Of a stretch of 64,000 nt of DNA, positions 1-64,000 are shown one piece after another. Position 1 is the stretch's first letter. Each line of letters begins with the position of its first letter. The DNA lies in the NCBI GenBank assembly GCA_963701855.1, contig CAVPBK010000006.1, positions 192,001 to 256,000 of the forward strand, read 5' to 3'. Source of the DNA: Nitrospirota bacterium (lineage in GTDB: Bacteria; Nitrospirota; Nitrospiria; Nitrospirales; Nitrospiraceae). The position numbers and the translations under genes were made by a program. Under the pieces are notes generated by a model, which saw only the letters and a list, made by a program, of their open reading frames with translations, had not been told where the DNA came from and made no database searches.

Positions 1-778
1 TGCGCGGATCGAGAATGTGATGATATCGAACCCCTTCCCGTTCGAAGAAGCGTTCATAATCCCCGGCGGTAGAAATGGCTTCGTCCTGCAAATCAATCCA
101 GGCCAGCACCAATCCATCTTTTCGTGGGTGTTGAATGCCGACGGGAAACATCTTCCCTCCCGGCAACCGTCCGAATGTTTTGATATCCCCTGATACCGCT
201 ACGACTCCGGCAACAGCGCCGGCTCTCCGTAACGCCTCAACGGCTTGATCTGCTGCGTATCCCTTACCGATTCCACCCACGTCGATCCGCATCCCTGCTT
301 TCCTAAGATAGATTGTCTGGTTTCGCACATCGACATGAACCGCCTGCAGATTCACTAAGGGCCGGAGAGTCTCCAGTTCAGATTCTGTCGGTACTCGTTG
401 GCTTTCCATCACATTCCATGCGTCCACCGCAGGACCAATGGCGATATTGAATCCACCATCGGTCATCTCCGCAACTTGAATCGCACGTTGTACGACCGTC
501 AGCGTCTCTGGGCTTACATGGACCGGCATGATTCCCGCCGAAGCGTTCACACGAGAAAGTTCGCTCGTCGGAATCCAAGTGCTCAGGAGTTCTTCCAATC
601 GTCGGATTTCAGCAAACCCGGCGGTCGCCGAAGCGTGCGCGACCGCCTCGTTCCGAGCGACCGCGGTGATCGTGACCAGCGTGCCCATTTGCATCTGAAC
701 CCGTTTCACCACGACAGGCTCGGACTGCATGGGAAAGCCCGCGCACCCAACGGACAACGCCCCTAGCATAAACAACAT
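1..778 (-). CDS. apbE: FAD:protein FMN transferase ApbE (lipoprotein; 3' end runs off the window)
   Basis: Not in the ORF track (no stop in window). Manual translation: MLFMLGALSVGC..., MGTLVTIT, DVGGIGKGYAAD, AISTAGDYERFFEREGVRYHHILDPR, all ApbE motifs. Start approximate. Confidence 0.93.
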   Translation of the reverse strand, partial: MLFMLGALSVGCAGFPMQSEPVVVKRVQMQMGTLVTITAVARNEAVAHASATAGFAEIRRLEELLSTWIPTSELSRVNASAGIMPVHVSPETLTVVQRAIQVAEMTDGGFNIAIGPAVDAWNVMESQRVPTESELETLRPLVNLQAVHVDVRNQTIYLRKAGMRIDVGGIGKGYAADQAVEALRRAGAVAGVVAVSGDIKTFGRLPGGKMFPVGIQHPRKDGLVLAWIDLQDEAISTAGDYERFFEREGVRYHHILDPR

Positions 779-820
779 ACCACCTGATATGTGAGGGAGT
801 GTCCGCCACACGGTCAGCGT

Positions 821-1444
821 CTACCACCAATGACGACGGAAATATCCTAAAATGCGGGGATAAGGCATGACTTCATACAGGCGGGCCGCTTCATGTGACG
901 GTTCCGGAATCAGCATCACCGGAACCCTCGCATTATAAGTGGGATATGTGTCCTTGACGAACTGTCGGGCTCGCTCCTGGTCTTGCTCATCAAGAGTCAT
1001 GGATACAACGACTTGGCGTCCATATTTCGGAGAATCCACTCCGAAATGCCAGGTGCCGAGAAAAGTCATTACGTTCGGCTTGAGCACAAAGTTCGCTGAG
1101 AGCTCCGCCATGGACAAGAATGGACCTTCGCTGATCTGCACGCGACTCAGTTCATAGGTCCCAGGAGGAAGGGCAAGCGAAAAGTACTCGTCCGCGGACT
1201 GCACATCGACCTTAAATCGCTCCTGGTTCGCCATATTTATCACCTCGAAAGAACGGAGTTCCGGAGCATAGATTCGTTGCATTTCACCGGTAATGTTCGT
1301 GACAACCCGTCCCACCACCAAGGTCCCCGAAATGTCAGCCGCCGCCACCATCACGGGAAGTTCTGTGGCACAGCCTGAGAGAGTCAGGCAGAGGGCACCG
1401 ATAGACAACCACCACCGATATTGTCTCAATAATCTGTACCGCAT
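821..1444 (-). CDS. Hypothetical lipoprotein, upstream of apbE
   Basis: 207-aa ORF with lipobox LSGC after a hydrophobic signal. Confidence 0.75.
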   Translation of the reverse strand: MRYRLLRQYRWWLSIGALCLTLSGCATELPVMVAAADISGTLVVGRVVTNITGEMQRIYAPELRSFEVINMANQERFKVDVQSADEYFSLALPPGTYELSRVQISEGPFLSMAELSANFVLKPNVMTFLGTWHFGVDSPKYGRQVVVSMTLDEQDQERARQFVKDTYPTYNARVPVMLIPEPSHEAARLYEVMPYPRILGYFRRHWW

Positions 1445-1534
1445 ATGTCGATATTATAACCCAACTACGAGACCAATACCTGGCGTCCCGCTGATCAAGT
1501 CCCCCCTCTTGACTCCAATTGCGAAAATAGGATA

Positions 1535-1551
1535 TTAATAATCGTTCTCAA
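1535..1551. promoter_or_regulatory. Putative Fur box in the divergent promoter region
   Basis: TTAATAATCGTTCTCAA resembles the Fur 7-1-7 consensus TGATAATnATTATCA; a TTGACT -35-like hexamer lies at 1509-1514. Confidence 0.65.
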
Positions 1552-1579
1552 TTTCATTTGAGCAGAGGAGTATCTCGCA

Positions 1580-1759
1580 ATGACGAGCACGACGTCTCCT
1601 ATGAACCACTTCGCCGACTGCGGCGAGACCCGCTGCGAGTGCGGTCAATTGATCGCCAAGGTGCGCGATCAAGGGTTGGAGCTCAAATGCAAGCGCTGTA
1701 AACGTATCGTTGTCATCCCATTCTCTTCAATCGAAGGATGGGGCACTGTTGATTCATGA
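1580..1759 (+). CDS. Small zinc-ribbon protein resembling phage Mu Com (59 aa)
   Basis: Below the ORF-track cut-off. GAGGAG SD at 1565-1570. Translation MTSTTSPMNHFADCGETRCECGQLIAKVRDQGLELKCKRCKRIVVIPFSSIEGWGTVDS has the RCxCG-L-AK...LELKCxRC pattern. Confidence 0.75.
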   Translation: MTSTTSPMNHFADCGETRCECGQLIAKVRDQGLELKCKRCKRIVVIPFSSIEGWGTVDS

Positions 1760-1896
1760 TTCGTCTCACGAAAGGAGGCATTGGAAGTGTTGTCGCACTA
1801 TCCCATTTGCACAGACTAGTCATTTCTTCAAGAAGGCCAGAGACCATCGAGTCCCGAGTCAGACCTCAACCATCTCACTCACCACGGAGGATACCG

Positions 1897-3402
1897 ATGA
1901 AGATCCGGTCAATCCTCGGGGCTCTCGTGATTGCAGCTTTGCCGTTTACTTCGGTTTGGGCTGAGAACATGACCCCAGAGGACATTAAAAAGTTAGTGGA
2001 TGAAGCCGTGACGAAGCGGCTGCAAGAACAGGAACGCCGCGATGGCGCTCCTGAGCAGAAAGAGGGTACGGCAATACCCAAGGCCGAACCGGGAATTGGA
2101 CCGCTGCCGGAAGTCAGTAAAGACCTTCGTACGGAGACACAGCCTGCGTTGTCCTTTAGTTCAACCGGCTCAGGTCGTTTGGTCTATGCCAAGCCGTTCG
2201 TCTCCGCACCGAAGGCTATTGTCGGAGGATACATGGATATGCAGTTTCGGTCCCAACGGCAAGCCAGCATCGAAGCCGGTGATGGCCGACCCGGTGTGAC
2301 CAACAACTTCGATCAGCAACGGTTTATCCCGTTTATTTATGCCGACGTCACCGAACACGTCAAGATCGCGACCGAACTTGAAATTGAGCACGGCGTCAGA
2401 GAAAGCTCTGAGAATGAGATCGAAGTCTCACTTGAGTTTGGTTTTATCGACTACTTAATCCAAGAAAAGGTCAACCTACGTGCCGGAATCTTGCTTATGC
2501 CCCTTGGGAAGTTCAATTTGCTACACGACTCCCCACTAAACGATCTCAGTGATCGGCCGCTGGTCAGCCAATTGGTCATCCCTTCTACCATGTCGGAAAC
2601 TGGAGCGGGAATCTACGGAACGTTTTATCCCGGCCGGACCAGTAAGATGGACTACGAGTTGTACGTCACAACCGGTCCCTGCGGCTACGGGGCCAACGGC
2701 AGTCCTCTCGTCAATGAAGCGGATGGCACAAGTCAAGGGCGTCAGAGGACCTGTGCAGGGCACGATGGCGCCGATGTCAACAGTGGCAAAGCGGTCGTCG
2801 GACGCATGGCCTACAGCCCAATGCTTGGGGTGGAAGTCGCCGGATCAAGCTACTTTGGAAATGCGAACAATAATGGGAGCAATTACGCCCCTCTCAACAT
2901 CACAGCGATCGACTGGACGCTCCAGCGAGGCCCCTTTGAACTCATCGGCGAAGCTGCCTGGGCTTATGCGAGAGGAAATTCTCGAGCCGTTCAAGGAAAT
3001 ACGATTGGATTTTCTCCGGGTTCCCTGCTTATTGGTTCCCCCGACATCAGCGGCAACAGCGGTGCAGGCATCCCGCCGCAGCGCATGATGGGCTACTATA
3101 TCCAAGGCAACTATCATTTCATGCCCCAGTTCTTGACCAATTTCTCCCCAAAACGCTTCGGTCCAGGTTCGACCATGACCGCCGTGATCCGGTACGACCG
3201 GGTCAACACCAACTTGGATGACTCCAATGGAACAGGCGGCTGGGGCAATCTGGAACAGGTTTCCTTTGGCCTGAATTATCGACCGATTGAAGATACGGCC
3301 ATTAAGCTCAGCTACCAATATCAACCGATGGCGTTTAACGCGGTTACATCACAGCGTATTCACGACAGTGCCGTGGTAATGTCGATAGCAACATATTTCT
3401 AG
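1897..3402 (+). CDS. Outer-membrane beta-barrel (porin-like) protein
   Basis: GGAGG SD at 1886-1890, signal peptide MKIRSILGALVIAALPFTSVWA, amphipathic beta strands, C-terminal Phe (IATYF). The ORF-track start at 1756 is probably too long. Confidence 0.8.
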   Translation: MKIRSILGALVIAALPFTSVWAENMTPEDIKKLVDEAVTKRLQEQERRDGAPEQKEGTAIPKAEPGIGPLPEVSKDLRTETQPALSFSSTGSGRLVYAKPFVSAPKAIVGGYMDMQFRSQRQASIEAGDGRPGVTNNFDQQRFIPFIYADVTEHVKIATELEIEHGVRESSENEIEVSLEFGFIDYLIQEKVNLRAGILLMPLGKFNLLHDSPLNDLSDRPLVSQLVIPSTMSETGAGIYGTFYPGRTSKMDYELYVTTGPCGYGANGSPLVNEADGTSQGRQRTCAGHDGADVNSGKAVVGRMAYSPMLGVEVAGSSYFGNANNNGSNYAPLNITAIDWTLQRGPFELIGEAAWAYARGNSRAVQGNTIGFSPGSLLIGSPDISGNSGAGIPPQRMMGYYIQGNYHFMPQFLTNFSPKRFGPGSTMTAVIRYDRVNTNLDDSNGTGGWGNLEQVSFGLNYRPIEDTAIKLSYQYQPMAFNAVTSQRIHDSAVVMSIATYF

Positions 3403-3412
3403 GCGGAGTATG

Positions 3413-3444
3413 GGCGATCCCTCTCTCAACAGAGAGGGATCGCC
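3413..3444 (+). other. Perfect 14-bp intercistronic hairpin without a U-tail (possible mRNA stabiliser)
   Basis: GGCGATCCCTCTCT-CAAC-AGAGAGGGATCGCC. Confidence 0.6.
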
Positions 3445-3470
3445 ATGACCAAGAAAGAGCAGTGTGCAGC

Positions 3471-3935
3471 ATGACAACACTCCGAATAGCTATGGTGGTC
3501 CTCGCGCTCTACTCTGTTGGATGCGCTACTCTGAGTGGAAGTCACGATCAATATTTCGTATGCTCCTATGACACTGTCTGGGATGCCGCGCTCGACACCA
3601 TGAAGGGACAATCCATCGCAACCTACGACAAAGATAAGGGAGTGATCGAGACAAACTGGCTGGACGTCCCTCCAATCTCGGAACGGTCCTACGGGATATT
3701 TGAGCGTGATAGCTTTGGGAACCAAGAACGGGCACGCTATACTGTCTCCGTCAAGCGAATGAACGACGTGTCCTCTGCAAGCATCTTAGAAACCAGGCAG
3801 CGATGGCATGCACGCGGTGGCGTCACCCAGCAAGCCTTGAGGTGGTGGCCCATCGAACCATCGGATGATGCGACGGATGTAGTCGTCAGTCGGCTCAATG
3901 CCAAGTTGAAAACCAAGGGGTGTATTCCCGCATGA
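3471..3935 (+). CDS. Hypothetical lipoprotein
   Basis: Lipobox SVGC after a hydrophobic stretch; stop overlaps the next start (ATGA). Confidence 0.75.
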   Translation: MTTLRIAMVVLALYSVGCATLSGSHDQYFVCSYDTVWDAALDTMKGQSIATYDKDKGVIETNWLDVPPISERSYGIFERDSFGNQERARYTVSVKRMNDVSSASILETRQRWHARGGVTQQALRWWPIEPSDDATDVVVSRLNAKLKTKGCIPA

Positions 3936-4609
3936 GGCTTCGATTACTTGCGCCCGCACTGGCACTTTCCTGTATCATGTCTCCGGCCATGGTCCTGGCT
4001 GAACGTGTATGGGACAAAGATCTCAAACGCTACCTCACGGACCAAGAGCTGATGCGGGCCGACGTCTTTCTGACAGAAGAAGACGCCCTCAAATTGATGT
4101 TCCCCCAATCAGAACGGATCCGGAAAGAAATTCTGAAGCTAAGCCAGGAAAAGAAACTGCAGGTTGAGGAACGCATTGGCTGGAAATTCCCGGAAGATTC
4201 ATTTGAGATCTACATTGGAGAAACGGGCACCCAGATTGATGGGTATGCCCTGGTCCAGAACACAATCGGTAAACACAAACCCATGACGTACATGGTCGGA
4301 ATAGATAACACCGGGCATGTCTTGAACGTAGAATTGTTGGTGTTTCGGGAAGCTCGCGGCAGCGAGGTGCGGACCAAACGCTTCAACGTACAGTACGAGG
4401 GGAAAACGGTCCTCGATCCGGTCCGCCTCAACAAAGACATCATCAACATCAGCGGCGCCACCATGTCGGTCCGCTCAATGACCGCAGGAATTAAACGGGG
4501 GCTGGTGTTGGTCGATGAGTTTTATTTGAAACCGGCAGGGCTCGGTAGCGATACTGTGGATTCAAAGAAATCGGAGAAGGGCATCTTCGGCTCACTCTTC
4601 GGAAACTAA
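3932..4609 (+). CDS. Exported FMN-binding domain protein (predicted ApbE substrate)
   Basis: Signal peptide, RnfG-like core (YMVGIDNTGHVLNVELLVFRE) and flavinylation motif DIINISGATMS ([S/T]GAT). Confidence 0.85.
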   Translation: MRLRLLAPALALSCIMSPAMVLAERVWDKDLKRYLTDQELMRADVFLTEEDALKLMFPQSERIRKEILKLSQEKKLQVEERIGWKFPEDSFEIYIGETGTQIDGYALVQNTIGKHKPMTYMVGIDNTGHVLNVELLVFREARGSEVRTKRFNVQYEGKTVLDPVRLNKDIINISGATMSVRSMTAGIKRGLVLVDEFYLKPAGLGSDTVDSKKSEKGIFGSLFGN

Positions 4610-4633
4610 GAGGGGTAGACCACATTTTCAGCT

Positions 4634-5152
4634 ATGCGCAACTTCAACACTCGCTTCCGTCTCCGCGACTCAGATCGGCACATCCGGCTCGTTTATACCT
4701 TCTTTCTCTTCTTGATGCTGGCTGGCTTTACCTTTTCATTTTTCTGGGCGCACAGCATGACGAGCCTTTCGCCACAAGGAATCGCCGATCATTACCGGGG
4801 ATCGGATGTCACATTCGGCGAGCCGATGTCATTCAGAGAGCTGGCAGAGATCACCCACTTCCACCTCTTCACGATGCCAGTCGTGTTTATCATTCTCGTG
4901 CATGTGCTCTATCTCACCAGCGCCAGCAGTATGCTAAAAGTCCTCACGACCTGGATCTCATTTGGTGGGGTGACGTTGGACCTGGTATCTCCCTGGCTCA
5001 TTAGCTATGTCTCCCCCGTATTCGTGTTCACCATGCTGACAGGCGATACCTTGATGACGGTGGGTTTTCTCATCATGATGATCATCCCTCTCTACGAGAT
5101 GTGGATCTTGAACCAGCCGCTATTGGCAGGGAAACACGGGAAGGAAGAATGA
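4634..5152 (+). CDS. Inner-membrane protein (~4 TM) with several His, possibly cytochrome b-like
   Basis: Four hydrophobic segments; His in WAHS, DHYRG, EITHFHLF and LVHVL. Confidence 0.65.
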   Translation: MRNFNTRFRLRDSDRHIRLVYTFFLFLMLAGFTFSFFWAHSMTSLSPQGIADHYRGSDVTFGEPMSFRELAEITHFHLFTMPVVFIILVHVLYLTSASSMLKVLTTWISFGGVTLDLVSPWLISYVSPVFVFTMLTGDTLMTVGFLIMMIIPLYEMWILNQPLLAGKHGKEE

Positions 5153-5201
5153 CCTAACGCGCTCTGACTTCGACACAATTAACGGCCAGAGGTTTTTCAC
5201 C

Positions 5202-5246
5202 CAGAGCCCAAGATCACGCGATGTGGTCTTGGGTTCTGCTTTTTTT
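5202..5246 (+). terminator. Intrinsic terminator
   Basis: CAGAGCCCAAGATCAC-GCGAT-GTGGTCTTGGGTTCTG followed by a T-run. Confidence 0.8.
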
Positions 5247-5259
5247 CGGAGAAGCCACG

Positions 5260-5970
5260 ATGTACCCATATATCTCTGAACAGATTCACCCTGGAATCAT
5301 CACGATTCAGGGCATGCTCAGGAAGATCGATTGCCTTCGACTCCCTCTCGCATCGCGCCGTGACGTCGAAAGCATCCTTGTGCGGCAAGTCAGCAAAGAA
5401 ATCGATCGCGCACTCCCCTGGCAAGCTGGTCATGGCCGCCGCACTGCTGCGATTTCGTTGTTGATCGGACGAGCGGTCGGCACGACGACAGGCGAGTTGC
5501 ACGATCTGAAACTCGCCGCCTTCCTCCACGATATCGGGCTCTTGAGGCTCCCAGCCCGCCTCATCCCGGCCAAGGAACCGCTTGAATCTGAAGACTACGT
5601 CGCCATTCAGAATCATCCCCGGCTTGGTGCGACACTGCTTGAGCCATTCTCCTTCTTAAAAGAGGCTTCGATCCAAATCGCGCACCACCACGAACGGTGG
5701 GATGGATCAGGCTATCCGTATGGTATCAGAGGACAATTCATCCCTCTCGGAGCCAGAATCCTCTCGATCGCCGACGCCTTCGATGCCATCCGTATCCCTG
5801 AAGTCTCAAACCGAGCCGTGCGAAACAGGATCGCACTCAGAATTCTCCGAGTCGCAGCCGGCACCCAGTTTGACCCGGAGTTAGTCGAGGCATTGTGGCT
5901 GTTCCAAGAATCTATTCCGGGCTCAAATCTTATCGAACCAACGACGAGAAACTGTTTTGATTCACATTAG
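5260..5970 (+). CDS. Stand-alone HD-GYP domain protein (putative c-di-GMP phosphodiesterase)
   Basis: LHDIG, HHHERWDGSGYP, ADAFDA and GTQFDP motifs; GGAG before ATG 5260. Confidence 0.85.
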   Translation: MYPYISEQIHPGIITIQGMLRKIDCLRLPLASRRDVESILVRQVSKEIDRALPWQAGHGRRTAAISLLIGRAVGTTTGELHDLKLAAFLHDIGLLRLPARLIPAKEPLESEDYVAIQNHPRLGATLLEPFSFLKEASIQIAHHHERWDGSGYPYGIRGQFIPLGARILSIADAFDAIRIPEVSNRAVRNRIALRILRVAAGTQFDPELVEALWLFQESIPGSNLIEPTTRNCFDSH

Positions 5971-5989
5971 AAGTATGGGAGGTTTCACC

Positions 5990-7747
5990 ATGTTTCCCTC
6001 TTATCGCCGCCACAGGGTCTTCGCGCATGTCGTCGGAATATCATCTTGGATCTTCATCTCGCTTCTCCTGGTCGGATGCGGAGGGGGCAGCGGCAGTTCC
6101 GCACCACCTTCAGTCGCGGCTACAGGAACACCTGGAGCCCAAGCCGACGTCGGCGAACGGCTGTTCGTCGAAACCCGCTTTGCCCAATTCTTTAAGGCAA
6201 ATCTTCTTCCAGGGGGAAATGTAAATGATCCACTGCCAGCCGGCGACCCGGTCGTAGCCAAGGTGTTACTCCCCGGCAGTACTCCACCCGGTGTCGCTAG
6301 TCCATTTGCTGGAATGTCCATGAATTGTCGATCCTGTCACTTCGTTGACGAATTTGTGGGAGTTCCTGGTGGAGGTATGCGCACCTATGCCGACTTCGCC
6401 ACCCGCAGTCCAATTCCATCTCGCCCGGATGGAAAACTCACGGCGCCGCGCAACTCTCCTCCGCTGGTGAACTCCTCACTCGATAGACCAGGAGGAACGT
6501 TATTTCACTTTGATGGAGAGTTTTCGACGCTGGAGGATCTCATCGTCGGAACCTTCACCGGTCGGAATTTCGGCTGGTTGCCGGGGCAAAAGGCGGAAGC
6601 CATCAGCCACATTGCACGAGTCATGCGCGAGGATGATGGCACGGGAGCTATCGCTCAGCAATTCGATGGACTTTCCTATAGCGCCCTGTTCACCGGAGCC
6701 AACCCAAACATTCCGGATGAACTTCGTCTGCCCACGGAATTTCGTGTGAACATCCAATCAGCCAGTGACCAGGAAATCTTCGACGCGGTCGTGAAAGTGG
6801 TCGCGGCCTACGTCAACGGCTTGCGCTTCTCACAAACCGACGACGCCGGCAATCTCATCCGTTCGCCCTTCGACGTGTTTTTGAGTCGCAACGGTCTCCC
6901 GCAAAAGCCGAACAGTGGCGAAACTCCCCTCGATTATAGCCGCCGCCTCCTGACGCTCGTGAACGGATTGGCTAGTCCTCAGTTCGTGACTGCTAACCCC
7001 AATAACCCCAGCCTGCTTGGAAAGTTCCAGTTCCACGGCACCCAGCCCTTTGCATTCGGGGCTCAGGAATTAGCAGGCCTTAAGATATTTCTTACAGAAC
7101 CGGCTACTCCGCCAACCGCTTCACCAGCAGAAGAACTCGCCGGCAAGGTCGGCAACTGCCTGGCCTGCCATGCCGCACCAAATTTCACGGACTTCAAGCT
7201 GCACAATACAGGGATTGCACAAAATGAATACGACGGCATCCATGGCAATGGGTCTTTCATGGGCCTCACGATTCCAACTCTCGCTACGAGAACCAGCAAT
7301 GATCTGCCTGCTACGGAAGACCACCCCACTGCAACGGGATTTTTCCGTTCGATCCCTGTCCTAGCCGATCCTGCCCTGACCGATTTGGGAATCTGGAACA
7401 TCTTCCTGAATCCAGACATGCCGAACCCACAAGCAAAGATCCGAGCCATTCTGTGTGACGAGCACCTTCCCGCCGCTTGTCCTGCCGACAGTGTTCTACT
7501 GGATGAAGCCATTGCGAGATTCAAAACACCTGGTCTTCACGATTTGGGGCATTCAGCTCCCTATATGCACAATGGCCAGTTCGTCGCATTGGACAATGCC
7601 GTCGGTTTCTATCTCGGCTCATCAAGCGCGGCAAGGGCAGGAACGCTTCGTAACGGCGCCAACACGTTGCGAGGAATTGCCTTGATTTCGGCAGACATCG
7701 CGCCACTTGTGGCGTTCCTTAAGTCGCTGAACGAGGACTACCAATAG
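5990..7747 (+). CDS. Di-haem cytochrome c peroxidase/MauG-superfamily lipoprotein
   Basis: Lipobox LVGC, CRSCH and CLACH haem motifs, RNSPPL, FKTPGL..L..SAPYMHNG; GGAGG SD before ATG 5990. Confidence 0.85.
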   Translation: MFPSYRRHRVFAHVVGISSWIFISLLLVGCGGGSGSSAPPSVAATGTPGAQADVGERLFVETRFAQFFKANLLPGGNVNDPLPAGDPVVAKVLLPGSTPPGVASPFAGMSMNCRSCHFVDEFVGVPGGGMRTYADFATRSPIPSRPDGKLTAPRNSPPLVNSSLDRPGGTLFHFDGEFSTLEDLIVGTFTGRNFGWLPGQKAEAISHIARVMREDDGTGAIAQQFDGLSYSALFTGANPNIPDELRLPTEFRVNIQSASDQEIFDAVVKVVAAYVNGLRFSQTDDAGNLIRSPFDVFLSRNGLPQKPNSGETPLDYSRRLLTLVNGLASPQFVTANPNNPSLLGKFQFHGTQPFAFGAQELAGLKIFLTEPATPPTASPAEELAGKVGNCLACHAAPNFTDFKLHNTGIAQNEYDGIHGNGSFMGLTIPTLATRTSNDLPATEDHPTATGFFRSIPVLADPALTDLGIWNIFLNPDMPNPQAKIRAILCDEHLPAACPADSVLLDEAIARFKTPGLHDLGHSAPYMHNGQFVALDNAVGFYLGSSSAARAGTLRNGANTLRGIALISADIAPLVAFLKSLNEDYQ

Positions 7748-7927
7748 AGAAATTCAACAACAGCAGAAGCACTCAGCCGGTGCCCGATATACCTGCAGCG
7801 GAGAGAGAGGGGTGGTGCCCTCCCACTCCGCGGGCAAGGGGCTCCTCTTCCCTCTGAAGCCTTCCCGCCTTACTTTCCGAAGATACAACGCGGACTGGAC
7901 GAACATGGAATATACAGTGGAGATGCC

Positions 7928-8404
7928 TTAGGACTCCTTTTTGATCTGTTCAGCCAGGTAGTTCTCAAGCCCCACCTGTTTAATCGTTTCCATCTGCGTT
8001 TCGATCCAATCGATATGTTGATCCACGTCTTTGGCCATATCTTCAAGCATGTGCCGCGTGGTGAAGTCGGTCACCTTCGTACAATGCACCACACCATCGT
8101 TTAACAGACTGAGCATTTCTTGTTCCGCTTTTAGATCCAGTTTGAACTGCTCAGGAACAGTCTCCCCTACCTGCACAGTATTCATACGCTGCACGTTCGG
8201 CACACCATCCAGATAGAGAATGTGGCCAATGAGTTCATCGGCGTCTTTCATCTCGGCGATGCTCCGCTCTCGCACTTTATGATGGAGCCGTTCATAGCCC
8301 CAGTTCTCACACATCTTGGCATGAACAAAGTATTGATTGATGGCGGTGAGATCCGCAGTCAGGATCTTATTGAGGATGTTGACGACGCCTTCTTTCGCTT
8401 TCAT
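7928..8404 (-). CDS. bfr: Bacterioferritin
   Basis: 158 aa; AINQYFVHAKM, EMKDA, LEGVPN-like segment, GLENYL. Confidence 0.93.
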   Translation of the reverse strand: MKAKEGVVNILNKILTADLTAINQYFVHAKMCENWGYERLHHKVRERSIAEMKDADELIGHILYLDGVPNVQRMNTVQVGETVPEQFKLDLKAEQEMLSLLNDGVVHCTKVTDFTTRHMLEDMAKDVDQHIDWIETQMETIKQVGLENYLAEQIKKES

Positions 8405-8490
8405 GGCTTTCCCCTTTCTGAATTATGACAGGCCCTTAGAGCCGCTATGGGTGAAGAGACTTTCACCGCCAGATGGCTTCATCTCGATTC

Positions 8491-8577
8491 ATTATCAACA
8501 CGTCTGGGTGCTTCGTCAACTCGGTCATTCGAGTGTCCTTGAGTTTGATTTTCATCATTAGCGACACTGGTTCTCAA
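8491..8577 (-). promoter_or_regulatory. bfr sigma70 promoter with two upstream Fur-like boxes
   Basis: Minus strand TTGACG (8519-8514)-17 nt-GATAAT (8496-8491); Fur-like TTGAGTTTGATTTTCAT (8539-8555) and GCGACACTGGTTCTCAA (8561-8577). Confidence 0.6.
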
Positions 8578-8678
8578 TCTCGTGGCATCATCATGCGACG
8601 ACGGAGGTGCAAATGCCGTGTCCCATTTTCAGGATGGAGGGGAAGGCACGATAGAATGGAGGATGGGTCAGGTCGGAC

Positions 8679-11030
8679 TTATCCTGCTTCGCGGTAGCCG
8701 CACTCTTCGCTACGGCATTGGACACTGCGGCCGACTTGCTTGCTGACTTTCTCGATAAGAAATGGGGCGCTGCAAGTTGGGCAGGTCTTGTTGATCGGGC
8801 GATCCCACAAGGCATATTCGCACGCTGGATACTTACTGCAGGCAAAGAACGAACGCCCTTTTCTTGTGCGCTTCTGGACGAGATCGCCACCACAGCCTGG
8901 CTGAGGACACTTCACACCCAACGAGAGCGGCTTGGTAGTCTTGCACTCCGGATAAGCAGAACATGCGATGAACTTTCCAAACCGCCCGGTCTTGACCACC
9001 ATCGGACTGTTGCACTTCTCGCACTTCTCATCCGTCGTCAACTCAATCTTCGGGACAATTTTAATCGTACCATCCTCGAGCTTCTCGAAGTTCTGCGTAT
9101 TCTTGCAGGGAGGCTTGTCCTTGTACGCAGGGCAGGCGAGAAACTTGCCGTTACGCCCCCATTTAATCTCCATCATTCGGCCGCATTTCTCGCAAGCAAT
9201 ATCCGTCGGCGGCTCCGGGGTGTCCTTGGGACCAGGAATCGTCTTCGCCTTCTCCAAATCCGTCGCGAAAGTCCCGTAAAACTCCCGCACCGCCGTCACC
9301 CACAGCTTGTTGCCTTCTTCGACTTCGTCCAGTTCCATTTCCATATGTGAGGTGAAATCGACGTTGATCAGGTCCGGAAATCCCTTCATCAGAAAATCGT
9401 TCACAGTCCGCCCCGTTTCGGTGGGCGCGAACCGTCCCTCCGTCTTTTCCGCATATTTGCGGTCCTGAATCGTCGAAATGATGCTCGCATAGGTGGATGG
9501 CCTGCCGATGCCTTTTTCTTCCAATTCCTTGATCAGCAAGGCTTCGTTATACCGAGGCGGAGGCTGCGTGAAGTGTTGTTTCGACAGCACGCCGTCGATC
9601 GTCTGTCCCTCCTGGGATACAAGCCGCAGCCGCTCTCCCTCGCTCAGCAGCGGAAGCTGACGCTCAGCCTCGTCCTCGACCTCCTGCTCTTTCTGTTGCT
9701 TCTGCGCAAAGAGTTCCTTGTCGATCCCTTCCATGTAGACAATCGTATGGCCGGGAAATTTCACCACGGTGCCGGTCGAGCGGAATAGAAACTTCTCTTT
9801 TGTCGCGACGGGGCTCGATTCCACTCGAGTCACATCGAGAATCGCAGGGACCATCTGTGACGCAATAAACCGATTCCAGATCAACTGGTACAGCTTATGG
9901 ACATCCGGTTCTAAATACTGCCTGATCGACTCAGGGTCGCGTGCCGCCGATGTGGGGCGAATTGCTTCGTGCGCTTCTTGAGCCGCTTTCTGCGTCTTGT
10001 ACACATTCGGCGTAACGGGCAAGTACTCTGCACCAAACCGCTCCTGAATCACCTGGCGTGCTTCTGTCATTGCCTCGTTTGAAATGCGCGGAGAGTCGGT
10101 CCTCATGTAGGTAATGAGTCCGGTCGGGCCTTCTGTCCCGATTTCGATCCCTTCGTACAGCTTTTGCGCCAGGGTCATCGTTTTCTTCGATGAGAAGTGC
10201 AGCTTGCGCGCGGCCTCCTGTTGGAGCCGGCTGGTGATGAAGGGCGCGACCGGATTTCGTTTCTTTTCTTTTCGTTCGATCGAGTCGACGGCAAACTCTT
10301 TCCCTTGAATACCCAAGACAATGCGCTGGGCATCGGCTTCGGTCGCAAGCGACGCGTCCTGCCCATTAATGCTATGCAGTTTGGCTTCGAATGGCGGGGG
10401 GTTGGCCCCAGCTAACATCACTGCAATCGACCAGTATTCCTCAGCGCGAAAGGCTTCTCGTTCCTGTTCACGTTCGCAAATTAGTCGCATCGCCACGGAC
10501 TGAACCCGACCCATGCTGAGCCCGCGACGCACCTTGGTCCATAGTAATTGACTACCTTGGTATCCGACAATCCGGTCAAGCACTCGGCGGGCCTGCTGCG
10601 CATTCACCAACTTCATATCGACTTGCCCAGGCGCCTGTAGCGCGCGCTTGATGGCCGATTCCGTGATTTCATTGAAGAGCACCCGGAACACCTTGCCCTC
10701 TGTCTTTTTCTTAGACTTTGACTTGGATTTACCGAGCAATTCCTGCTCAAGATGCCACGCGATAGCTTCACCTTCTCGGTCAGGGTCCGGCGCGAGAAAC
10801 ACCTTATCGACCTCTTCTGCCTTTTTCTTAATCTCCGCCAGAACCTTCGATTTACCCTTGATCGTCACATATTGCGGCTCGAAATCGTGCTCCAGATCAA
10901 CGCCAAGCTTACTGGTGGGAAGATCCTTAATATGCCCAACCGAGGCCATGACGGTATAGCCACGCCCCAGATACTTACTGATGGTGCGTGCTTTCGTCGG
11001 GGACTCGACAATAATAAGTGCCTTGGCCAT
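8679..11030 (-). CDS. topA: DNA topoisomerase I
   Basis: IVESPTKA, DPDREGE, GRVQS, ITYMRTDS, C-terminal zinc ribbons. Confidence 0.98.
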   Translation of the reverse strand: MAKALIIVESPTKARTISKYLGRGYTVMASVGHIKDLPTSKLGVDLEHDFEPQYVTIKGKSKVLAEIKKKAEEVDKVFLAPDPDREGEAIAWHLEQELLGKSKSKSKKKTEGKVFRVLFNEITESAIKRALQAPGQVDMKLVNAQQARRVLDRIVGYQGSQLLWTKVRRGLSMGRVQSVAMRLICEREQEREAFRAEEYWSIAVMLAGANPPPFEAKLHSINGQDASLATEADAQRIVLGIQGKEFAVDSIERKEKKRNPVAPFITSRLQQEAARKLHFSSKKTMTLAQKLYEGIEIGTEGPTGLITYMRTDSPRISNEAMTEARQVIQERFGAEYLPVTPNVYKTQKAAQEAHEAIRPTSAARDPESIRQYLEPDVHKLYQLIWNRFIASQMVPAILDVTRVESSPVATKEKFLFRSTGTVVKFPGHTIVYMEGIDKELFAQKQQKEQEVEDEAERQLPLLSEGERLRLVSQEGQTIDGVLSKQHFTQPPPRYNEALLIKELEEKGIGRPSTYASIISTIQDRKYAEKTEGRFAPTETGRTVNDFLMKGFPDLINVDFTSHMEMELDEVEEGNKLWVTAVREFYGTFATDLEKAKTIPGPKDTPEPPTDIACEKCGRMMEIKWGRNGKFLACPAYKDKPPCKNTQNFEKLEDGTIKIVPKIELTTDEKCEKCNSPMVVKTGRFGKFIACSAYPECKTTKPLSLGVKCPQPGCGGDLVQKRTRKGRSFFACSKYPACEYALWDRPINKTCPTCSAPFLIEKVSKQVGRSVQCRSEECGYREAG

Positions 11031-11105
11031 TAAGACTCCGGTTCGCTAGAATGATTGCCCACTCATCCGTATCAAAAAATACAAGTCTGTGCAACTCTTC
11101 GGCGA

Positions 11106-12224
11106 TTATGCCCGAAGGTAGCGTTGCCCCGGCAGCTGCCTGACTCGCTGTCGAAGCTCCAGGGACAAGAGCGACGCCATCACAATGGATACCGACAACC
11201 CTGTGGCAACGATCACGTCGTCCACTGTGAATGGATCATACGATAGAGCATCATACACTCGTTGTTCCTCTTTGCCTAAATGATCACCGGGCAGGTTCTT
11301 CTCCCGAGAAGGCTGCAAGCGCAGGCGCAACGCCGGTTCCAGCTGCGGCAGGACCGCGTCGATGACATCCTGCGCGCGTTCGATCAAGGCCGCACCCTCT
11401 TTGAGCAATGCATTCGTCCCGCGGCTAGTATCCTCTTTCACAAAACCAGGAACTGCAAACACCTCTCGGCCCTGCTCAGCGGCCAACTTCGCAGTAATCA
11501 GCGATCCGCTGTTGATGGCCGCCTCTGTCACAATCACGCCCAACGACAACCCACTGATAATGCGATTTCGTCGAGGAAAGTGATGGCTGTGGGGTGGCGC
11601 ACCCATCGGCACCTCGGATACAATCGCCCCCCGCTCCTCAATCTGCCGGCGTAACCGCTCATGTTCCGGCGGATAGGTCCGATCGATCCCGCAGCCCAGC
11701 ACCGCAATGGTGCGCCCCTGCGCGGCGAGCGCGCCTCGATGGGCCGCCGCATCGACCCCGCGCGCCAGCCCACTCACCACCGTCATGCCTGCTCCAGCTA
11801 AATCGTGGCTCAACTCTTCAGTCATGGCACGTCCGGCTGGCGTCGCACGCCTCGCGCCCACGATGGCCACCGCCAGTTCATCCTGCTCAGTCAATGTGCC
11901 TGTGATGTACAGGAGTGGCGGAGGGTCTGCAATCATCTTCAGCCGCGCGGGATACGCAGGATCCAAGAGACTACGGACTTCAACGCGCTCACGCTCGATG
12001 GCTTTCAGTTCCCGTTCAATACTTCGGCAAGCGGAACGATCAGGTCCTCGTCGGATCGCATCCGCCAGCTGAGAACTGCATCCCTTTTGAATCAACTCAT
12101 CACGGGAAGCTTGCAGAACAGCATCGGGAGAATGCCAGGCGCGCACTAACCGAAGCACCGTCAGGTCTCCCACTCCATCGATCGCCCGCAGGCGGAGCCA
12201 TGACTCTAATACCTGGCTTATCAT
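11106..12224 (-). CDS. dprA: DNA-processing protein DprA
   Basis: AIVGAR, VVSGLARGVD, FPRRNRIISG, GSLITA; start trimmed to avoid overlap with rng. Confidence 0.95.
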   Translation of the reverse strand: MISQVLESWLRLRAIDGVGDLTVLRLVRAWHSPDAVLQASRDELIQKGCSSQLADAIRRGPDRSACRSIERELKAIERERVEVRSLLDPAYPARLKMIADPPPLLYITGTLTEQDELAVAIVGARRATPAGRAMTEELSHDLAGAGMTVVSGLARGVDAAAHRGALAAQGRTIAVLGCGIDRTYPPEHERLRRQIEERGAIVSEVPMGAPPHSHHFPRRNRIISGLSLGVIVTEAAINSGSLITAKLAAEQGREVFAVPGFVKEDTSRGTNALLKEGAALIERAQDVIDAVLPQLEPALRLRLQPSREKNLPGDHLGKEEQRVYDALSYDPFTVDDVIVATGLSVSIVMASLLSLELRQRVRQLPGQRYLRA

Positions 12225-12324
12225 GGACTGAACGGAGGGAAGGCCCGCGGCCTCAGCAGAGGAATCCACACCTACAGACTCGCTGAACGATTGCATACGC
12301 CTTGTCGCACAAGAACCACAATCT

Positions 12325-13845
12325 TTAGAGGACCGCGAGGTCGTACTGTTCCAAATGCAACTGCTCATCCGGCATAACAATGATTTTCGCGGCGCACTCT
12401 CGCTCCACGGCCTCCAGACCTTGGCGCTCTTCATCTTGCAGGAGCCCGACGACCGAGGGGTGGGCGCCGATGACGATTCGCTGCATCTCAGGACTACTGC
12501 CGATCCGGCGGACATCGCGGAATATCTCATAGGCCACTGTGGTCGGAGATTTTGTATAGCCCCGCCCTTCGCAATAGTGACAGGGCTCGGAGAGAGAACG
12601 CAGGAGGTCTTCTCTCACCCGTTCGCGAGAGATCTCGATCAGCCCCAGGTCAGAGATTCTTGACACTCTGGTACGGGCCTTGTCGGTCGACATCGCATCA
12701 AGCAACGCGTGATACACCTTGTCACGATTCTTCTCTCTCTCCATGTCGATGAAATCGACGATGATGATTCCGCCGATTCCACGCAGCTTCATCTGATAAG
12801 CTACTTCTTTTGCCGCCTCCAGATTGTTACGGAGAATGGTCTCCTCCTGATCGCGCTTCCCCACAAACCGTCCAGTGTTGACATCGATGACGGTCATCGC
12901 TTCCGTATGATCGATTACGAGATGTCCACCGGACTTGAGCCAGACTTTGCGGCTGAGAGCCCGTGCCATCTCCTGCTCCACCCCCAGATGATCGAAGAGA
13001 CTTTCATCTTTATCGTACAAATGAATGCGTGACGTTTGCTCCGGCGAGAATCGCTGCACAAAATCCCGAACCGCCTGGTACTCCTCTCGCGAATCGATCC
13101 ATAGCCGATCGACTTTCTTTCCGAAGAGATCACGCACAACCCGAAAGCTCAGGCTCAGATCGGCGTGGAGCAATGCCGGCGCCCCCTTCTGTTCGCGCTT
13201 CGCCAAAATGTCCTGCCAGAGCACGTGCAAAAAATCAACGTCGGATCGCAGCTCGTCTTCTTTGACCCCTTCACTCACTGTGCGGACAATGTACCCGCAG
13301 CCCGGCTGCCGCACCCGCTTCATAATGTCCTTGAGTCGAGCCCGTTCCTCGTCTCGGGCAATGCGGCGGGACACACCGATATGTTCCACATTGGGCATGA
13401 ACACGAGATACCTGCCAGGAAGCGACACATAGGTCGTGACCCGCGAGCCTTTCGTACCGATAGGCCCTTTGGAAATCTGCACCATCAGCTCCTGCCCCTC
13501 ACTCAGCAACTGTTCGATCGGTTTGGAGCTTTGGCGCCGAGGGCCCAGCATATCCCCATCCTTATCAGCATCCTTGTCGTCCTCATCCGCATCCACGAGC
13601 GTGTCTCCTGGCTCGGAATCCAACGACAAATCAGACACGTGCATGAAAGCCGCCTTCGCGAGGCCGATATCCACAAATGCCGCCTGCATGCCAGGCAACA
13701 CTTTCGCCACTTTTCCTTTATAAATGTTCCCGACAAAGTCCTTGTGCTTCGCACGATCCCCGAAGAGATCAGTGACGACTCCGCCGTCCAATACCGCGAC
13801 ACGAGTTTCCTCGCGTGCGACTGTAATCGCAATTTCTACTCCCAT
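12325..13845 (-). CDS. rng: Ribonuclease G (Rne/Rng family)
   Basis: GNIYKG..VLPGMQAAFVDIG, IDVNTG, DFIDM, CxxC; AGGAG SD. Confidence 0.93.
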   Translation of the reverse strand: MGVEIAITVAREETRVAVLDGGVVTDLFGDRAKHKDFVGNIYKGKVAKVLPGMQAAFVDIGLAKAAFMHVSDLSLDSEPGDTLVDADEDDKDADKDGDMLGPRRQSSKPIEQLLSEGQELMVQISKGPIGTKGSRVTTYVSLPGRYLVFMPNVEHIGVSRRIARDEERARLKDIMKRVRQPGCGYIVRTVSEGVKEDELRSDVDFLHVLWQDILAKREQKGAPALLHADLSLSFRVVRDLFGKKVDRLWIDSREEYQAVRDFVQRFSPEQTSRIHLYDKDESLFDHLGVEQEMARALSRKVWLKSGGHLVIDHTEAMTVIDVNTGRFVGKRDQEETILRNNLEAAKEVAYQMKLRGIGGIIIVDFIDMEREKNRDKVYHALLDAMSTDKARTRVSRISDLGLIEISRERVREDLLRSLSEPCHYCEGRGYTKSPTTVAYEIFRDVRRIGSSPEMQRIVIGAHPSVVGLLQDEERQGLEAVERECAAKIIVMPDEQLHLEQYDLAVL

Positions 13846-13862
13846 ACCCACTCCTTCCATTC

Positions 13863-14013
13863 AGTAGAACCATCACATCGACGTGCAGGATGAACGCGGG
13901 AAATCCCCAGGTTTCGGCCTCCACTCGACAACTCGTCGATCTGACGGTTCGTACCCTAGTTTTAATCTCTTGCCTCGATCCCGACTCATTCGAGACCGTG
14001 CGATGGCCCTACT
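13863..14013 (-). ncRNA. Candidate rod-shaped structured RNA (6S-like, or rng leader)
   Basis: 15-bp terminal helix AGUAGGGCCAUCGCA/UGUGAUGGUUCUACU, inner helices, purine-rich bubble, apical UCGAC/GUCGA hairpin; manual fold. Confidence 0.5.
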
Positions 14014-14015
14014 CG

Positions 14016-15131
14016 CTAAAAGAAACTTAATCGACGGCGTTTGACGTTCAAAAGCAGACCCAGAGACGCCATTGTCATAATCGTTGCACTTCCGCCGTAA
14101 CTCATGAGCGGGAGGGGAATTCCCACGATGGGGAACATACCAGCCGTCATACCTATATTAATCACGACGCAAAAAGACAACATGCAGAGGATGCCGACCG
14201 CCAGCAGCGCTCCGAGCTGATCCTTCGCGCGCGCCACAATTTCTAACGACAGCCAGATCAACCCGACAAACAACAGCAAGAGAACCAGCACCCCGAGAAA
14301 TCCCCATTCCTCCGCAAATACCGAAAAGACAAAGTCGGTATGTCCCTCAGGCAAAAACTTCAATTGACTTTGCGTCCCTCCATAGAGCCCTTTCCCTGTC
14401 AACTCTCCCGCTCCAATGGCAATCCGTGACTGGAGAGCATGATATCCCTTGCCTCCAGGATCGTAAACTGGGTCGACAAACGTCATAATGCGCTGCCGCT
14501 GATAATCATGCAATGACCCCCACATCATCTCCCAGGCGAAGGGAAACAACATCAGCGAAAACAGGAGGATGACACCTATCGCCTTCGACCGCATGCCCAC
14601 CATCAGCAACATCGCCGCATAGACTGCCAAGAAGCTCAACCCGCTCCCGAGATCAGGCTGTTTCAAGATCAGGAGCAGCCCCGGCAGCACCAACAGCCCC
14701 GGGAGCACCACTCGTTGGAGCCAACCCACCCGCGGCGCCTGCGAATAGTAGTGCGCCAAAGTCAAAATGAGGATCAGCTTTGCAAACTCCGACGGCTGGA
14801 ACGCAAATGGCCCCATCGGAATCCATCGTTGTGCCCCTCGGCTGCTCTTGCCCTCAAACAGCACGACGGCCAGTAAGATTAAGATAATTACATAGGCAGG
14901 ATACGCTAACCGCGCGATACGATGATAGTCCGAGAGCCACATAACGAGAAACGCTACCGTGCCAAGTAGAATCCACACGATCTGTTTGGCGTAAAACGGG
15001 TAGACAACCCCTTGGTCATGCGTCACGCTATAAATCGACAGTACGCCGATCCCCAGGATGGCAAAGATCAGTCCGATAAAACGGAAATCGAAATTGTCGA
15101 AGCCTCGGCTCATGAACACCCGATCGATCAT
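14016..15131 (-). CDS. rodA: Rod shape-determining protein RodA
   Basis: GAQRW, QPSEFAK, QPDLG, LPEGHTDF, PLMSYGGS. Confidence 0.97.
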   Translation of the reverse strand: MIDRVFMSRGFDNFDFRFIGLIFAILGIGVLSIYSVTHDQGVVYPFYAKQIVWILLGTVAFLVMWLSDYHRIARLAYPAYVIILILLAVVLFEGKSSRGAQRWIPMGPFAFQPSEFAKLILILTLAHYYSQAPRVGWLQRVVLPGLLVLPGLLLILKQPDLGSGLSFLAVYAAMLLMVGMRSKAIGVILLFSLMLFPFAWEMMWGSLHDYQRQRIMTFVDPVYDPGGKGYHALQSRIAIGAGELTGKGLYGGTQSQLKFLPEGHTDFVFSVFAEEWGFLGVLVLLLLFVGLIWLSLEIVARAKDQLGALLAVGILCMLSFCVVINIGMTAGMFPIVGIPLPLMSYGGSATIMTMASLGLLLNVKRRRLSFF

Positions 15132-17002
15132 CTCGTTCCCTGTCCTCCGGCATCCCCTGCCTTCGCAACAGCACCATCCTTCACGCCTGAAAGAGTGGGA
15201 AGATTCAATTTTACATAGGTCTCGATCAGCTCTTTGGCGAGAGGCGCCGAGGCAGAACCCCCGTGGCCCATATGCTCTCCCAATACTGCAACGGCGATGG
15301 TGGGCGCATCAACTGGAGCAAATGCGACAAACCAGGCATGATCGCGAAACTTTTTTGGAATATCTTTTTCCGGACCGGTGCGCAATGCCGTCATCTGAGC
15401 TGTACCTGTTTTTCCGGCGATCGTCACCAGCGCCGACTGCGCCCGCGTGCCTGTCCCCTCTTTGACCACCCCCGCCAAGGCCTCTTTAATCACCGGTAAG
15501 ATTCCAGGCCTCAGATTCAACGTGCGCTTGGGAACCGCAGACCGTTGTTGCAGTTCTCCGGTTGCTCGATCCATCACAGCCTGGACCAATCGAGGACGAA
15601 ACATGACGCCGTCGTTTGCAACGGTGCCAATCAAGCTCGCCATTTGCAGCGGGGTCACATTCACGTAGCCTTGTCCGATCGATGCCGAAATCGTTTCGCC
15701 CGGCAGCCAGGCCTCATTCTTGGCCTTCTTTTTCCAAGCCTCGGAAGGTACGATCCCAACCCTTTCAGACGGCAGCTCAATCCCTGTCTCCTCTCCCAAC
15801 CCAAACTGATGGGCAAAGGAGGCCATCGTCTCGATCCCCATCCGCTGCCCAACGGTATAGAAATAGACGTCGCACGAGTGTACGAGCGCATGCCGGAGAT
15901 CCACCGAGCCATGCCCACCAGCTTTCCAATCATGATACACGCGGCGACCGAACTGATACCCTCCATTGCAGTAGATAGATGTCGACGGCGTCACGGTCTT
16001 GGTTTCCAACGCTGCGGCAGCCATCATCACTTTGAAGACCGACCCAGGCGGGTATTGCCCTTGCGAGGCTCGATTGTTCAAGGGGCGCCCCTCGTCTTGC
16101 ACGATCTCGGCCCATTGTTTCGGCGTGAGTTCCCGCGAGAGGATGTTCGGATCGAAACCCGGACGGCTGGCCATGGCCAGCACGTCGCCTGTCCTCGGAT
16201 CAAGTGCGACGATCGCGCCAGATTCCTCCCCCAATAGGTTTTCAGCCACTTTTTGCAGCCGCGCATCAATCGTGAGGTATAAGTTGTCCCCTGCATGGGG
16301 CTGCTCCACAACTACGGTTCGTTTCTCATGACCTACCGCATCGACTTCGATGCTTTTCTGCCCGGCCTGACCGCGCACGAGCCGGTCAAAAAATTTCTCC
16401 ACGCCATATTGCCCGACAATGCTGCCCTGGTGCAGGTCGGCAAATTCAGGTTTCTCTAACTGCTCGGGCGACACTTCGCCGACATAACCCAACAGATGCG
16501 ACGCCGTTATTCCGCCAGGATAGTTCCGCTGCGATTCGACTTGCACCATCACCCCGGGCAAGTCCAGCCGGTGAGACTCGATCAACGTCGCTTCTCGAAG
16601 GGTTAAGCGATCCTTCACCTTACGCGGCAATTGTTTACTGCCGCGAGCCGTGAGCTTCTTCCTCACGAGCACCGCGTCTAGCCCCAGGAGATTACTGAGT
16701 TGATCGATGAGCAGGTCGCGATCTTTGACGTCTTCGAGCGAAACATAGAGCGTAAAGCTGGGAACATTATTCGCCAACAACACCCCATTGCGATCGTAAA
16801 TGAGCCCCCGAGCCGGCTCCATGATGACAGAACGTGTCCGATTGTTCTCCGAGAGATCGCGGTAGTAGGGGCCCTCACGAATCTGCAAGTTCCAGAGCTG
16901 CAGCCCCAGTAACGCCACGACGAGCAACAAGCCGACGCGGAGGATGATCAGTCGGCGTTGGAGTTCCCCAAGTTCAGAATCGTGCAAACCAGCTGTTGCC
17001 AT
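15128..17002 (-). CDS. mrdA: Penicillin-binding protein 2
   Basis: PGSVFK (SxxK), SCD, KTGTAQ; in the mre operon. Confidence 0.96.
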   Translation of the reverse strand: MATAGLHDSELGELQRRLIILRVGLLLVVALLGLQLWNLQIREGPYYRDLSENNRTRSVIMEPARGLIYDRNGVLLANNVPSFTLYVSLEDVKDRDLLIDQLSNLLGLDAVLVRKKLTARGSKQLPRKVKDRLTLREATLIESHRLDLPGVMVQVESQRNYPGGITASHLLGYVGEVSPEQLEKPEFADLHQGSIVGQYGVEKFFDRLVRGQAGQKSIEVDAVGHEKRTVVVEQPHAGDNLYLTIDARLQKVAENLLGEESGAIVALDPRTGDVLAMASRPGFDPNILSRELTPKQWAEIVQDEGRPLNNRASQGQYPPGSVFKVMMAAAALETKTVTPSTSIYCNGGYQFGRRVYHDWKAGGHGSVDLRHALVHSCDVYFYTVGQRMGIETMASFAHQFGLGEETGIELPSERVGIVPSEAWKKKAKNEAWLPGETISASIGQGYVNVTPLQMASLIGTVANDGVMFRPRLVQAVMDRATGELQQRSAVPKRTLNLRPGILPVIKEALAGVVKEGTGTRAQSALVTIAGKTGTAQMTALRTGPEKDIPKKFRDHAWFVAFAPVDAPTIAVAVLGEHMGHGGSASAPLAKELIETYVKLNLPTLSGVKDGAVAKAGDAGGQGTR

Positions 17003-17042
17003 GCGTCACAATCAACATTCCACAACGCCCATTACAGACCTG

Positions 17043-17534
17043 CTATTCGGTCCTCAGGCGGTTAAGATCAAATCGTCGGGAGAGGAGCCAATAGAACCCC
17101 GCCCCCATCACCCCGTCAAAACATGCCTGCGGAAACACAATGGACTGGACCATCCACCACACCTGAGACACATCGAAACCCTTGAAACTCATCGCGGCAA
17201 GCAGCCCGCTCGCCAACGATACCAGCAGCAACCCTGCACCCAGTGAAATCGCGGTCACCTGCGACACTTGCCGCCCCAGGAATCCTGCCAAGAGGCCAAC
17301 GCCCCCGTTCGTGAGAAGACTCAGCCAAAGCTCGCCGGCTGAGAACAGACTCAAGACCCATCCAATTGCGAGCCCCACGAGAAGGCCTTCCAGTTCAGCG
17401 GCAAAAAGCCCGACGAGTGCAGCGGCCACAAGCCCCAAATCAGGTTTGATATTCCATACGCTCAGATGTGGCAGCAGCGTCGTCTGCAAGGGGACAAGCA
17501 GCAACACGAGTATGAGATAGAAGAGGAGTTTCAT
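17043..17534 (-). CDS. mreD: Rod shape-determining protein MreD
   Basis: Hydrophobic 163 aa with a KPDL motif, between mreC and mrdA. Confidence 0.8.
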   Translation of the reverse strand: MKLLFYLILVLLLVPLQTTLLPHLSVWNIKPDLGLVAAALVGLFAAELEGLLVGLAIGWVLSLFSAGELWLSLLTNGGVGLLAGFLGRQVSQVTAISLGAGLLLVSLASGLLAAMSFKGFDVSQVWWMVQSIVFPQACFDGVMGAGFYWLLSRRFDLNRLRTE

Positions 17535-18412
17535 GGCGCTGACTTCTCGATCAGATCCGCTCCCGCCCCAGCCTTCGTGGCCTGTCCATACGACGTCTGA
17601 ATTACCAACACTTCCTCCACACGACCGACATCGACTTCCGGCATGAGTTCGGCGGACTGGAAAAGGGCGCCTTCCTGTTTATCGATGCTCGTGATCGTGC
17701 CGATCACGAGCCCGCGGGGGAAGTCTCCGATAAGGCCAGAGGTCACGATTCGATCACCGTCTCGGAGCGTCGACAACAACGGAATGTACTTCATCTGGGC
17801 CAGCCCTTGTTGAGTCCCTTCCACAATGCCTTCATCTCTCGTCCTCTGGATGAGACCAGCGATGGCGTTGTTCGGATCAGTCACCAAGAGCACCACCGAA
17901 GACGCCCCTGTCGTTTTCACAACGCGCCCGACAACACCGGCTGGTGTGACCACTCCCATATCCGGCTTAATCCCATCGCTCTCGCCCTTATTGAGAATAA
18001 GGGCACGATACCGATTCGTGGCATCACGCCCGACGACTTGAGCGGCTATCATTGTAGGGAGCGCCTGCTCCTTAAAATGCAGCAAGGCCGTCAATCGTTC
18101 TGTCGCGGCGGCTGATTCGCGCAACTGGCTATGTTGGCCGCGCAGCCATTCGATTTCTTTCCGTAGTTGCTGGTTCTCTTCCTGCACCCCTTGCAACGCC
18201 ACGTACCGCTCCCAACGATCGGCAATGCCGGCATCGATGGACGCAATGGTTTCAAGTGGAATACGTACCACGTATCCGACCGGCCCACCTAGATACTGCA
18301 AGAGTCCTTGGATTTGACTGGGAAACAGAAAAAGAGCCACCAGCAGGAGGGCAAAGCAGGCAAGCGCAATACGTCTGGCACCGTAGGGAGAACTAGAATG
18401 AGCCATCCACAT
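17531..18412 (-). CDS. mreC: Rod shape-determining protein MreC
   Basis: TM plus coiled coil, LNKG..DG, GVVGRV, VTSG...FP.GL.IG. Confidence 0.95.
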   Translation of the reverse strand: MWMAHSSSPYGARRIALACFALLLVALFLFPSQIQGLLQYLGGPVGYVVRIPLETIASIDAGIADRWERYVALQGVQEENQQLRKEIEWLRGQHSQLRESAAATERLTALLHFKEQALPTMIAAQVVGRDATNRYRALILNKGESDGIKPDMGVVTPAGVVGRVVKTTGASSVVLLVTDPNNAIAGLIQRTRDEGIVEGTQQGLAQMKYIPLLSTLRDGDRIVTSGLIGDFPRGLVIGTITSIDKQEGALFQSAELMPEVDVGRVEEVLVIQTSYGQATKAGAGADLIEKSAP

Positions 18413-18433
18413 AAGGAAATTCGGGATGGAACC

Positions 18434-19501
<1,068 letters not shown>

Positions 19502-19520
19502 TCAAACTCCGACAGCGCAC

Positions 19521-19979
19521 TCAGTCAGGCGACGCCAGACGACCAATATCCAACACCTGGGTACCAGCCACTTCGTCACCAAGACGCCGCCCCTGTTCGT
19601 TCCCGATAATCAATACCGCTTCGAACACAATGATTGCTGCCGACACAATCCATCCCACATACGGAACGACGAAGGCTGCCTGAGCCACTGCAAATGGCAG
19701 ATTACGGATAATGGATTCACGAAATCCTGCTGCCTCGCCCAGATTTGGAAGCACCGTCTGGAGGCCAATCAACCGCTTACCGATACTGCGCCCACCCCCA
19801 AATCCATCAGCGATCAGTATATACGCCAATCCGCCAAGAAAACCTACCGGCATGAACATTTGACCAGCTGCTGCGACGATAAGCAAATCGATCAGCTTGG
19901 CGATACCACGGTTCAGCACCTGCGCCTTGGGATAAATCCCGGCTCCGATTGAATGAACCCCTCTGACCTCCTCCGCCAA
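19521..19979 (-). CDS. RDD family membrane protein
   Basis: R..A.LID, SIGK.L.GL, GRRLGD.VAGT.V. Confidence 0.85.
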   Translation of the reverse strand: MAEEVRGVHSIGAGIYPKAQVLNRGIAKLIDLLIVAAAGQMFMPVGFLGGLAYILIADGFGGGRSIGKRLIGLQTVLPNLGEAAGFRESIIRNLPFAVAQAAFVVPYVGWIVSAAIIVFEAVLIIGNEQGRRLGDEVAGTQVLDIGRLASPD

Positions 19980-20192
19980 GGGATCTCCTTACAATTAGTG
20001 GCAAAGTATAACAAATCGGACTACCTAGCACAAACAAAGACCATTCTTCGACAGATCAGGCCTTGTGAGTGATATTTCTCGTCTTCACGAACTGCCAGCT
20101 CTACTCGATGTAGTTTTGGGGAAAGGTCGTCTCTTGCCTTTGGACAGATCCCTGAGTAGAATTCGTCCCTACAAATTTTCCGAAAGGTTGTC

Positions 20193-20891
20193 ATGCTCAA
20201 ATTGATGCGTGAAGCGTCGCATAGCTATCCCTGGCTCCTCAAGTCCATCATGGGGATCATCGCGCTCGCATTCGTCATCACCATGGGCTGGTGGGGGTTC
20301 GGTGAACAGACCGGCTCCGTCGTCGCCTCAGTCGGAGATCTCAGTGTGTCCCGCGATGAGTTCCGACGTGCCTACGAGAATACCTATCGCTTCTATAAAG
20401 ACAAAGTCCCAGGAGAATTCAAAGACGAAACGATCAAGCAATTAGTGGTGGATCAACTCATCGACAATCGGACCTGGCTCATCGCGGCAAAAAACATGGG
20501 CCTCACAGTCGCTGACGACGAACTGCGTGAAGTTATCATGCAGATTCCAGATTTTCAAAAGAACAGCACATTCGATCCAGAGGCCTACCAACGGCTCCTC
20601 GCAGCGAATCATCTGACACCCGCGACATTCGAAGCGATGGAAGCGAAAGAAGTACTGAGCAATAAAGCCCGGATGATCATCCGCGACGCCGTGGCTCTTA
20701 CCCCTGCCGAGCTTGCCGAGGCGCAAGCCCTCACACTTCGGCAAACGGAATCAGACCCGGCAAAGGCCGCAGCCGGGAAGGACCGCGCCGTGCAGGACGT
20801 CCTCTTCCAAAAACAACAACGCGCACTGATGGCCTACACTGAGTCGCTCAAAACAACCATCCCCATCAAGATCAACCGAGAATTGCTCTAG
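20193..20891 (+). CDS. SurA N-terminal domain (PpiD-like) periplasmic chaperone
   Basis: N-terminal TM, VASVGD..VS..EF, G..V.D.EL..I..IP.FQ...FD. Confidence 0.8.
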   Translation: MLKLMREASHSYPWLLKSIMGIIALAFVITMGWWGFGEQTGSVVASVGDLSVSRDEFRRAYENTYRFYKDKVPGEFKDETIKQLVVDQLIDNRTWLIAAKNMGLTVADDELREVIMQIPDFQKNSTFDPEAYQRLLAANHLTPATFEAMEAKEVLSNKARMIIRDAVALTPAELAEAQALTLRQTESDPAKAAAGKDRAVQDVLFQKQQRALMAYTESLKTTIPIKINRELL

Positions 20892-20982
20892 CACCCCTCG
20901 TCAGAAACCATCAAGTCCTAACGTCTCAGGCGATCTTCAGCCGGAGCTTTCGGACTTGTCGGCTTATGACTTTCAGGCTCTG

Positions 20983-21232
20983 TCAGCAGGCTGCAGAAAA
21001 ACTCAGTTTATGCACAATACGCCGTTGGAATCTGACAGAATGGTCTGATAAAAATAGCCGCAGGGTGCTCAAAAAGGCTGTCCAGCAAGGCCGCAGCGAG
21101 TGAAGACCGGAGACGTCCCCTCTGGGTACGTTGAGGATCTGAACGATGCGAGAACGCCGCATGGGAAAAGGCGCATCTCGGCGCGCCAGAGTTGGGCGGG
21201 TGAGAAAAACGACTTTTTCAGTATCCTGCTAG
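20983..21232. repeat. MITE/REP-like palindromic element, copy 1
   Basis: Ends AGCAGGCTGCAGAAAAA ... TTTTTCAGTATCCTGCTAG; shares blocks with 41771-42053. Confidence 0.75.
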
Positions 21233-22248
21233 AGAATCAACATCGCATCGCCATAACTATAGAAACGGTACCGTTCGCGAACCGCTTCCGCATAGGCCTG
21301 TCGAAGACATTCGGTCCCGGTCAATGCGGAGACCAGCATCAACAACGTGGTACGTGGCAAGTGAAAATTCGTGAGGAGGGCATTGACTACCTTGAACGGA
21401 AATCCTGGTGTCATAAACATATTTGTTTCTCCACGATAGGGCCGGATCTGGCCGACCGCGCAAGCTGCTGTTTCGAGTGCGCGTACGACGGTGGTCCCGA
21501 CAGCGACAATTCGTTTCCCTGTTGCTCGAACCTGCTCAATGGCACGCACCGCCTCTGCTCCGACCTCGATCCATTCTGCGCCCATCCGATGGTCTTCGAT
21601 CTGATCAACCGTCACCGGCTTGAAGGTTCCAACGCCGACATGGAGCGTGACGGTCGCAAGACCGATCCCCCGCTGTTGCAGCCGTGCCAGTAGCTGCGGT
21701 GTGAAATGGAGTCCGGCAGTCGGCGCCGCAATTGCACCCTCATGCTGCGCGAACAGGGTCTGGTACCATTCGCGATCCTGGTCGGTCGGTGCCCGTTTCA
21801 TGTAAGGTGGAAGTGGCATTCGACCATGTTGCCGCAGCCATTCAGACAACGGAATCGGACTTTCGACTCGAACCGTCGTTCTGGTCTCGCCACGCTCAAC
21901 CACCACAGCCACAGCCTCTGAACCCATCTCAATAATCTGTCCCGGTCGAAACGTTCCCTTGATCAGCACTTCCCACATCGCATCGCCGAGATCCTTCACA
22001 AAGAGGATCTCGACTTTCGCGCCGGAAGGACGCTTTAATCCAGCCACGCGCGCGGCCAATACCTTTGTGTCGTTGGCCACGAGGAGGTCGCCTGCCTGAA
22101 GAAGATCGGGCAACGCGTCGATGCGGTGATGGGCGAGCGAGCAATCGACACGCTGCAAAGTGAGCAGCCTGGCGTGATCGCGCGGGAGGGTTGGGTGAGA
22201 GGCAATCAGCGAGGAATCAAAGGGAAAGTCGAATTCTGAGAGCTGCAT
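21229..22248 (-). CDS. queA: S-adenosylmethionine:tRNA ribosyltransferase-isomerase
   Basis: PLPPY, AAPTAGLHF, TLHVG.GTF, TNFHLP, YRFYSYGD. Confidence 0.97.
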   Translation of the reverse strand: MQLSEFDFPFDSSLIASHPTLPRDHARLLTLQRVDCSLAHHRIDALPDLLQAGDLLVANDTKVLAARVAGLKRPSGAKVEILFVKDLGDAMWEVLIKGTFRPGQIIEMGSEAVAVVVERGETRTTVRVESPIPLSEWLRQHGRMPLPPYMKRAPTDQDREWYQTLFAQHEGAIAAPTAGLHFTPQLLARLQQRGIGLATVTLHVGVGTFKPVTVDQIEDHRMGAEWIEVGAEAVRAIEQVRATGKRIVAVGTTVVRALETAACAVGQIRPYRGETNMFMTPGFPFKVVNALLTNFHLPRTTLLMLVSALTGTECLRQAYAEAVRERYRFYSYGDAMLIL

Positions 22249-23477
22249 CAGAAAGACGGCGGGGTCGGAGCTTTAGTCAGTGTCATATTCTGCAATTCTG
22301 TCCCTGGATAATAATACTGAAGAATCGTGGAGAAGGGATAGCCCAATTCAGCCAATTCCTTCGCACCCCATTGGCACATGCCAACGGCGTGGCCAGCGCC
22401 GAAACCAGAAAGCACCACATCTCGGCCGATCGATTCGATAGCAAACTGCGTGCTGGGGATGATGGTGTAGCCGACGGCTTTCCGTAACTCCTCTCCACGA
22501 AGAACCAATTCTCCACCAGAGTGGAGAATACGAAGCTTCGCGACTCGCCCTCCACGGCTAAACGACAACGGGGTGATCGTTGCGATGGTGCCAACGGAAA
22601 ACCCCTGCTGCCGCAAATTCTGCTCAAGGATGTCGAGTTTAAAGGAGGACCTCCATTGATAGTAGGGCGACATAAGATCGAAGGGGCACTCCACGCCCTT
22701 GAGATAGGGATACTCTTTCGACCACACATTCATGGCATCTTCCGTCAGTCCGGCAGCCGTCGATGAGAACGCTGCATAGATCGGCGCATCCTGGTAGGTC
22801 ACAACCAGCCCACGTGTTTCTTCGACCGCGCGAAGAATTCCAGCATCAACCCCCTGCTTCCCGCGATAGACTTGGTCTTGCACCGTCGCCGCGACGTCGT
22901 ACTCTCGCGTCGCGCTCAGCATCTGCTGATAGAGTGCATAGGTCCTGGCTGCAACCGCCTGTGCTTTCAACATCTCCGGATGCCAGGTTGAACTGACCTC
23001 GGCGGGAACCACCCCTTTGACGTATTCTTCGATATCCACCAGATTAATGACCAGAAACCCGTTGCCTCTTCGCACGAGATGGACAGCACCGCTCACCGAA
23101 ATCTCTACACCGGAGTCACCCGATGACACCGCTGTTCCGTTGGGCCTCCGAGAAAAACGTGGAAAGGTCAGCGTGAGACCTTGCTCTCCAGCCTGCAGCG
23201 TCAGCTGATCCGTCTGCATGCGGACACCATTCAGCAAAAACCCCGTTTCTTCGACTGCAACCTGGACCGACGCACGCAGAGTCTGACTATGACCTTTTGC
23301 ATCCGTCGCCCACAACGGACTGTCTGCACGCATATCGAGCCCTAGCACGTCGGACGATAGCAGAACTCTGATCGACTGCGCTGCCTCGACCCCCGAAGAC
23401 AGAACAAGAACGAATGCTCCTGCCGCGATGGCCCGGCACAATCCACCTCTCAATTGCTTCACCGGCGAAAAATCCAT
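22248..23477 (-). CDS. SpoIID/LytB domain lytic transglycosylase
   Basis: EEYVKGVVPAE, LKAQAVAARTY, DQVY, GHAVGMCQWGA, IL.YYYPG; start uncertain. Confidence 0.9.
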   Translation of the reverse strand: MDFSPVKQLRGGLCRAIAAGAFVLVLSSGVEAAQSIRVLLSSDVLGLDMRADSPLWATDAKGHSQTLRASVQVAVEETGFLLNGVRMQTDQLTLQAGEQGLTLTFPRFSRRPNGTAVSSGDSGVEISVSGAVHLVRRGNGFLVINLVDIEEYVKGVVPAEVSSTWHPEMLKAQAVAARTYALYQQMLSATREYDVAATVQDQVYRGKQGVDAGILRAVEETRGLVVTYQDAPIYAAFSSTAAGLTEDAMNVWSKEYPYLKGVECPFDLMSPYYQWRSSFKLDILEQNLRQQGFSVGTIATITPLSFSRGGRVAKLRILHSGGELVLRGEELRKAVGYTIIPSTQFAIESIGRDVVLSGFGAGHAVGMCQWGAKELAELGYPFSTILQYYYPGTELQNMTLTKAPTPPSF

Positions 23478-23713
23478 GTTATCAAGTAGAATACCAGACT
23501 TAAGATGATGCTCAGGAGCAGGCTGGTTGCGAGCGGAAATGAGAAGCTGAAGTTATCTCGTCGAATGGAGATGTCGCCGGGAAGCTTGCCGAACCAGCCC
23601 AAGAGGCTCCCAACTCCTGGAATACGGTCTGCAATTAACATCAACAAGCCAACCAACACCACGCATAGCCCGACTCCAATGATGACCTTGCCTAGATTTC
23701 CCCACTCAGTCAT
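23459..23713 (-). CDS. DUF2905 family small membrane protein
   Basis: GKLPGDI.I.R.NF.F.FPL.TSLLLS pattern. Confidence 0.85.
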   Translation of the reverse strand: MTEWGNLGKVIIGVGLCVVLVGLLMLIADRIPGVGSLLGWFGKLPGDISIRRDNFSFSFPLATSLLLSIILSLVFYLITWIFRR

Positions 23714-24729
23714 CAGCCTTGAACTAAATGTTCTGCGATTTGTACCGCATTGAGCGCGGCCCCTTTGCGCAAATTATCCGCTACCACCCACAGATTGAGC
23801 CCGTTGGCGATCGATTCATCTTCGCGAACGCGGCCGACATACACCTCATCCTTCCCGGCCACCTCCAACGGCATGGGATAGATCTTGTGTGCCGGATCGT
23901 CATAGAGCAACACGCCGGGCGCGGTGGAGAGAATGGCACGGGCATCGTTGGCCGATAACTTTCGCTCCGTCTCAATATTAACCGCTTCCGAATGTCCGAC
24001 ATACACCGGGACCCGCACGGTCGTCGCCGTCACATAAATCGACTCGTCACCCATGATCTTCCTCGTCTCATGGACCATCTTCATCTCTTCCTTCGTGTAC
24101 CCTGAAGGCAGAAAGTCGTCAATCTGAGGCAAACAATTGAATGCGATCTGATAGGGGTAGACCTTGGGACTCGCCGGCTTAAAGCTCAGCAGATCTTGGC
24201 ATTCCGTCATAAGCTCATCCATAGCATCTTTTCCCGTACCAGAGACCGATTGAAAAGTCGTGACGACAATCCGCTTGATCCTGGCCTCATCATGCAAGGG
24301 TTTCAACGCCACGACCATTTGAATCGTAGAACAATTCGGATTGGCGATGATCCCCTTGTGTCGTTGAATGTCGCGTGCGTTCACCTCCGGCACCACAAGC
24401 GGCACGTCAGGGGTCATCCTCCAAGCGGCGCTATTATCAATCACCACAGCACCAGCCTTCACTGCGATCGGAGCGAACTCTCGACTAAGATCTGCCCCGG
24501 CAGAAAACAGTGCGATGTCCACGCCGACAAACGAGTCCTTCGTCAACACCTCGACGGTAACCTCGTTTCCTTCAAATGTCACCGTACCGCCAGCCGACCG
24601 AGTCGATGCGAGCGGCACCAGGCGTGCAACGGGAAACTTTCGCTCCTCAAGCACCTCGATCATTTCGGTGCCCACCGCCCCGGTGGCGCCGACGACCGCC
24701 ACGACATACCCGAACTGTTTTTTCACCAT
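23713..24729 (-). CDS. asd: Aspartate-semialdehyde dehydrogenase
   Basis: GATGAVG, NPNCST, DNLRKGAALN. Confidence 0.97.
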   Translation of the reverse strand: MVKKQFGYVVAVVGATGAVGTEMIEVLEERKFPVARLVPLASTRSAGGTVTFEGNEVTVEVLTKDSFVGVDIALFSAGADLSREFAPIAVKAGAVVIDNSAAWRMTPDVPLVVPEVNARDIQRHKGIIANPNCSTIQMVVALKPLHDEARIKRIVVTTFQSVSGTGKDAMDELMTECQDLLSFKPASPKVYPYQIAFNCLPQIDDFLPSGYTKEEMKMVHETRKIMGDESIYVTATTVRVPVYVGHSEAVNIETERKLSANDARAILSTAPGVLLYDDPAHKIYPMPLEVAGKDEVYVGRVREDESIANGLNLWVVADNLRKGAALNAVQIAEHLVQG

Positions 24730-24744
24730 GAGCCTCGGCCCTAC

Positions 24745-25956
24745 CTACTGCGCGATCTCGCGAATGCAATGATTGAACGTATCAGCCACAAGCACATGCC
24801 CTGCGCGATCCAGCACGATGCCAAACGGATAGCTTAAGCCGGCTTCGAGAGCCGCGCCCCCATCGCCTCCATAGTTGGCCACACCCACACCGGCAATGCG
24901 CTCAATACGCCCGGTGATTCGGTCCCATCGCCGTACCAGATGATTGTCCGAGTCAGTTATGTAGAGATTCCCCCCTTCATCCAACGCAATTCCCGATGGC
25001 CGGGAGAGACTATTACTGGACGGTTCATCCGGCCCCTGGTACCGATATTCACCGCCGTCCCCTACCACAGTTCGTATGAGACCAGTGACAGGATCGACAG
25101 CACGGATCCTTCCATTGAAGCTATCGGAAATGAATAGTGTGCCATCTGATGCCAGCGCCAATCCGCATGGACCGGCCAGACCGGTTTCTGTCGCAGCCAC
25201 ACCGTCTCCATTATACACAGCCATTCCTGTCCCTGCGACCGTACAAATCACTCCGGTGGCCAAATCCACCGCCCTCACGCGGTTATTGTTCTGATCGGCA
25301 ATATAGAGGATGCCTCCCTCGCTCAATGCTAAAGCAGCCGGCTCATTCAACCCGGCCTCCACGGCCAATCCTCCATCACCAGAGCACCGAGCCCGGCCCA
25401 GGCCAGCGACCGTCGAGATCATCCCGGTCGCGGCATCCACCCGCCGTACCCGATGGTTTAGCGTGTCCGCAATGTAGAGATGCCCTGCCCGATCGACCAC
25501 TACCGCAGTCGGAAAATTCAACAGCGCATGATCCGCAGGACCACCATCACCACTGAATCGTGTAGCCGGTGCTGTACCGGTCGCAATGTAACGCACAGTC
25601 CCACTCAGGTCCGTCTGTTGAGTAACGGCGTGCAAATTGACGCTGCCGCACTCAGCAAAAGGATCACCATCCACTCCCTCAGCAGCCGGAACGGGCAAAA
25701 CGGGTTTCGCTCCTGCTTCAAACGCCTGAATACGGCCCGCGACCGTCTTGATACGGTTGGTCTTCCGGTCGATCTTCCGAACGACGTGGTTCTCAGAGTC
25801 AGCGATAAATAGGTTTCCCTCTGCGTCGAGGGTGAGACTCTTCGGCTCATTCAGACGAGCCGCACAGGCCGTAGCCCCATCACCGGACCAGCCTGAGTCT
25901 CCGGTACCGACAACGGTCTGGATCAATCGAGTTTTGAGATCTATCTTCATCTGCAT
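24745..25956 (-). CDS. NHL-repeat beta-propeller protein
   Basis: About six GDGG.A..A.L..P.G...D..G.LYIAD..N.RVR repeats. Confidence 0.9.
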   Translation of the reverse strand: MQMKIDLKTRLIQTVVGTGDSGWSGDGATACAARLNEPKSLTLDAEGNLFIADSENHVVRKIDRKTNRIKTVAGRIQAFEAGAKPVLPVPAAEGVDGDPFAECGSVNLHAVTQQTDLSGTVRYIATGTAPATRFSGDGGPADHALLNFPTAVVVDRAGHLYIADTLNHRVRRVDAATGMISTVAGLGRARCSGDGGLAVEAGLNEPAALALSEGGILYIADQNNNRVRAVDLATGVICTVAGTGMAVYNGDGVAATETGLAGPCGLALASDGTLFISDSFNGRIRAVDPVTGLIRTVVGDGGEYRYQGPDEPSSNSLSRPSGIALDEGGNLYITDSDNHLVRRWDRITGRIERIAGVGVANYGGDGGAALEAGLSYPFGIVLDRAGHVLVADTFNHCIREIAQ

Positions 25957-25968
25957 CGAGAGTCTAGC

Positions 25969-27042
25969 TTAGCTCAGATTACGCAGGATGGCCTCGCCCA
26001 TCTCTGTTGTGCTGACCAGGCGAGTACCCGGACTATGAATATCTTTCGTGCGATAGCCGAGATCCAGGGTTTTCATGATCGCTTGCTCGATGGCAGCGGC
26101 TTCCTTCTCCAACTTGAATCCATAAGACAGCATCATCGCCGCCGAGGCAATCGTCGCAATGGGATTTGCCACATTTTTCCCTGCAATGTCCGGCGCGCTG
26201 CCATGAATCGGCTCGAACAGTCCGACCTGCGCACCAATACTAGCCGACGGCAGCATACCGATGGACCCGGTCAACATCGCGGCCTCATCGCTCAAAATAT
26301 CGCCAAATATATTGTTGCAAAGCATCACATCGAACTGCCGCGGGTTGCGCACGAGTTGCATCGCCGCATTGTCGACATAGATATGACTCAACTCTACATC
26401 TCGATAATCATTGTGAACGTCGGTGACTACACGACGCCACAGTTCGGATGACTCCAGCACGTTCGCTTTGTCGACGGACATCACTTTTTTTCGGCGTTTT
26501 CTCGCTGCCTCGAACGCGACTTTCGCAATGCGTTGGATTTCTTCAGTGGTATAGACCTCAGTGTTGACACCCCGCTCACTCCCATTCGGCAGCTTCTCGA
26601 TCCCTTTTGGTTTTCCAAAGTAGATGCCGCCGGTCAGTTCCCGGATGACGAGGATATCAATCCCTTCGATCACGTCACGTTTCAGCGTGGAGGCATCGGC
26701 CAACATCGGGTACAACTTCGCCGGCCGTAAATTCGCGTAGAGACCCAGTTGCTCGCGCAATCCCAACAACGCGCGCTCTGGACGCAGGCTATACTCCAAC
26801 CCCTCCCACTTAGGGCCACCAACCGCACCGAGTAAGACGGCATCGCTCTGTTTGGCCAAGGTCAGCGTTTCCTGAGGGAGCGGGACACCCACTTTGTCGA
26901 TAGCCTGCCCACCGACATCACCGGACAGGAACTCAAGTGTGTGCTGGAACTTCTCGGCCACAGCTTTCAGCACCTTCACGGCCTCAGGAACGATCTCCCG
27001 ACCTACTCCATCACCAGCTAGTACAGCAATCGTTGCTTTCAC
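25969..27042 (-). CDS. leuB: 3-isopropylmalate dehydrogenase
   Basis: [34 protein letters not shown] start after GGAG. Confidence 0.97.
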
Positions 27043-27082
27043 AGACCACTCTCCCTCTGTATGAGATATGACCGCACAAGCT

Positions 27083-27466
27083 CTATTCCAGAACTTCCTC
27101 ATCCTCTAGTCGCCAAGCAGGATCGACCAAGCAGAGAAACTCGATGGCAGTGGTTCCACTATTTTCCAGAGACTGCTTGCCTCCAGGCGGCACATAGATG
27201 ACGGAACCTGGATTCACCTCGACGACCGAGTCGTCTATGGTCATTCGTCCCTGGCCAGCGATAATGTAGTAGACCTCTGAGGAGGTCAGCCTGTGCCATT
27301 TAGACCGAGCGCCGGGAGCCAAGGTTCCATGCGCCATACTATATCCAAGCCCGAGTGTTTGTTTTCCCGGATGCAGCAGCTCTCGCAGGAAGGTATGGTC
27401 GCCGGCCAGAAACTCCGGACGATCTGCCAAGGTGACGTGAACCACGGGGCACCTCAGATCCAACAA
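27083..27466 (-). CDS. Cupin domain protein
   Basis: H....EVYYII.G.G...G...Y.P.G cupin motifs. Confidence 0.85.
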
Positions 27467-27517
27467 TATATTTCCGGTCTCATGTCGGGACCGCTGACTG
27501 TATCGTGGTGACTTTCC

Positions 27518-29065
27518 CTAAATCAAGTTCACCTTCTGTTCGCCCTGCGCCTGTTTTCCTGCCAAGTACGACAGCTTATTCAGCGCATTGAGATAGGCCC
27601 GCGCTGAGGCCATGATAATATCCGTATCCGCCCCATGGCCCGAGACGGTGCGCCCACCTTCTTGAACCCGGACCGAGACTTCGCCTTGGGCGTCAGTCCC
27701 ACCGGTAATCGCCTTGACGACATACATGAGAAGCGTACTCTTTGTCTGCGTGATGGCGGCAATCGTCCGATAGACCGCATCAACCGGCCCATCGCCTGTC
27801 CCGGTCTGCGAGATCATTCGTCCGTCGATCTCGAGTTTGACCGTGGCGGTCGGCACCTGATCCGTCCCGCTGGCCACATGGAACGACTTCAGTGTGATCC
27901 GATCGGCCATCTTGGCCAACTCTTCGGAGACAATGACTTCGAGATCCTCTTCGTAGATCTCCCTCTTCTGATCAGCCAGCTTTTTAAATCGCTCGAATGC
28001 ATGGTTGACCTCTTCGTCCGAGAGCGTATACCCTAACTCCACCAGCCTCTGTCGAAACGCGTGCCGGCCTGAAAGCTTCCCCATAACCATCTTGCTCTCA
28101 ACCAGACCAATCGTCTCCGGTCGTATAATTTCGTAGGTCGTCTTGTCCTTCAGCAGACCGTCTTGGTGAATGCCGGACGTGTGGGCAAAGGCATTGGCTC
28201 CGACAATCGCTTTGTTCGGCTGCACCACCATGCCGGTGATTTTGCTGACCAATCGACTGGTCTTCGAAATCTCTTCGGTGCGAATCTTCGTGTCTGCTTG
28301 ATAGAAATCCTTCCTGGTCCGAAGCCCCATGACAATTTCTTCCAATGCAGTATTCCCTGCCCGTTCGCCAATTCCGTTGATCGTGCATTCGACTTGGCCT
28401 GCCCCTTCGAACACCGCCGCCAAGCTATTCCCTACGGCCAGGCCCAAATCATTGTGACAATGGACGGAAATCACCGCCTTGGCACTATTTGATACCTGCT
28501 CGCGAATGCCACGAATAAGCCGGCCGAATTCTTGTGGCACTGCATAGCCGACCGTATCAGGAATATTGATCGTCCCGGCTCCTGCGGCAATCACCGCCTC
28601 GATCACCTCATAGAGATAGGCAGGATCGGAGCGACTGGCATCCATGGGAGAAAACTCCACATCGTCCACATAGCCCCGTGCCCGTTGCACCATCTCCACC
28701 GCGCGCCTCTTCGCCTCATCGCGTGTCATTCTAAACTGGTGCTTCAAATGGATATCCGAGGTCGAGAGAAACGTATGAATCCGGACCTTCTGAGCCCCCT
28801 TCAATGCCTCCCAAGCTCGATCGATATCTTCCGGACGCGCCCGCGCCAAGCTACAAATCGTCGGCCCCTCGACTTCCTGAGCAATCCGCCGCACCGCTTC
28901 AAAATCTCCAGGAGAACTATAGGCAAATCCTGCTTCGATGATATCGACCCCCAACCGTGCCAGCTGCTTCGCCACCATGATTTTCTCTTCCACATTCATG
29001 CTAGCCCCTGGCGATTGCTCGCCGTCTCGCAAGGTCGTGTCGAAAACTCGTATCATGCGTGTCAT
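27518..29065 (-). CDS. leuA: 2-isopropylmalate synthase
   Basis: DTTLRDGEQ, HCHNDLG, GIGERAGN, SGIHQDG, C-terminal regulatory domain. Confidence 0.97.
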   Translation of the reverse strand: MTRMIRVFDTTLRDGEQSPGASMNVEEKIMVAKQLARLGVDIIEAGFAYSSPGDFEAVRRIAQEVEGPTICSLARARPEDIDRAWEALKGAQKVRIHTFLSTSDIHLKHQFRMTRDEAKRRAVEMVQRARGYVDDVEFSPMDASRSDPAYLYEVIEAVIAAGAGTINIPDTVGYAVPQEFGRLIRGIREQVSNSAKAVISVHCHNDLGLAVGNSLAAVFEGAGQVECTINGIGERAGNTALEEIVMGLRTRKDFYQADTKIRTEEISKTSRLVSKITGMVVQPNKAIVGANAFAHTSGIHQDGLLKDKTTYEIIRPETIGLVESKMVMGKLSGRHAFRQRLVELGYTLSDEEVNHAFERFKKLADQKREIYEEDLEVIVSEELAKMADRITLKSFHVASGTDQVPTATVKLEIDGRMISQTGTGDGPVDAVYRTIAAITQTKSTLLMYVVKAITGGTDAQGEVSVRVQEGGRTVSGHGADTDIIMASARAYLNALNKLSYLAGKQAQGEQKVNLI

Positions 29066-29120
29066 GCTTTCACCTCTCTGGTCTTATGAGATTGCACAAA
29101 ATGCCTTTCCAGCAATCTCA

Positions 29121-29378
29121 AATAAAAAAGCCTCCGTCCCTACGCCCAGGGACGGAGGCTTTGAGAAGCTCCGTGGTACCACCCTGATTTAGCCATGAGC
29201 AACGTCGCTGCTCACAGCCCTTCGTTACGCCCTGTCACGGGGGCGAGACGGAATCCATTACTCAAGGTTCACGGATTCTGGCTCAGAGGCGAGTTCGGCG
29301 CCGCGCAGGCTGGTTTGCACCATTCACCAGCTCTCTCGCTGCTGTGCGTATCGCGTACTACTCCTCGTCGCAGCCATT
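29121..29378 (-). promoter_or_regulatory. T-box riboswitch (Leu specifier) with terminator
   Basis: Minus strand: stem I AGAGA motif, GAA-CUC specifier (29293-29291), T-box AGGGUGGUACCACGG (29185-29171), terminator GCCUCCGUCCCU/AGGGACGGAGGC plus U-run. Confidence 0.92.
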
Positions 29379-29442
29379 AGCAGGATACTGAAACGTCTAC
29401 TAGCTTCGTCTTCGCATACCAAAATAGTGTTTCACCAGTCTA

Positions 29443-30249
29443 TTAGTACTTCGATTCCGTCACCGACTGCTCAGGCTTAGGCGACGGACGCCTCCCAGTC
29501 ACCTTAGATAGAAGGCCGACGAGCCGTTCTGCCGGACCGAGCAAGGCGTATCCGGAAAAAATGACAAATAGCATAACTTGGGGCCAGGCGGCTACGAGCA
29601 TGAGCGCCAAAATTCCCCAGACGAGATACGTAATATGTTGACCACCTCGAAACTTCATGTCTTTAAAGCTCCGATACTTGATGGTGCTCACCATCAGGAA
29701 CGAAAGGGTCAGCGTAATAATCAGGACAAGGAGAGGTTTCACTTCCGTTCCAATCCTGACGCTATAATGGTCGAAAATCACAAGCGACGCCACAACCCCT
29801 GCCGCTGCAGGAATGGCTAAGCCGGTAAAGTACTTGCCGTCCGGAACGGATGTAGTCGAGTTAAACCGGGCCAACCGAACCGCACCCATCGCCACATAAG
29901 CAAACATCACCGCCATACCGAACATACCCTGTCCGCTCAGCGCCCAGGAATATATCAAGAGGCCCGGAGCAACTCCGAACGACACCACATCGGACAATGA
30001 GTCGTATTCAAAGCCGAAATGGCTGGTACTGTTCGTCAACCGTGCGGACTTTCCATCAAGCACGTCGAAGACCATAGCCACCAGGATGGCGACCGCTGCG
30101 ACCATGTAGTCTGCATTGAACACGGACAACATCGAAAACACGCCACACAATAGATTCCCTGTCGTAAAAAGATTCGGAATCAAGTGCATGGCGGCTTTAC
30201 GCCGCTTCCCATCTCTTCCAAATGATTGCCGAAGTCCCATGGGTTTCAC
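29443..30249 (-). CDS. pssA: CDP-diacylglycerol--serine O-phosphatidyltransferase
   Basis: PNLFT, DVLDG..AR......FG..YDSLSD, RLARFN. Confidence 0.95.
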   Translation of the reverse strand: MKPMGLRQSFGRDGKRRKAAMHLIPNLFTTGNLLCGVFSMLSVFNADYMVAAVAILVAMVFDVLDGKSARLTNSTSHFGFEYDSLSDVVSFGVAPGLLIYSWALSGQGMFGMAVMFAYVAMGAVRLARFNSTTSVPDGKYFTGLAIPAAAGVVASLVIFDHYSVRIGTEVKPLLVLIITLTLSFLMVSTIKYRSFKDMKFRGGQHITYLVWGILALMLVAAWPQVMLFVIFSGYALLGPAERLVGLLSKVTGRRPSPKPEQSVTESKY

Positions 30250-30896
30250 GGTAATTCTCCCAGGATGGTTTCCCCACCTTTGACCCGGTCGCCGACTGCA
30301 ACTCTTACAGCCGTCCCGATAGGAAGAAACGTATCCATTCGCGACCCAAATCGAATCAAACCGAACCGTTCACCGCATACAGCCCGATCTCCCGGCGAGA
30401 TCCAACAAACGATCCGTCTGGCAATCAACCCGGCCACCTGTACACACAGCACCCTCACACCCTGCGCTGTCCGAATCATCAGGGCGTTTTGCTCGTTCCT
30501 CAACGTTGCATCCGGCTTGCTGGCAACCAAAAACAAACCTGGTTGGTACTGCACATCCTCGATGACTCCTTCACAGGGCATCCGATTAATGTGCACATCG
30601 AATACATTCAAGAAGATGCTGATCCTGATACTACGATCCTTGATGAATCGGGGCTCGAACTCTTCCTCGATAGCGACGACCTTCCCGTCACCGGACGCCA
30701 CGACAAGACGCGAACCTTGAGGGATCACCCGGGATGGATTACGAAAGAACCAAGAGACAAAGAGCGTCAGGAGCGCCGCCCCAACCGCCACAACCATCCA
30801 ACCCAACCATCCTGCCAGTAGTGTAACGCCGGCAGCGGCCACGATGAAGGGAATTCCTTCTTTGGCAAACGGGATGCCGACGGCACGATCCGCCAC
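30246..30896 (-). CDS. psd: Phosphatidylserine decarboxylase proenzyme
   Basis: FFRNP, SIFL..FDVH.NR.P, AGLIARRI, FGSR cleavage motif. Confidence 0.95.
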   Translation of the reverse strand: MADRAVGIPFAKEGIPFIVAAAGVTLLAGWLGWMVVAVGAALLTLFVSWFFRNPSRVIPQGSRLVVASGDGKVVAIEEEFEPRFIKDRSIRISIFLNVFDVHINRMPCEGVIEDVQYQPGLFLVASKPDATLRNEQNALMIRTAQGVRVLCVQVAGLIARRIVCWISPGDRAVCGERFGLIRFGSRMDTFLPIGTAVRVAVGDRVKGGETILGELP

Positions 30897-30910
30897 AGAG
30901 TCCTCAATCT

Positions 30911-31987
<1,077 letters not shown>

Positions 31988-32506
31988 CTATTCGTGGGCA
32001 ATCTTCTTGGCCTGCACGTCCGTCGATCGAATCGACTCGCGGGCGACTGCAACCCGTCCGGTACGTGTGAGCTCTTTGATTCCGAGGGGCTGCAGCAGAT
32101 TGATGATCGCTTCGATTTTTCGAGGGTCTCCGGTCACCTCGATCGTGTACGTAGTCGGCGTGGAGTCGATGACGTTGGCCCGGAAAATATCGGCGATCCG
32201 CAACGCTTCCGCCCGATCTTCCGTCCGCGTATGCACCTTGATGAGCGCCGTCTCCCGCGAAACAAAATCGCTCTCGTTCAGATCCACAACCTTAATAACG
32301 TCGATCAATTTATTGAGCTGTTTCACGATCTGCTCGATGATCCGCTCGTCTCCGGATGTGACAATGGTCATCTGCGACATGGACGGATCAAGCGTCGGCG
32401 CCACCGAGAGACTTTCGATGTTGAATCCTCGACCGCTGAATAGGCCGGCGATGCGAGATAACGACCCAAACTTGTTCTCGACGGTTACAGAAATAATATG
32501 TTCCAT
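31988..32506 (-). CDS. ilvN: Acetolactate synthase small subunit
   Basis: ACT domain, [20 protein letters not shown]. Confidence 0.96.
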
Positions 32507-32532
32507 GCCCGCGCGACTCCTGCCATCGTCGA

Positions 32533-34308
32533 TTATGCCGTAAGGATCGTGTCTGAATCTTTCGAAGCCACTTGCCCAGCTCCAGGCTGCTTGTTTTTCA
32601 AAGCCGGAGGATCTTCCAAAATCATCTCATGGTTGCAGCCGCCCGCGGGAATCATGGGATAGACGTTTTCATACGGATACGTCGGCACATCGACAATAAC
32701 TGGTTTATTCACCGCGATTGCTTCCTTAAGGACGGCATCGATCTCAGATGGCTTGCTGGCCCTGAGCCCGATCGCTCCGTACGCCTCCGCCAACTTGACA
32801 AAGTCCGGCGTCGTCTCCAGATAACTCGAGGCATATCGTCCCTCGTAGAAGAGATCCTGCCATTGCCTGACCATCCCATGGAATCGGTTGTTCAAAATGA
32901 TGATCTTCACCGGCAGCTTATGCACCACCGCCGTTGCCATTTCTTGCATGTTCATCTGGATACTGCCATCGCCCGCGATGCAGAGAACTAACCGTCCTGG
33001 AAACGCCGCCTGCGCTCCCATGGCGGCGGGAAATCCGAACCCCATGGTCCCAAGGCCCCCCGAGGTTAGCCAGCGATTCGGCTTCGCCAGCTTAAAGTAT
33101 TGGGCAGCCCACATTTGGTGCTGCCCAACATCGGTCGACACGATCGGATCCCGATCTTTCGTGAGGTCATAAAGCCGACTGATGACATACTGCGGTTTGA
33201 TCGGCCCATCTGCCTCTTGTTGATATGCCAGAGGATTTGCCTGTTGCCATTCGCGAATCTGATTCCACCAGGGCTTTCGCAATTCCCGTTGATCGCCGTT
33301 CACCGTGGCACGAAGAATCTGAATCAACTCACGAAGCACCATCTTGCAGTCGCCGACAATCGGAATGTCGACATTGACATTCTTCCGTATCGAGGTCGGG
33401 TCTATATCGATGTGGATAACCTTGGCGTGGGGGCAAAACTCGGAGACCTTTCCAGTCACGCGATCGTCAAACCGCGCTCCGATGGCCACCACAAGATCGG
33501 AATAGTGCATGACCATATTCGCCCAATAAGTACCATGCATCCCCAACATGCCCATGGACTGGGGGTGTTCGCCGGGGAAGGCACCCAACCCCATTAACGT
33601 CATGTCGACCGGCATATGAGTCAGTTCAGCCAACTCCATCAATTCTTGCGACGCCCCCGAGAAGATGACACCGCCACCGACATACAGCACCGGCTTCTTT
33701 GCCTTCGTCATGGCCTCAGCCGCTTGCTTGATCTGCCACTTATTCCCTTCGTACACTGGATTGTAGCTACGGATAGAGATGGAACTCGGATAGACAAATT
33801 CCGCTTTCTCCATGGATACGTCTTTCGGAATATCCACCAGCACAGGGCCTGGACGCCCCGTTGTCGCAATGTAGAATGCCTCTTTGATTGTGATCGCCAG
33901 ATCTTTCACATCCTTCACCAGGAAGTTGTATTTGGTGCAGGGACGACTCAATCCCATGTTATCCGCTTCCTGGAACGCATCATTCCCAATCAGGCTGGTG
34001 GGAACTTGTCCACTAAAACAGACTAGGGGCACAGAGTCCATGTAGGCATCCGCCAACGCCGTGATGACGTTCGTCATGCCGGGTCCGGAGGTCACAAGAC
34101 ACACCCCAGCTTTACCCGTCGCCTTGGCATAACCTTCCGCCATGTGGCCCGCTCCCTGTTCATGGCGAGTCAGAACCACTTCAATATCCTTCTGCTGATG
34201 AAGCATGTCAAAAATCTTAAGAACGACACCACCAGGAAGCGCAAAAATCGTCTTTACGCCTTCCCGTTTGAGGCATTCGATGAGGATCTCAGCACCTGTG
34301 AGCTTCAT
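32533..34308 (-). CDS. ilvB: Acetolactate synthase large subunit
   Basis: RHEQGA, TSGPG, RFDDRV, VGQHQMW, GDGS ThDP motif. Confidence 0.97.
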
Positions 34309-34589
34309 GACGGAACCTCCCTCCATACCACCGGTGAAAACCCGGCAGAGGAGTCAGCACAATCAAAGTAGGCTACGCTGCAGCTCGTCAAAGCTTAGAC
34401 GAGATATGACTCTCACGACTGTTCAGAACATTCTGAAAAATCAGGGAGAAATATAAATATGTGTGATCCTATCACCACGCGTTTCAACGCGTCAATAGTA
34501 GGGCCGGTCTGAGAACCTCCTTCCCTGACAGTCTGCCTTAGCACATGATATCTTCAGCACTCCAACTCATTTGCCTGGATCGCGCTTCC

Positions 34590-34898
34590 ATGAGCATGCC
34601 TATCCGTGTGACCATCCTGTCTCGTGAAAATTGCCATCTATGCGATGTCGTCTACCAAATTGCCACTCATCTTCAGTCGGAGCTACACATCGAAACAAGC
34701 AAGCTGCCTATCGACGGTGACAGTAGCCTGATGAAGCGCTATGGAATGAAGGTTCCCGTCGTTCTTCTCGATGAGATCGAGCACTTCGCAGGAATAGTGA
34801 CCGAAGAAGAACTACGTCGAGCGATAAAAAAAGCGCGGTGGAGAAGACCGATAAGCCGGATTCTGTCCCGCCTGGGATATGCTCTCAAGCGGGGGTGA
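34590..34898 (+). CDS. Glutaredoxin-like protein (DUF836-like)
   Basis: CHLC motif and YG..VPV; the 3' end overlaps rnpB antisense. Confidence 0.8.
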   Translation: MSMPIRVTILSRENCHLCDVVYQIATHLQSELHIETSKLPIDGDSSLMKRYGMKVPVVLLDEIEHFAGIVTEEELRRAIKKARWRRPISRILSRLGYALKRG

Positions 34899-35263
34899 TC
34901 ATTTCTCTGGGATTCGAGTTACCTCGAACCTCAAGCGACCTACCCGGAGACCTCGGCTGGGCCAGCCGGTCGCCGACCTCCCGAAGAAAGCCGGCAGGTA
35001 TCTCCCTATTTGGCCTTGCATCGGGCGACGCTTACCTTGCCGGTGATGTCGCCACCACTGCGGTGGGCTCTTACCCCACCGTTTCACCCTTACCTGAGCC
35101 ATGGTAACCGGATTGGAGTCCTGCAGCCTTGGCCATCGGCGGTCTGTTCTCTGTGGTGCTGGTGTCGGATCGCTCCGCCTGGGAATTACCCAGCGCCCTG
35201 CCCATGAAGTCCGGACTTTCCTCTCAGAGCGTTACCGCTCCAAGCGATCACCCAGTCTTCTCC
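34840..35263 (-). ncRNA. rnpB: RNase P RNA (type A)
   Basis: Minus strand GAGGAAAGUCCGG, GGUGAAACGGUGGGGUAAGAGCCCACC, ACAGAAUCCGGCUUAU; P1 pairing GGAGAAGAC/GUCUUCUCC. Confidence 0.97.
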
Positions 35264-35328
35264 CTCGCGCCAGACTACTATAGGATGGGATGTGCGCACT
35301 TTCAAGGACGCACCACGAATGCCTCGAC

Positions 35329-36207
35329 TTACTGCATGGGCGGCAACAACGCCGCAGGCACAGGCGACTTGGCCTGATAAATGACCATGGCCTCCGGCAT
35401 CAATTTTTCGAGCTGCTCAATCCTCGTTTCATGACCCGGATGGGTCGACAAGAACTTCGACGGCCCCTTACCACCGGACACCTGTTCCATTCGTTCCCAA
35501 AGATGAACTGACTCGCGCGGATCGTACCCCGCATCGGCTGCGAGCAAGATTCCGATATAGTCCGCTTCTGATTCATGCTTCCGGCTGAAGGGCAGCAGCA
35601 CACCAACCTGAACACCGGCTCCGAGGGCCGCCATCGCAGCCTGCCCTAACTTGGCATTGTCTCCCGCCGTTCCGGCAACCGTTCAAAGAACTTGGAACGT
35701 CACATTCGTAAGTTGGCCTTGGCTCATCCGCTCGGCACCGTGGCGAGCCAACGCATGGGTTACCTCATGCCCTAAAACCGCAGCCAACCCCGCCTCTGTC
35801 TTTGCAACCGAAAAAATCCCCGTATACACTGCGACCTTCCCCCCAGGAAGTGCAAATGCATTCATCGTCTTGTCATCTTTGATAACCGTCACTTCCCATT
35901 GAAATTGGTTTGCCACCTCAGCATATTTTGATCGTTTTGCTGCTTCGATGATGCGAGCAGCCACACGTCGGACCGGCTCAACTTCTCGCGGATCCTGCGG
36001 CTGGTGCATTTTCGGATCGTTTTTGACTTGACGATAAGCCTGCGCTCCCATCTGCATCTCTTGGTCGACCGATGTCATCAACAACTGCGACCGTCCCGTG
36101 TAAGGATTTGTCTCGCATCCGGATAGTCCTGCAAGACCAACCGCCATGACCAGCACTAATGCCGATTGCGAGGACTTCGTGAACTTGTCCATCACGCCCC
36201 CTCTCAT
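35329..36207 (-). pseudogene. M48 family metallopeptidase lipoprotein interrupted by an in-frame TGA
   Basis: NAFALPGG and HEVTH in the 5' part; SR..ESEAD..G and LSTHP in the 3' part; same frame, TGA at 35685-35683. Confidence 0.85.
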
Positions 36208-36311
36208 TTCAACGCTCGCTTCTTGAAATTTTCGACAAATTGACCGACCTGCGAAGCTCTGTTAGGTTACCCCCCTCATTCAGAATCATCTATCAGATGA
36301 GCTCCTAGCCT

Positions 36312-36974
36312 GTGACCAAAACAACAGAAATAATACGGGTGGAGCGAATTGGCATTGATGAGTCCGGCAAAGGAGACTATTTTGGACCTCTGGTCATCGC
36401 CGCTGTCTTCGTCGACGCTACCACCCAGAACGAATTGGCTCTCATGAATGTTCGGGACAGCAAGAAAATATCAGACAGCCGTATTCTTGAGATGGCACCC
36501 GACATTCGAATGCTGTGTCCCCATAGCATTATTGCAATTGGTCCACAACGATACAACGAACTGTACGCGAAGATCCGAAACTTGAATCGCCTGCTGGCCT
36601 GGGGCCATGCCAAGGCCCTAGAAACTCTGCTGGAAAAGGTCTCGTGCGGGCGGGCGATCGCGGATCAGTTCGGCGATGAACGGTTGATTCTGAATGCACT
36701 ACAGGAGAAGGGACGCACGATCGTATTGGAGCAACGGCATAAGGCCGAATCCGATCTGGCTGTGGCTGCCGCCTCGATCCTGGCCCGTGCGGAATTCCTC
36801 TTGCGATTGAAGCGTCTTTCGGATGAGATCGGCACAACATTGCCCAAAGGGGCGTCACCCGCCGTTGAACTGGCCGGACGCATGATCGTGAAAAAGCATG
36901 GAGAGGAACGACTGGGGTCTGTCGCCAAACTGCACTTCAAAACAACTCAGGCCGTGTTGGGGAAAATAGACTAA
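36312..36974 (+). CDS. rnhC: Ribonuclease HIII (catalytic domain only)
   Basis: GIDESGKGDYFGPL, DSKK, DQF, VAAASILAR, LPKGA, KLHFKT. Confidence 0.9.
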   Translation: MTKTTEIIRVERIGIDESGKGDYFGPLVIAAVFVDATTQNELALMNVRDSKKISDSRILEMAPDIRMLCPHSIIAIGPQRYNELYAKIRNLNRLLAWGHAKALETLLEKVSCGRAIADQFGDERLILNALQEKGRTIVLEQRHKAESDLAVAAASILARAEFLLRLKRLSDEIGTTLPKGASPAVELAGRMIVKKHGEERLGSVAKLHFKTTQAVLGKID

Positions 36975-37747
36975 ACCGACTCACCGATCTCAAGGATCGA
37001 CGTCTTATCGAGATCTGAGCGAGGCGTGGATTCGACAGAAATTTGCCCATCCCAGTAGAGCATCCGACGACAGTATGGGCAGGTGTGGAGATCTTGCGCG
37101 CGCTTGACTTCCGAAATCAGTTGCGGAGGAAGTTGCAGACGGCACCCGGAACAGTTCCCCTCTTTGATTTCAGCGAGCGCGTGATCCTTGCGTGAAGCTT
37201 TGATCGAGTTGTAGCGACTGAGCAACCCTTTCTCGATATGAACCGAATGAGCTTGCTGCCGTGCTTCAAGATCGGTCAGTTCCGTTGAGAGTGTGCGCTC
37301 CAGCTCATCGAGCGCCTGCTTTTCCTTCGTAAAGGTTTTTTCGATGGCCCTGAGCTTCTCTTGCGCTTCTTTTGCTGTCTGCTGTAGTCGTTCGACCTTC
37401 TCCATACACAGCAAAATCTTCTCCTCGATATCCCCTCTCTTCTTATTGGCGACCTCGATCTCGAACAGATGAGCTTGGTATTCCTTGTTGGATTTCAGCT
37501 CGGACAACCGTGATTTCATTTTCTCAGTGTGCGCTTCATGCGCTTCAAGATCCTGTTCGTGTGACCGTCGCTCTTTGATGAGAGTCTCCACTGAAGTACT
37601 GGTCTGTTGATGAAGCTGCCGGGCCTCTCGAAGCGGGGCGTCAACGGCTTGAAGCCGCTCTGGAATTTTTCGGCGTTGGTCCTTGATCTCCGCGATGCGG
37701 AGATCAAGCTTCTGCAGTTCGATAAGGGGGGAAAGATTCTGGTTCAA
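36971..37747 (-). CDS. Coiled-coil protein with C4 zinc ribbon (DUF164-like)
   Basis: LQ.LD start, long coiled coil, CSGC...CPYC; TTG start after AGGAG. Confidence 0.88.
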   Translation of the reverse strand: MNQNLSPLIELQKLDLRIAEIKDQRRKIPERLQAVDAPLREARQLHQQTSTSVETLIKERRSHEQDLEAHEAHTEKMKSRLSELKSNKEYQAHLFEIEVANKKRGDIEEKILLCMEKVERLQQTAKEAQEKLRAIEKTFTKEKQALDELERTLSTELTDLEARQQAHSVHIEKGLLSRYNSIKASRKDHALAEIKEGNCSGCRLQLPPQLISEVKRAQDLHTCPYCRRMLYWDGQISVESTPRSDLDKTSILEIGESV

Positions 37748-37807
37748 CGCACTCCTATTGCTGATTTTCCGAACAACGATCTCAAACGATGAGTTCCGCA
37801 GCTGCGC

Positions 37808-37884
37808 TGGTGGGCCCACTAGGACTTGAACCTAGGACCAGCTGATTATGAGTCAGCCGCTCTAACCACCTGAGCTATGGGCCC
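37808..37884 (-). tRNA. tRNA with CAT anticodon, probably tRNA-Ile2 (lysidine)
   Basis: GGGCCCATAGCTCAG...CTCATAA...GTTCAA...GGGCCCACCA; paired G1-C72 (not initiator); lies downstream of rpoD like E. coli ileX. Confidence 0.9.
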
Positions 37885-37989
37885 GATCAGGCGGATGACT
37901 CTCTCGTGCCTGCCTCGCAGGCACGAACAGCTGATTTTAGGCTGCCCAGAACGGGGAGTCAAATCCCAATGGGAACGCTCCATGGCGCA

Positions 37990-39831
37990 TCACAGACTTT
38001 CCACGAAACTGCGCAGTTTCTTGCTCCGGCTCGGATGACGCAGCTTGCGCAAAGCCTTGGCTTCGATCTGCCGGATACGTTCGCGGGTTACTTCGAAATC
38101 CTGACCGACTTCTTCGAGCGTATGGTCGGTGGCTTCGCCGATGCCAAACCGTTTCCGCAGAACCTTCTCTTCCCGTGGTGTGAGCGTTTCCAATGCGCTG
38201 TTGATCTGGCGCTGGAGATCGTACCGAATCGCCGCCTCTAGAGGAGACACCGCCTTCTTGTCCTCGATAAAGTCGCCCAGATGGCTGTCTTCTTCTTCGC
38301 CGATCGGGGTCTCTAGAGAAATCGGCTCGCGTGCGATTTTCAAAATCTTCCGCACTTTGTCGAGCGGCAGATCCATGCGCTCGGCAATTTCTTCCGGTGT
38401 CGGTTCGCGTCCGAGTTTCTGGACAAGATGGCGGGAAGTTCGGATCAGCTTGTTGATCGTTTCAATCATATGCACGGGGATACGGATCGTCCGGGCTTGA
38501 TCAGCGATCGCACGAGTAATCGCTTGGCGGATCCACCAGGTGGCATAGGTACTGAACTTGTAACCACGCTTGTACTCGAACTTATCGACGGCCTTCATCA
38601 GACCGATATTACCTTCCTGGATCAAATCGAGGAACTGGAGACCGCGGTTCGTATACTTCTTGGCGATACTGACGACGAGGCGAAGATTCGCCTCGACCAG
38701 CTCGGCTTTCCCGCGCTTGACTTTGTCCTCCGCCACATCCAGATGCTTGACCGCATCTTTAATCTCTTCCGCGGATACGAGGGCCTCTTCGGTCTCAAGT
38801 GTTCGAATCCGGCCCTTCGCTGCCTGATAGACCTTTTTTATATCGCTGAGCGCCTCCTCCGAGCAGCTCGTCTTGCGTTTGACAGCGAGGAAATCTTTCC
38901 GATCGCGGCAAAGCTTCTTGAGGGCTTCCGCACCTGCCTCACCGCTAATCCCAAGCCGTCGCTGACAACTCACAATCTCCCGCTCCGCCGTCCGGATCTG
39001 AATCGCCAACTCCCGCACACGCTGCACCATCCGATCCTTGAGCACGCCATGCAGATTGACGGACTCCATCTTCTCTACAACCTGATCGCGAATCGTATCG
39101 ATCTGCTTCTTGATCTTCTTCTGCTTCACAGGATCGCTGTTGGCATGCCGGGCCACTTCATAGAGACTCTTGAGCGAGGTCGAGATTTTTCGGACGGAAT
39201 TCAGCCCTTCGAGAGTCTTCACCCGGAGCTCTTCATAGTCCCGCTGGATTTGCTCTTCTTCGAACTCCTCTTCAGTCTCAACGATCGGGACGATCTCACG
39301 CACATCAATGGTCCCGTTCTTGAGCTGATCGTACAAGGCGAGAACAAACTCAATCGTCATCGGCATTCCATAGATGACCGAGGCGATATCCTTCTTCCCT
39401 TCTTCGATGCGTTTCGCGATCTCGATTTCGCCTTCACGACTTAACAGCGCCACACTTCCCATCTCTTTGAGATAGAGTCGGACCGGGTCGTCGGTCCGGC
39501 TAAGTGCGCCGGGAGTTAAATCAATCTCCTTCTCTTCCTTTTCCTCCTTCTCATTTTCCTCCCCGGAACCGGCAGCGGTTTCGACCTCAGCCTCCTCAGC
39601 GTCCTCATTTGAGTCTTCGCTGTCCCGGGCTTTCTTAATCCGTTCCCCCTCTGGCGCATCGACAATCTCGATGTCCATTTCGCCGAACATCGTCATGATG
39701 CTGCCGAACTGCTCTGAGGACACTACTTCCGCAGGTAACGTGCTATTCAGCTCGTCATACGTCAAAAAGCCCTTTTCTTTCCCCATGGAGATCAGCTTTT
39801 TCACTTCGCCGAGCAACTCTGGTTTCGCCAT
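37990..39831 (-). CDS. rpoD: Primary sigma factor
   Basis: [39 protein letters not shown]. Confidence 0.98.
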
Positions 39832-39833
39832 GA

Positions 39834-41649
39834 CTACTCCTTCACTAAAGACAACATTCCGGTGGAGGACCGACCGGCCTTGTGCATTCGCAATTCATTC
39901 ACTTGGGCGTTCAACATCCGCGCATCCTCCAGACGGCCATCCCGTTCGGCGGCCTTGAGTCGTGCGATCAGATCACGAAACACGGCCTCGGTTCGCTTCC
40001 GATCCAACGTCTCTAAGCACCCCGTGATGTGAGCTCTCACGTCGTCAAAATGGTCTTCTCGCAGAGACAGCTCGGTCGCGAGCGACCCGCAATCCTGGTG
40101 ATCCACGACCGCATCCAACAATGATCTGAGCCCGACTCGGCCGTCTCGATCAAGGTGTTTCAGCGCCACTTCAACGAGAGACCGACAGGCCGGAACCGAG
40201 AAGGCCTCGGACTTCAGTCGTTGCACATCTGCAGGCGTCAGGTGCCCGTGCAGCAGCAAGTACACCAGATCCCGCTCTTCGCTCACACCCTTGAATGTCG
40301 CCGGCGGAAGGGTGGCCGATTGAGCGGACGCCGGTCGAACGTCCCTCCGACTGTACCAGCGCTGGATACCGTTCGATCAACCGTTGCTGGTTGACCCCCA
40401 GTCGTTCTGCAACCACGCGAATCCGTTCTTCTCGTTCGATCGGATGTTCGCTCTTTTGCAAAATCCGCAGCACATCGTCCACGCTGCGGATACGCCCTTC
40501 GATCGTACTGGACTCCGCTGTGCTCAAACTATGCTCAAGGGCAAAATCCAAGAGGCTCGGAGCCTGCTCTTCCAAACGCGCAAAGGCATTCGGCCCTTCC
40601 TTCCGCACATAAGTATCGGGATCCTCTCCGTCCGGCAGCGTAACGACTTTCACACCAATCCCACTGTTCACAAACAGATCGAGCCCTCGCAGTGCGGCAC
40701 GGACCCCGGCCTGATCCGGATCGAACAACAGCACGACCTTCGAAGCAAAGCGTCTCAACACCTGAATATGCTCTGCCGTCAGTGCGGTCCCCAGCGTCGC
40801 AACCGTATGGGTCAGCCCAGCTTGATGAAGTGCGACCGCATCGAAGTATCCTTCCACCACAATCACGGTCTTCAGCCGAGCCACCGCTTCACGCGCCAGA
40901 TCCAACGCATAAAGCGTCTGCCCTTTCTTGAACAAGGGAGTATCCGGTGAGTTCAGGTACTTCGGAGTCCCCTCACCAAGGATACGCCCGCCAAACCCGA
41001 CGACCCTCTTGCGCAAATCCGTGATAGGAAACATCACGCGGGCGCGAAAACGATCATAGGCCCCGGAGGCATGTTCGCGCATTACCGTCAATCCAGCGGC
41101 GGCCAAATCACTCTGTGTAAAACTCTGCTTGCTCAGCGCCTTAATGAGCCCGTCCCACTCAACCGGCGCACAACCGATTTCAAATCGCTCGATCGTCCCA
41201 GCCTGAATGCCCCGGCCAGCCAGATAGTCTCGTGCTGTCGCACCAGTTACCCCATCCCGTAAATTCTGTTGAAACCACGCTGTCACCGCCCTATTAAGCG
41301 GTTCAAGACAACTCGCCTGCGCCGCTTGTGGTCCCGCGCTCGGCCCGCTGTCCGGCACGTCAATCCCGAATTTCTGTCCGAGTTCACGGACTGTCTCAGG
41401 AAAATTCGCGCCAGTGATCCGCATCAAAAACGTAAACACGTTGCCGCCCGCGCCGCATCCGAAACAATGAAAAATCTGGCGGGAAGGACTGACCGTAAAG
41501 GAGGGCGATTTTTCCTGATGGAAGGGACAGAGCCCCTTCAGGTTCTGGCCGGCCCTGGTCAAGCTTACATGATGTCCGATCACCTCGGTGATATCGACCC
41601 GGTCCCTGACTTGATTGATCACGTCTTCAGAAATCAGACCTCGGCCCAC
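39834..41649 (-). CDS. dnaG: DNA primase, with an apparent frameshift at ~40290-40375
   Basis: CPFH/CFGC zinc finger, KYLNSP, VEGYFD, DPD; the C-terminal helical domain is in another frame and ends just before rpoD. Confidence 0.92.
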
Positions 41650-41770
41650 GGGAGTAGCGGCTCCTATTTCCCCACCTGGCACCGGCGAGAAAGGTAAACG
41701 TAAGTGGTCGTAAAATAGACCGATTAGGGTAACAGACGGAAAAGAAACCTGTCAATGTGCTGAAAAGGCA

Positions 41771-42053
41771 CTAGCAGGTTGAGGAAAACGATGGCGGCAC
41801 ACAGGAAATCCACTGGTCCACATGTCTGGGACAACGAGACGTGACTTCGCAGGAGGTTCAAAAAGTAGGACTTCTCACCCGCCCAAACCTGGCGACTATC
41901 ACCCGCCCGCCCCCGAGTCTGCCAAGACAGCTTTTTCGCCCAAGGACGCGCCTTTTCTCGAGCAAGGCCGCAATTCTGAGGCTGACCTTCGTTTCACAGA
42001 TCCTGGGAGCGAAGCGAGAACACCGCTGGTGGACTTTTTCAGCATCCTGCTAG
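41771..42053. repeat. MITE/REP-like palindromic element, copy 2
   Basis: CTAGCAGGTTGAGGAAAA ... TTTTTCAGCATCCTGCTAG; shares blocks with copy 1. Confidence 0.75.
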
Positions 42054-42394
42054 CCAGGAGGCCAGGAGAGATGGCGTCCGCCCAACACATGGAGATGAAG
42101 ATGGAATACACTCTGACCGCCATGAGCGCCGGTATTAACGACAAAGCGATACCCAGTATCGGCAATCCCCTTCTGTTTTGCGATCATATTGCCAGCCAAC
42201 ATCAGACGCCCGAGAAGTCCGACATCTGAATCTCGAAGCTCGGCAATCGAGGCCATATGTTTTCGGGGAATGACGAGCGTATGCGTCGGTGCCTGGGGGT
42301 TGATATCATCGAATGCTATTACCAAGTCGTCCTCGTAGACAAGTGCCGCTGGAATGGTCCTCGCGACGATTTTGCAAAAGAGGCATTCACTCAT
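42050..42394 (-). CDS. hinT: Histidine triad nucleotide-binding protein
   Basis: CLFCKI, DINPQAP.H, HLHLH; start overlaps the hisIE stop (ATGA). Confidence 0.93.
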   Translation of the reverse strand: MSECLFCKIVARTIPAALVYEDDLVIAFDDINPQAPTHTLVIPRKHMASIAELRDSDVGLLGRLMLAGNMIAKQKGIADTGYRFVVNTGAHGGQSVFHLHLHVLGGRHLSWPPG

Positions 42395-43044
42395 GAGGTA
42401 GATCCTTTTCTCAAGCCCGACTTCCCGAACCGAGTCGCCAACTCCTGATAGACTTCTTGCGGCGTGATGCAGTGGTATCCCAACGCCACCAAGGTATGGA
42501 ACAACAGGTCCGCCGTTTCGTAAACAATTTCGTCTTTCTTCCCACCCTTCCCAGCAATCGCCACCTCGCCGGCTTCCTCCACGACTTTCTTCAATATCCG
42601 ATCGACCCCGCCCTCCAGCAGTTTGGAGGTATAGGACTCGCTCGAAGGCTGCTGCTTCCGCTCTTGGATCATCTGATAGAGACGTTCGAGAATTCCTCCC
42701 CAAGATTCGGACGTCTTCGTCTCCGGCGAATCCAGACGAGAAAAGAAGCAGGCCCGCTCTCCCGTGTGGCAGGTCGGACCAACCGGCTCAACTTTCACAA
42801 GAAGGGCATCGCCGTCACAATCGAGAAACAGATCTTTCAGCTGCAGCTTGTGGCCAGAGGTTCCACCCTTTTCCCACAGGGTCTGGCGTGATCGGCTCCA
42901 GAAGTGGACCGACTTCGTCTCGACAGTTTTCCGCAGTGCCTCCTGGTTCATGAAGGCCACCATCAGGACTGTGCCGTCCTGCCAATCCTGTACGACCGCC
43001 GGAATCAGCCCCTGCGCATCGAATTTTACTCGCCCCACATCCAT
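42391..43044 (-). CDS. hisIE: Bifunctional phosphoribosyl-AMP cyclohydrolase / phosphoribosyl-ATP diphosphatase
   Basis: WSRSR, DCDGD, CHTG..CF, SYT..L, KKV.EE, E.ADL. Confidence 0.96.
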   Translation of the reverse strand: MDVGRVKFDAQGLIPAVVQDWQDGTVLMVAFMNQEALRKTVETKSVHFWSRSRQTLWEKGGTSGHKLQLKDLFLDCDGDALLVKVEPVGPTCHTGERACFFSRLDSPETKTSESWGGILERLYQMIQERKQQPSSESYTSKLLEGGVDRILKKVVEEAGEVAIAGKGGKKDEIVYETADLLFHTLVALGYHCITPQEVYQELATRFGKSGLRKGSTS

Positions 43045-43805
43045 TATCGAACCGCTACTCCTTTCTGTCGAAGATAGGCTTTCGCCTCCTGAATCGTGTG
43101 CGTCCTGAAATGAAAAATAGACGCGGCTAATACCGCATCGGCCTTGCCCCTGATGAATCCATCGTAGAGGTGGTCTAAATTCCCCACACCGCCCGATGCT
43201 ATCACCGGAATCGACACAGCCTCAGACACAGCAGCTGTCAACGCGAGGTCGTATCCTCGCTGTTGTCCATCTTGATCCATACTCGTGAGCAAAATCTCAC
43301 CTGCCCCATACTGCACCATTTTCTTTGCCCATTCGACGGCGTCGAAACCGGTCGACTTGCGGCCACCATGGGTAAACACTTCCCACCCTGTCGCCGGTGC
43401 AGCGCGACGCTTGGCGTCGATCGCCACAACGATACATTGCGTCCCGAATCGCTCGGCCGCTTCTTTCACAAATTCAGGCCGTTGGACCGCTGCCGTATTG
43501 ATGCTCACCTTATCCGCGCCTGCATTCAACAGCGCCCGGATGTCCTCGAGCGTTCTCACTCCCCCGCCGACGGTCAGCGGCATGAACACTCGCGCCGCCG
43601 TTTGCTCGACCACGTCGATAATGGTCTTACGGTTCTCATGAGAGGCAGTGATGTCCAGGAAACAGAGTTCATCGGCTCCTTCATGATCGTAGGCTGTGGC
43701 CACTTCGACCGGATCTCCCGCATCGCGCAAATTCACAAAGCTCACGCCTTTGACGACGCGACCATCTTTGACATCGAGGCAGGGAATAATGCGTTTGGTC
43801 AACAT
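43044..43805 (-). CDS. hisF: Imidazole glycerol phosphate synthase cyclase subunit
   Basis: [23 protein letters not shown]. Confidence 0.97.
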
Positions 43806-43812
43806 GAGAACA

Positions 43813-43842
43813 CGTGAAGCCTGAAACGTGAAACGTGAAACG
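43813..43842. repeat. Short heptamer tandem repeat
   Basis: CGTGAAG CCTGAAA CGTGAAA CGTGAAA CG. Confidence 0.6.
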
Positions 43843-43863
43843 AACATGTCAGCAAAGAATTCA

Positions 43864-44589
43864 TCACGCCCCACGGAGAGCTGCGACGGCGGCCCGAAAG
43901 TCGAGTTTCCCGTCGTACAATGCTTTCCCCACAATCGCGCCTTCAACTCTTAGACCAAGAGCCTGCACAGCCCGCAGATCCTCAACCAGGGAAATACCTC
44001 CGGAGGCGATCACAGGGAAGGGCGACAACTCAACTACCTCCTGCAATGCCGCCAAATTCGGCCCGCCCAACATACCATCGCGGGCAATGTCCGTATAGAT
44101 CACGGCACCCAAGGCATACCCTGCCAACTCCTTGAGCAGGTCTGTTGCCTTCGTCTCCGATACCGCCGTCCACCCCTTGACCGCCACCTTCCCATCCCGC
44201 GCATCCAGTCCCAACAGAACCCGGCGAGGGAACTCCCGACAGGCCTTCTCCAAGAAAGACCGATCGGTCAAGGCCGCAGTGCCGAGCACCACCCTGGTCA
44301 CACCCGCCCCAAGATAGCGCCGCACTGTCTCAATCGATCGGATCCCTCCCCCGACCTGTATATTTAGGCTCACGGTGCGAATGATTGCTTCAATTTGGGA
44401 AAGATTACGCGGCTCCCCCTCCACAGCTCCATTCAGATCCACCACATGGATCAATGTCGCACCGCCTTGTTGCCATTGCCGCGCGACAGCCGGCACGTCA
44501 TCGGAATAGACCGTTTCAGCCGCCATGTCGCCCTGACGCAGCCGCACACAACGGCCATCCTTTAAATCAATAGCAGGAATAACGAGCAT
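43864..44589 (-). CDS. hisA: ProFAR isomerase
   Basis: [32 protein letters not shown]. Confidence 0.97.
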
Positions 44590-44607
44590 ACAAAGAACCG
44601 CTTCCTC

Positions 44608-45366
44608 TCAGTGCTCTCCGACCGTTCCAAACGGAAACTCGTGTAGCATATGTTCAACTCCATACGCGGCCAGCTCTTCCGCCGTAACAAACATACCCCT
44701 GCGTTGGATAAATCCCATCACGTCTTCGTTCATCGGCCGCTGCTTCTCATAGTAATTCCCTTCCCACAGGACTTTCCCGTCAGCCGCGACCACCTTGGCT
44801 TCAAACCCCACCGTGGCCGGTGGGCTGGCGCCAAAGCGACCACCGACTCGCTCCTGATACACCAACACTTGGCCGATCAGCGAAGCATCCGCTTTGAGTT
44901 GCTTTGCCATCGTCACCGCTGGTGACTGACCGACGGAAGGCTGCGACGCCGCCTGAGACGTAAGCGCTTTCGCTGCCTCACTCGGCGAAAGTACGGTCAC
45001 GCCCTGCCGCGCTTGTAACCGGCTCCACAGTAGCTGCGTGACGATGTCTCCAGCGCCAGTCGGCACTGTGACTGTTTGGCTGAGAGGCCGTTCGATATTC
45101 AGCGGCACCGCCCTCCCAATATCAGACCTGAGAACGTCGGGCGGCACGGAGAAGGTCTGATCGGCGACGTCCCTCGCCTGTGGCGTCGCGAGAGTCGTAA
45201 ACGGTACCAAGGCGATGGTATGAATCTGATAGCGTGGCAATTCTGCGGACAATTTTGTGGTCACTTTCGACCCGCTGCACCCGGCAATCATCAGTACGAG
45301 AACCGCCAGCGCGAACGCGCGAAGCATTAGGCGCAGGGAGACGGTTCGCTTGTTTAGCATTCTCAC
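44608..45366 (-). CDS. Hypothetical lipoprotein within the his operon
   Basis: Lipobox IAGC; IALVPF, ADA.LIG.V and G.VLW patterns suggest a CsgG/LpoB-like fold. Confidence 0.75.
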   Translation of the reverse strand: MRMLNKRTVSLRLMLRAFALAVLVLMIAGCSGSKVTTKLSAELPRYQIHTIALVPFTTLATPQARDVADQTFSVPPDVLRSDIGRAVPLNIERPLSQTVTVPTGAGDIVTQLLWSRLQARQGVTVLSPSEAAKALTSQAASQPSVGQSPAVTMAKQLKADASLIGQVLVYQERVGGRFGASPPATVGFEAKVVAADGKVLWEGNYYEKQRPMNEDVMGFIQRRGMFVTAEELAAYGVEHMLHEFPFGTVGEH

Positions 45367-45397
45367 CAGTTCACCCCTCAGGCCTCACCCCCGACAT

Positions 45398-46009
45398 CTA
45401 TGCGTGCCAGGATCCAAAATTTTTGATCAACTGTAGCCCTACAGCCTGACTCTTTTCAGGATGGAACTGACAGGCCACCACATTGTCACGCCAGATGCTC
45501 GAGACAAACGGGATACCGTATGTGGTAGTCGTCGCTGCGATTTGCCGGTCGACCGGGTCGACAAAATACGAATGCACAAAATACCAATGGTCTCCGTCCA
45601 CAATCCCATCAAACAACGGACAAGGCCGCTGAATGTTGACCTGATTCCAGCCCATGTGAGGAACTTTCAGTGTAGGATCGATCTCAAACCGCCTGACCCT
45701 GCCAGATATGATGCCGAGACCCTTGTGAGTCCCGAATTCTTCGCTTTCCTCAAACAGCAATTGGAGTCCCAAGCAGATTCCCAGAAATGGTTTTCCCGAC
45801 TGAATCGCTGTACGAATCGGCTCCGCCAACCCATAACGCTCGACGTTGGCCATGCAATCGCCGAACGCCCCGACACCAGGCAAGACGACATGACTCGCAT
45901 TCCCGATCACGCGCAGATCACGCGTGACCACCGCCTGATGCCCCACCGCCTCAAAGGCCTTGGAGACACTGCGGAGATTGCCCATGCCGTAGTCGATGAT
46001 CGCGATCAT
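45398..46009 (-). CDS. hisH: Imidazole glycerol phosphate synthase glutaminase subunit
   Basis: DYGMGNL, PGVG, GICLG, QFHPEKS. Confidence 0.97.
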   Translation of the reverse strand: MIAIIDYGMGNLRSVSKAFEAVGHQAVVTRDLRVIGNASHVVLPGVGAFGDCMANVERYGLAEPIRTAIQSGKPFLGICLGLQLLFEESEEFGTHKGLGIISGRVRRFEIDPTLKVPHMGWNQVNIQRPCPLFDGIVDGDHWYFVHSYFVDPVDRQIAATTTTYGIPFVSSIWRDNVVACQFHPEKSQAVGLQLIKNFGSWHA

Positions 46010-46237
46010 GCAAGCCTGCCAAATCTCAGGAAGGTGTAACAATACCGCAACCAGCGCCGTCCTGCCACTGCCAAACTGACCAGAAAAAATGTGGAGGCTT
46101 AAAACTTAGACTAATGAAGCCTACGCCTGTTCAGCCACAATGGGGAACGAGCAGGCAAACGAGGAAGGTCTCAGCTATTACCACAAAACCAAACCAATAC
46201 CTTGCGCTACTCACGGAGCTATTGCTGGTGGCTCCAG

Positions 46238-47207
46238 TTATTCAACCCACTTTGGCTTTCGTTCTCGCTTTCCGAAAACCATCTCAAAGACAACAGACTC
46301 ATCTTCTCCTGCACCAATTCTGTCGAAACGTATGGTTGGCGACAACTCGGCGTGTTCACGTATAAGTCGTTCCTGTCCTTCCTTTTGCGCAAAGATGGCC
46401 TGAGACCCGAAACGACAGACTTGCCGATTAATCATCTCGACTAAACCCGTATCCGACAAATCTGCTATTCCCAGTCCCTCTGACACAAACCGATCCCGCC
46501 ACGACGAGTGCCCATAGATAATGAGTGACGGACTAACCGGAAAGAGCAAGACAACCGGTCCATCAGGCCGAAAAACATATGGCCGCAGATCAGCATCCTG
46601 AACAGAAGGGTCGAACCAGATTACCGGATTATCACTGGTCAAAAACGGAACATCGGTCTTGTTATGCGTCGCATAAAAACCAATCTGATCGAACACCTGG
46701 CCAGTGGCTTGCATCACGGTAACCATAGACGTGAATGGATTGGTGGGGATTGATCGACACTTCAACATGGTCAAGAATATCTTCTAAGCCCTCAGGCTTC
46801 GGGGCTAGTTTCCCTTCCACATCCAACCGCCGAGCCGCAGCCATTACACCTTCTGCATGTATCCTCTCTGTTATATCGCGACTGGCTGGGACGCGCGCCC
46901 TCTGCAACGCCATGAATTGAAAGATCTCTTCCAGAGAATTATTGACATTCTCTAAGCGATGAAGTCGCTCGACGATCCCCGGCCACTTATCTTCCATACT
47001 TGAAAAGCAATCCTCGAGAGCATTGTGGTCTTTCCCACCATCAGGTCTCGGCTGAGAGTAGTAGTACTTGTGAAAGCCTACGTTGTCCGGCGACATCTGG
47101 ATTTCTTTGCCCGGATCATCCTTACGATAGACACGTACTTGCCCTGCCTCGTCACAGAAGAATTTCAGATAGGATTTCGGGATGTAATGATGACGTTTCT
47201 TGTTCAT
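46238..47207 (-). pseudogene. DUF4238 domain protein, frameshifted at ~46725-46775
   Basis: N-terminal HHYIP..YLK.F in one frame; FLTSDNPV and FPVSP in the next. Confidence 0.8.
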
Positions 47208-47267
47208 GGCAGCAGAATACGTTTCAACTCTGCAATCGAAAAAATTCCCGCGTTGCCGATGGAATAC

Positions 47268-47302
47268 AAAGGGCAGGCTCCTTCTCAGAAACCTGCCCCT
47301 TT
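47268..47302 (-). terminator. Hairpin downstream of hisB (possible terminator)
   Basis: Minus strand GGGCAGGTTTCT...AGGAGCCTGCCC followed by TTTG. Confidence 0.5.
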
Positions 47303-47333
47303 AGACCAACACATTTTGATAATCCTCTTCGAA

Positions 47334-47942
47334 CTACAACATCCCCTTCGTCGATAGCACCTTACCAGCCAGCCGCCCTTCCAACATCGTCGCCTGATCG
47401 AGGGCCTTGGCCAGCGCCTTGAAGATGGCCTCCATGATGTGGTGCGGGTTGCGGCCATACATGAGGTTCACATGAAGATTGAGCCCGCCGTGGGTGACGA
47501 AGGCCTGGAAGAAATCCTCGAACAGGCCTAGGTCGAATGCTTTAATCTTCCGATCCGGCAACAATACGTTGTAGACGAGATAGGGTCTGCCGCTGAGATC
47601 GACTGTGACTTGCGCCAGCGTTTCATCAAGCGGTGCCGAGGCGAATCCAAATCGCTTGATCCCGGCCTTTTCGCCCAATGCCTGATGCAGAGCCTTGCCC
47701 ATGACGATGCCGACATCTTCGACCGTGTGGTGCTCGTCAATGTCGATGTCGCCTTTGGCCTGGACGGTCAGGTCGAAGAAGCCGTGCTTAGACAGCAGCT
47801 CCAGCATGTGGTCGAAGAAGCGAATTCCTGTATCGATCTTTCCCTGGCCGCTGCCGTCCAGCGTCCATTCGACATGGATATCCGTTTCCTTCGTGGCACG
47901 ATGAATCGATGCCTGTCGTGATGCCGATCCGTTTTTCTTCAT
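47334..47942 (-). CDS. hisB: Imidazoleglycerol-phosphate dehydratase
   Basis: FFDHML, D.HHTVED, N.HH..EA.FKA, STKG. Confidence 0.97.
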
Positions 47943-49222
47943 GAGAACCTGCTCTGGGCCGACTTGGCATGCGCGTCGAACCCTTCGATGTGAGCCAACC
48001 GAACGAGATGATCTTTGACCTTGCTCAATTCCTCACGCGTATAGTGCACGATGTTGCTCACCTTGATGTAATCGTGGACGGAGAGTGCCGAAAAAAAACG
48101 CGCCGTCCCGCCGGTCGGCAAGACATGATTCGGGCCGGCAATGTAATCCGCAACCGATGGTGGAGTGTACCGGCCCAAAAAGAGCGCCCCCGCGTGCCGG
48201 ATTTTTTCTAAATAGTCGAACGGCTCATCGACCGAGAGGGTCAAATGTTCCGGGGCAATCTCGTTGGCCACATCAATGGCTTCGTCCATCGTAGTGACCA
48301 CGAAAGCCACCGAATGGCGCGCGATGGACTTTGCTGCAATCTTTTCCCGTTGGAGCCCCTTCAACTGGCTATCGATGAGCCTCACCACGTGCTTTGCTAA
48401 CTGGGCCGAGGTTGTGACGAGATAGACCTGCGCGTCTTCGTCATGCTCCGCTTCGCAGAGAAGATCGGCTGCGACATGCGCCGGCTTGGCATCGCCATCT
48501 GCGACGATGAGCAATTCGCTTGGACCTGCCACCATGTCGATCCCAACCGTGCCGTAGAGAAGTCGCTTGGCCGTCGCAACATATATATTGCCGGGACCCA
48601 CAATTTTGTCGACACGTTGGATCGTCTGGGTCCCATAGGCCATCGCTCCAATCGCTTGCACGCCCCCGACGCGATAGATCTCCGTAACGCCGGAGATATC
48701 AGCTGCGACCAATAAATAGGGATTGATTGGGCCTTTTTGTGGTGGTGTACACATCACCACACGGGAAACACCCGCAACCTTGGCCGGAATCGCACACATC
48801 AAGACCGACGAGGGATAGACGGCCTTACCGCCCGGCACATACACCCCGACTGCATCGACCGGCGTGACTACCTGCCCCAGCGTCGCCTCGTTGTCCTGAT
48901 ACATCCAAGTCTTGATGCGCTGGCGTTCATGGAACGACGTGATCCGCTTGGCCGCAAACCGGAGTGCGTCGCCCTCGTCTTTCCGGATATGGAAGTAGGC
49001 CTCTTTGATTTCTTCAGGGGAGACACGCAGCCCCGTATCTTTCATGGAGACACGGTCAAACTGTTTGGTATAGCGGAGGACGGCCTTATCGCCCCCCCGT
49101 TCCACAGCTTGCAAAATCGACTTGACGGTCTTCTCGACAGCCGCCCCCTGCACACGGGCGCGCGACGCCACTTTCTTGAGTGCAGGGAGGAAGGCTCGTT
49201 CGGTGGAGGCCACAATCTTCAT
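47939..49222 (-). CDS. hisD: Histidinol dehydrogenase
   Basis: [29 protein letters not shown]. Confidence 0.97.
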
Positions 49223-49923
49223 GTGCGCGTCCTTCTAACCGTTCGACGTACCCCACGCGACGACTTGCATGGCGCAGCTGTTCGAAACCCGGCTGATGTG
49301 CTGCTCACAGCCCTGAGCTTTTTAATCAGCTCTGTGACCACCGCATGCTTCAGCTTCAGACTCGCTCGATTGACGACCAACCGAGCCGTGGACTGCGCGA
49401 TGCACTCCACTTCGACAAGGTCATGCGCCTTGAGCGTGTTGCCTGTCTCGACCAGATCGACGATCCGATCGGCCAGGCCAACCAACGGCGCCAGTTCAAT
49501 CGAACCGTACAATTTGACGATTTCGACCGACACACCGCGCTGATTGAAATACCGCTCGGTGATCTTCGGATACTTGGTCGCCACCCGAATTTTCGAGGAC
49601 AGCCGGTCGCGTGAGGCCTGCCCCTTGAGTGCAGCGACGGCGATTCTACACGCTCCTATTCCTAAATCCAATGGCTCGTAAACGTCACTGTCCTGCTCCA
49701 TCAAAACGTCTTTCCCAACAATTCCGACATCCGCCGCGCCATATTCCACATAGGTCGGCACATCGGTCGGTCGCACGATCAGGAAAGTCATGCCGATCTC
49801 TGGACAGGGGAACACCAGCCGGCGACTCTCGGTGGAGAGGCTGCCCAGTGCATATCCCGCTCGACGAAAGACGTCCAGCGTGAGATCCAACATTTTCCCC
49901 TTCGACAAGGCAATCGTCAGCAT
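49219..49923 (-). CDS. hisG: ATP phosphoribosyltransferase (short form)
   Basis: IALSKG, ATKYP, GSIELAP, DLVETG.TL; no C-terminal ACT domain. Confidence 0.95.
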   Translation of the reverse strand: MLTIALSKGKMLDLTLDVFRRAGYALGSLSTESRRLVFPCPEIGMTFLIVRPTDVPTYVEYGAADVGIVGKDVLMEQDSDVYEPLDLGIGACRIAVAALKGQASRDRLSSKIRVATKYPKITERYFNQRGVSVEIVKLYGSIELAPLVGLADRIVDLVETGNTLKAHDLVEVECIAQSTARLVVNRASLKLKHAVVTELIKKLRAVSSTSAGFRTAAPCKSSRGVRRTVRRTRT

Positions 49924-49927
49924 GATG

Positions 49928-51205
49928 TCAGCAAGTCTCGTCCGGCGCCGCTCCCTCTTTGTGGCGGGTGATCGTCGCACCTAACCCATGCAGTTTTTCT
50001 TCCATCCGCTCATAGCCACGATCTAGATGGTAAACGCGGAGAATCTCCGTCGTGCCATCGGCCGCAAGCCCAGCCAATACCAACCCTGCGCTCGCACGAA
50101 GATCAGACGCCATCACCGGAGCCCCGGCCAACCTGGTCGGTCCAGTCACCACCGCCCGATTGCCTTCAACCTTGATCTCGGCGCCCATCCTTCGCAGCTC
50201 CTCGACATGCATGAAGCGGCTTTCAAAGACCGTCTCCGTAATCACACTCATACCTTCGGCGGCTGTCATCAAGGCCACCATCTGCGCCTGCATGTCGGTG
50301 GGGAACCCGGGATAGGGCAACGTCCGGATGTCGATCCCCTTGAGCCGCGATGCCGCGTTAAGATGAATCCGTTCCTTCTCCACCTGCATCTCGACACCGG
50401 TTTCCCGCAGCTTCAGCAGCAAGGCGTCCAAGTGATGCGGACGGCACCGATTGAGCGTTACCGCTCCCCGAGTAATGGCCCCAGCCACCAAATACGTGCC
50501 GGCTTCAATGCGATCGGGAATAACGTCATGATCACTCCCGTGCAACTCACGAACACCTTCGATCGTGATAACATCCGACCCAGCACCGTCGATGCGAGCC
50601 CCTCGCTTCATGAGAAAATTTGCGAGGTCCACGATCTCCGGTTCCTTCGCGGCATTTTCTATAACTGTGGTCCCTTGGGCAAGCGACGCAGCCATCATCA
50701 AATTTTCCGTTCCGGTGACCGTCGGCGTGTCGCAATAGATCTGTGCGCCTGTCAGCCGCTTCGCTTTAGCCCGAATATACCCATGTTCAATTGAAACTTC
50801 CGCACCCATTTTGGCTAGTCCTGCAAGGTGGAGATTGACGGGCCGCGACCCGATCGCGCAGCCGCCGGGCATCGACACCGTGGCTTCTCCCCATCGTGCC
50901 AGCAGCGGTCCCAGCACCAGTACAGAGGCTCGCATGGTCTTCACAAGATCGTACGGAGCCTGGGTCGAAGTGATCACCGCAGCGTTGATGACTGCGCGAT
51001 TTCCCTCATATTGAACCTTGGCGCCCAATATGCCCAACAACTTGCCCATGGTGACGACATCCACCACGCGAGGCACGTTGGTGATCACGCACTCGCCACC
51101 ACCGAGAATGGTGGAGGCCAAAATCGGCAACGCAGCGTTCTTCGCCCCACTGATCTGAACCTCTCCTCGAAGCGGCGTCCCACCGGTGATGACTGTACGA
51201 TCCAT
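49928..51205 (-). CDS. murA: UDP-N-acetylglucosamine 1-carboxyvinyltransferase
   Basis: [31 protein letters not shown]. Confidence 0.98.
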
Positions 51206-51214
51206 CGTCTGCCC

Positions 51215-52120
51215 CTACCTGCCTGCTCGCTCGACAATCACCACACGCTCAAGCCCCGCTTCGTCGTAAACCAGCCGGTGGAATCTATACCCTGGTATCT
51301 GCTCGACAATCCGGCGCATCGCACGAGACTGCCCGGCACCGATTTCCATAATCAATGCGCCTGAGGGAGAGAGGTATCGATCGGCCTCCCGCAGCAACCG
51401 TTCGTGCAACTCTGTCCCCTGAGGCCCCGCTACCAGCGCACCACGCGGTTCAAATAATCGCACTTCCGGCTGAAGTGTCGCCCAATCATCCTCCGCAATA
51501 TAGGGGGGATTCGAGACAATGACGTCAATCCGCCCTTCCAGCCCCTTCTCGGCTAATGGCCTCAGCAGGTCGCCTTCCAACCATGTGATGCGCTCGCATA
51601 CCTCATGGCGCGTGGCATTCTGCCTAGCGACAGCAAGAGAGGGATTTGATAGATCGGTTGCGATCACTTTCGCACGAGGCCTCAGCCGCGCAATCGTCAC
51701 GGCAATGCACCCGGACCCCGTGCAGACATCGACGATGGTGGCCTGCCGCTCGGCGGAAGTCCGCTGTGCGACATACTCCACCAGCAATTCGGTCTCCGGC
51801 CTCGGGATAAGCACTGCCGGATTCACGTGAAACTCCAACCCACAAAACTCCTGGGTTCCCAAAATATATTGCAAGGGTTCACGACCAACCCGCCGCTCAA
51901 GCAGCCCTCTCGTGGCCATGAGTTCGGTAACAGACAGTACATGGTCTCGCTTGGTAAGCACATGATGTACAGGAAGCCGGAGCACATGCTCCACGATCCA
52001 CAACGCTTCCTGCTCTGCTCTCTCGATACCAGCCTGCTCCAATAGCCGTCGCGCCTCGGCTATTACCTCACCGAACGTCGCCTGGCCCGTTGACTGCGAA
52101 ATGGGGACAATCACATCCAT
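51215..52120 (-). CDS. prmC: Release factor glutamine methyltransferase
   Basis: LIPRPETE, D.CTGSG, NPPY. Confidence 0.96.
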   Translation of the reverse strand: MDVIVPISQSTGQATFGEVIAEARRLLEQAGIERAEQEALWIVEHVLRLPVHHVLTKRDHVLSVTELMATRGLLERRVGREPLQYILGTQEFCGLEFHVNPAVLIPRPETELLVEYVAQRTSAERQATIVDVCTGSGCIAVTIARLRPRAKVIATDLSNPSLAVARQNATRHEVCERITWLEGDLLRPLAEKGLEGRIDVIVSNPPYIAEDDWATLQPEVRLFEPRGALVAGPQGTELHERLLREADRYLSPSGALIMEIGAGQSRAMRRIVEQIPGYRFHRLVYDEAGLERVVIVERAGR

Positions 52121-52121
52121 G

Positions 52122-53198
52122 TTACGCCGCACCCACTTCTTGCTGATGTTGCGCCTTCAAGGCCTGAACGAGTTCACCGAGATCGCCCTCGAGCACCTGC
52201 TCCAACTTATGCAAGGTCACACCGACACGATGATCCGTTACACGATTTTGGGGGAAATTGTAGGTGCGAATTTTCTCGCTTCGCTCGCCCGTACCCACCT
52301 GAGCCTTGCGATTCTGGGCGATTTCCGCTTCCTGTCTCTCCCGCTCCGCCTCGACGATTCTGGCCCGCAAGGTCCGCATTGCCTTGTTGCGATTCTTCAG
52401 CTGCGACCGTTCATCCTGGCAACTCACTACAACACCGGTCGGGACATGGGTGATCCGCACCGCTGACTTTGTTGTATTGACGCTCTGGCCTCCGGCGCCG
52501 GATGAGCAGAAGGTGTCGATCCGGAGATCCATGGGATCGATATGCACATCGACCTCGTCCACCTCAGGCATAACGGCGACGGTGACGGTCGAGGTATGAA
52601 TCCGGCCACTGGCCTCAGTGACGGGAACACGCTGAACTCGGTGGACCCCCGCCTCGAATTTGAAATGGCTATAGGCGCCCTTGCCTTCTATCAATGCAAC
52701 GACCCCCTTGTAGCCTCCGCCTGTGGTTTCTGCGGCTTCGACCATATCCACCTTGAATCCTTTGACCTCGGCATACTTGCTGTACATGCGGAACAATTCT
52801 CCGGCAAAAAGCGCTGCCTCGTCGCCGCCGGTCCCGGCGCGGATTTCAAGGAGCAGACTCTTCTCATCTCGCGGGTCTTTGGGAATAAGCAGCTCTTGGG
52901 CCTGCTGTTCGATCTCGTGCTGCTGATGTTCGAGCGTGGCACTTTCTTCCGTCGCCATCTTGTGCAATTCAACCCCGGCTGTGGGATCGGCAAGAATTTG
53001 CGCAGCTTCCTCTAGCTGTCTTGCATTGGCTCGATAAGTGGCGAGAAGCTTGGCCACCGGCTCGATATCCGTTCGCTCCTTATTCACCTTGTGCAACTGC
53101 GAAGGCTGACTCATCATGGACGGGTCCATAAGCTGATTCGTCAACTCATCGTATCGAGTGGCCAGCACTTCCCATTTTTTCAGTAAGACTGCTTCCAT
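52122..53198 (-). CDS. prfA: Peptide chain release factor 1
   Basis: PVT anticodon-mimic, GGQ, RTYNFPQ. Confidence 0.97.
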   Translation of the reverse strand: MEAVLLKKWEVLATRYDELTNQLMDPSMMSQPSQLHKVNKERTDIEPVAKLLATYRANARQLEEAAQILADPTAGVELHKMATEESATLEHQQHEIEQQAQELLIPKDPRDEKSLLLEIRAGTGGDEAALFAGELFRMYSKYAEVKGFKVDMVEAAETTGGGYKGVVALIEGKGAYSHFKFEAGVHRVQRVPVTEASGRIHTSTVTVAVMPEVDEVDVHIDPMDLRIDTFCSSGAGGQSVNTTKSAVRITHVPTGVVVSCQDERSQLKNRNKAMRTLRARIVEAERERQEAEIAQNRKAQVGTGERSEKIRTYNFPQNRVTDHRVGVTLHKLEQVLEGDLGELVQALKAQHQQEVGAA

Positions 53199-53239
53199 GG
53201 CTCCGTTTCCCGCCGATTCGCGCTCAATCCCTTGCGCAC

Positions 53240-53277
53240 AAAAACAAAGAGACCCTGCCCCTCAGCGAAGCAGGGTC
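53240..53277 (-). terminator. Intrinsic terminator after rpmE
   Basis: Minus strand GACCCTGC...GCAGGGTC followed by TCTTTGTTTTT. Confidence 0.7.
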
Positions 53278-53299
53278 CCTCGTATGGCCTCTACTCGAT

Positions 53300-53506
53300 C
53301 TACTTGTCTTTCTTCGCGTACTTCTTTTTGAATCGTTCAACACGCCCTTCGGTATCAATGATCTTCTGCGTCCCCGTGAAAAACGGATGGCAGTTTGAAC
53401 AGATATCGACATTGATATCGCCACCCGTCGATCGAGTCTTATATTTGTTGCCGCAGGCGCAATGCACTGCAACTTCCCGATACACGGGATGAATACCCTT
53501 CTTCAT
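53300..53506 (-). CDS. rpmE: 50S ribosomal protein L31 (Zn-binding, C+ type)
   Basis: [27 protein letters not shown]. Confidence 0.97.
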
Positions 53507-53603
53507 AATTCACACTCCCCCGACATCATAGTCATCATCAACCTTCTCCCATTCGAAGGCCCGTCACTGTACCCTGTCTCAACGACCAGATACAAGCCGG
53601 ATA

Positions 53604-54851
53604 TTATCGATTCATCGACTGTAGGAACTCCTGATTGGTCTTAGTGCCATGCAGCTTATCCATCAGAAACTCCATGGCTTCCATCGTCCCAAGCGGACTC
53701 AGCACCTTGCGTAGGATCCACATCTTATTGAGACGATCCTTATCAACCAACAATTCTTCTTTTCTCGTGCCGGACTGGGCAATATCGATGGCCGGGAAGA
53801 GCCGCTTGTCGGCCAGACGGCGATCGAGATGGACTTCCATGTTGCCGGTCCCTTTGAACTCCTCAAAAATCACATCGTCCATCCGGCTGCCGGTATCGAC
53901 TAGCGCGGTCGCCATGATGGTGAGACTCCCGCCGTTTTCGATGTTACGGGCCGCTCCAAAGAACCGCTTCGGACGTTGGAGCGCGTTTGAGTCCAGTCCC
54001 CCCGACAACACCTTGCCACTTGGCGGCGCAATGGTGTTGTACGCGCGAGCCAGACGAGTAATGCTATCCAGCAGCACCACGACATCTTTTTTATGCTCGA
54101 CCAGCCGCTTGGCCTTTTCAAGCACCATTTCAGCCACTTGGGCATGGCGTTGGGCCGGTTCATCGAACGTGGAGCTGATGACTTCGGCCTTCACCTGCCG
54201 CTGCCAGTCGGTAACTTCTTCCGGCCGCTCGTCGATAAGCAACACGATCAAGGTCACTTCTTTGTGGTTTTTAAGAATCGCCCGGGCGATGGCTTGCAGC
54301 AACATCGTTTTCCCGGTTCGGGGAGCCGCGACAATCAACCCACGCTGGCCTTTGCCGATCGGGGTCGTGAGATCCATCACACGGGTGCAATATTCCTCAC
54401 GGTCGAACTCGAGGACCAAACGCTCTTCCGGATAGAGTGGTGTCAGGTTATCGAAGAGAATCTTGTCACGAGACACTTCGGGATCTTCGTAATTGACCTT
54501 CTCGACCTTGAGCAATGCAAAATACCGCTCACTCTCTTTCGGCGGACGGATCTGCCCGGACACAATATCGCCGGTGCGCAGATTGAAACGCCGGATTTGA
54601 GAGGGCGAGATGTAGATGTCGTCGGGACCAGGGAGATAGTTCGAATCGGGAGCGCGCAGAAATCCGAACCCATCAGGGAGTGTTTCGAGCACGCCTTCGC
54701 CGAAGACCACGCCGTTGTTTGCGGTCTGCGCCTGCAGAATCGCAAAAATCAACTCCTGCTTCCGCAGATTGGGTGCGCCATCGATCTTCAGATCGCGCGC
54801 AACCTCATTAAGATCGGCGATCGACTTCTGCTTTAGCTCCGCGAGATGCAT
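53604..54851 (-). CDS. rho: Transcription termination factor Rho
   Basis: [26 protein letters not shown]; alternative start at 54875. Confidence 0.98.
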
Positions 54852-55391
54852 AACCTCCCCCTTCGTTTGTGTCATGAATATCCTCTCAAGCCTCCGGCTG
54901 CATTAGTTATCGGCAGCGATCGCACATGGTGAACCATGGGAAATTGTCCACGGACTGAATAGTAGCGTAGCCTAATGATAGTGCGTTGATGATTGTGTCG
55001 TGTATATCAGCTAAAAGAGAGTGACCCTGTGAGGGACTGACCTGTCTTCGCTTGTCGCTATCAAGGGACGACTCTGTCTCATGGTTGCGGATAATGTTGC
55101 AGGCTGGAACTCATGCCGAGCTGACTCGCCTCTGTTCCCTGAGCAATTATGACTTGTATCGAGATGCGCCCAGGAAGTCTTGTGTGTGGAGATAACTTCG
55201 AACCGAGCTGAGATAGTAAGAGAATAATAACGTGAGCATGGTTCCTTGTCAACTAGGGCATCTCTTTTTTCACGCTATCCACTTCGCATTGAGCCAGTCC
55301 AGTCGGCCTCAGCTCTTCCCGACAGCAGTACTGCTCTGGTTGCAGCGCAAAAGAGTGGTGTGCTAAATGAGAGACTTCGCGGAGGCATAGC

Positions 55392-55805
55392 ATGGCGCAC
55401 GATGACGAACAGGGACAGCACGAACGAATATTTACATTATCCGAAGCTAACCGCCTCATCCCCCAGCTCAACTCCAAGCTGACAGCAATTCAGCAAGCCA
55501 AGGCCGTCTTGTCTCGCACAAAAGAAGATATCAAGAAAGCCAGCGCCCAAGCCGAATATGGTGGGGGCAGTACTGTTGGGCACCTCTACATCTTGGGACT
55601 ACAACAAGTCAGTGCGAATCTTCAGGCGATTCAAGAACTCGGTATCCTAGTGAAGGATCTGGATCTCGGCCTCTGTGATTTTCCTTATCTTAATGACGGC
55701 CGAGTGGTCTATCTATGTTGGAAGCTCGGAGAGCAAGAAGTTCTCTGGTGGCATGAAACGACTACTGGCTATAAAGATCGCTGCCCTCTAGAGGATCTAG
55801 CCTGA
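55392..55805 (+). CDS. DUF2203 family protein
   Basis: FT..EAN..IP, KD...GL.DFP, YLCWK.GE....WH....G...R.P. Confidence 0.85.
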   Translation: MAHDDEQGQHERIFTLSEANRLIPQLNSKLTAIQQAKAVLSRTKEDIKKASAQAEYGGGSTVGHLYILGLQQVSANLQAIQELGILVKDLDLGLCDFPYLNDGRVVYLCWKLGEQEVLWWHETTTGYKDRCPLEDLA

Positions 55806-55833
55806 GATCAGAATCCTCACCCTTGAGACATTT

Positions 55834-56112
55834 ATGAAATTTGTCATACTCGGATTCGACGGCCCCGAAGGAGAGGCCAAGCGAAAAATCTATCGCCCTG
55901 CTCATCTCGCCAAGATGGAACCCCTAGATGCGCAAGGCCGGGTCGTACTAGCCGGTCCTCTCACGGATAAGACGGGGAGCCTTATTGTCATCGAAGCGGA
56001 CTCGCTGGAAGACGCGCAACAGTTTGCTCGCGAAGACCCCTATACCATCCACGGTGTATTTGAACGGGTCGAGATCCACCCATTTATTCAAGTCTTTCCG
56101 AAAGAGCGGTAG
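55834..56112 (+). CDS. YciI family protein
   Basis: RPAHL, AGP, GSL, DPY. Confidence 0.9.
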   Translation: MKFVILGFDGPEGEAKRKIYRPAHLAKMEPLDAQGRVVLAGPLTDKTGSLIVIEADSLEDAQQFAREDPYTIHGVFERVEIHPFIQVFPKER

Positions 56113-56208
56113 CCGGAGGCCTGCCACTCCAATCCCTTTCACCCCTAGCCCATCTGTCCCCCTTTGGATGCATTGTCCCTTCCGCTATCAAACGGTATAG
56201 TTATATTA

Positions 56209-57483
56209 ATGGAACTGTATTGGCGATTTATCTACCCCTCCCTTTTCGCACTCTTACTATGCTTATTAGGGGGATCTCCTGCATTCAGCGCCTCCACGAA
56301 AACCATTGTCGCCAATGGCCACTACGTCATGGCCGATGGCGACACCTTAGCCGTCGCAGAAGAAAAAGTTCTCCAACGAGCCCAACGCAACGCGGTGGAA
56401 GAAGCGGGCGTCTATCTCGAAACTACATTCCACGATATGGAAAAAGAATCCGACGGAAGAAGCACGCAAACCAGTTCGCTGGAAATCAGAACGATTGCCG
56501 CTGCTGTCACGGAAACGGAAATCCTCGAATCCAGGCGCTCCTTCGAGCTGAATCGTCCCGTCTTTTTCGTACGCATTCGTGCTACGGTCAATATGAGTAG
56601 TCTGGCGGATGCCATACGCCGACTTCAATCCGAGCAGCAGCTCACGCAACACTTTCGCCAGCTCCAGCAAGAAAATCTCCATTTGCGCTCACAACTGCAA
56701 GAGATTCAACGGCAGCCGGTCGGCGTCCGAATGCTGGCAATCGATCCGAGCGGAAAGTCCGCCTCATACCAACGGGCACGCACGATGATCGAGACTGCTC
56801 TCCACACATCGAATCTGCGGGACAAGATCCAGCTCAGCACAGATGCCGCCAGCCTTGACGATCACTACGTCGACCCACTAATTGTGCGCGGACAAACCTA
56901 TCTCCGGCTCGTCTCACTGGCTTTTTCCCAACGGGGTCAGGCATCGGACTATGCGGACTATCTGGACAAAGCCAGGATAGACTTCAATCGCGCCATCGCA
57001 CTCGACGCCAAGAACCTATGGGCATGGGTTGGGAAAGGAGATGTGCTCACGTGGCTGAAACAATTCGACGAGGCCGCTGCTGCCTATGAGCAAGCCCTTG
57101 AGCTCGATCCGTTTGCCGATATCGCTCGCCAGCCTCTCATCGGCGTATATACAACACAAGCGCGCCGTCAGGCGGACGCCAAATCTTGGCATCAAGCTTT
57201 GGCCACGCTGAAAAAAATCCTCAACGCCCAAACACCTGAAAGTTGGATCCCCTATCAAAAAGAAGCGTATACACTGCGGAGCGAGATCTACCTTAAGCTG
57301 AATCAACCGGAAAAAGCGATTGAAGATCTGTCCACTTTAATTCGAGCTGACTCCACCAATGCTGCTGCCCTGATGACCAGAGCAAAGCTCTACCAAGAAC
57401 GTTTACAGGGTCGGCTCGCTAAGGATGACCTTGAGCGAGCCTGCGTTTTAGGCTCCATTCCAGCTTGCGAACAATTACCATAG
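56209..57483 (+). CDS. Exported tetratricopeptide-repeat protein
   Basis: Signal peptide, coiled coil, TPR-like helices, C-terminal ACxLG...AC. Confidence 0.8.
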   Translation: MELYWRFIYPSLFALLLCLLGGSPAFSASTKTIVANGHYVMADGDTLAVAEEKVLQRAQRNAVEEAGVYLETTFHDMEKESDGRSTQTSSLEIRTIAAAVTETEILESRRSFELNRPVFFVRIRATVNMSSLADAIRRLQSEQQLTQHFRQLQQENLHLRSQLQEIQRQPVGVRMLAIDPSGKSASYQRARTMIETALHTSNLRDKIQLSTDAASLDDHYVDPLIVRGQTYLRLVSLAFSQRGQASDYADYLDKARIDFNRAIALDAKNLWAWVGKGDVLTWLKQFDEAAAAYEQALELDPFADIARQPLIGVYTTQARRQADAKSWHQALATLKKILNAQTPESWIPYQKEAYTLRSEIYLKLNQPEKAIEDLSTLIRADSTNAAALMTRAKLYQERLQGRLAKDDLERACVLGSIPACEQLP

Positions 57484-57561
57484 CGCACAACGTATTGATT
57501 TATTTATAATATATAGTTGACAATCGAGTCGGCCTATGCGGCCAAGCGGCTGCCAATTGGT

Positions 57562-57591
57562 TTGACAGACTGCATAGGCCAACCCTATAAT
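57562..57591 (+). promoter_or_regulatory. Consensus sigma70 promoter of the oxidoreductase operon
   Basis: TTGACA-18 nt-TATAAT. Confidence 0.75.
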
Positions 57592-57826
57592 GCGCACTCC
57601 TTAAATGTGAGCCAGATTAGGGGGTTATTGGTCTGTTCTTGGCAAAGCCATGAGTTTGAGGACAAAAGGCCTAAGCCTCCTTCATTCAATGGCCCCAAAT
57701 TTCATAGCGATGGGCCTTCTGCGAAGTTGCAGAGCACATGGAATAAGCTTAGAGTGACAGAGGCTGAGCGTATCAGAAAACCTGTGTTTTTCGTTCTTTA
57801 ACCCCTTAGCCGGAGAGTAAGCCGTA

Positions 57827-58462
57827 ATGACTCAGTATCGTGTCCTTCCAGGTCCAGAACATTTCCTTCCTCCATCGGCTGCCAGTATGGGCATTTGTTT
57901 GCCGAACCCTGGGGAAGCTCATATCAACGGTGTGATTGTTCCAGAAGAAAAAGCCTATGAGGAGGCAGCAAAACAATTCCTCATGGCCAAAGTGCCCACC
58001 CTCTTCCCTGGCCCCTTAGTTCTGTGGGCATGGAACGAGAAGGCGGCCAAGAAGGCCACGGCCATCCGTCACTTGTACAACACACTCAAGGAATGCGTGC
58101 AACCCGGACAAACACCGATGCTGATCCCGATGCCGGACTACCGCCCCAAGTATCCCAAAATCAATCCTGAGGTCGAGATCAACCCCAACCATCCAAATTT
58201 GACCATCTGGCACAATAAAATCGATTGCTGCATGTTCATCGGAGTCCACTGCCATCAAGCGAACTTATCACTCAAAATCATTCGGGGTGGCACCTCCTGC
58301 TACACAATTGCGATGTGCGCTCAAGCCGGCCATGAAGATGCGATGCTCTCGTTCCGCGACGCATCGGTTGAAAAGATTATGAAACTAGCCGATACCGTGA
58401 AAAGATTAAAAGGGACGGTCAAACCACGGCTGACGTCAGCCAAGAGCGGAGCCTCAAACTAA
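57827..58462 (+). CDS. forD: Five-subunit 2-oxoacid:ferredoxin oxidoreductase, delta subunit
   Basis: PMPDYRPKYP and NPNHPNLTIW motifs; D-A-B-G-E order matches Hydrogenobacter forDABGE. For versus Por assignment is inferred. Confidence 0.75.
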   Translation: MTQYRVLPGPEHFLPPSAASMGICLPNPGEAHINGVIVPEEKAYEEAAKQFLMAKVPTLFPGPLVLWAWNEKAAKKATAIRHLYNTLKECVQPGQTPMLIPMPDYRPKYPKINPEVEINPNHPNLTIWHNKIDCCMFIGVHCHQANLSLKIIRGGTSCYTIAMCAQAGHEDAMLSFRDASVEKIMKLADTVKRLKGTVKPRLTSAKSGASN

Positions 58463-58507
58463 GCGACACCGCTTGAGGTTCTGGAGACAGTGAAAGGAGC
58501 CTGAATC

Positions 58508-59719
58508 ATGGCAGACACACATTCCGTCATCGGCACAAAAAATAAAAAAGGCCAGACCTTTACCGACACCTGGAAGATGATGAATGAGGCGCCGCGCACG
58601 CCGTCGTTCTATACGGGTAGCGAGGTTATCAAGGAAGCGCTCCGGCGGGCCAGCTGCGACGTAATGATCGCATATCCGATTACCCCGCAGAGCGAAGCGG
58701 CCGCCTTGATCGGCGAACTCTTTGCCGAAGGTTATATCGGCGACTACTTCCGTGGCGAGAGCGAATTCGCCGTCATGTCGCAATGCGCGGGAGCGGCCTT
58801 CGGTGGGGCACGTGTGTTTACGACAACTGCAGGGCCAGGCACGATGCGCGCGATGGAGAACTTCCCGATGTGGTCCGGCGCAAGGTTGCCGATTCAGATG
58901 ATTGTTACCTGCCGCGGCATCAACTCACCGTTGTCGATCCAGCCCGACACACTCGAGATTGCATATCTTCTGAATACCGGCATGCTCGTCTGGCATGCGG
59001 AAACCGCACAGGACTTCTTTGATTGGATCCTGAAAGGCTACATGGTGTCGGAAGAGCCTGATGTGCACCTCCCCTTGGCGCTCTGCTGCGACGGATTTTT
59101 TGTGACGCACACCAAGGACGTCGTCAATCTTACCCCGGCAGACATGTGTCTTCCACCCTATGACCCCTACCGCTCCCCCGTGCCCTGCATGGACATGGAA
59201 TGTCCGCCGGTTCGGATGATGCGCGATCCGTTTGTCATGAAGAGCAACTACATCAGCTATGCCACTCACGCTTCCTGGCAGCAAGAAGTCTGGGCAGCAG
59301 TGGAACGGTCCCGCAAGCACACAATCAAGTGGATAAACGGGTTGATCGAGACGGAAAATACCGATGCCGAGGTTCTCATCGTTGCCTCCGGTACGGCGGT
59401 GTCGCAGGGTCGTGAGGCCATCCGGCTCCTCGATGACGAAGGCATTCGTTGCGGCCTGGTAAAGATCAAGTCCTTGCGGCCTTGGCCAGGCGAAGAAATC
59501 CGTGAAGCCACAAAAAACGCCAAACACATTATCGTCCCTGAATTTAACGTGACTGGGTGGTTGGCAAAGGAAATTAAGGCTACCATCCCGAATAGCGAGC
59601 GTGTAAATGCTGGCCCGCATGTCTGCGGAGGCATGACGATGCCACCAGAAATTATTGTCTCGGAAATCAAGAACCTGCTCGGCATGCGCACCATGTCGTT
59701 GGCCGGTCGCGGCAGTTGA
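58508..59719 (+). CDS. forA: 2-oxoacid:ferredoxin oxidoreductase, alpha subunit
   Basis: YPITPQS, ESE, TAGPG, DGF..TH. Confidence 0.8.
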   Translation: MADTHSVIGTKNKKGQTFTDTWKMMNEAPRTPSFYTGSEVIKEALRRASCDVMIAYPITPQSEAAALIGELFAEGYIGDYFRGESEFAVMSQCAGAAFGGARVFTTTAGPGTMRAMENFPMWSGARLPIQMIVTCRGINSPLSIQPDTLEIAYLLNTGMLVWHAETAQDFFDWILKGYMVSEEPDVHLPLALCCDGFFVTHTKDVVNLTPADMCLPPYDPYRSPVPCMDMECPPVRMMRDPFVMKSNYISYATHASWQQEVWAAVERSRKHTIKWINGLIETENTDAEVLIVASGTAVSQGREAIRLLDDEGIRCGLVKIKSLRPWPGEEIREATKNAKHIIVPEFNVTGWLAKEIKATIPNSERVNAGPHVCGGMTMPPEIIVSEIKNLLGMRTMSLAGRGS

Positions 59720-59779
59720 TCGCATCTAGCAGCAAGAACGGAACGACCAGAATACGACACACGCACTGAGGAGGCCCAC

Positions 59780-60685
59780 ATGAGCAAGGAACGTATCAAG
59801 ATTTCGGAAGACCTGTATGACATCATGCCGTCTGACTATCAAGACCTGGTCAAGAGCGCGACCTACGGTAAGGAAGACCGAGGCTGGAAGGATATCGGCA
59901 ACAGCAAGGAACTGATCGAGCAACACTCCCTCTGCGCTGGCTGCCCTGAATCCATGGCCTTTCGTTACATCTTGGCCTCATTGCCGAACCCCGAAGACAC
60001 CGTCATGGTTGGTTCCACAGGCTGTACCAGTCTAGTCTTCCCCATGGTGGCCGTGCACAACATTCACTCTCTCTTCGGCAACCAAAACGCAATCGCCTCC
60101 GGCCTGAAGCGCGCCTTGAGCGTCCGCTTCCCAGGCCGTACGAAAGACGTGGTCGTGCTCGCCGGCGACGGTGCCACCGTCGATATCGGCCTCGATATGA
60201 CGCTCCAAGCCTGGTTCCGTCAGGAGAAGTTCACCACCATTTGCTTCGACAACGAACTGTACGCTAATACCGGCGGTCAAGAGAGCGGCCTGATGCAGAA
60301 GGGATTTGTCGCCAAGATGGCTCCGGTAGGGAAGCTCTTTGACAAGGTCCGTCTGCCGGAGATCGCGCGCGAGTCAGGTTGCCATTACGTGGTTCAATGC
60401 ACCGTCAGCAAACCATCCCTCGTTGAGAAGGTGGTACGGAACGCGGTTATGATCTCACGCGAAATCGGCCCGACCTATCTCCAGCTTTATACGCCTTGCA
60501 TTCTTGAAATTGGGAAGAACAGCATGGAAGGGCTCCAGGAAATGCGGGACTCTGAAAAACCGACCGAGCGGTTTGCCTACAAAGAGTACATCAGTGAGCC
60601 GGCCAAACAACTCCTGGCTGAGATATCCGCCAAGGATAAGGAAAAGAAGGCTGCTGCAAAACAGCTCGCCTCTCAGGGAGCCTAA
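59780..60685 (+). CDS. forB: 2-oxoacid:ferredoxin oxidoreductase, beta subunit
   Basis: CAGC, TGC, GDG...DN..YANTGGQ ThDP motif. Confidence 0.8.
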   Translation: MSKERIKISEDLYDIMPSDYQDLVKSATYGKEDRGWKDIGNSKELIEQHSLCAGCPESMAFRYILASLPNPEDTVMVGSTGCTSLVFPMVAVHNIHSLFGNQNAIASGLKRALSVRFPGRTKDVVVLAGDGATVDIGLDMTLQAWFRQEKFTTICFDNELYANTGGQESGLMQKGFVAKMAPVGKLFDKVRLPEIARESGCHYVVQCTVSKPSLVEKVVRNAVMISREIGPTYLQLYTPCILEIGKNSMEGLQEMRDSEKPTERFAYKEYISEPAKQLLAEISAKDKEKKAAAKQLASQGA

Positions 60686-60709
60686 TCCGATTCTGGAGGA
60701 GAGACGATC

Positions 60710-61417
60710 ATGATCAAGAAAAGACTGAATGTCCGGATGTCGGGATTAGGCGGACAGGGCGCTGTTACCGCCGCGCATGTTCTCGCCATGGCTGCCAATC
60801 GCGACGGCAAGTTTTCAATCTCCAATCCCTTCTTCGGCGCCGAGAAACGCATGGCCCCGGCAGAGAGCTATTGCCGAATTGGCATCGAACGGATCTACGA
60901 CCGCGGCGAGTTGGTATTTCCCGACGTCATTCAGGTCTTTCACCCCCAGGTCATCACCATGGGGAAGAGCTACACCATGCCCTTCTATTCCGGTGTGAAG
61001 GAAGGTGGCCTCGTCATTATCAACTCCGACCAGCCACTTCTCTCTGAAGAAGATGTTCAGCGGCTGAAGGATATAAACGTCGCGTTATTTTATATTGCAG
61101 GCACTGAGCTCGCAATCGAAGTTGCCGGGACCGAGCTATCAACGAATATGTCGATGCTCGGGTCGGTCGCGGGCATCACCAAGTGCGTCTCGATGGAATC
61201 CCTGGATCTCGCCTTACAGGAACGATTCGGGAAGAAGTTCGTCGCCTCCGGTGGAACCGCCTCCCTGGATGAGGCGATCAAGAAGAAATTCGCCAAGAAA
61301 GAAATGTTGCTGGCCAAGAACTTGGCAACTGTGAAGGCGGCCTATGACATTGCCAGTGAGTGGGCCGAAAAGAATCAGTATGAGTTGCGAGTCGGCAATC
61401 CTGCCGTGGCGGCGTAA
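60710..61417 (+). CDS. forG: 2-oxoacid:ferredoxin oxidoreductase, gamma subunit
   Basis: GLGGQG, FGAEKR.AP, N..MLG. Confidence 0.8.
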   Translation: MIKKRLNVRMSGLGGQGAVTAAHVLAMAANRDGKFSISNPFFGAEKRMAPAESYCRIGIERIYDRGELVFPDVIQVFHPQVITMGKSYTMPFYSGVKEGGLVIINSDQPLLSEEDVQRLKDINVALFYIAGTELAIEVAGTELSTNMSMLGSVAGITKCVSMESLDLALQERFGKKFVASGGTASLDEAIKKKFAKKEMLLAKNLATVKAAYDIASEWAEKNQYELRVGNPAVAA

Positions 61418-61440
61418 CGAGAGAGAAGGAACCACCTCGC

Positions 61441-61719
61441 ATGTATAACGTAGCGCAAGTCATCGACGAAAAATGTGTGGCCAAAAAGGGCTGTCGGCTG
61501 TGCATCATGTATTGTCCTGAGGCCAACTGCCTCGACCTCAATCCAACTAAGATGGTGGCCGAAGTGACCATTGACCGCTGTAAAGGCTGTGACCTCTGCG
61601 TAGTCGTCTGCGACGCGGCCAAGCATTATGCCATCACCATGCAGGCGGTCAGCGCCACCGGGAAGCTGATGTCACAAAAAGGCGAGTCCGCAGCGCTGGG
61701 GCAGGCCTACCAAGGATAA
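61441..61719 (+). CDS. forE: 2-oxoacid:ferredoxin oxidoreductase, epsilon (ferredoxin-like) subunit
   Basis: C....GCRLC...CP and CKGCDLC...C 4Fe-4S motifs. Confidence 0.8.
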   Translation: MYNVAQVIDEKCVAKKGCRLCIMYCPEANCLDLNPTKMVAEVTIDRCKGCDLCVVVCDAAKHYAITMQAVSATGKLMSQKGESAALGQAYQG

Positions 61720-61747
61720 CCGTTTCATGTAGCGGGTCTCCCGCGCA

Positions 61748-61780
61748 AGACCCCATGGCGCCTGCGCTATGGGGTTTTTT
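61748..61780 (+). terminator. Intrinsic terminator
   Basis: ACCCCATGGCG-CCTG-CGCTATGGGGT followed by a T-run. Confidence 0.85.
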
Positions 61781-61804
61781 GTTGGTGTACTTCTGGAGGA
61801 ACAG

Positions 61805-62074
61805 ATGGAAGCTGAAGATAATGTCATCGATGAGCTCATTAAAGAAATTGCCGGGCTGATCCACGAGTACCCAAAAGTGCTCGAACGGCGTGCAGTCGAG
61901 ATCCATGCCACCGGGAAAGACCCGGATTTGGCGCAGACCCTTATCAAGGCTGCCGACACTATGCGCGACAGTGGAAACCTCTATCTGACCTGGGCGAAGC
62001 ACTACGCGTCCGTCGCAGCAGGCAGGACCGATGCGACATCGAGTGAGGACGAAACCGAAGATTTCGACGTGTAA
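61805..62074 (+). CDS. Small helical hypothetical protein
   Basis: GGAGG SD, 89-aa ORF with an acidic tail. Confidence 0.65.
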   Translation: MEAEDNVIDELIKEIAGLIHEYPKVLERRAVEIHATGKDPDLAQTLIKAADTMRDSGNLYLTWAKHYASVAAGRTDATSSEDETEDFDV

Positions 62075-62177
62075 CGAAATAGATGCAGGCAGGTCAAGTA
62101 TTGTTCTAATAGAAAAAAGTCTCCCCCCAACCAATATCTTTTGTTAGAATACGCCGCCAAACGACGAACTATCTAAT

Positions 62178-62253
62178 TCCCCGGTAGCTCAGTTGGTAGA
62201 GCAGCCGGCTGTTAACCGGCTGGTCGCAGGTTCGAGTCCTGCCCGGGGAGCCA
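62178..62253 (+). tRNA. tRNA-Asn (GTT)
   Basis: TCCCCGGTAGCTCAG...CTGTTAA...GTTCGAG...CCGGGGAGCCA. Confidence 0.97.
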
Positions 62254-62455
62254 ATCCAGCGAAAGGGGGCACCCCACTCTGTGAAGTACCCCATTTCGCT
62301 TTCTCCCCACCATTGAAACAAGAGTTCCTTCCACACCTGTTCAACTATAGCCGGATCGAGCGGCTGTAGCGAGAATGCGAGGTAGCCCCTCCCAATTTGT
62401 TGCACCAGAAAGATTCATGCTGCGGGGCTATGAAATTTTTCTGTAGGATGGCTGC

Positions 62456-63442
62456 ATGACACCAGGCGGACGAGAGTTTATACCGGCAGTTTTATTCCGC
62501 AATCCGCATCTCATGACGATTCTCCCTGGTTTTTGGCCTCGCGGAGGACTGCTTGCCGGAGTACCGACCGAGTCGCGCCTCTTTACCACTGAGCCTCACA
62601 CTCAGTTGCTCGGCTATTGCCACTGGCAGCCAATTCGCGCAGCATCCCAGACGCTGGTACTCGTGCATGGACTTGAAGGCTCCAGTGAGTCTCACTATAT
62701 GCGCGGAATTGCCACGAAAGCGTATCGCGCGGGATTCAATGTCATCCGGATGAATCAACGGACCTGTGGCGGGAGCGAGCACCTGACCCCGACGCTCTAT
62801 AACACCGGCTTGAGCCAGGACTATCGCGCCATCGTCCAGGAATTGGCGCGCGTAGATGGACTCAATCGCATCTGGCTTGCCGGCTACTCGATGGGAGGGA
62901 ATCTCATCCTGAAAGCAGCCGGAGAAGCCGGCTCGTCAGAAACAGCATTGGCCGGCGCGATCGCTGTCTGTCCGAATATCGACCCCCCCAAATGCGTCGA
63001 GGCCTTGGAACAACCGCGCAACTGGATTTACCACAGACATTTTCTCGTCGAACTCAAAGCGCGATTGAAACGAAAGGCTGTGCTCTTCCCTGGCAGATGG
63101 GATCTTAAGGATCTCGACCGGACAAATAGCATGAGCCAATTCGATCACCGCTATACCGCTCCGGACGGAGGCTACGCCAGTGGAGCCGACTATTATAATC
63201 GTGTAGGCGCATGCCTTGTGGTCAACTCTATCGCCGTCCCCACCCTCATCATCACGGCACAAGACGATCCCTTTATTCCCTATTCCATGTTTACGGTGCC
63301 GCAGATTCAGCACAACTCTAGGATTCAGGTGATTGCGCCTCGCTATGGAGGGCATTGCGGATTCTTACAATGGGCAGTCAACGGGGAAGATCATTTCTGG
63401 GCGGAGAATCGGATTATGGACTTCTTGCAAGGACGAATGTGA
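62456..63442 (+). CDS. YheT-family alpha/beta hydrolase
   Basis: HGLEGSS, GYSMGG, DDPF, GGHCGF. Confidence 0.9.
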   Translation: MTPGGREFIPAVLFRNPHLMTILPGFWPRGGLLAGVPTESRLFTTEPHTQLLGYCHWQPIRAASQTLVLVHGLEGSSESHYMRGIATKAYRAGFNVIRMNQRTCGGSEHLTPTLYNTGLSQDYRAIVQELARVDGLNRIWLAGYSMGGNLILKAAGEAGSSETALAGAIAVCPNIDPPKCVEALEQPRNWIYHRHFLVELKARLKRKAVLFPGRWDLKDLDRTNSMSQFDHRYTAPDGGYASGADYYNRVGACLVVNSIAVPTLIITAQDDPFIPYSMFTVPQIQHNSRIQVIAPRYGGHCGFLQWAVNGEDHFWAENRIMDFLQGRM

Positions 63443-63508
63443 GGAGAATCGGCCGCGTCCGTCTGGATGCAGCCGGTGAACTTTGGCGATATACGCAGAC
63501 CGCTCCGA

Positions 63509-64000
63509 TCAGGCCGTTTGAAGATGCGCCCGCACTTCTTGCACGTAGGTCTTGAACGGGTCTGGCATGGGAAAGGGCGCCTGACCACGTAGTTGGAAGA
63601 TCGACCAGTTGATGACGTATGAGGGAGAAAACCGTTCTTCCAGTTTAGGATCGGCTGGTGCATCCGAAAGTCCACAGGCCAGCAAATGGCGAACAAGTTC
63701 GCCCCGTCCAAACGCTCTGGTATTGCGTGGGGGATGGTCCATCGCCAACGTAATCGCCTTATCCGTAATGAGGCGTGGAACCTGCCCTTCTTCCATGAGG
63801 CCATAGTAGAGCCCCTTGCCTTGATGAAGATTGTGATACTCCAGATCGAGACTCTTCAGCGCCGGATCAGTCCACGCCATCTGCTCAGCCTCACGAAAGG
63901 TTTCAAGCAGCCATAATTTTGAAGCCCAATCGACCCGGCCCACCAGCGTCCGGTAGTCCCCTCGGAGATCATGCAAGACCTTTTCCCATTGATCGAGCAC
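63509..64000 (-). CDS. PafA/Dop family (Pup or UBact ligase/deamidase), C-terminal part
   Basis: VDWASK, LDLEYH, GLYY, PP.NTRA..RG, NWS, PDPF; 5' end lies outside the window. Confidence 0.85.
   Translation of the reverse strand: MLDQWEKVLHDLRGDYRTLVGRVDWASKLWLLETFREAEQMAWTDPALKSLDLEYHNLHQGKGLYYGLMEEGQVPRLITDKAITLAMDHPPRNTRAFGRGELVRHLLACGLSDAPADPKLEERFSPSYVINWSIFQLRGQAPFPMPDPFKTYVQEVRAHLQTA

Follow-up and report, generated by a model that had tools for sequence, protein, structure and literature searches.

The window, a stretch of 64,000 nucleotides from a Nitrospirota bacterium, carries near its left end an operon whose first gene is a very short one encoding a predicted zinc-ribbon protein. 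A porin-like gene stands directly behind it. The genes and control elements of the operon are as follows.

1509-1536, plus strand: promoter-like TTGACT-16-GATATT, a consensus match only
1531-1549, no strand assigned: Fur-box-like operator with 4 of 19 positions mismatched to the E. coli consensus; overlaps the -10 region
1566-1570, plus strand: Shine-Dalgarno sequence AGGAG of the com-like gene, 9 nt 5′ of its ATG
1580-1759, plus strand: com-like gene for a zinc ribbon of 59 amino acids (C19-x-C21, C37-x-x-C40)
1770-1778, plus strand: GAAAGGAGG, conserved in the leader alignment, just 3′ of the com-like stop codon
1886-1890, plus strand: Shine-Dalgarno sequence GGAGG of the porin gene
1897-3402, plus strand: gene for a porin-like outer-membrane protein
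3462-3935, plus strand: lipoprotein gene of the operon
3920-4609, plus strand: gene for an exported FMN_bind (RnfG-like) protein, identified by Pfam
4634-5152, plus strand: gene for a membrane protein of 172 amino acids with four transmembrane segments and no family
5261-5970, plus strand: HD_5 (HD-GYP-like) gene, 3′ of a terminator, likely start ATG 5261

The start of the HD_5 gene was placed at 5261 rather than at 5221 because the latter lies inside the terminator stem. A preliminary description of this DNA had reported a 59-residue open reading frame with a good Shine-Dalgarno sequence, directly after a Fur box and with no phage genes nearby. All of these elements were found where it had placed them, and a scan of nine neighbouring proteins gave no phage family. 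None of 100 shuffles of the upstream region scored as well as the Fur-like box. In 58 loci from several families the com-like gene lies immediately 5′ of a porin gene; the lipoprotein, FMN_bind and 172-residue membrane protein genes come next wherever the locus extends far enough. A Fur-like site with at most five mismatches, again to the E. coli consensus, precedes the com-like gene in 43 of 58 related loci.

The com-like family and its relation to phage Mu Com

The same description had made its proposal depend on conservation of the small reading frame, and the frame is conserved. The com-like protein is matched in 46 of 61 related genomes, and a family profile matches 139 of 401 genomes of the phylum. 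With this profile the gene is present in 70 of 75 and 39 of 40 genomes of the two main families and in several further families of the class, is rare beyond the class, and occurs as one to four paralogs per genome. Eleven residues are invariant in the family alignment (R18, C19, C21, G22, L24, A26, K36, C37, R39, C40 and R42), and C14, one of the five cysteines of the window protein (positions 14, 19, 21, 37 and 40), is variable. An AF2 model contains three strands, at residues 24-28, 32-37 and 43-47, with a pLDDT of about 88-90 over residues 21-50; the picture is one of a folded N-terminal ribbon with variable ends. Judged from these comparisons, the reading frame at 1580-1759 is a real gene. 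It had been called unlisted. This holds only in part: databases list homologs as hypothetical proteins, and several already bear the JGI name 'phage FluMu protein Com'. One homolog, 85% identical to the window protein, is labelled 'Nitrospira sp.'

A search against the Mu Com family model had been proposed as a check of the protein's identity, and here the window protein fell short. It has no match to Pfam PF10122 (Zn_ribbon_Com; gathering cut-off 22.9 bits) even at E 10, and its first knuckle is CxC, so that the two CxxC knuckles of the PF10122 type, which together hold one zinc, are not both present. Pfam otherwise returned only a weak generic Zn_ribbon_4 match (E 0.043), and NCBIfam returned no match. 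Yet a paralog in the window's own genome passes PF10122 with 23.6 and 23.1 bits, and four other relatives reach the model at 12-17 bits, under the cut-off. When 14 members of the com-like family were aligned with 15 Mu Com relatives by hhalign, the probability was 97.5% (E 5e-12 over 33 columns). BLASTP of the com-like protein against Mu Com, whose sequence was taken from the phage record, gave E 9e-5; both alignments place a one-residue gap in the first knuckle. Because the window protein misses PF10122 while its paralog, the hhalign and BLASTP results and the JGI names all point to Com, we place the family beside the Com-type zinc ribbons, as a divergent sister branch whose first knuckle is CxC, and not within PF10122. 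Homology over the ribbon core qualifies it as a Com-type zinc ribbon in the wider sense. The earlier suggestion of a Com-like protein is upheld as to kinship, but not as to the Pfam model or the form of the first knuckle.

Structural comparisons were also carried out. A sequence search of the PDB listed no Com structure among its matches; the com-like family profile gave a weak match to the PIP4P/TMEM55 zinc ribbon (E 0.011), and Mu Com itself produced only chance-level matches. Foldseek with the AF2 model returned nothing from the PDB at E 0.001 or better, and its weak rows include generic zinc ribbons. Bacterioferritin-associated ferredoxin (Bfd) has the cysteine pattern CxC...CxxC and carries a 2Fe-2S centre. 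This identity was weighed because a bfr gene lies nearby, and it was rejected, as no BFD-like 2Fe-2S Pfam family matched at E up to 10.

RNA boxes in the porin leader and at terminators

Four RNA features accompany the operon.

1835-1865, plus strand: leader RNA block GGCCAGAGACC-NNN-GAGTCCCGAGTCAGACC, near-invariant in 34 family loci, with flanks that vary by indels
1840-1855, plus strand: Com-type hairpin GA-GAC-CAUCGA-GUC-CC (GAGACCATCGAGTCCC) with a 3-bp stem, a 6-nt loop and a C-G closing pair
5184-5209, plus strand: second RNA box, GGC-CAGA-GGU-UUUUC-ACC-CAGA-GCC(C), fused to a terminator
5202-5246, plus strand: intrinsic terminator with 17 pairs (5202-5238) and a T run; the second box has at its 3′ end CAGAGCCC, the 5′ arm of this terminator

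The leader block emerged from alignments of 27 genus loci and then of 34 family loci. Its freely varying positions are three loop bases, and its 17-nt 3′ part is unique in the 4.3-Mb genome at up to two mismatches. Like the second box, the block can fold into two stems, an outer one of GGC/GUC (1835-1837 with 1858-1860) and an inner one of GAC/GUC (1842-1844 with 1851-1853), separated by an internal loop CAGA/CCGA, at -5.2 kcal/mol. The hairpin at 1840-1855 is weak on its own (-1.2 kcal/mol). In the window's family the motif reads GAGACC-NNN-GAGUCC; other families have GAGGACC-N2-4-GAGUCC at the same leader position, with the stem arranged as GA-GGAC-C-N2-4-GA-GUCC-C(C). One family adds an upstream leader hairpin with stems GGGC/GCCC, GGGU/ACCC or GAGC/GCUC.

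According to the available part of the published SELEX work, the Com zinc finger selects GAG(N)2CC twice, flanking a stem of 3-4 bp with a C-G closing pair and a loop of ~6 nt; a loop CC(N)2-3GAG is likewise bound, with its GA protected (PMC6483171). The leader hairpins fit this motif and are sited directly downstream of the com-like gene, and the Mu Com site itself (L051:1376-1393) has the same outline. The Com-target-like hairpin claimed in the preliminary description is present, agrees with the selected consensus and is near-invariant within the family. Rfam, run on five loci (34 kb), had no family for the boxes and gave a single chance-level Thr_leader match elsewhere.

Could all this be a chance resemblance, a generic small zinc ribbon next to a meaningless 3-bp stem? 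The short hairpin motif is unenriched in the genome (30 matches against 27 for a reversed control), and the 8-mer GGCCAGAG, which opens the block, occurs five times in the window where 2.7 are expected. Since the hairpin is weak and both the short motif and the 8-mer are at chance level, the case rests on comparison across genomes. The lack of a specific Foldseek match would also suit a chance reading, but near-invariance of the block over 34 genomes amid variable flanks, the hhalign probability and a linkage kept in 58 loci of several families already contradict it on comparative grounds, and we consider it very improbable.

Covariation between orthologous leaders, which had been suggested as a check, bears this out: compensatory stem changes are found between families. 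With no letters but GAG and CC held constant, a search pattern has 65 matches in the 58 leaders, and in 60 of these the free stem positions are complementary, with six stem types; the same pattern in the genome background is complementary in 33 of 86 matches. Within the window's family both the hairpin and the long-range helix described below are invariant, and the covariation comes from between-family comparison only, among genomes that are related and not independent. Motif and gene also occur together. Of 58 leaders that follow a com-like gene, 55 carry the bipartite motif and three carry the other box type, whereas the motif was found in none of seven operons from two families that have no com-like gene; these counts overstate independence, as the genomes are related.

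Such co-occurrence bears on a further explanation, in which the RNA blocks act without the com-like protein, as structures that govern translation or termination, as a small-RNA target or as an RNase site, while the zinc ribbon is otherwise employed, for example as a DNA-binding regulator, as a carrier of metal or as a protein that works with the uptake system from the cytoplasm. RNA binding by the com-like protein is a prediction, but the motif is identical to the site selected for Com by experiment. NCBI names the Mu Com relatives 'Com family DNA-binding transcriptional regulator', whereas the stem covariation favours RNA over a DNA operator. The CxC...CxxC arrangement is reminiscent of iron-binding sites, yet the protein matches no iron-sulfur or Bfd family of Pfam. 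One box, at G000:C5:287546, follows a Fur-like site and has no com-like gene directly beside it, to be set against 55 of 58 and none of seven. Taken together, these points make action of the RNA without the protein distinctly unlikely.

The preliminary description had also noticed GGCCAGAG twice, in the leader (1835-1842) and just before a terminator (5184-5191), and had named the second copy as a possible further target. Both copies open conserved RNA boxes, and the second proved to be a genuine related box fused to a terminator; two further copies, at 17734 and 42852, were examined and are not elements. The box outline is GGCCA-NN, inner stem, loop, inner stem and N-GAGCC, and it was found 3′ of seven of the first nine other gene copies examined. 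Across the loci a loose pattern of this frame has 60 matches. The inner stem, of 3-4 bp, is in register in 34 of them, where shuffled inserts lead one to expect 8.8. Seven stem types are represented: GGAC/GUCC (13), GGU/ACC (7), GGA/UCC (6), GGUC/GACC (4) and the singletons GGAA/UUCC, GGAU/AUCC and GGG/CCC. One of the 34 was set aside as a probable chance match, which leaves 33 credible boxes. In 28 of the 33 a terminator-like hairpin with a U run behind it starts within NGAGCC. Most boxes are joined to strong terminators (-19 to -37 kcal/mol), and these fused boxes are found mostly beside paralogs that precede TonB receptor, AraC, PepSY or HD genes. Some com-like genes are themselves preceded by a box (L044, L092, L094, L096 and L106).

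Second copies of the com-like gene broaden the range of neighbours. Twenty were fetched, and a following reading frame was found for 15: four TonB receptors, four AraC regulators, two HD_5 proteins, two PepSY_TM proteins, one porin and two proteins of no family. A box could be seen by eye at 14 of the 20 copies and at six none was seen. In the genome of the window itself, the paralog is part of a FecR-ExbB-ExbD-TonB locus. It has tonB on one side; on the other it stands just 5′ of genes for a FecA-type receptor and a PepSY_TM protein, from which a box and a terminator separate it.

Two other candidates were rejected. The GGCUC-UAA-GGGCC hairpin that had been noted ahead of bfr is indeed there (8441-8453, minus strand), but its proposed role as a Com target is not supported: the mRNA strand lacks GAG-N-CC, and the hairpin is missing from L050, the only one of four comparators whose genome was scored as congeneric. 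Attenuation of the classical leader-peptide kind was dismissed for the small reading frame because it encodes a conserved Com homolog and because its stop codon lies anywhere from about 20 to >140 nt away from the box.

Mutually exclusive folds and the direction of control

The 3′ part of the leader hairpin can also pair with the beginning of the porin gene, through the following segments.

1849-1858, plus strand: 5′ arm GAGUCCCGAG of a long-range helix, overlapping the 3′ half of the hairpin
1915-1924, plus strand: 3′ arm CUCGGGGCUC of the same helix, in porin codons 7-10
1862-1865 and 1907-1910, plus strand: GACC and GGUC, which pair as a second short helix

All 15 leaders that were folded have a minimum-energy structure in which the hairpin region is base-paired to the first part of the porin coding sequence, and RNAalifold on 34 family sequences gives one consensus helix only, the invariant pairing of 1849-1858 with 1915-1924. 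Porin codons 6-9 (ATC CTC GGG GCT, 1912-1923) are identical at every site, synonymous sites included, in 27 of 27 genus loci, while the adjoining codons vary synonymously. In other families an equivalent pairing is made by different sequences (GAGGACCCCGAG with CUCGGGGUCCUC; GAGGGCC/GGCCCUC versus GAGGAC/GUCCUC), and locus L078 has AACC/GGUU in place of GACC/GGUC. In 43 of 55 loci the hairpin segment pairs best with the first 60 nt of the reading frame when compared with 15-20 later windows, the other 12 failing to exceed all control windows; this duplex test of the hairpin segment replaced a whole-leader RNAduplex test, whose background energies were high. Because positions 1849-1855 are common to both, the hairpin and the long-range helix are mutually exclusive. 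The leader box appears, from these predictions, to overlap a candidate inhibitory RNA structure of the porin gene, as would be expected of a Com module.

These observations suggest how the operon might work. Under iron limitation, repression by Fur would be lifted, and the com-like protein would be made first from the shared mRNA and would then activate the genes downstream, as Mu Com does for mom. At site 1 (1835-1865) the 3′ half also supplies the 5′ arm of a predicted 10-bp helix, whose other arm is in porin codons 7-10. This helix and the second short one would close the porin ribosome-binding region into a loop, and protein seated on the hairpin form would block formation of the 10-bp helix. 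At site 2 (5184-5209) the last bases are shared with the 5′ arm of the terminator before the HD-domain gene, and protein on this box would impede termination, so that transcription could continue past it. We infer RNA binding, zinc binding and a positive direction of control. Activation is ranked first because, at the strong terminators, a bound protein could plausibly act only by preventing termination.

The opposite sign deserves consideration. The same protein and RNA boxes could form a negative regulator: with the hairpin held, the reading-frame segment AUCCUCGGGG would be freed to pair with the porin Shine-Dalgarno sequence and translation would be turned off, which would give feedback or, if folding of the protein needs zinc or iron, an off switch under metal-replete conditions. 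When the hairpin is fixed in silico, the unpaired probability of porin positions -14 to +4 falls in 26 of 34 family loci and rises in none; the same test, however, misses the known activation in Mu com-mom, where the value goes from 0.39 to 0.39, so that it has little power to tell the sign, and in other families the change is mostly nil (up in 1 of 18 loci and down in 7 of 18). The constrained fold of the window does pair GAGGAU, the Shine-Dalgarno region, with AUCCUC at 1912-1917, and CCUC is present in the partner segment of the reading frame in all three families. Most boxes nevertheless sit on strong terminators, where binding can hardly do other than prevent termination, and Mu Com itself is described, in the available part of PMC6483171, as a translational activator of mom whose site abuts a translation inhibition structure. 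Negative control is, on this balance, unlikely.

The reading we prefer, with a probability of roughly 60%, is that a divergent Com-type zinc-ribbon protein, predicted to bind RNA, recognises cognate GAG-N-CC hairpin boxes on its own transcript and switches on the genes behind them. The core idea of the preliminary description, post-transcriptional control of this operon by a host protein of the Com type, is well supported by computation, through homology, fit to the SELEX motif, covariation, co-occurrence and helix overlap. A wider picture is more speculative, and we hold it only tentatively. It envisages a class-wide network of Com-type riboregulators under Fur, in which one to four paralogs per genome would each recognise a particular version of a two-stem GAG-N-CC box of ~26 nt, fused either to a terminator, for antitermination, or to a ribosome-site helix. 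Such a network might govern porins, TonB receptors and AraC regulators as well as PepSY reductases and an HD-GYP-type gene. The CxC...CxxC ribbon may sense zinc, iron or redox state, in which case metal status would be sensed once more, on the RNA.

Comparison with known systems

What is known of Com comes almost entirely from a single pair of phage genes. Here a Com-type protein and its candidate RNA site appear as a fixed and widely conserved part of the iron-uptake operons of nitrite-oxidising bacteria and related organisms. If the interpretation is true, a protein-dependent RNA step is added to the Fur regulon of bacteria that are hard to grow, and Com-type control extends from translation to transcription termination. 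The loci also supply dozens of natural candidate protein-RNA pairs with covarying stems, which should be useful for understanding how a tiny domain reads its target. The Com-RNA pair is reportedly in use as a tethering tool. Com is mentioned in the available parts of two papers on genome editing and delivery (PMC8470269, PMC9369418). In a search of the literature outside subscription journals, no paper was found that connects Com-like proteins with iron uptake or with Nitrospira. The findings point to a layer of iron-uptake control at the RNA level that seems not to have been described before.

The closest parallel is Mu com-mom. Both proteins have ~60 amino acids, an N-terminal four-cysteine zinc ribbon and a second knuckle of KC-x-RCKR. 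Both genes lie directly 5′ of their target on the same mRNA, and in both systems the target is a short hairpin with GA and CC flanks and a C...GA loop that overlaps the 5′ arm of an inhibitory helix, here a predicted one. Unlike Mu Com, the window protein has a CxC first knuckle and lies outside the Pfam model, and its relatives are chromosomal, come in one to four paralogs per genome and belong to iron-uptake loci with a Fur-like box, and presumably Fur control, and no phage genes. The helices differ too, as the one described here reaches codons 7-10 and leaves the start codon uncovered. Most related boxes are, moreover, fused to intrinsic terminators, a mode undescribed for Com.

Protein-dependent antiterminators such as BglG/SacY, acting on the RAT, and HutP bind an RNA element that overlaps a terminator. 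The present boxes similarly share bases with the 5′ arm of a terminator, and bound protein would, by analogy, block termination; the protein folds and the RNA motifs are different.

Chromosomal com-like genes have been reported from Pseudomonas, where members of PF10122 precede genes for L-type bacteriocins, tailocin cargo and levansucrase, in a role that 'remains to be explored' (PMC6240691, in its available text). They resemble the present genes in that a chromosomal Com homolog stands just 5′ of one particular gene. The Pseudomonas proteins, however, have classical CxxC knuckles and are tied to phage-derived or bacteriocin genes, and the available text describes no RNA element or iron link for them (PMC6240691).

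In function, HemP/HmuP/ChuP offers an analogue. As set out in the available part of PMC9131926, this protein is encoded by the first gene of a Fur-repressed haem-uptake operon and acts positively and post-transcriptionally on the next gene, for an outer-membrane receptor, and on a second receptor gene elsewhere. The com-like protein is likewise small and encoded first in an operon with Fur control, represented here by the Fur-like box, and ChuP can be regarded as its functional analogue. The two differ in kind: HemP/HmuP/ChuP belongs to an unrelated family without a cysteine ribbon, haem is its proposed ligand and its RNA target is undefined, whereas the com-like protein is a predicted zinc ribbon with a defined candidate box on its own mRNA.

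Boxes flanking the porin block

In the window, the block running from the porin to the membrane-protein gene is flanked on both sides by GGCCAGAG boxes (1835 and 5184), copies of the short two-stem RNA element that is the candidate target of the com-like protein. This block is absent from L030 and L050, two loci of genomes scored as the same genus as the window's (G023 and G011), where a terminator-fused box and the HD_5 gene come immediately after the com-like gene. Given these loci and the boxes at both block ends, gain or loss of the block via recombination between boxes would fit. A porin operon without the com-like gene (L085, from G053) retains a remnant, CGAGUCCCG, in the porin leader and CGGGAC near the beginning of the porin ORF; together, these could be what is left of a module that has since been lost.

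The longest ORF of the HD_5 protein spans 5221-5970 in the window, and its start at 5221 falls within the terminator stem; translation more likely begins at the ATG at 5261, which is preceded by GGAG.

Com-like genes and their surroundings

In two families, many loci keep a divergently transcribed gene beside the com-like gene; in the window this is:

821-1444 (-), lipoprotein-like gene, 207 aa, without family

Immediately behind the stop codon of the com-like gene lies GAAAGGAGG (window 1770-1778), which is retained in most genus loci, has the counterpart AAGGAGG in another family, and is followed by no conserved ORF. Some com-like genes carry a terminator-fused box 5′ as well as 3′ (L044:3200, L092:218, L094:180, L096:178, L106:49). 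Such an arrangement would permit autoregulation or control by another paralog.

The window's own genome holds a second iron locus (G000:C5:287480-296900), of which L049 covers the stretch 288904-299020. In order, it comprises:

Start, Fur-like site opening the locus
287546, box and terminator, with the Fur-like site
Putative ECF-sigma-like ORF
FecR, ExbB, ExbD and TonB genes, in that order
152-aa ORF without family
292904-293053, com-like paralog
293089-293150, box and terminator, after the paralog
FecA-type receptor with STN domain
PepSY_TM gene

Likeness to a eukaryotic zinc ribbon

The com-like family profile weakly matched PDB 8oqh, the zinc ribbon of eukaryotic PIP4P/TMEM55 (E 0.011; window protein residues 18-42), and one com-like relative weakly matched Pfam Tmemb_55A (E 0.053). 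Common to the com-like protein (window 1580-1759) and the PIP4P/TMEM55 ribbon is RC-x-C...LIAK. This likeness may have arisen by convergence, or the ribbon type may be very old.
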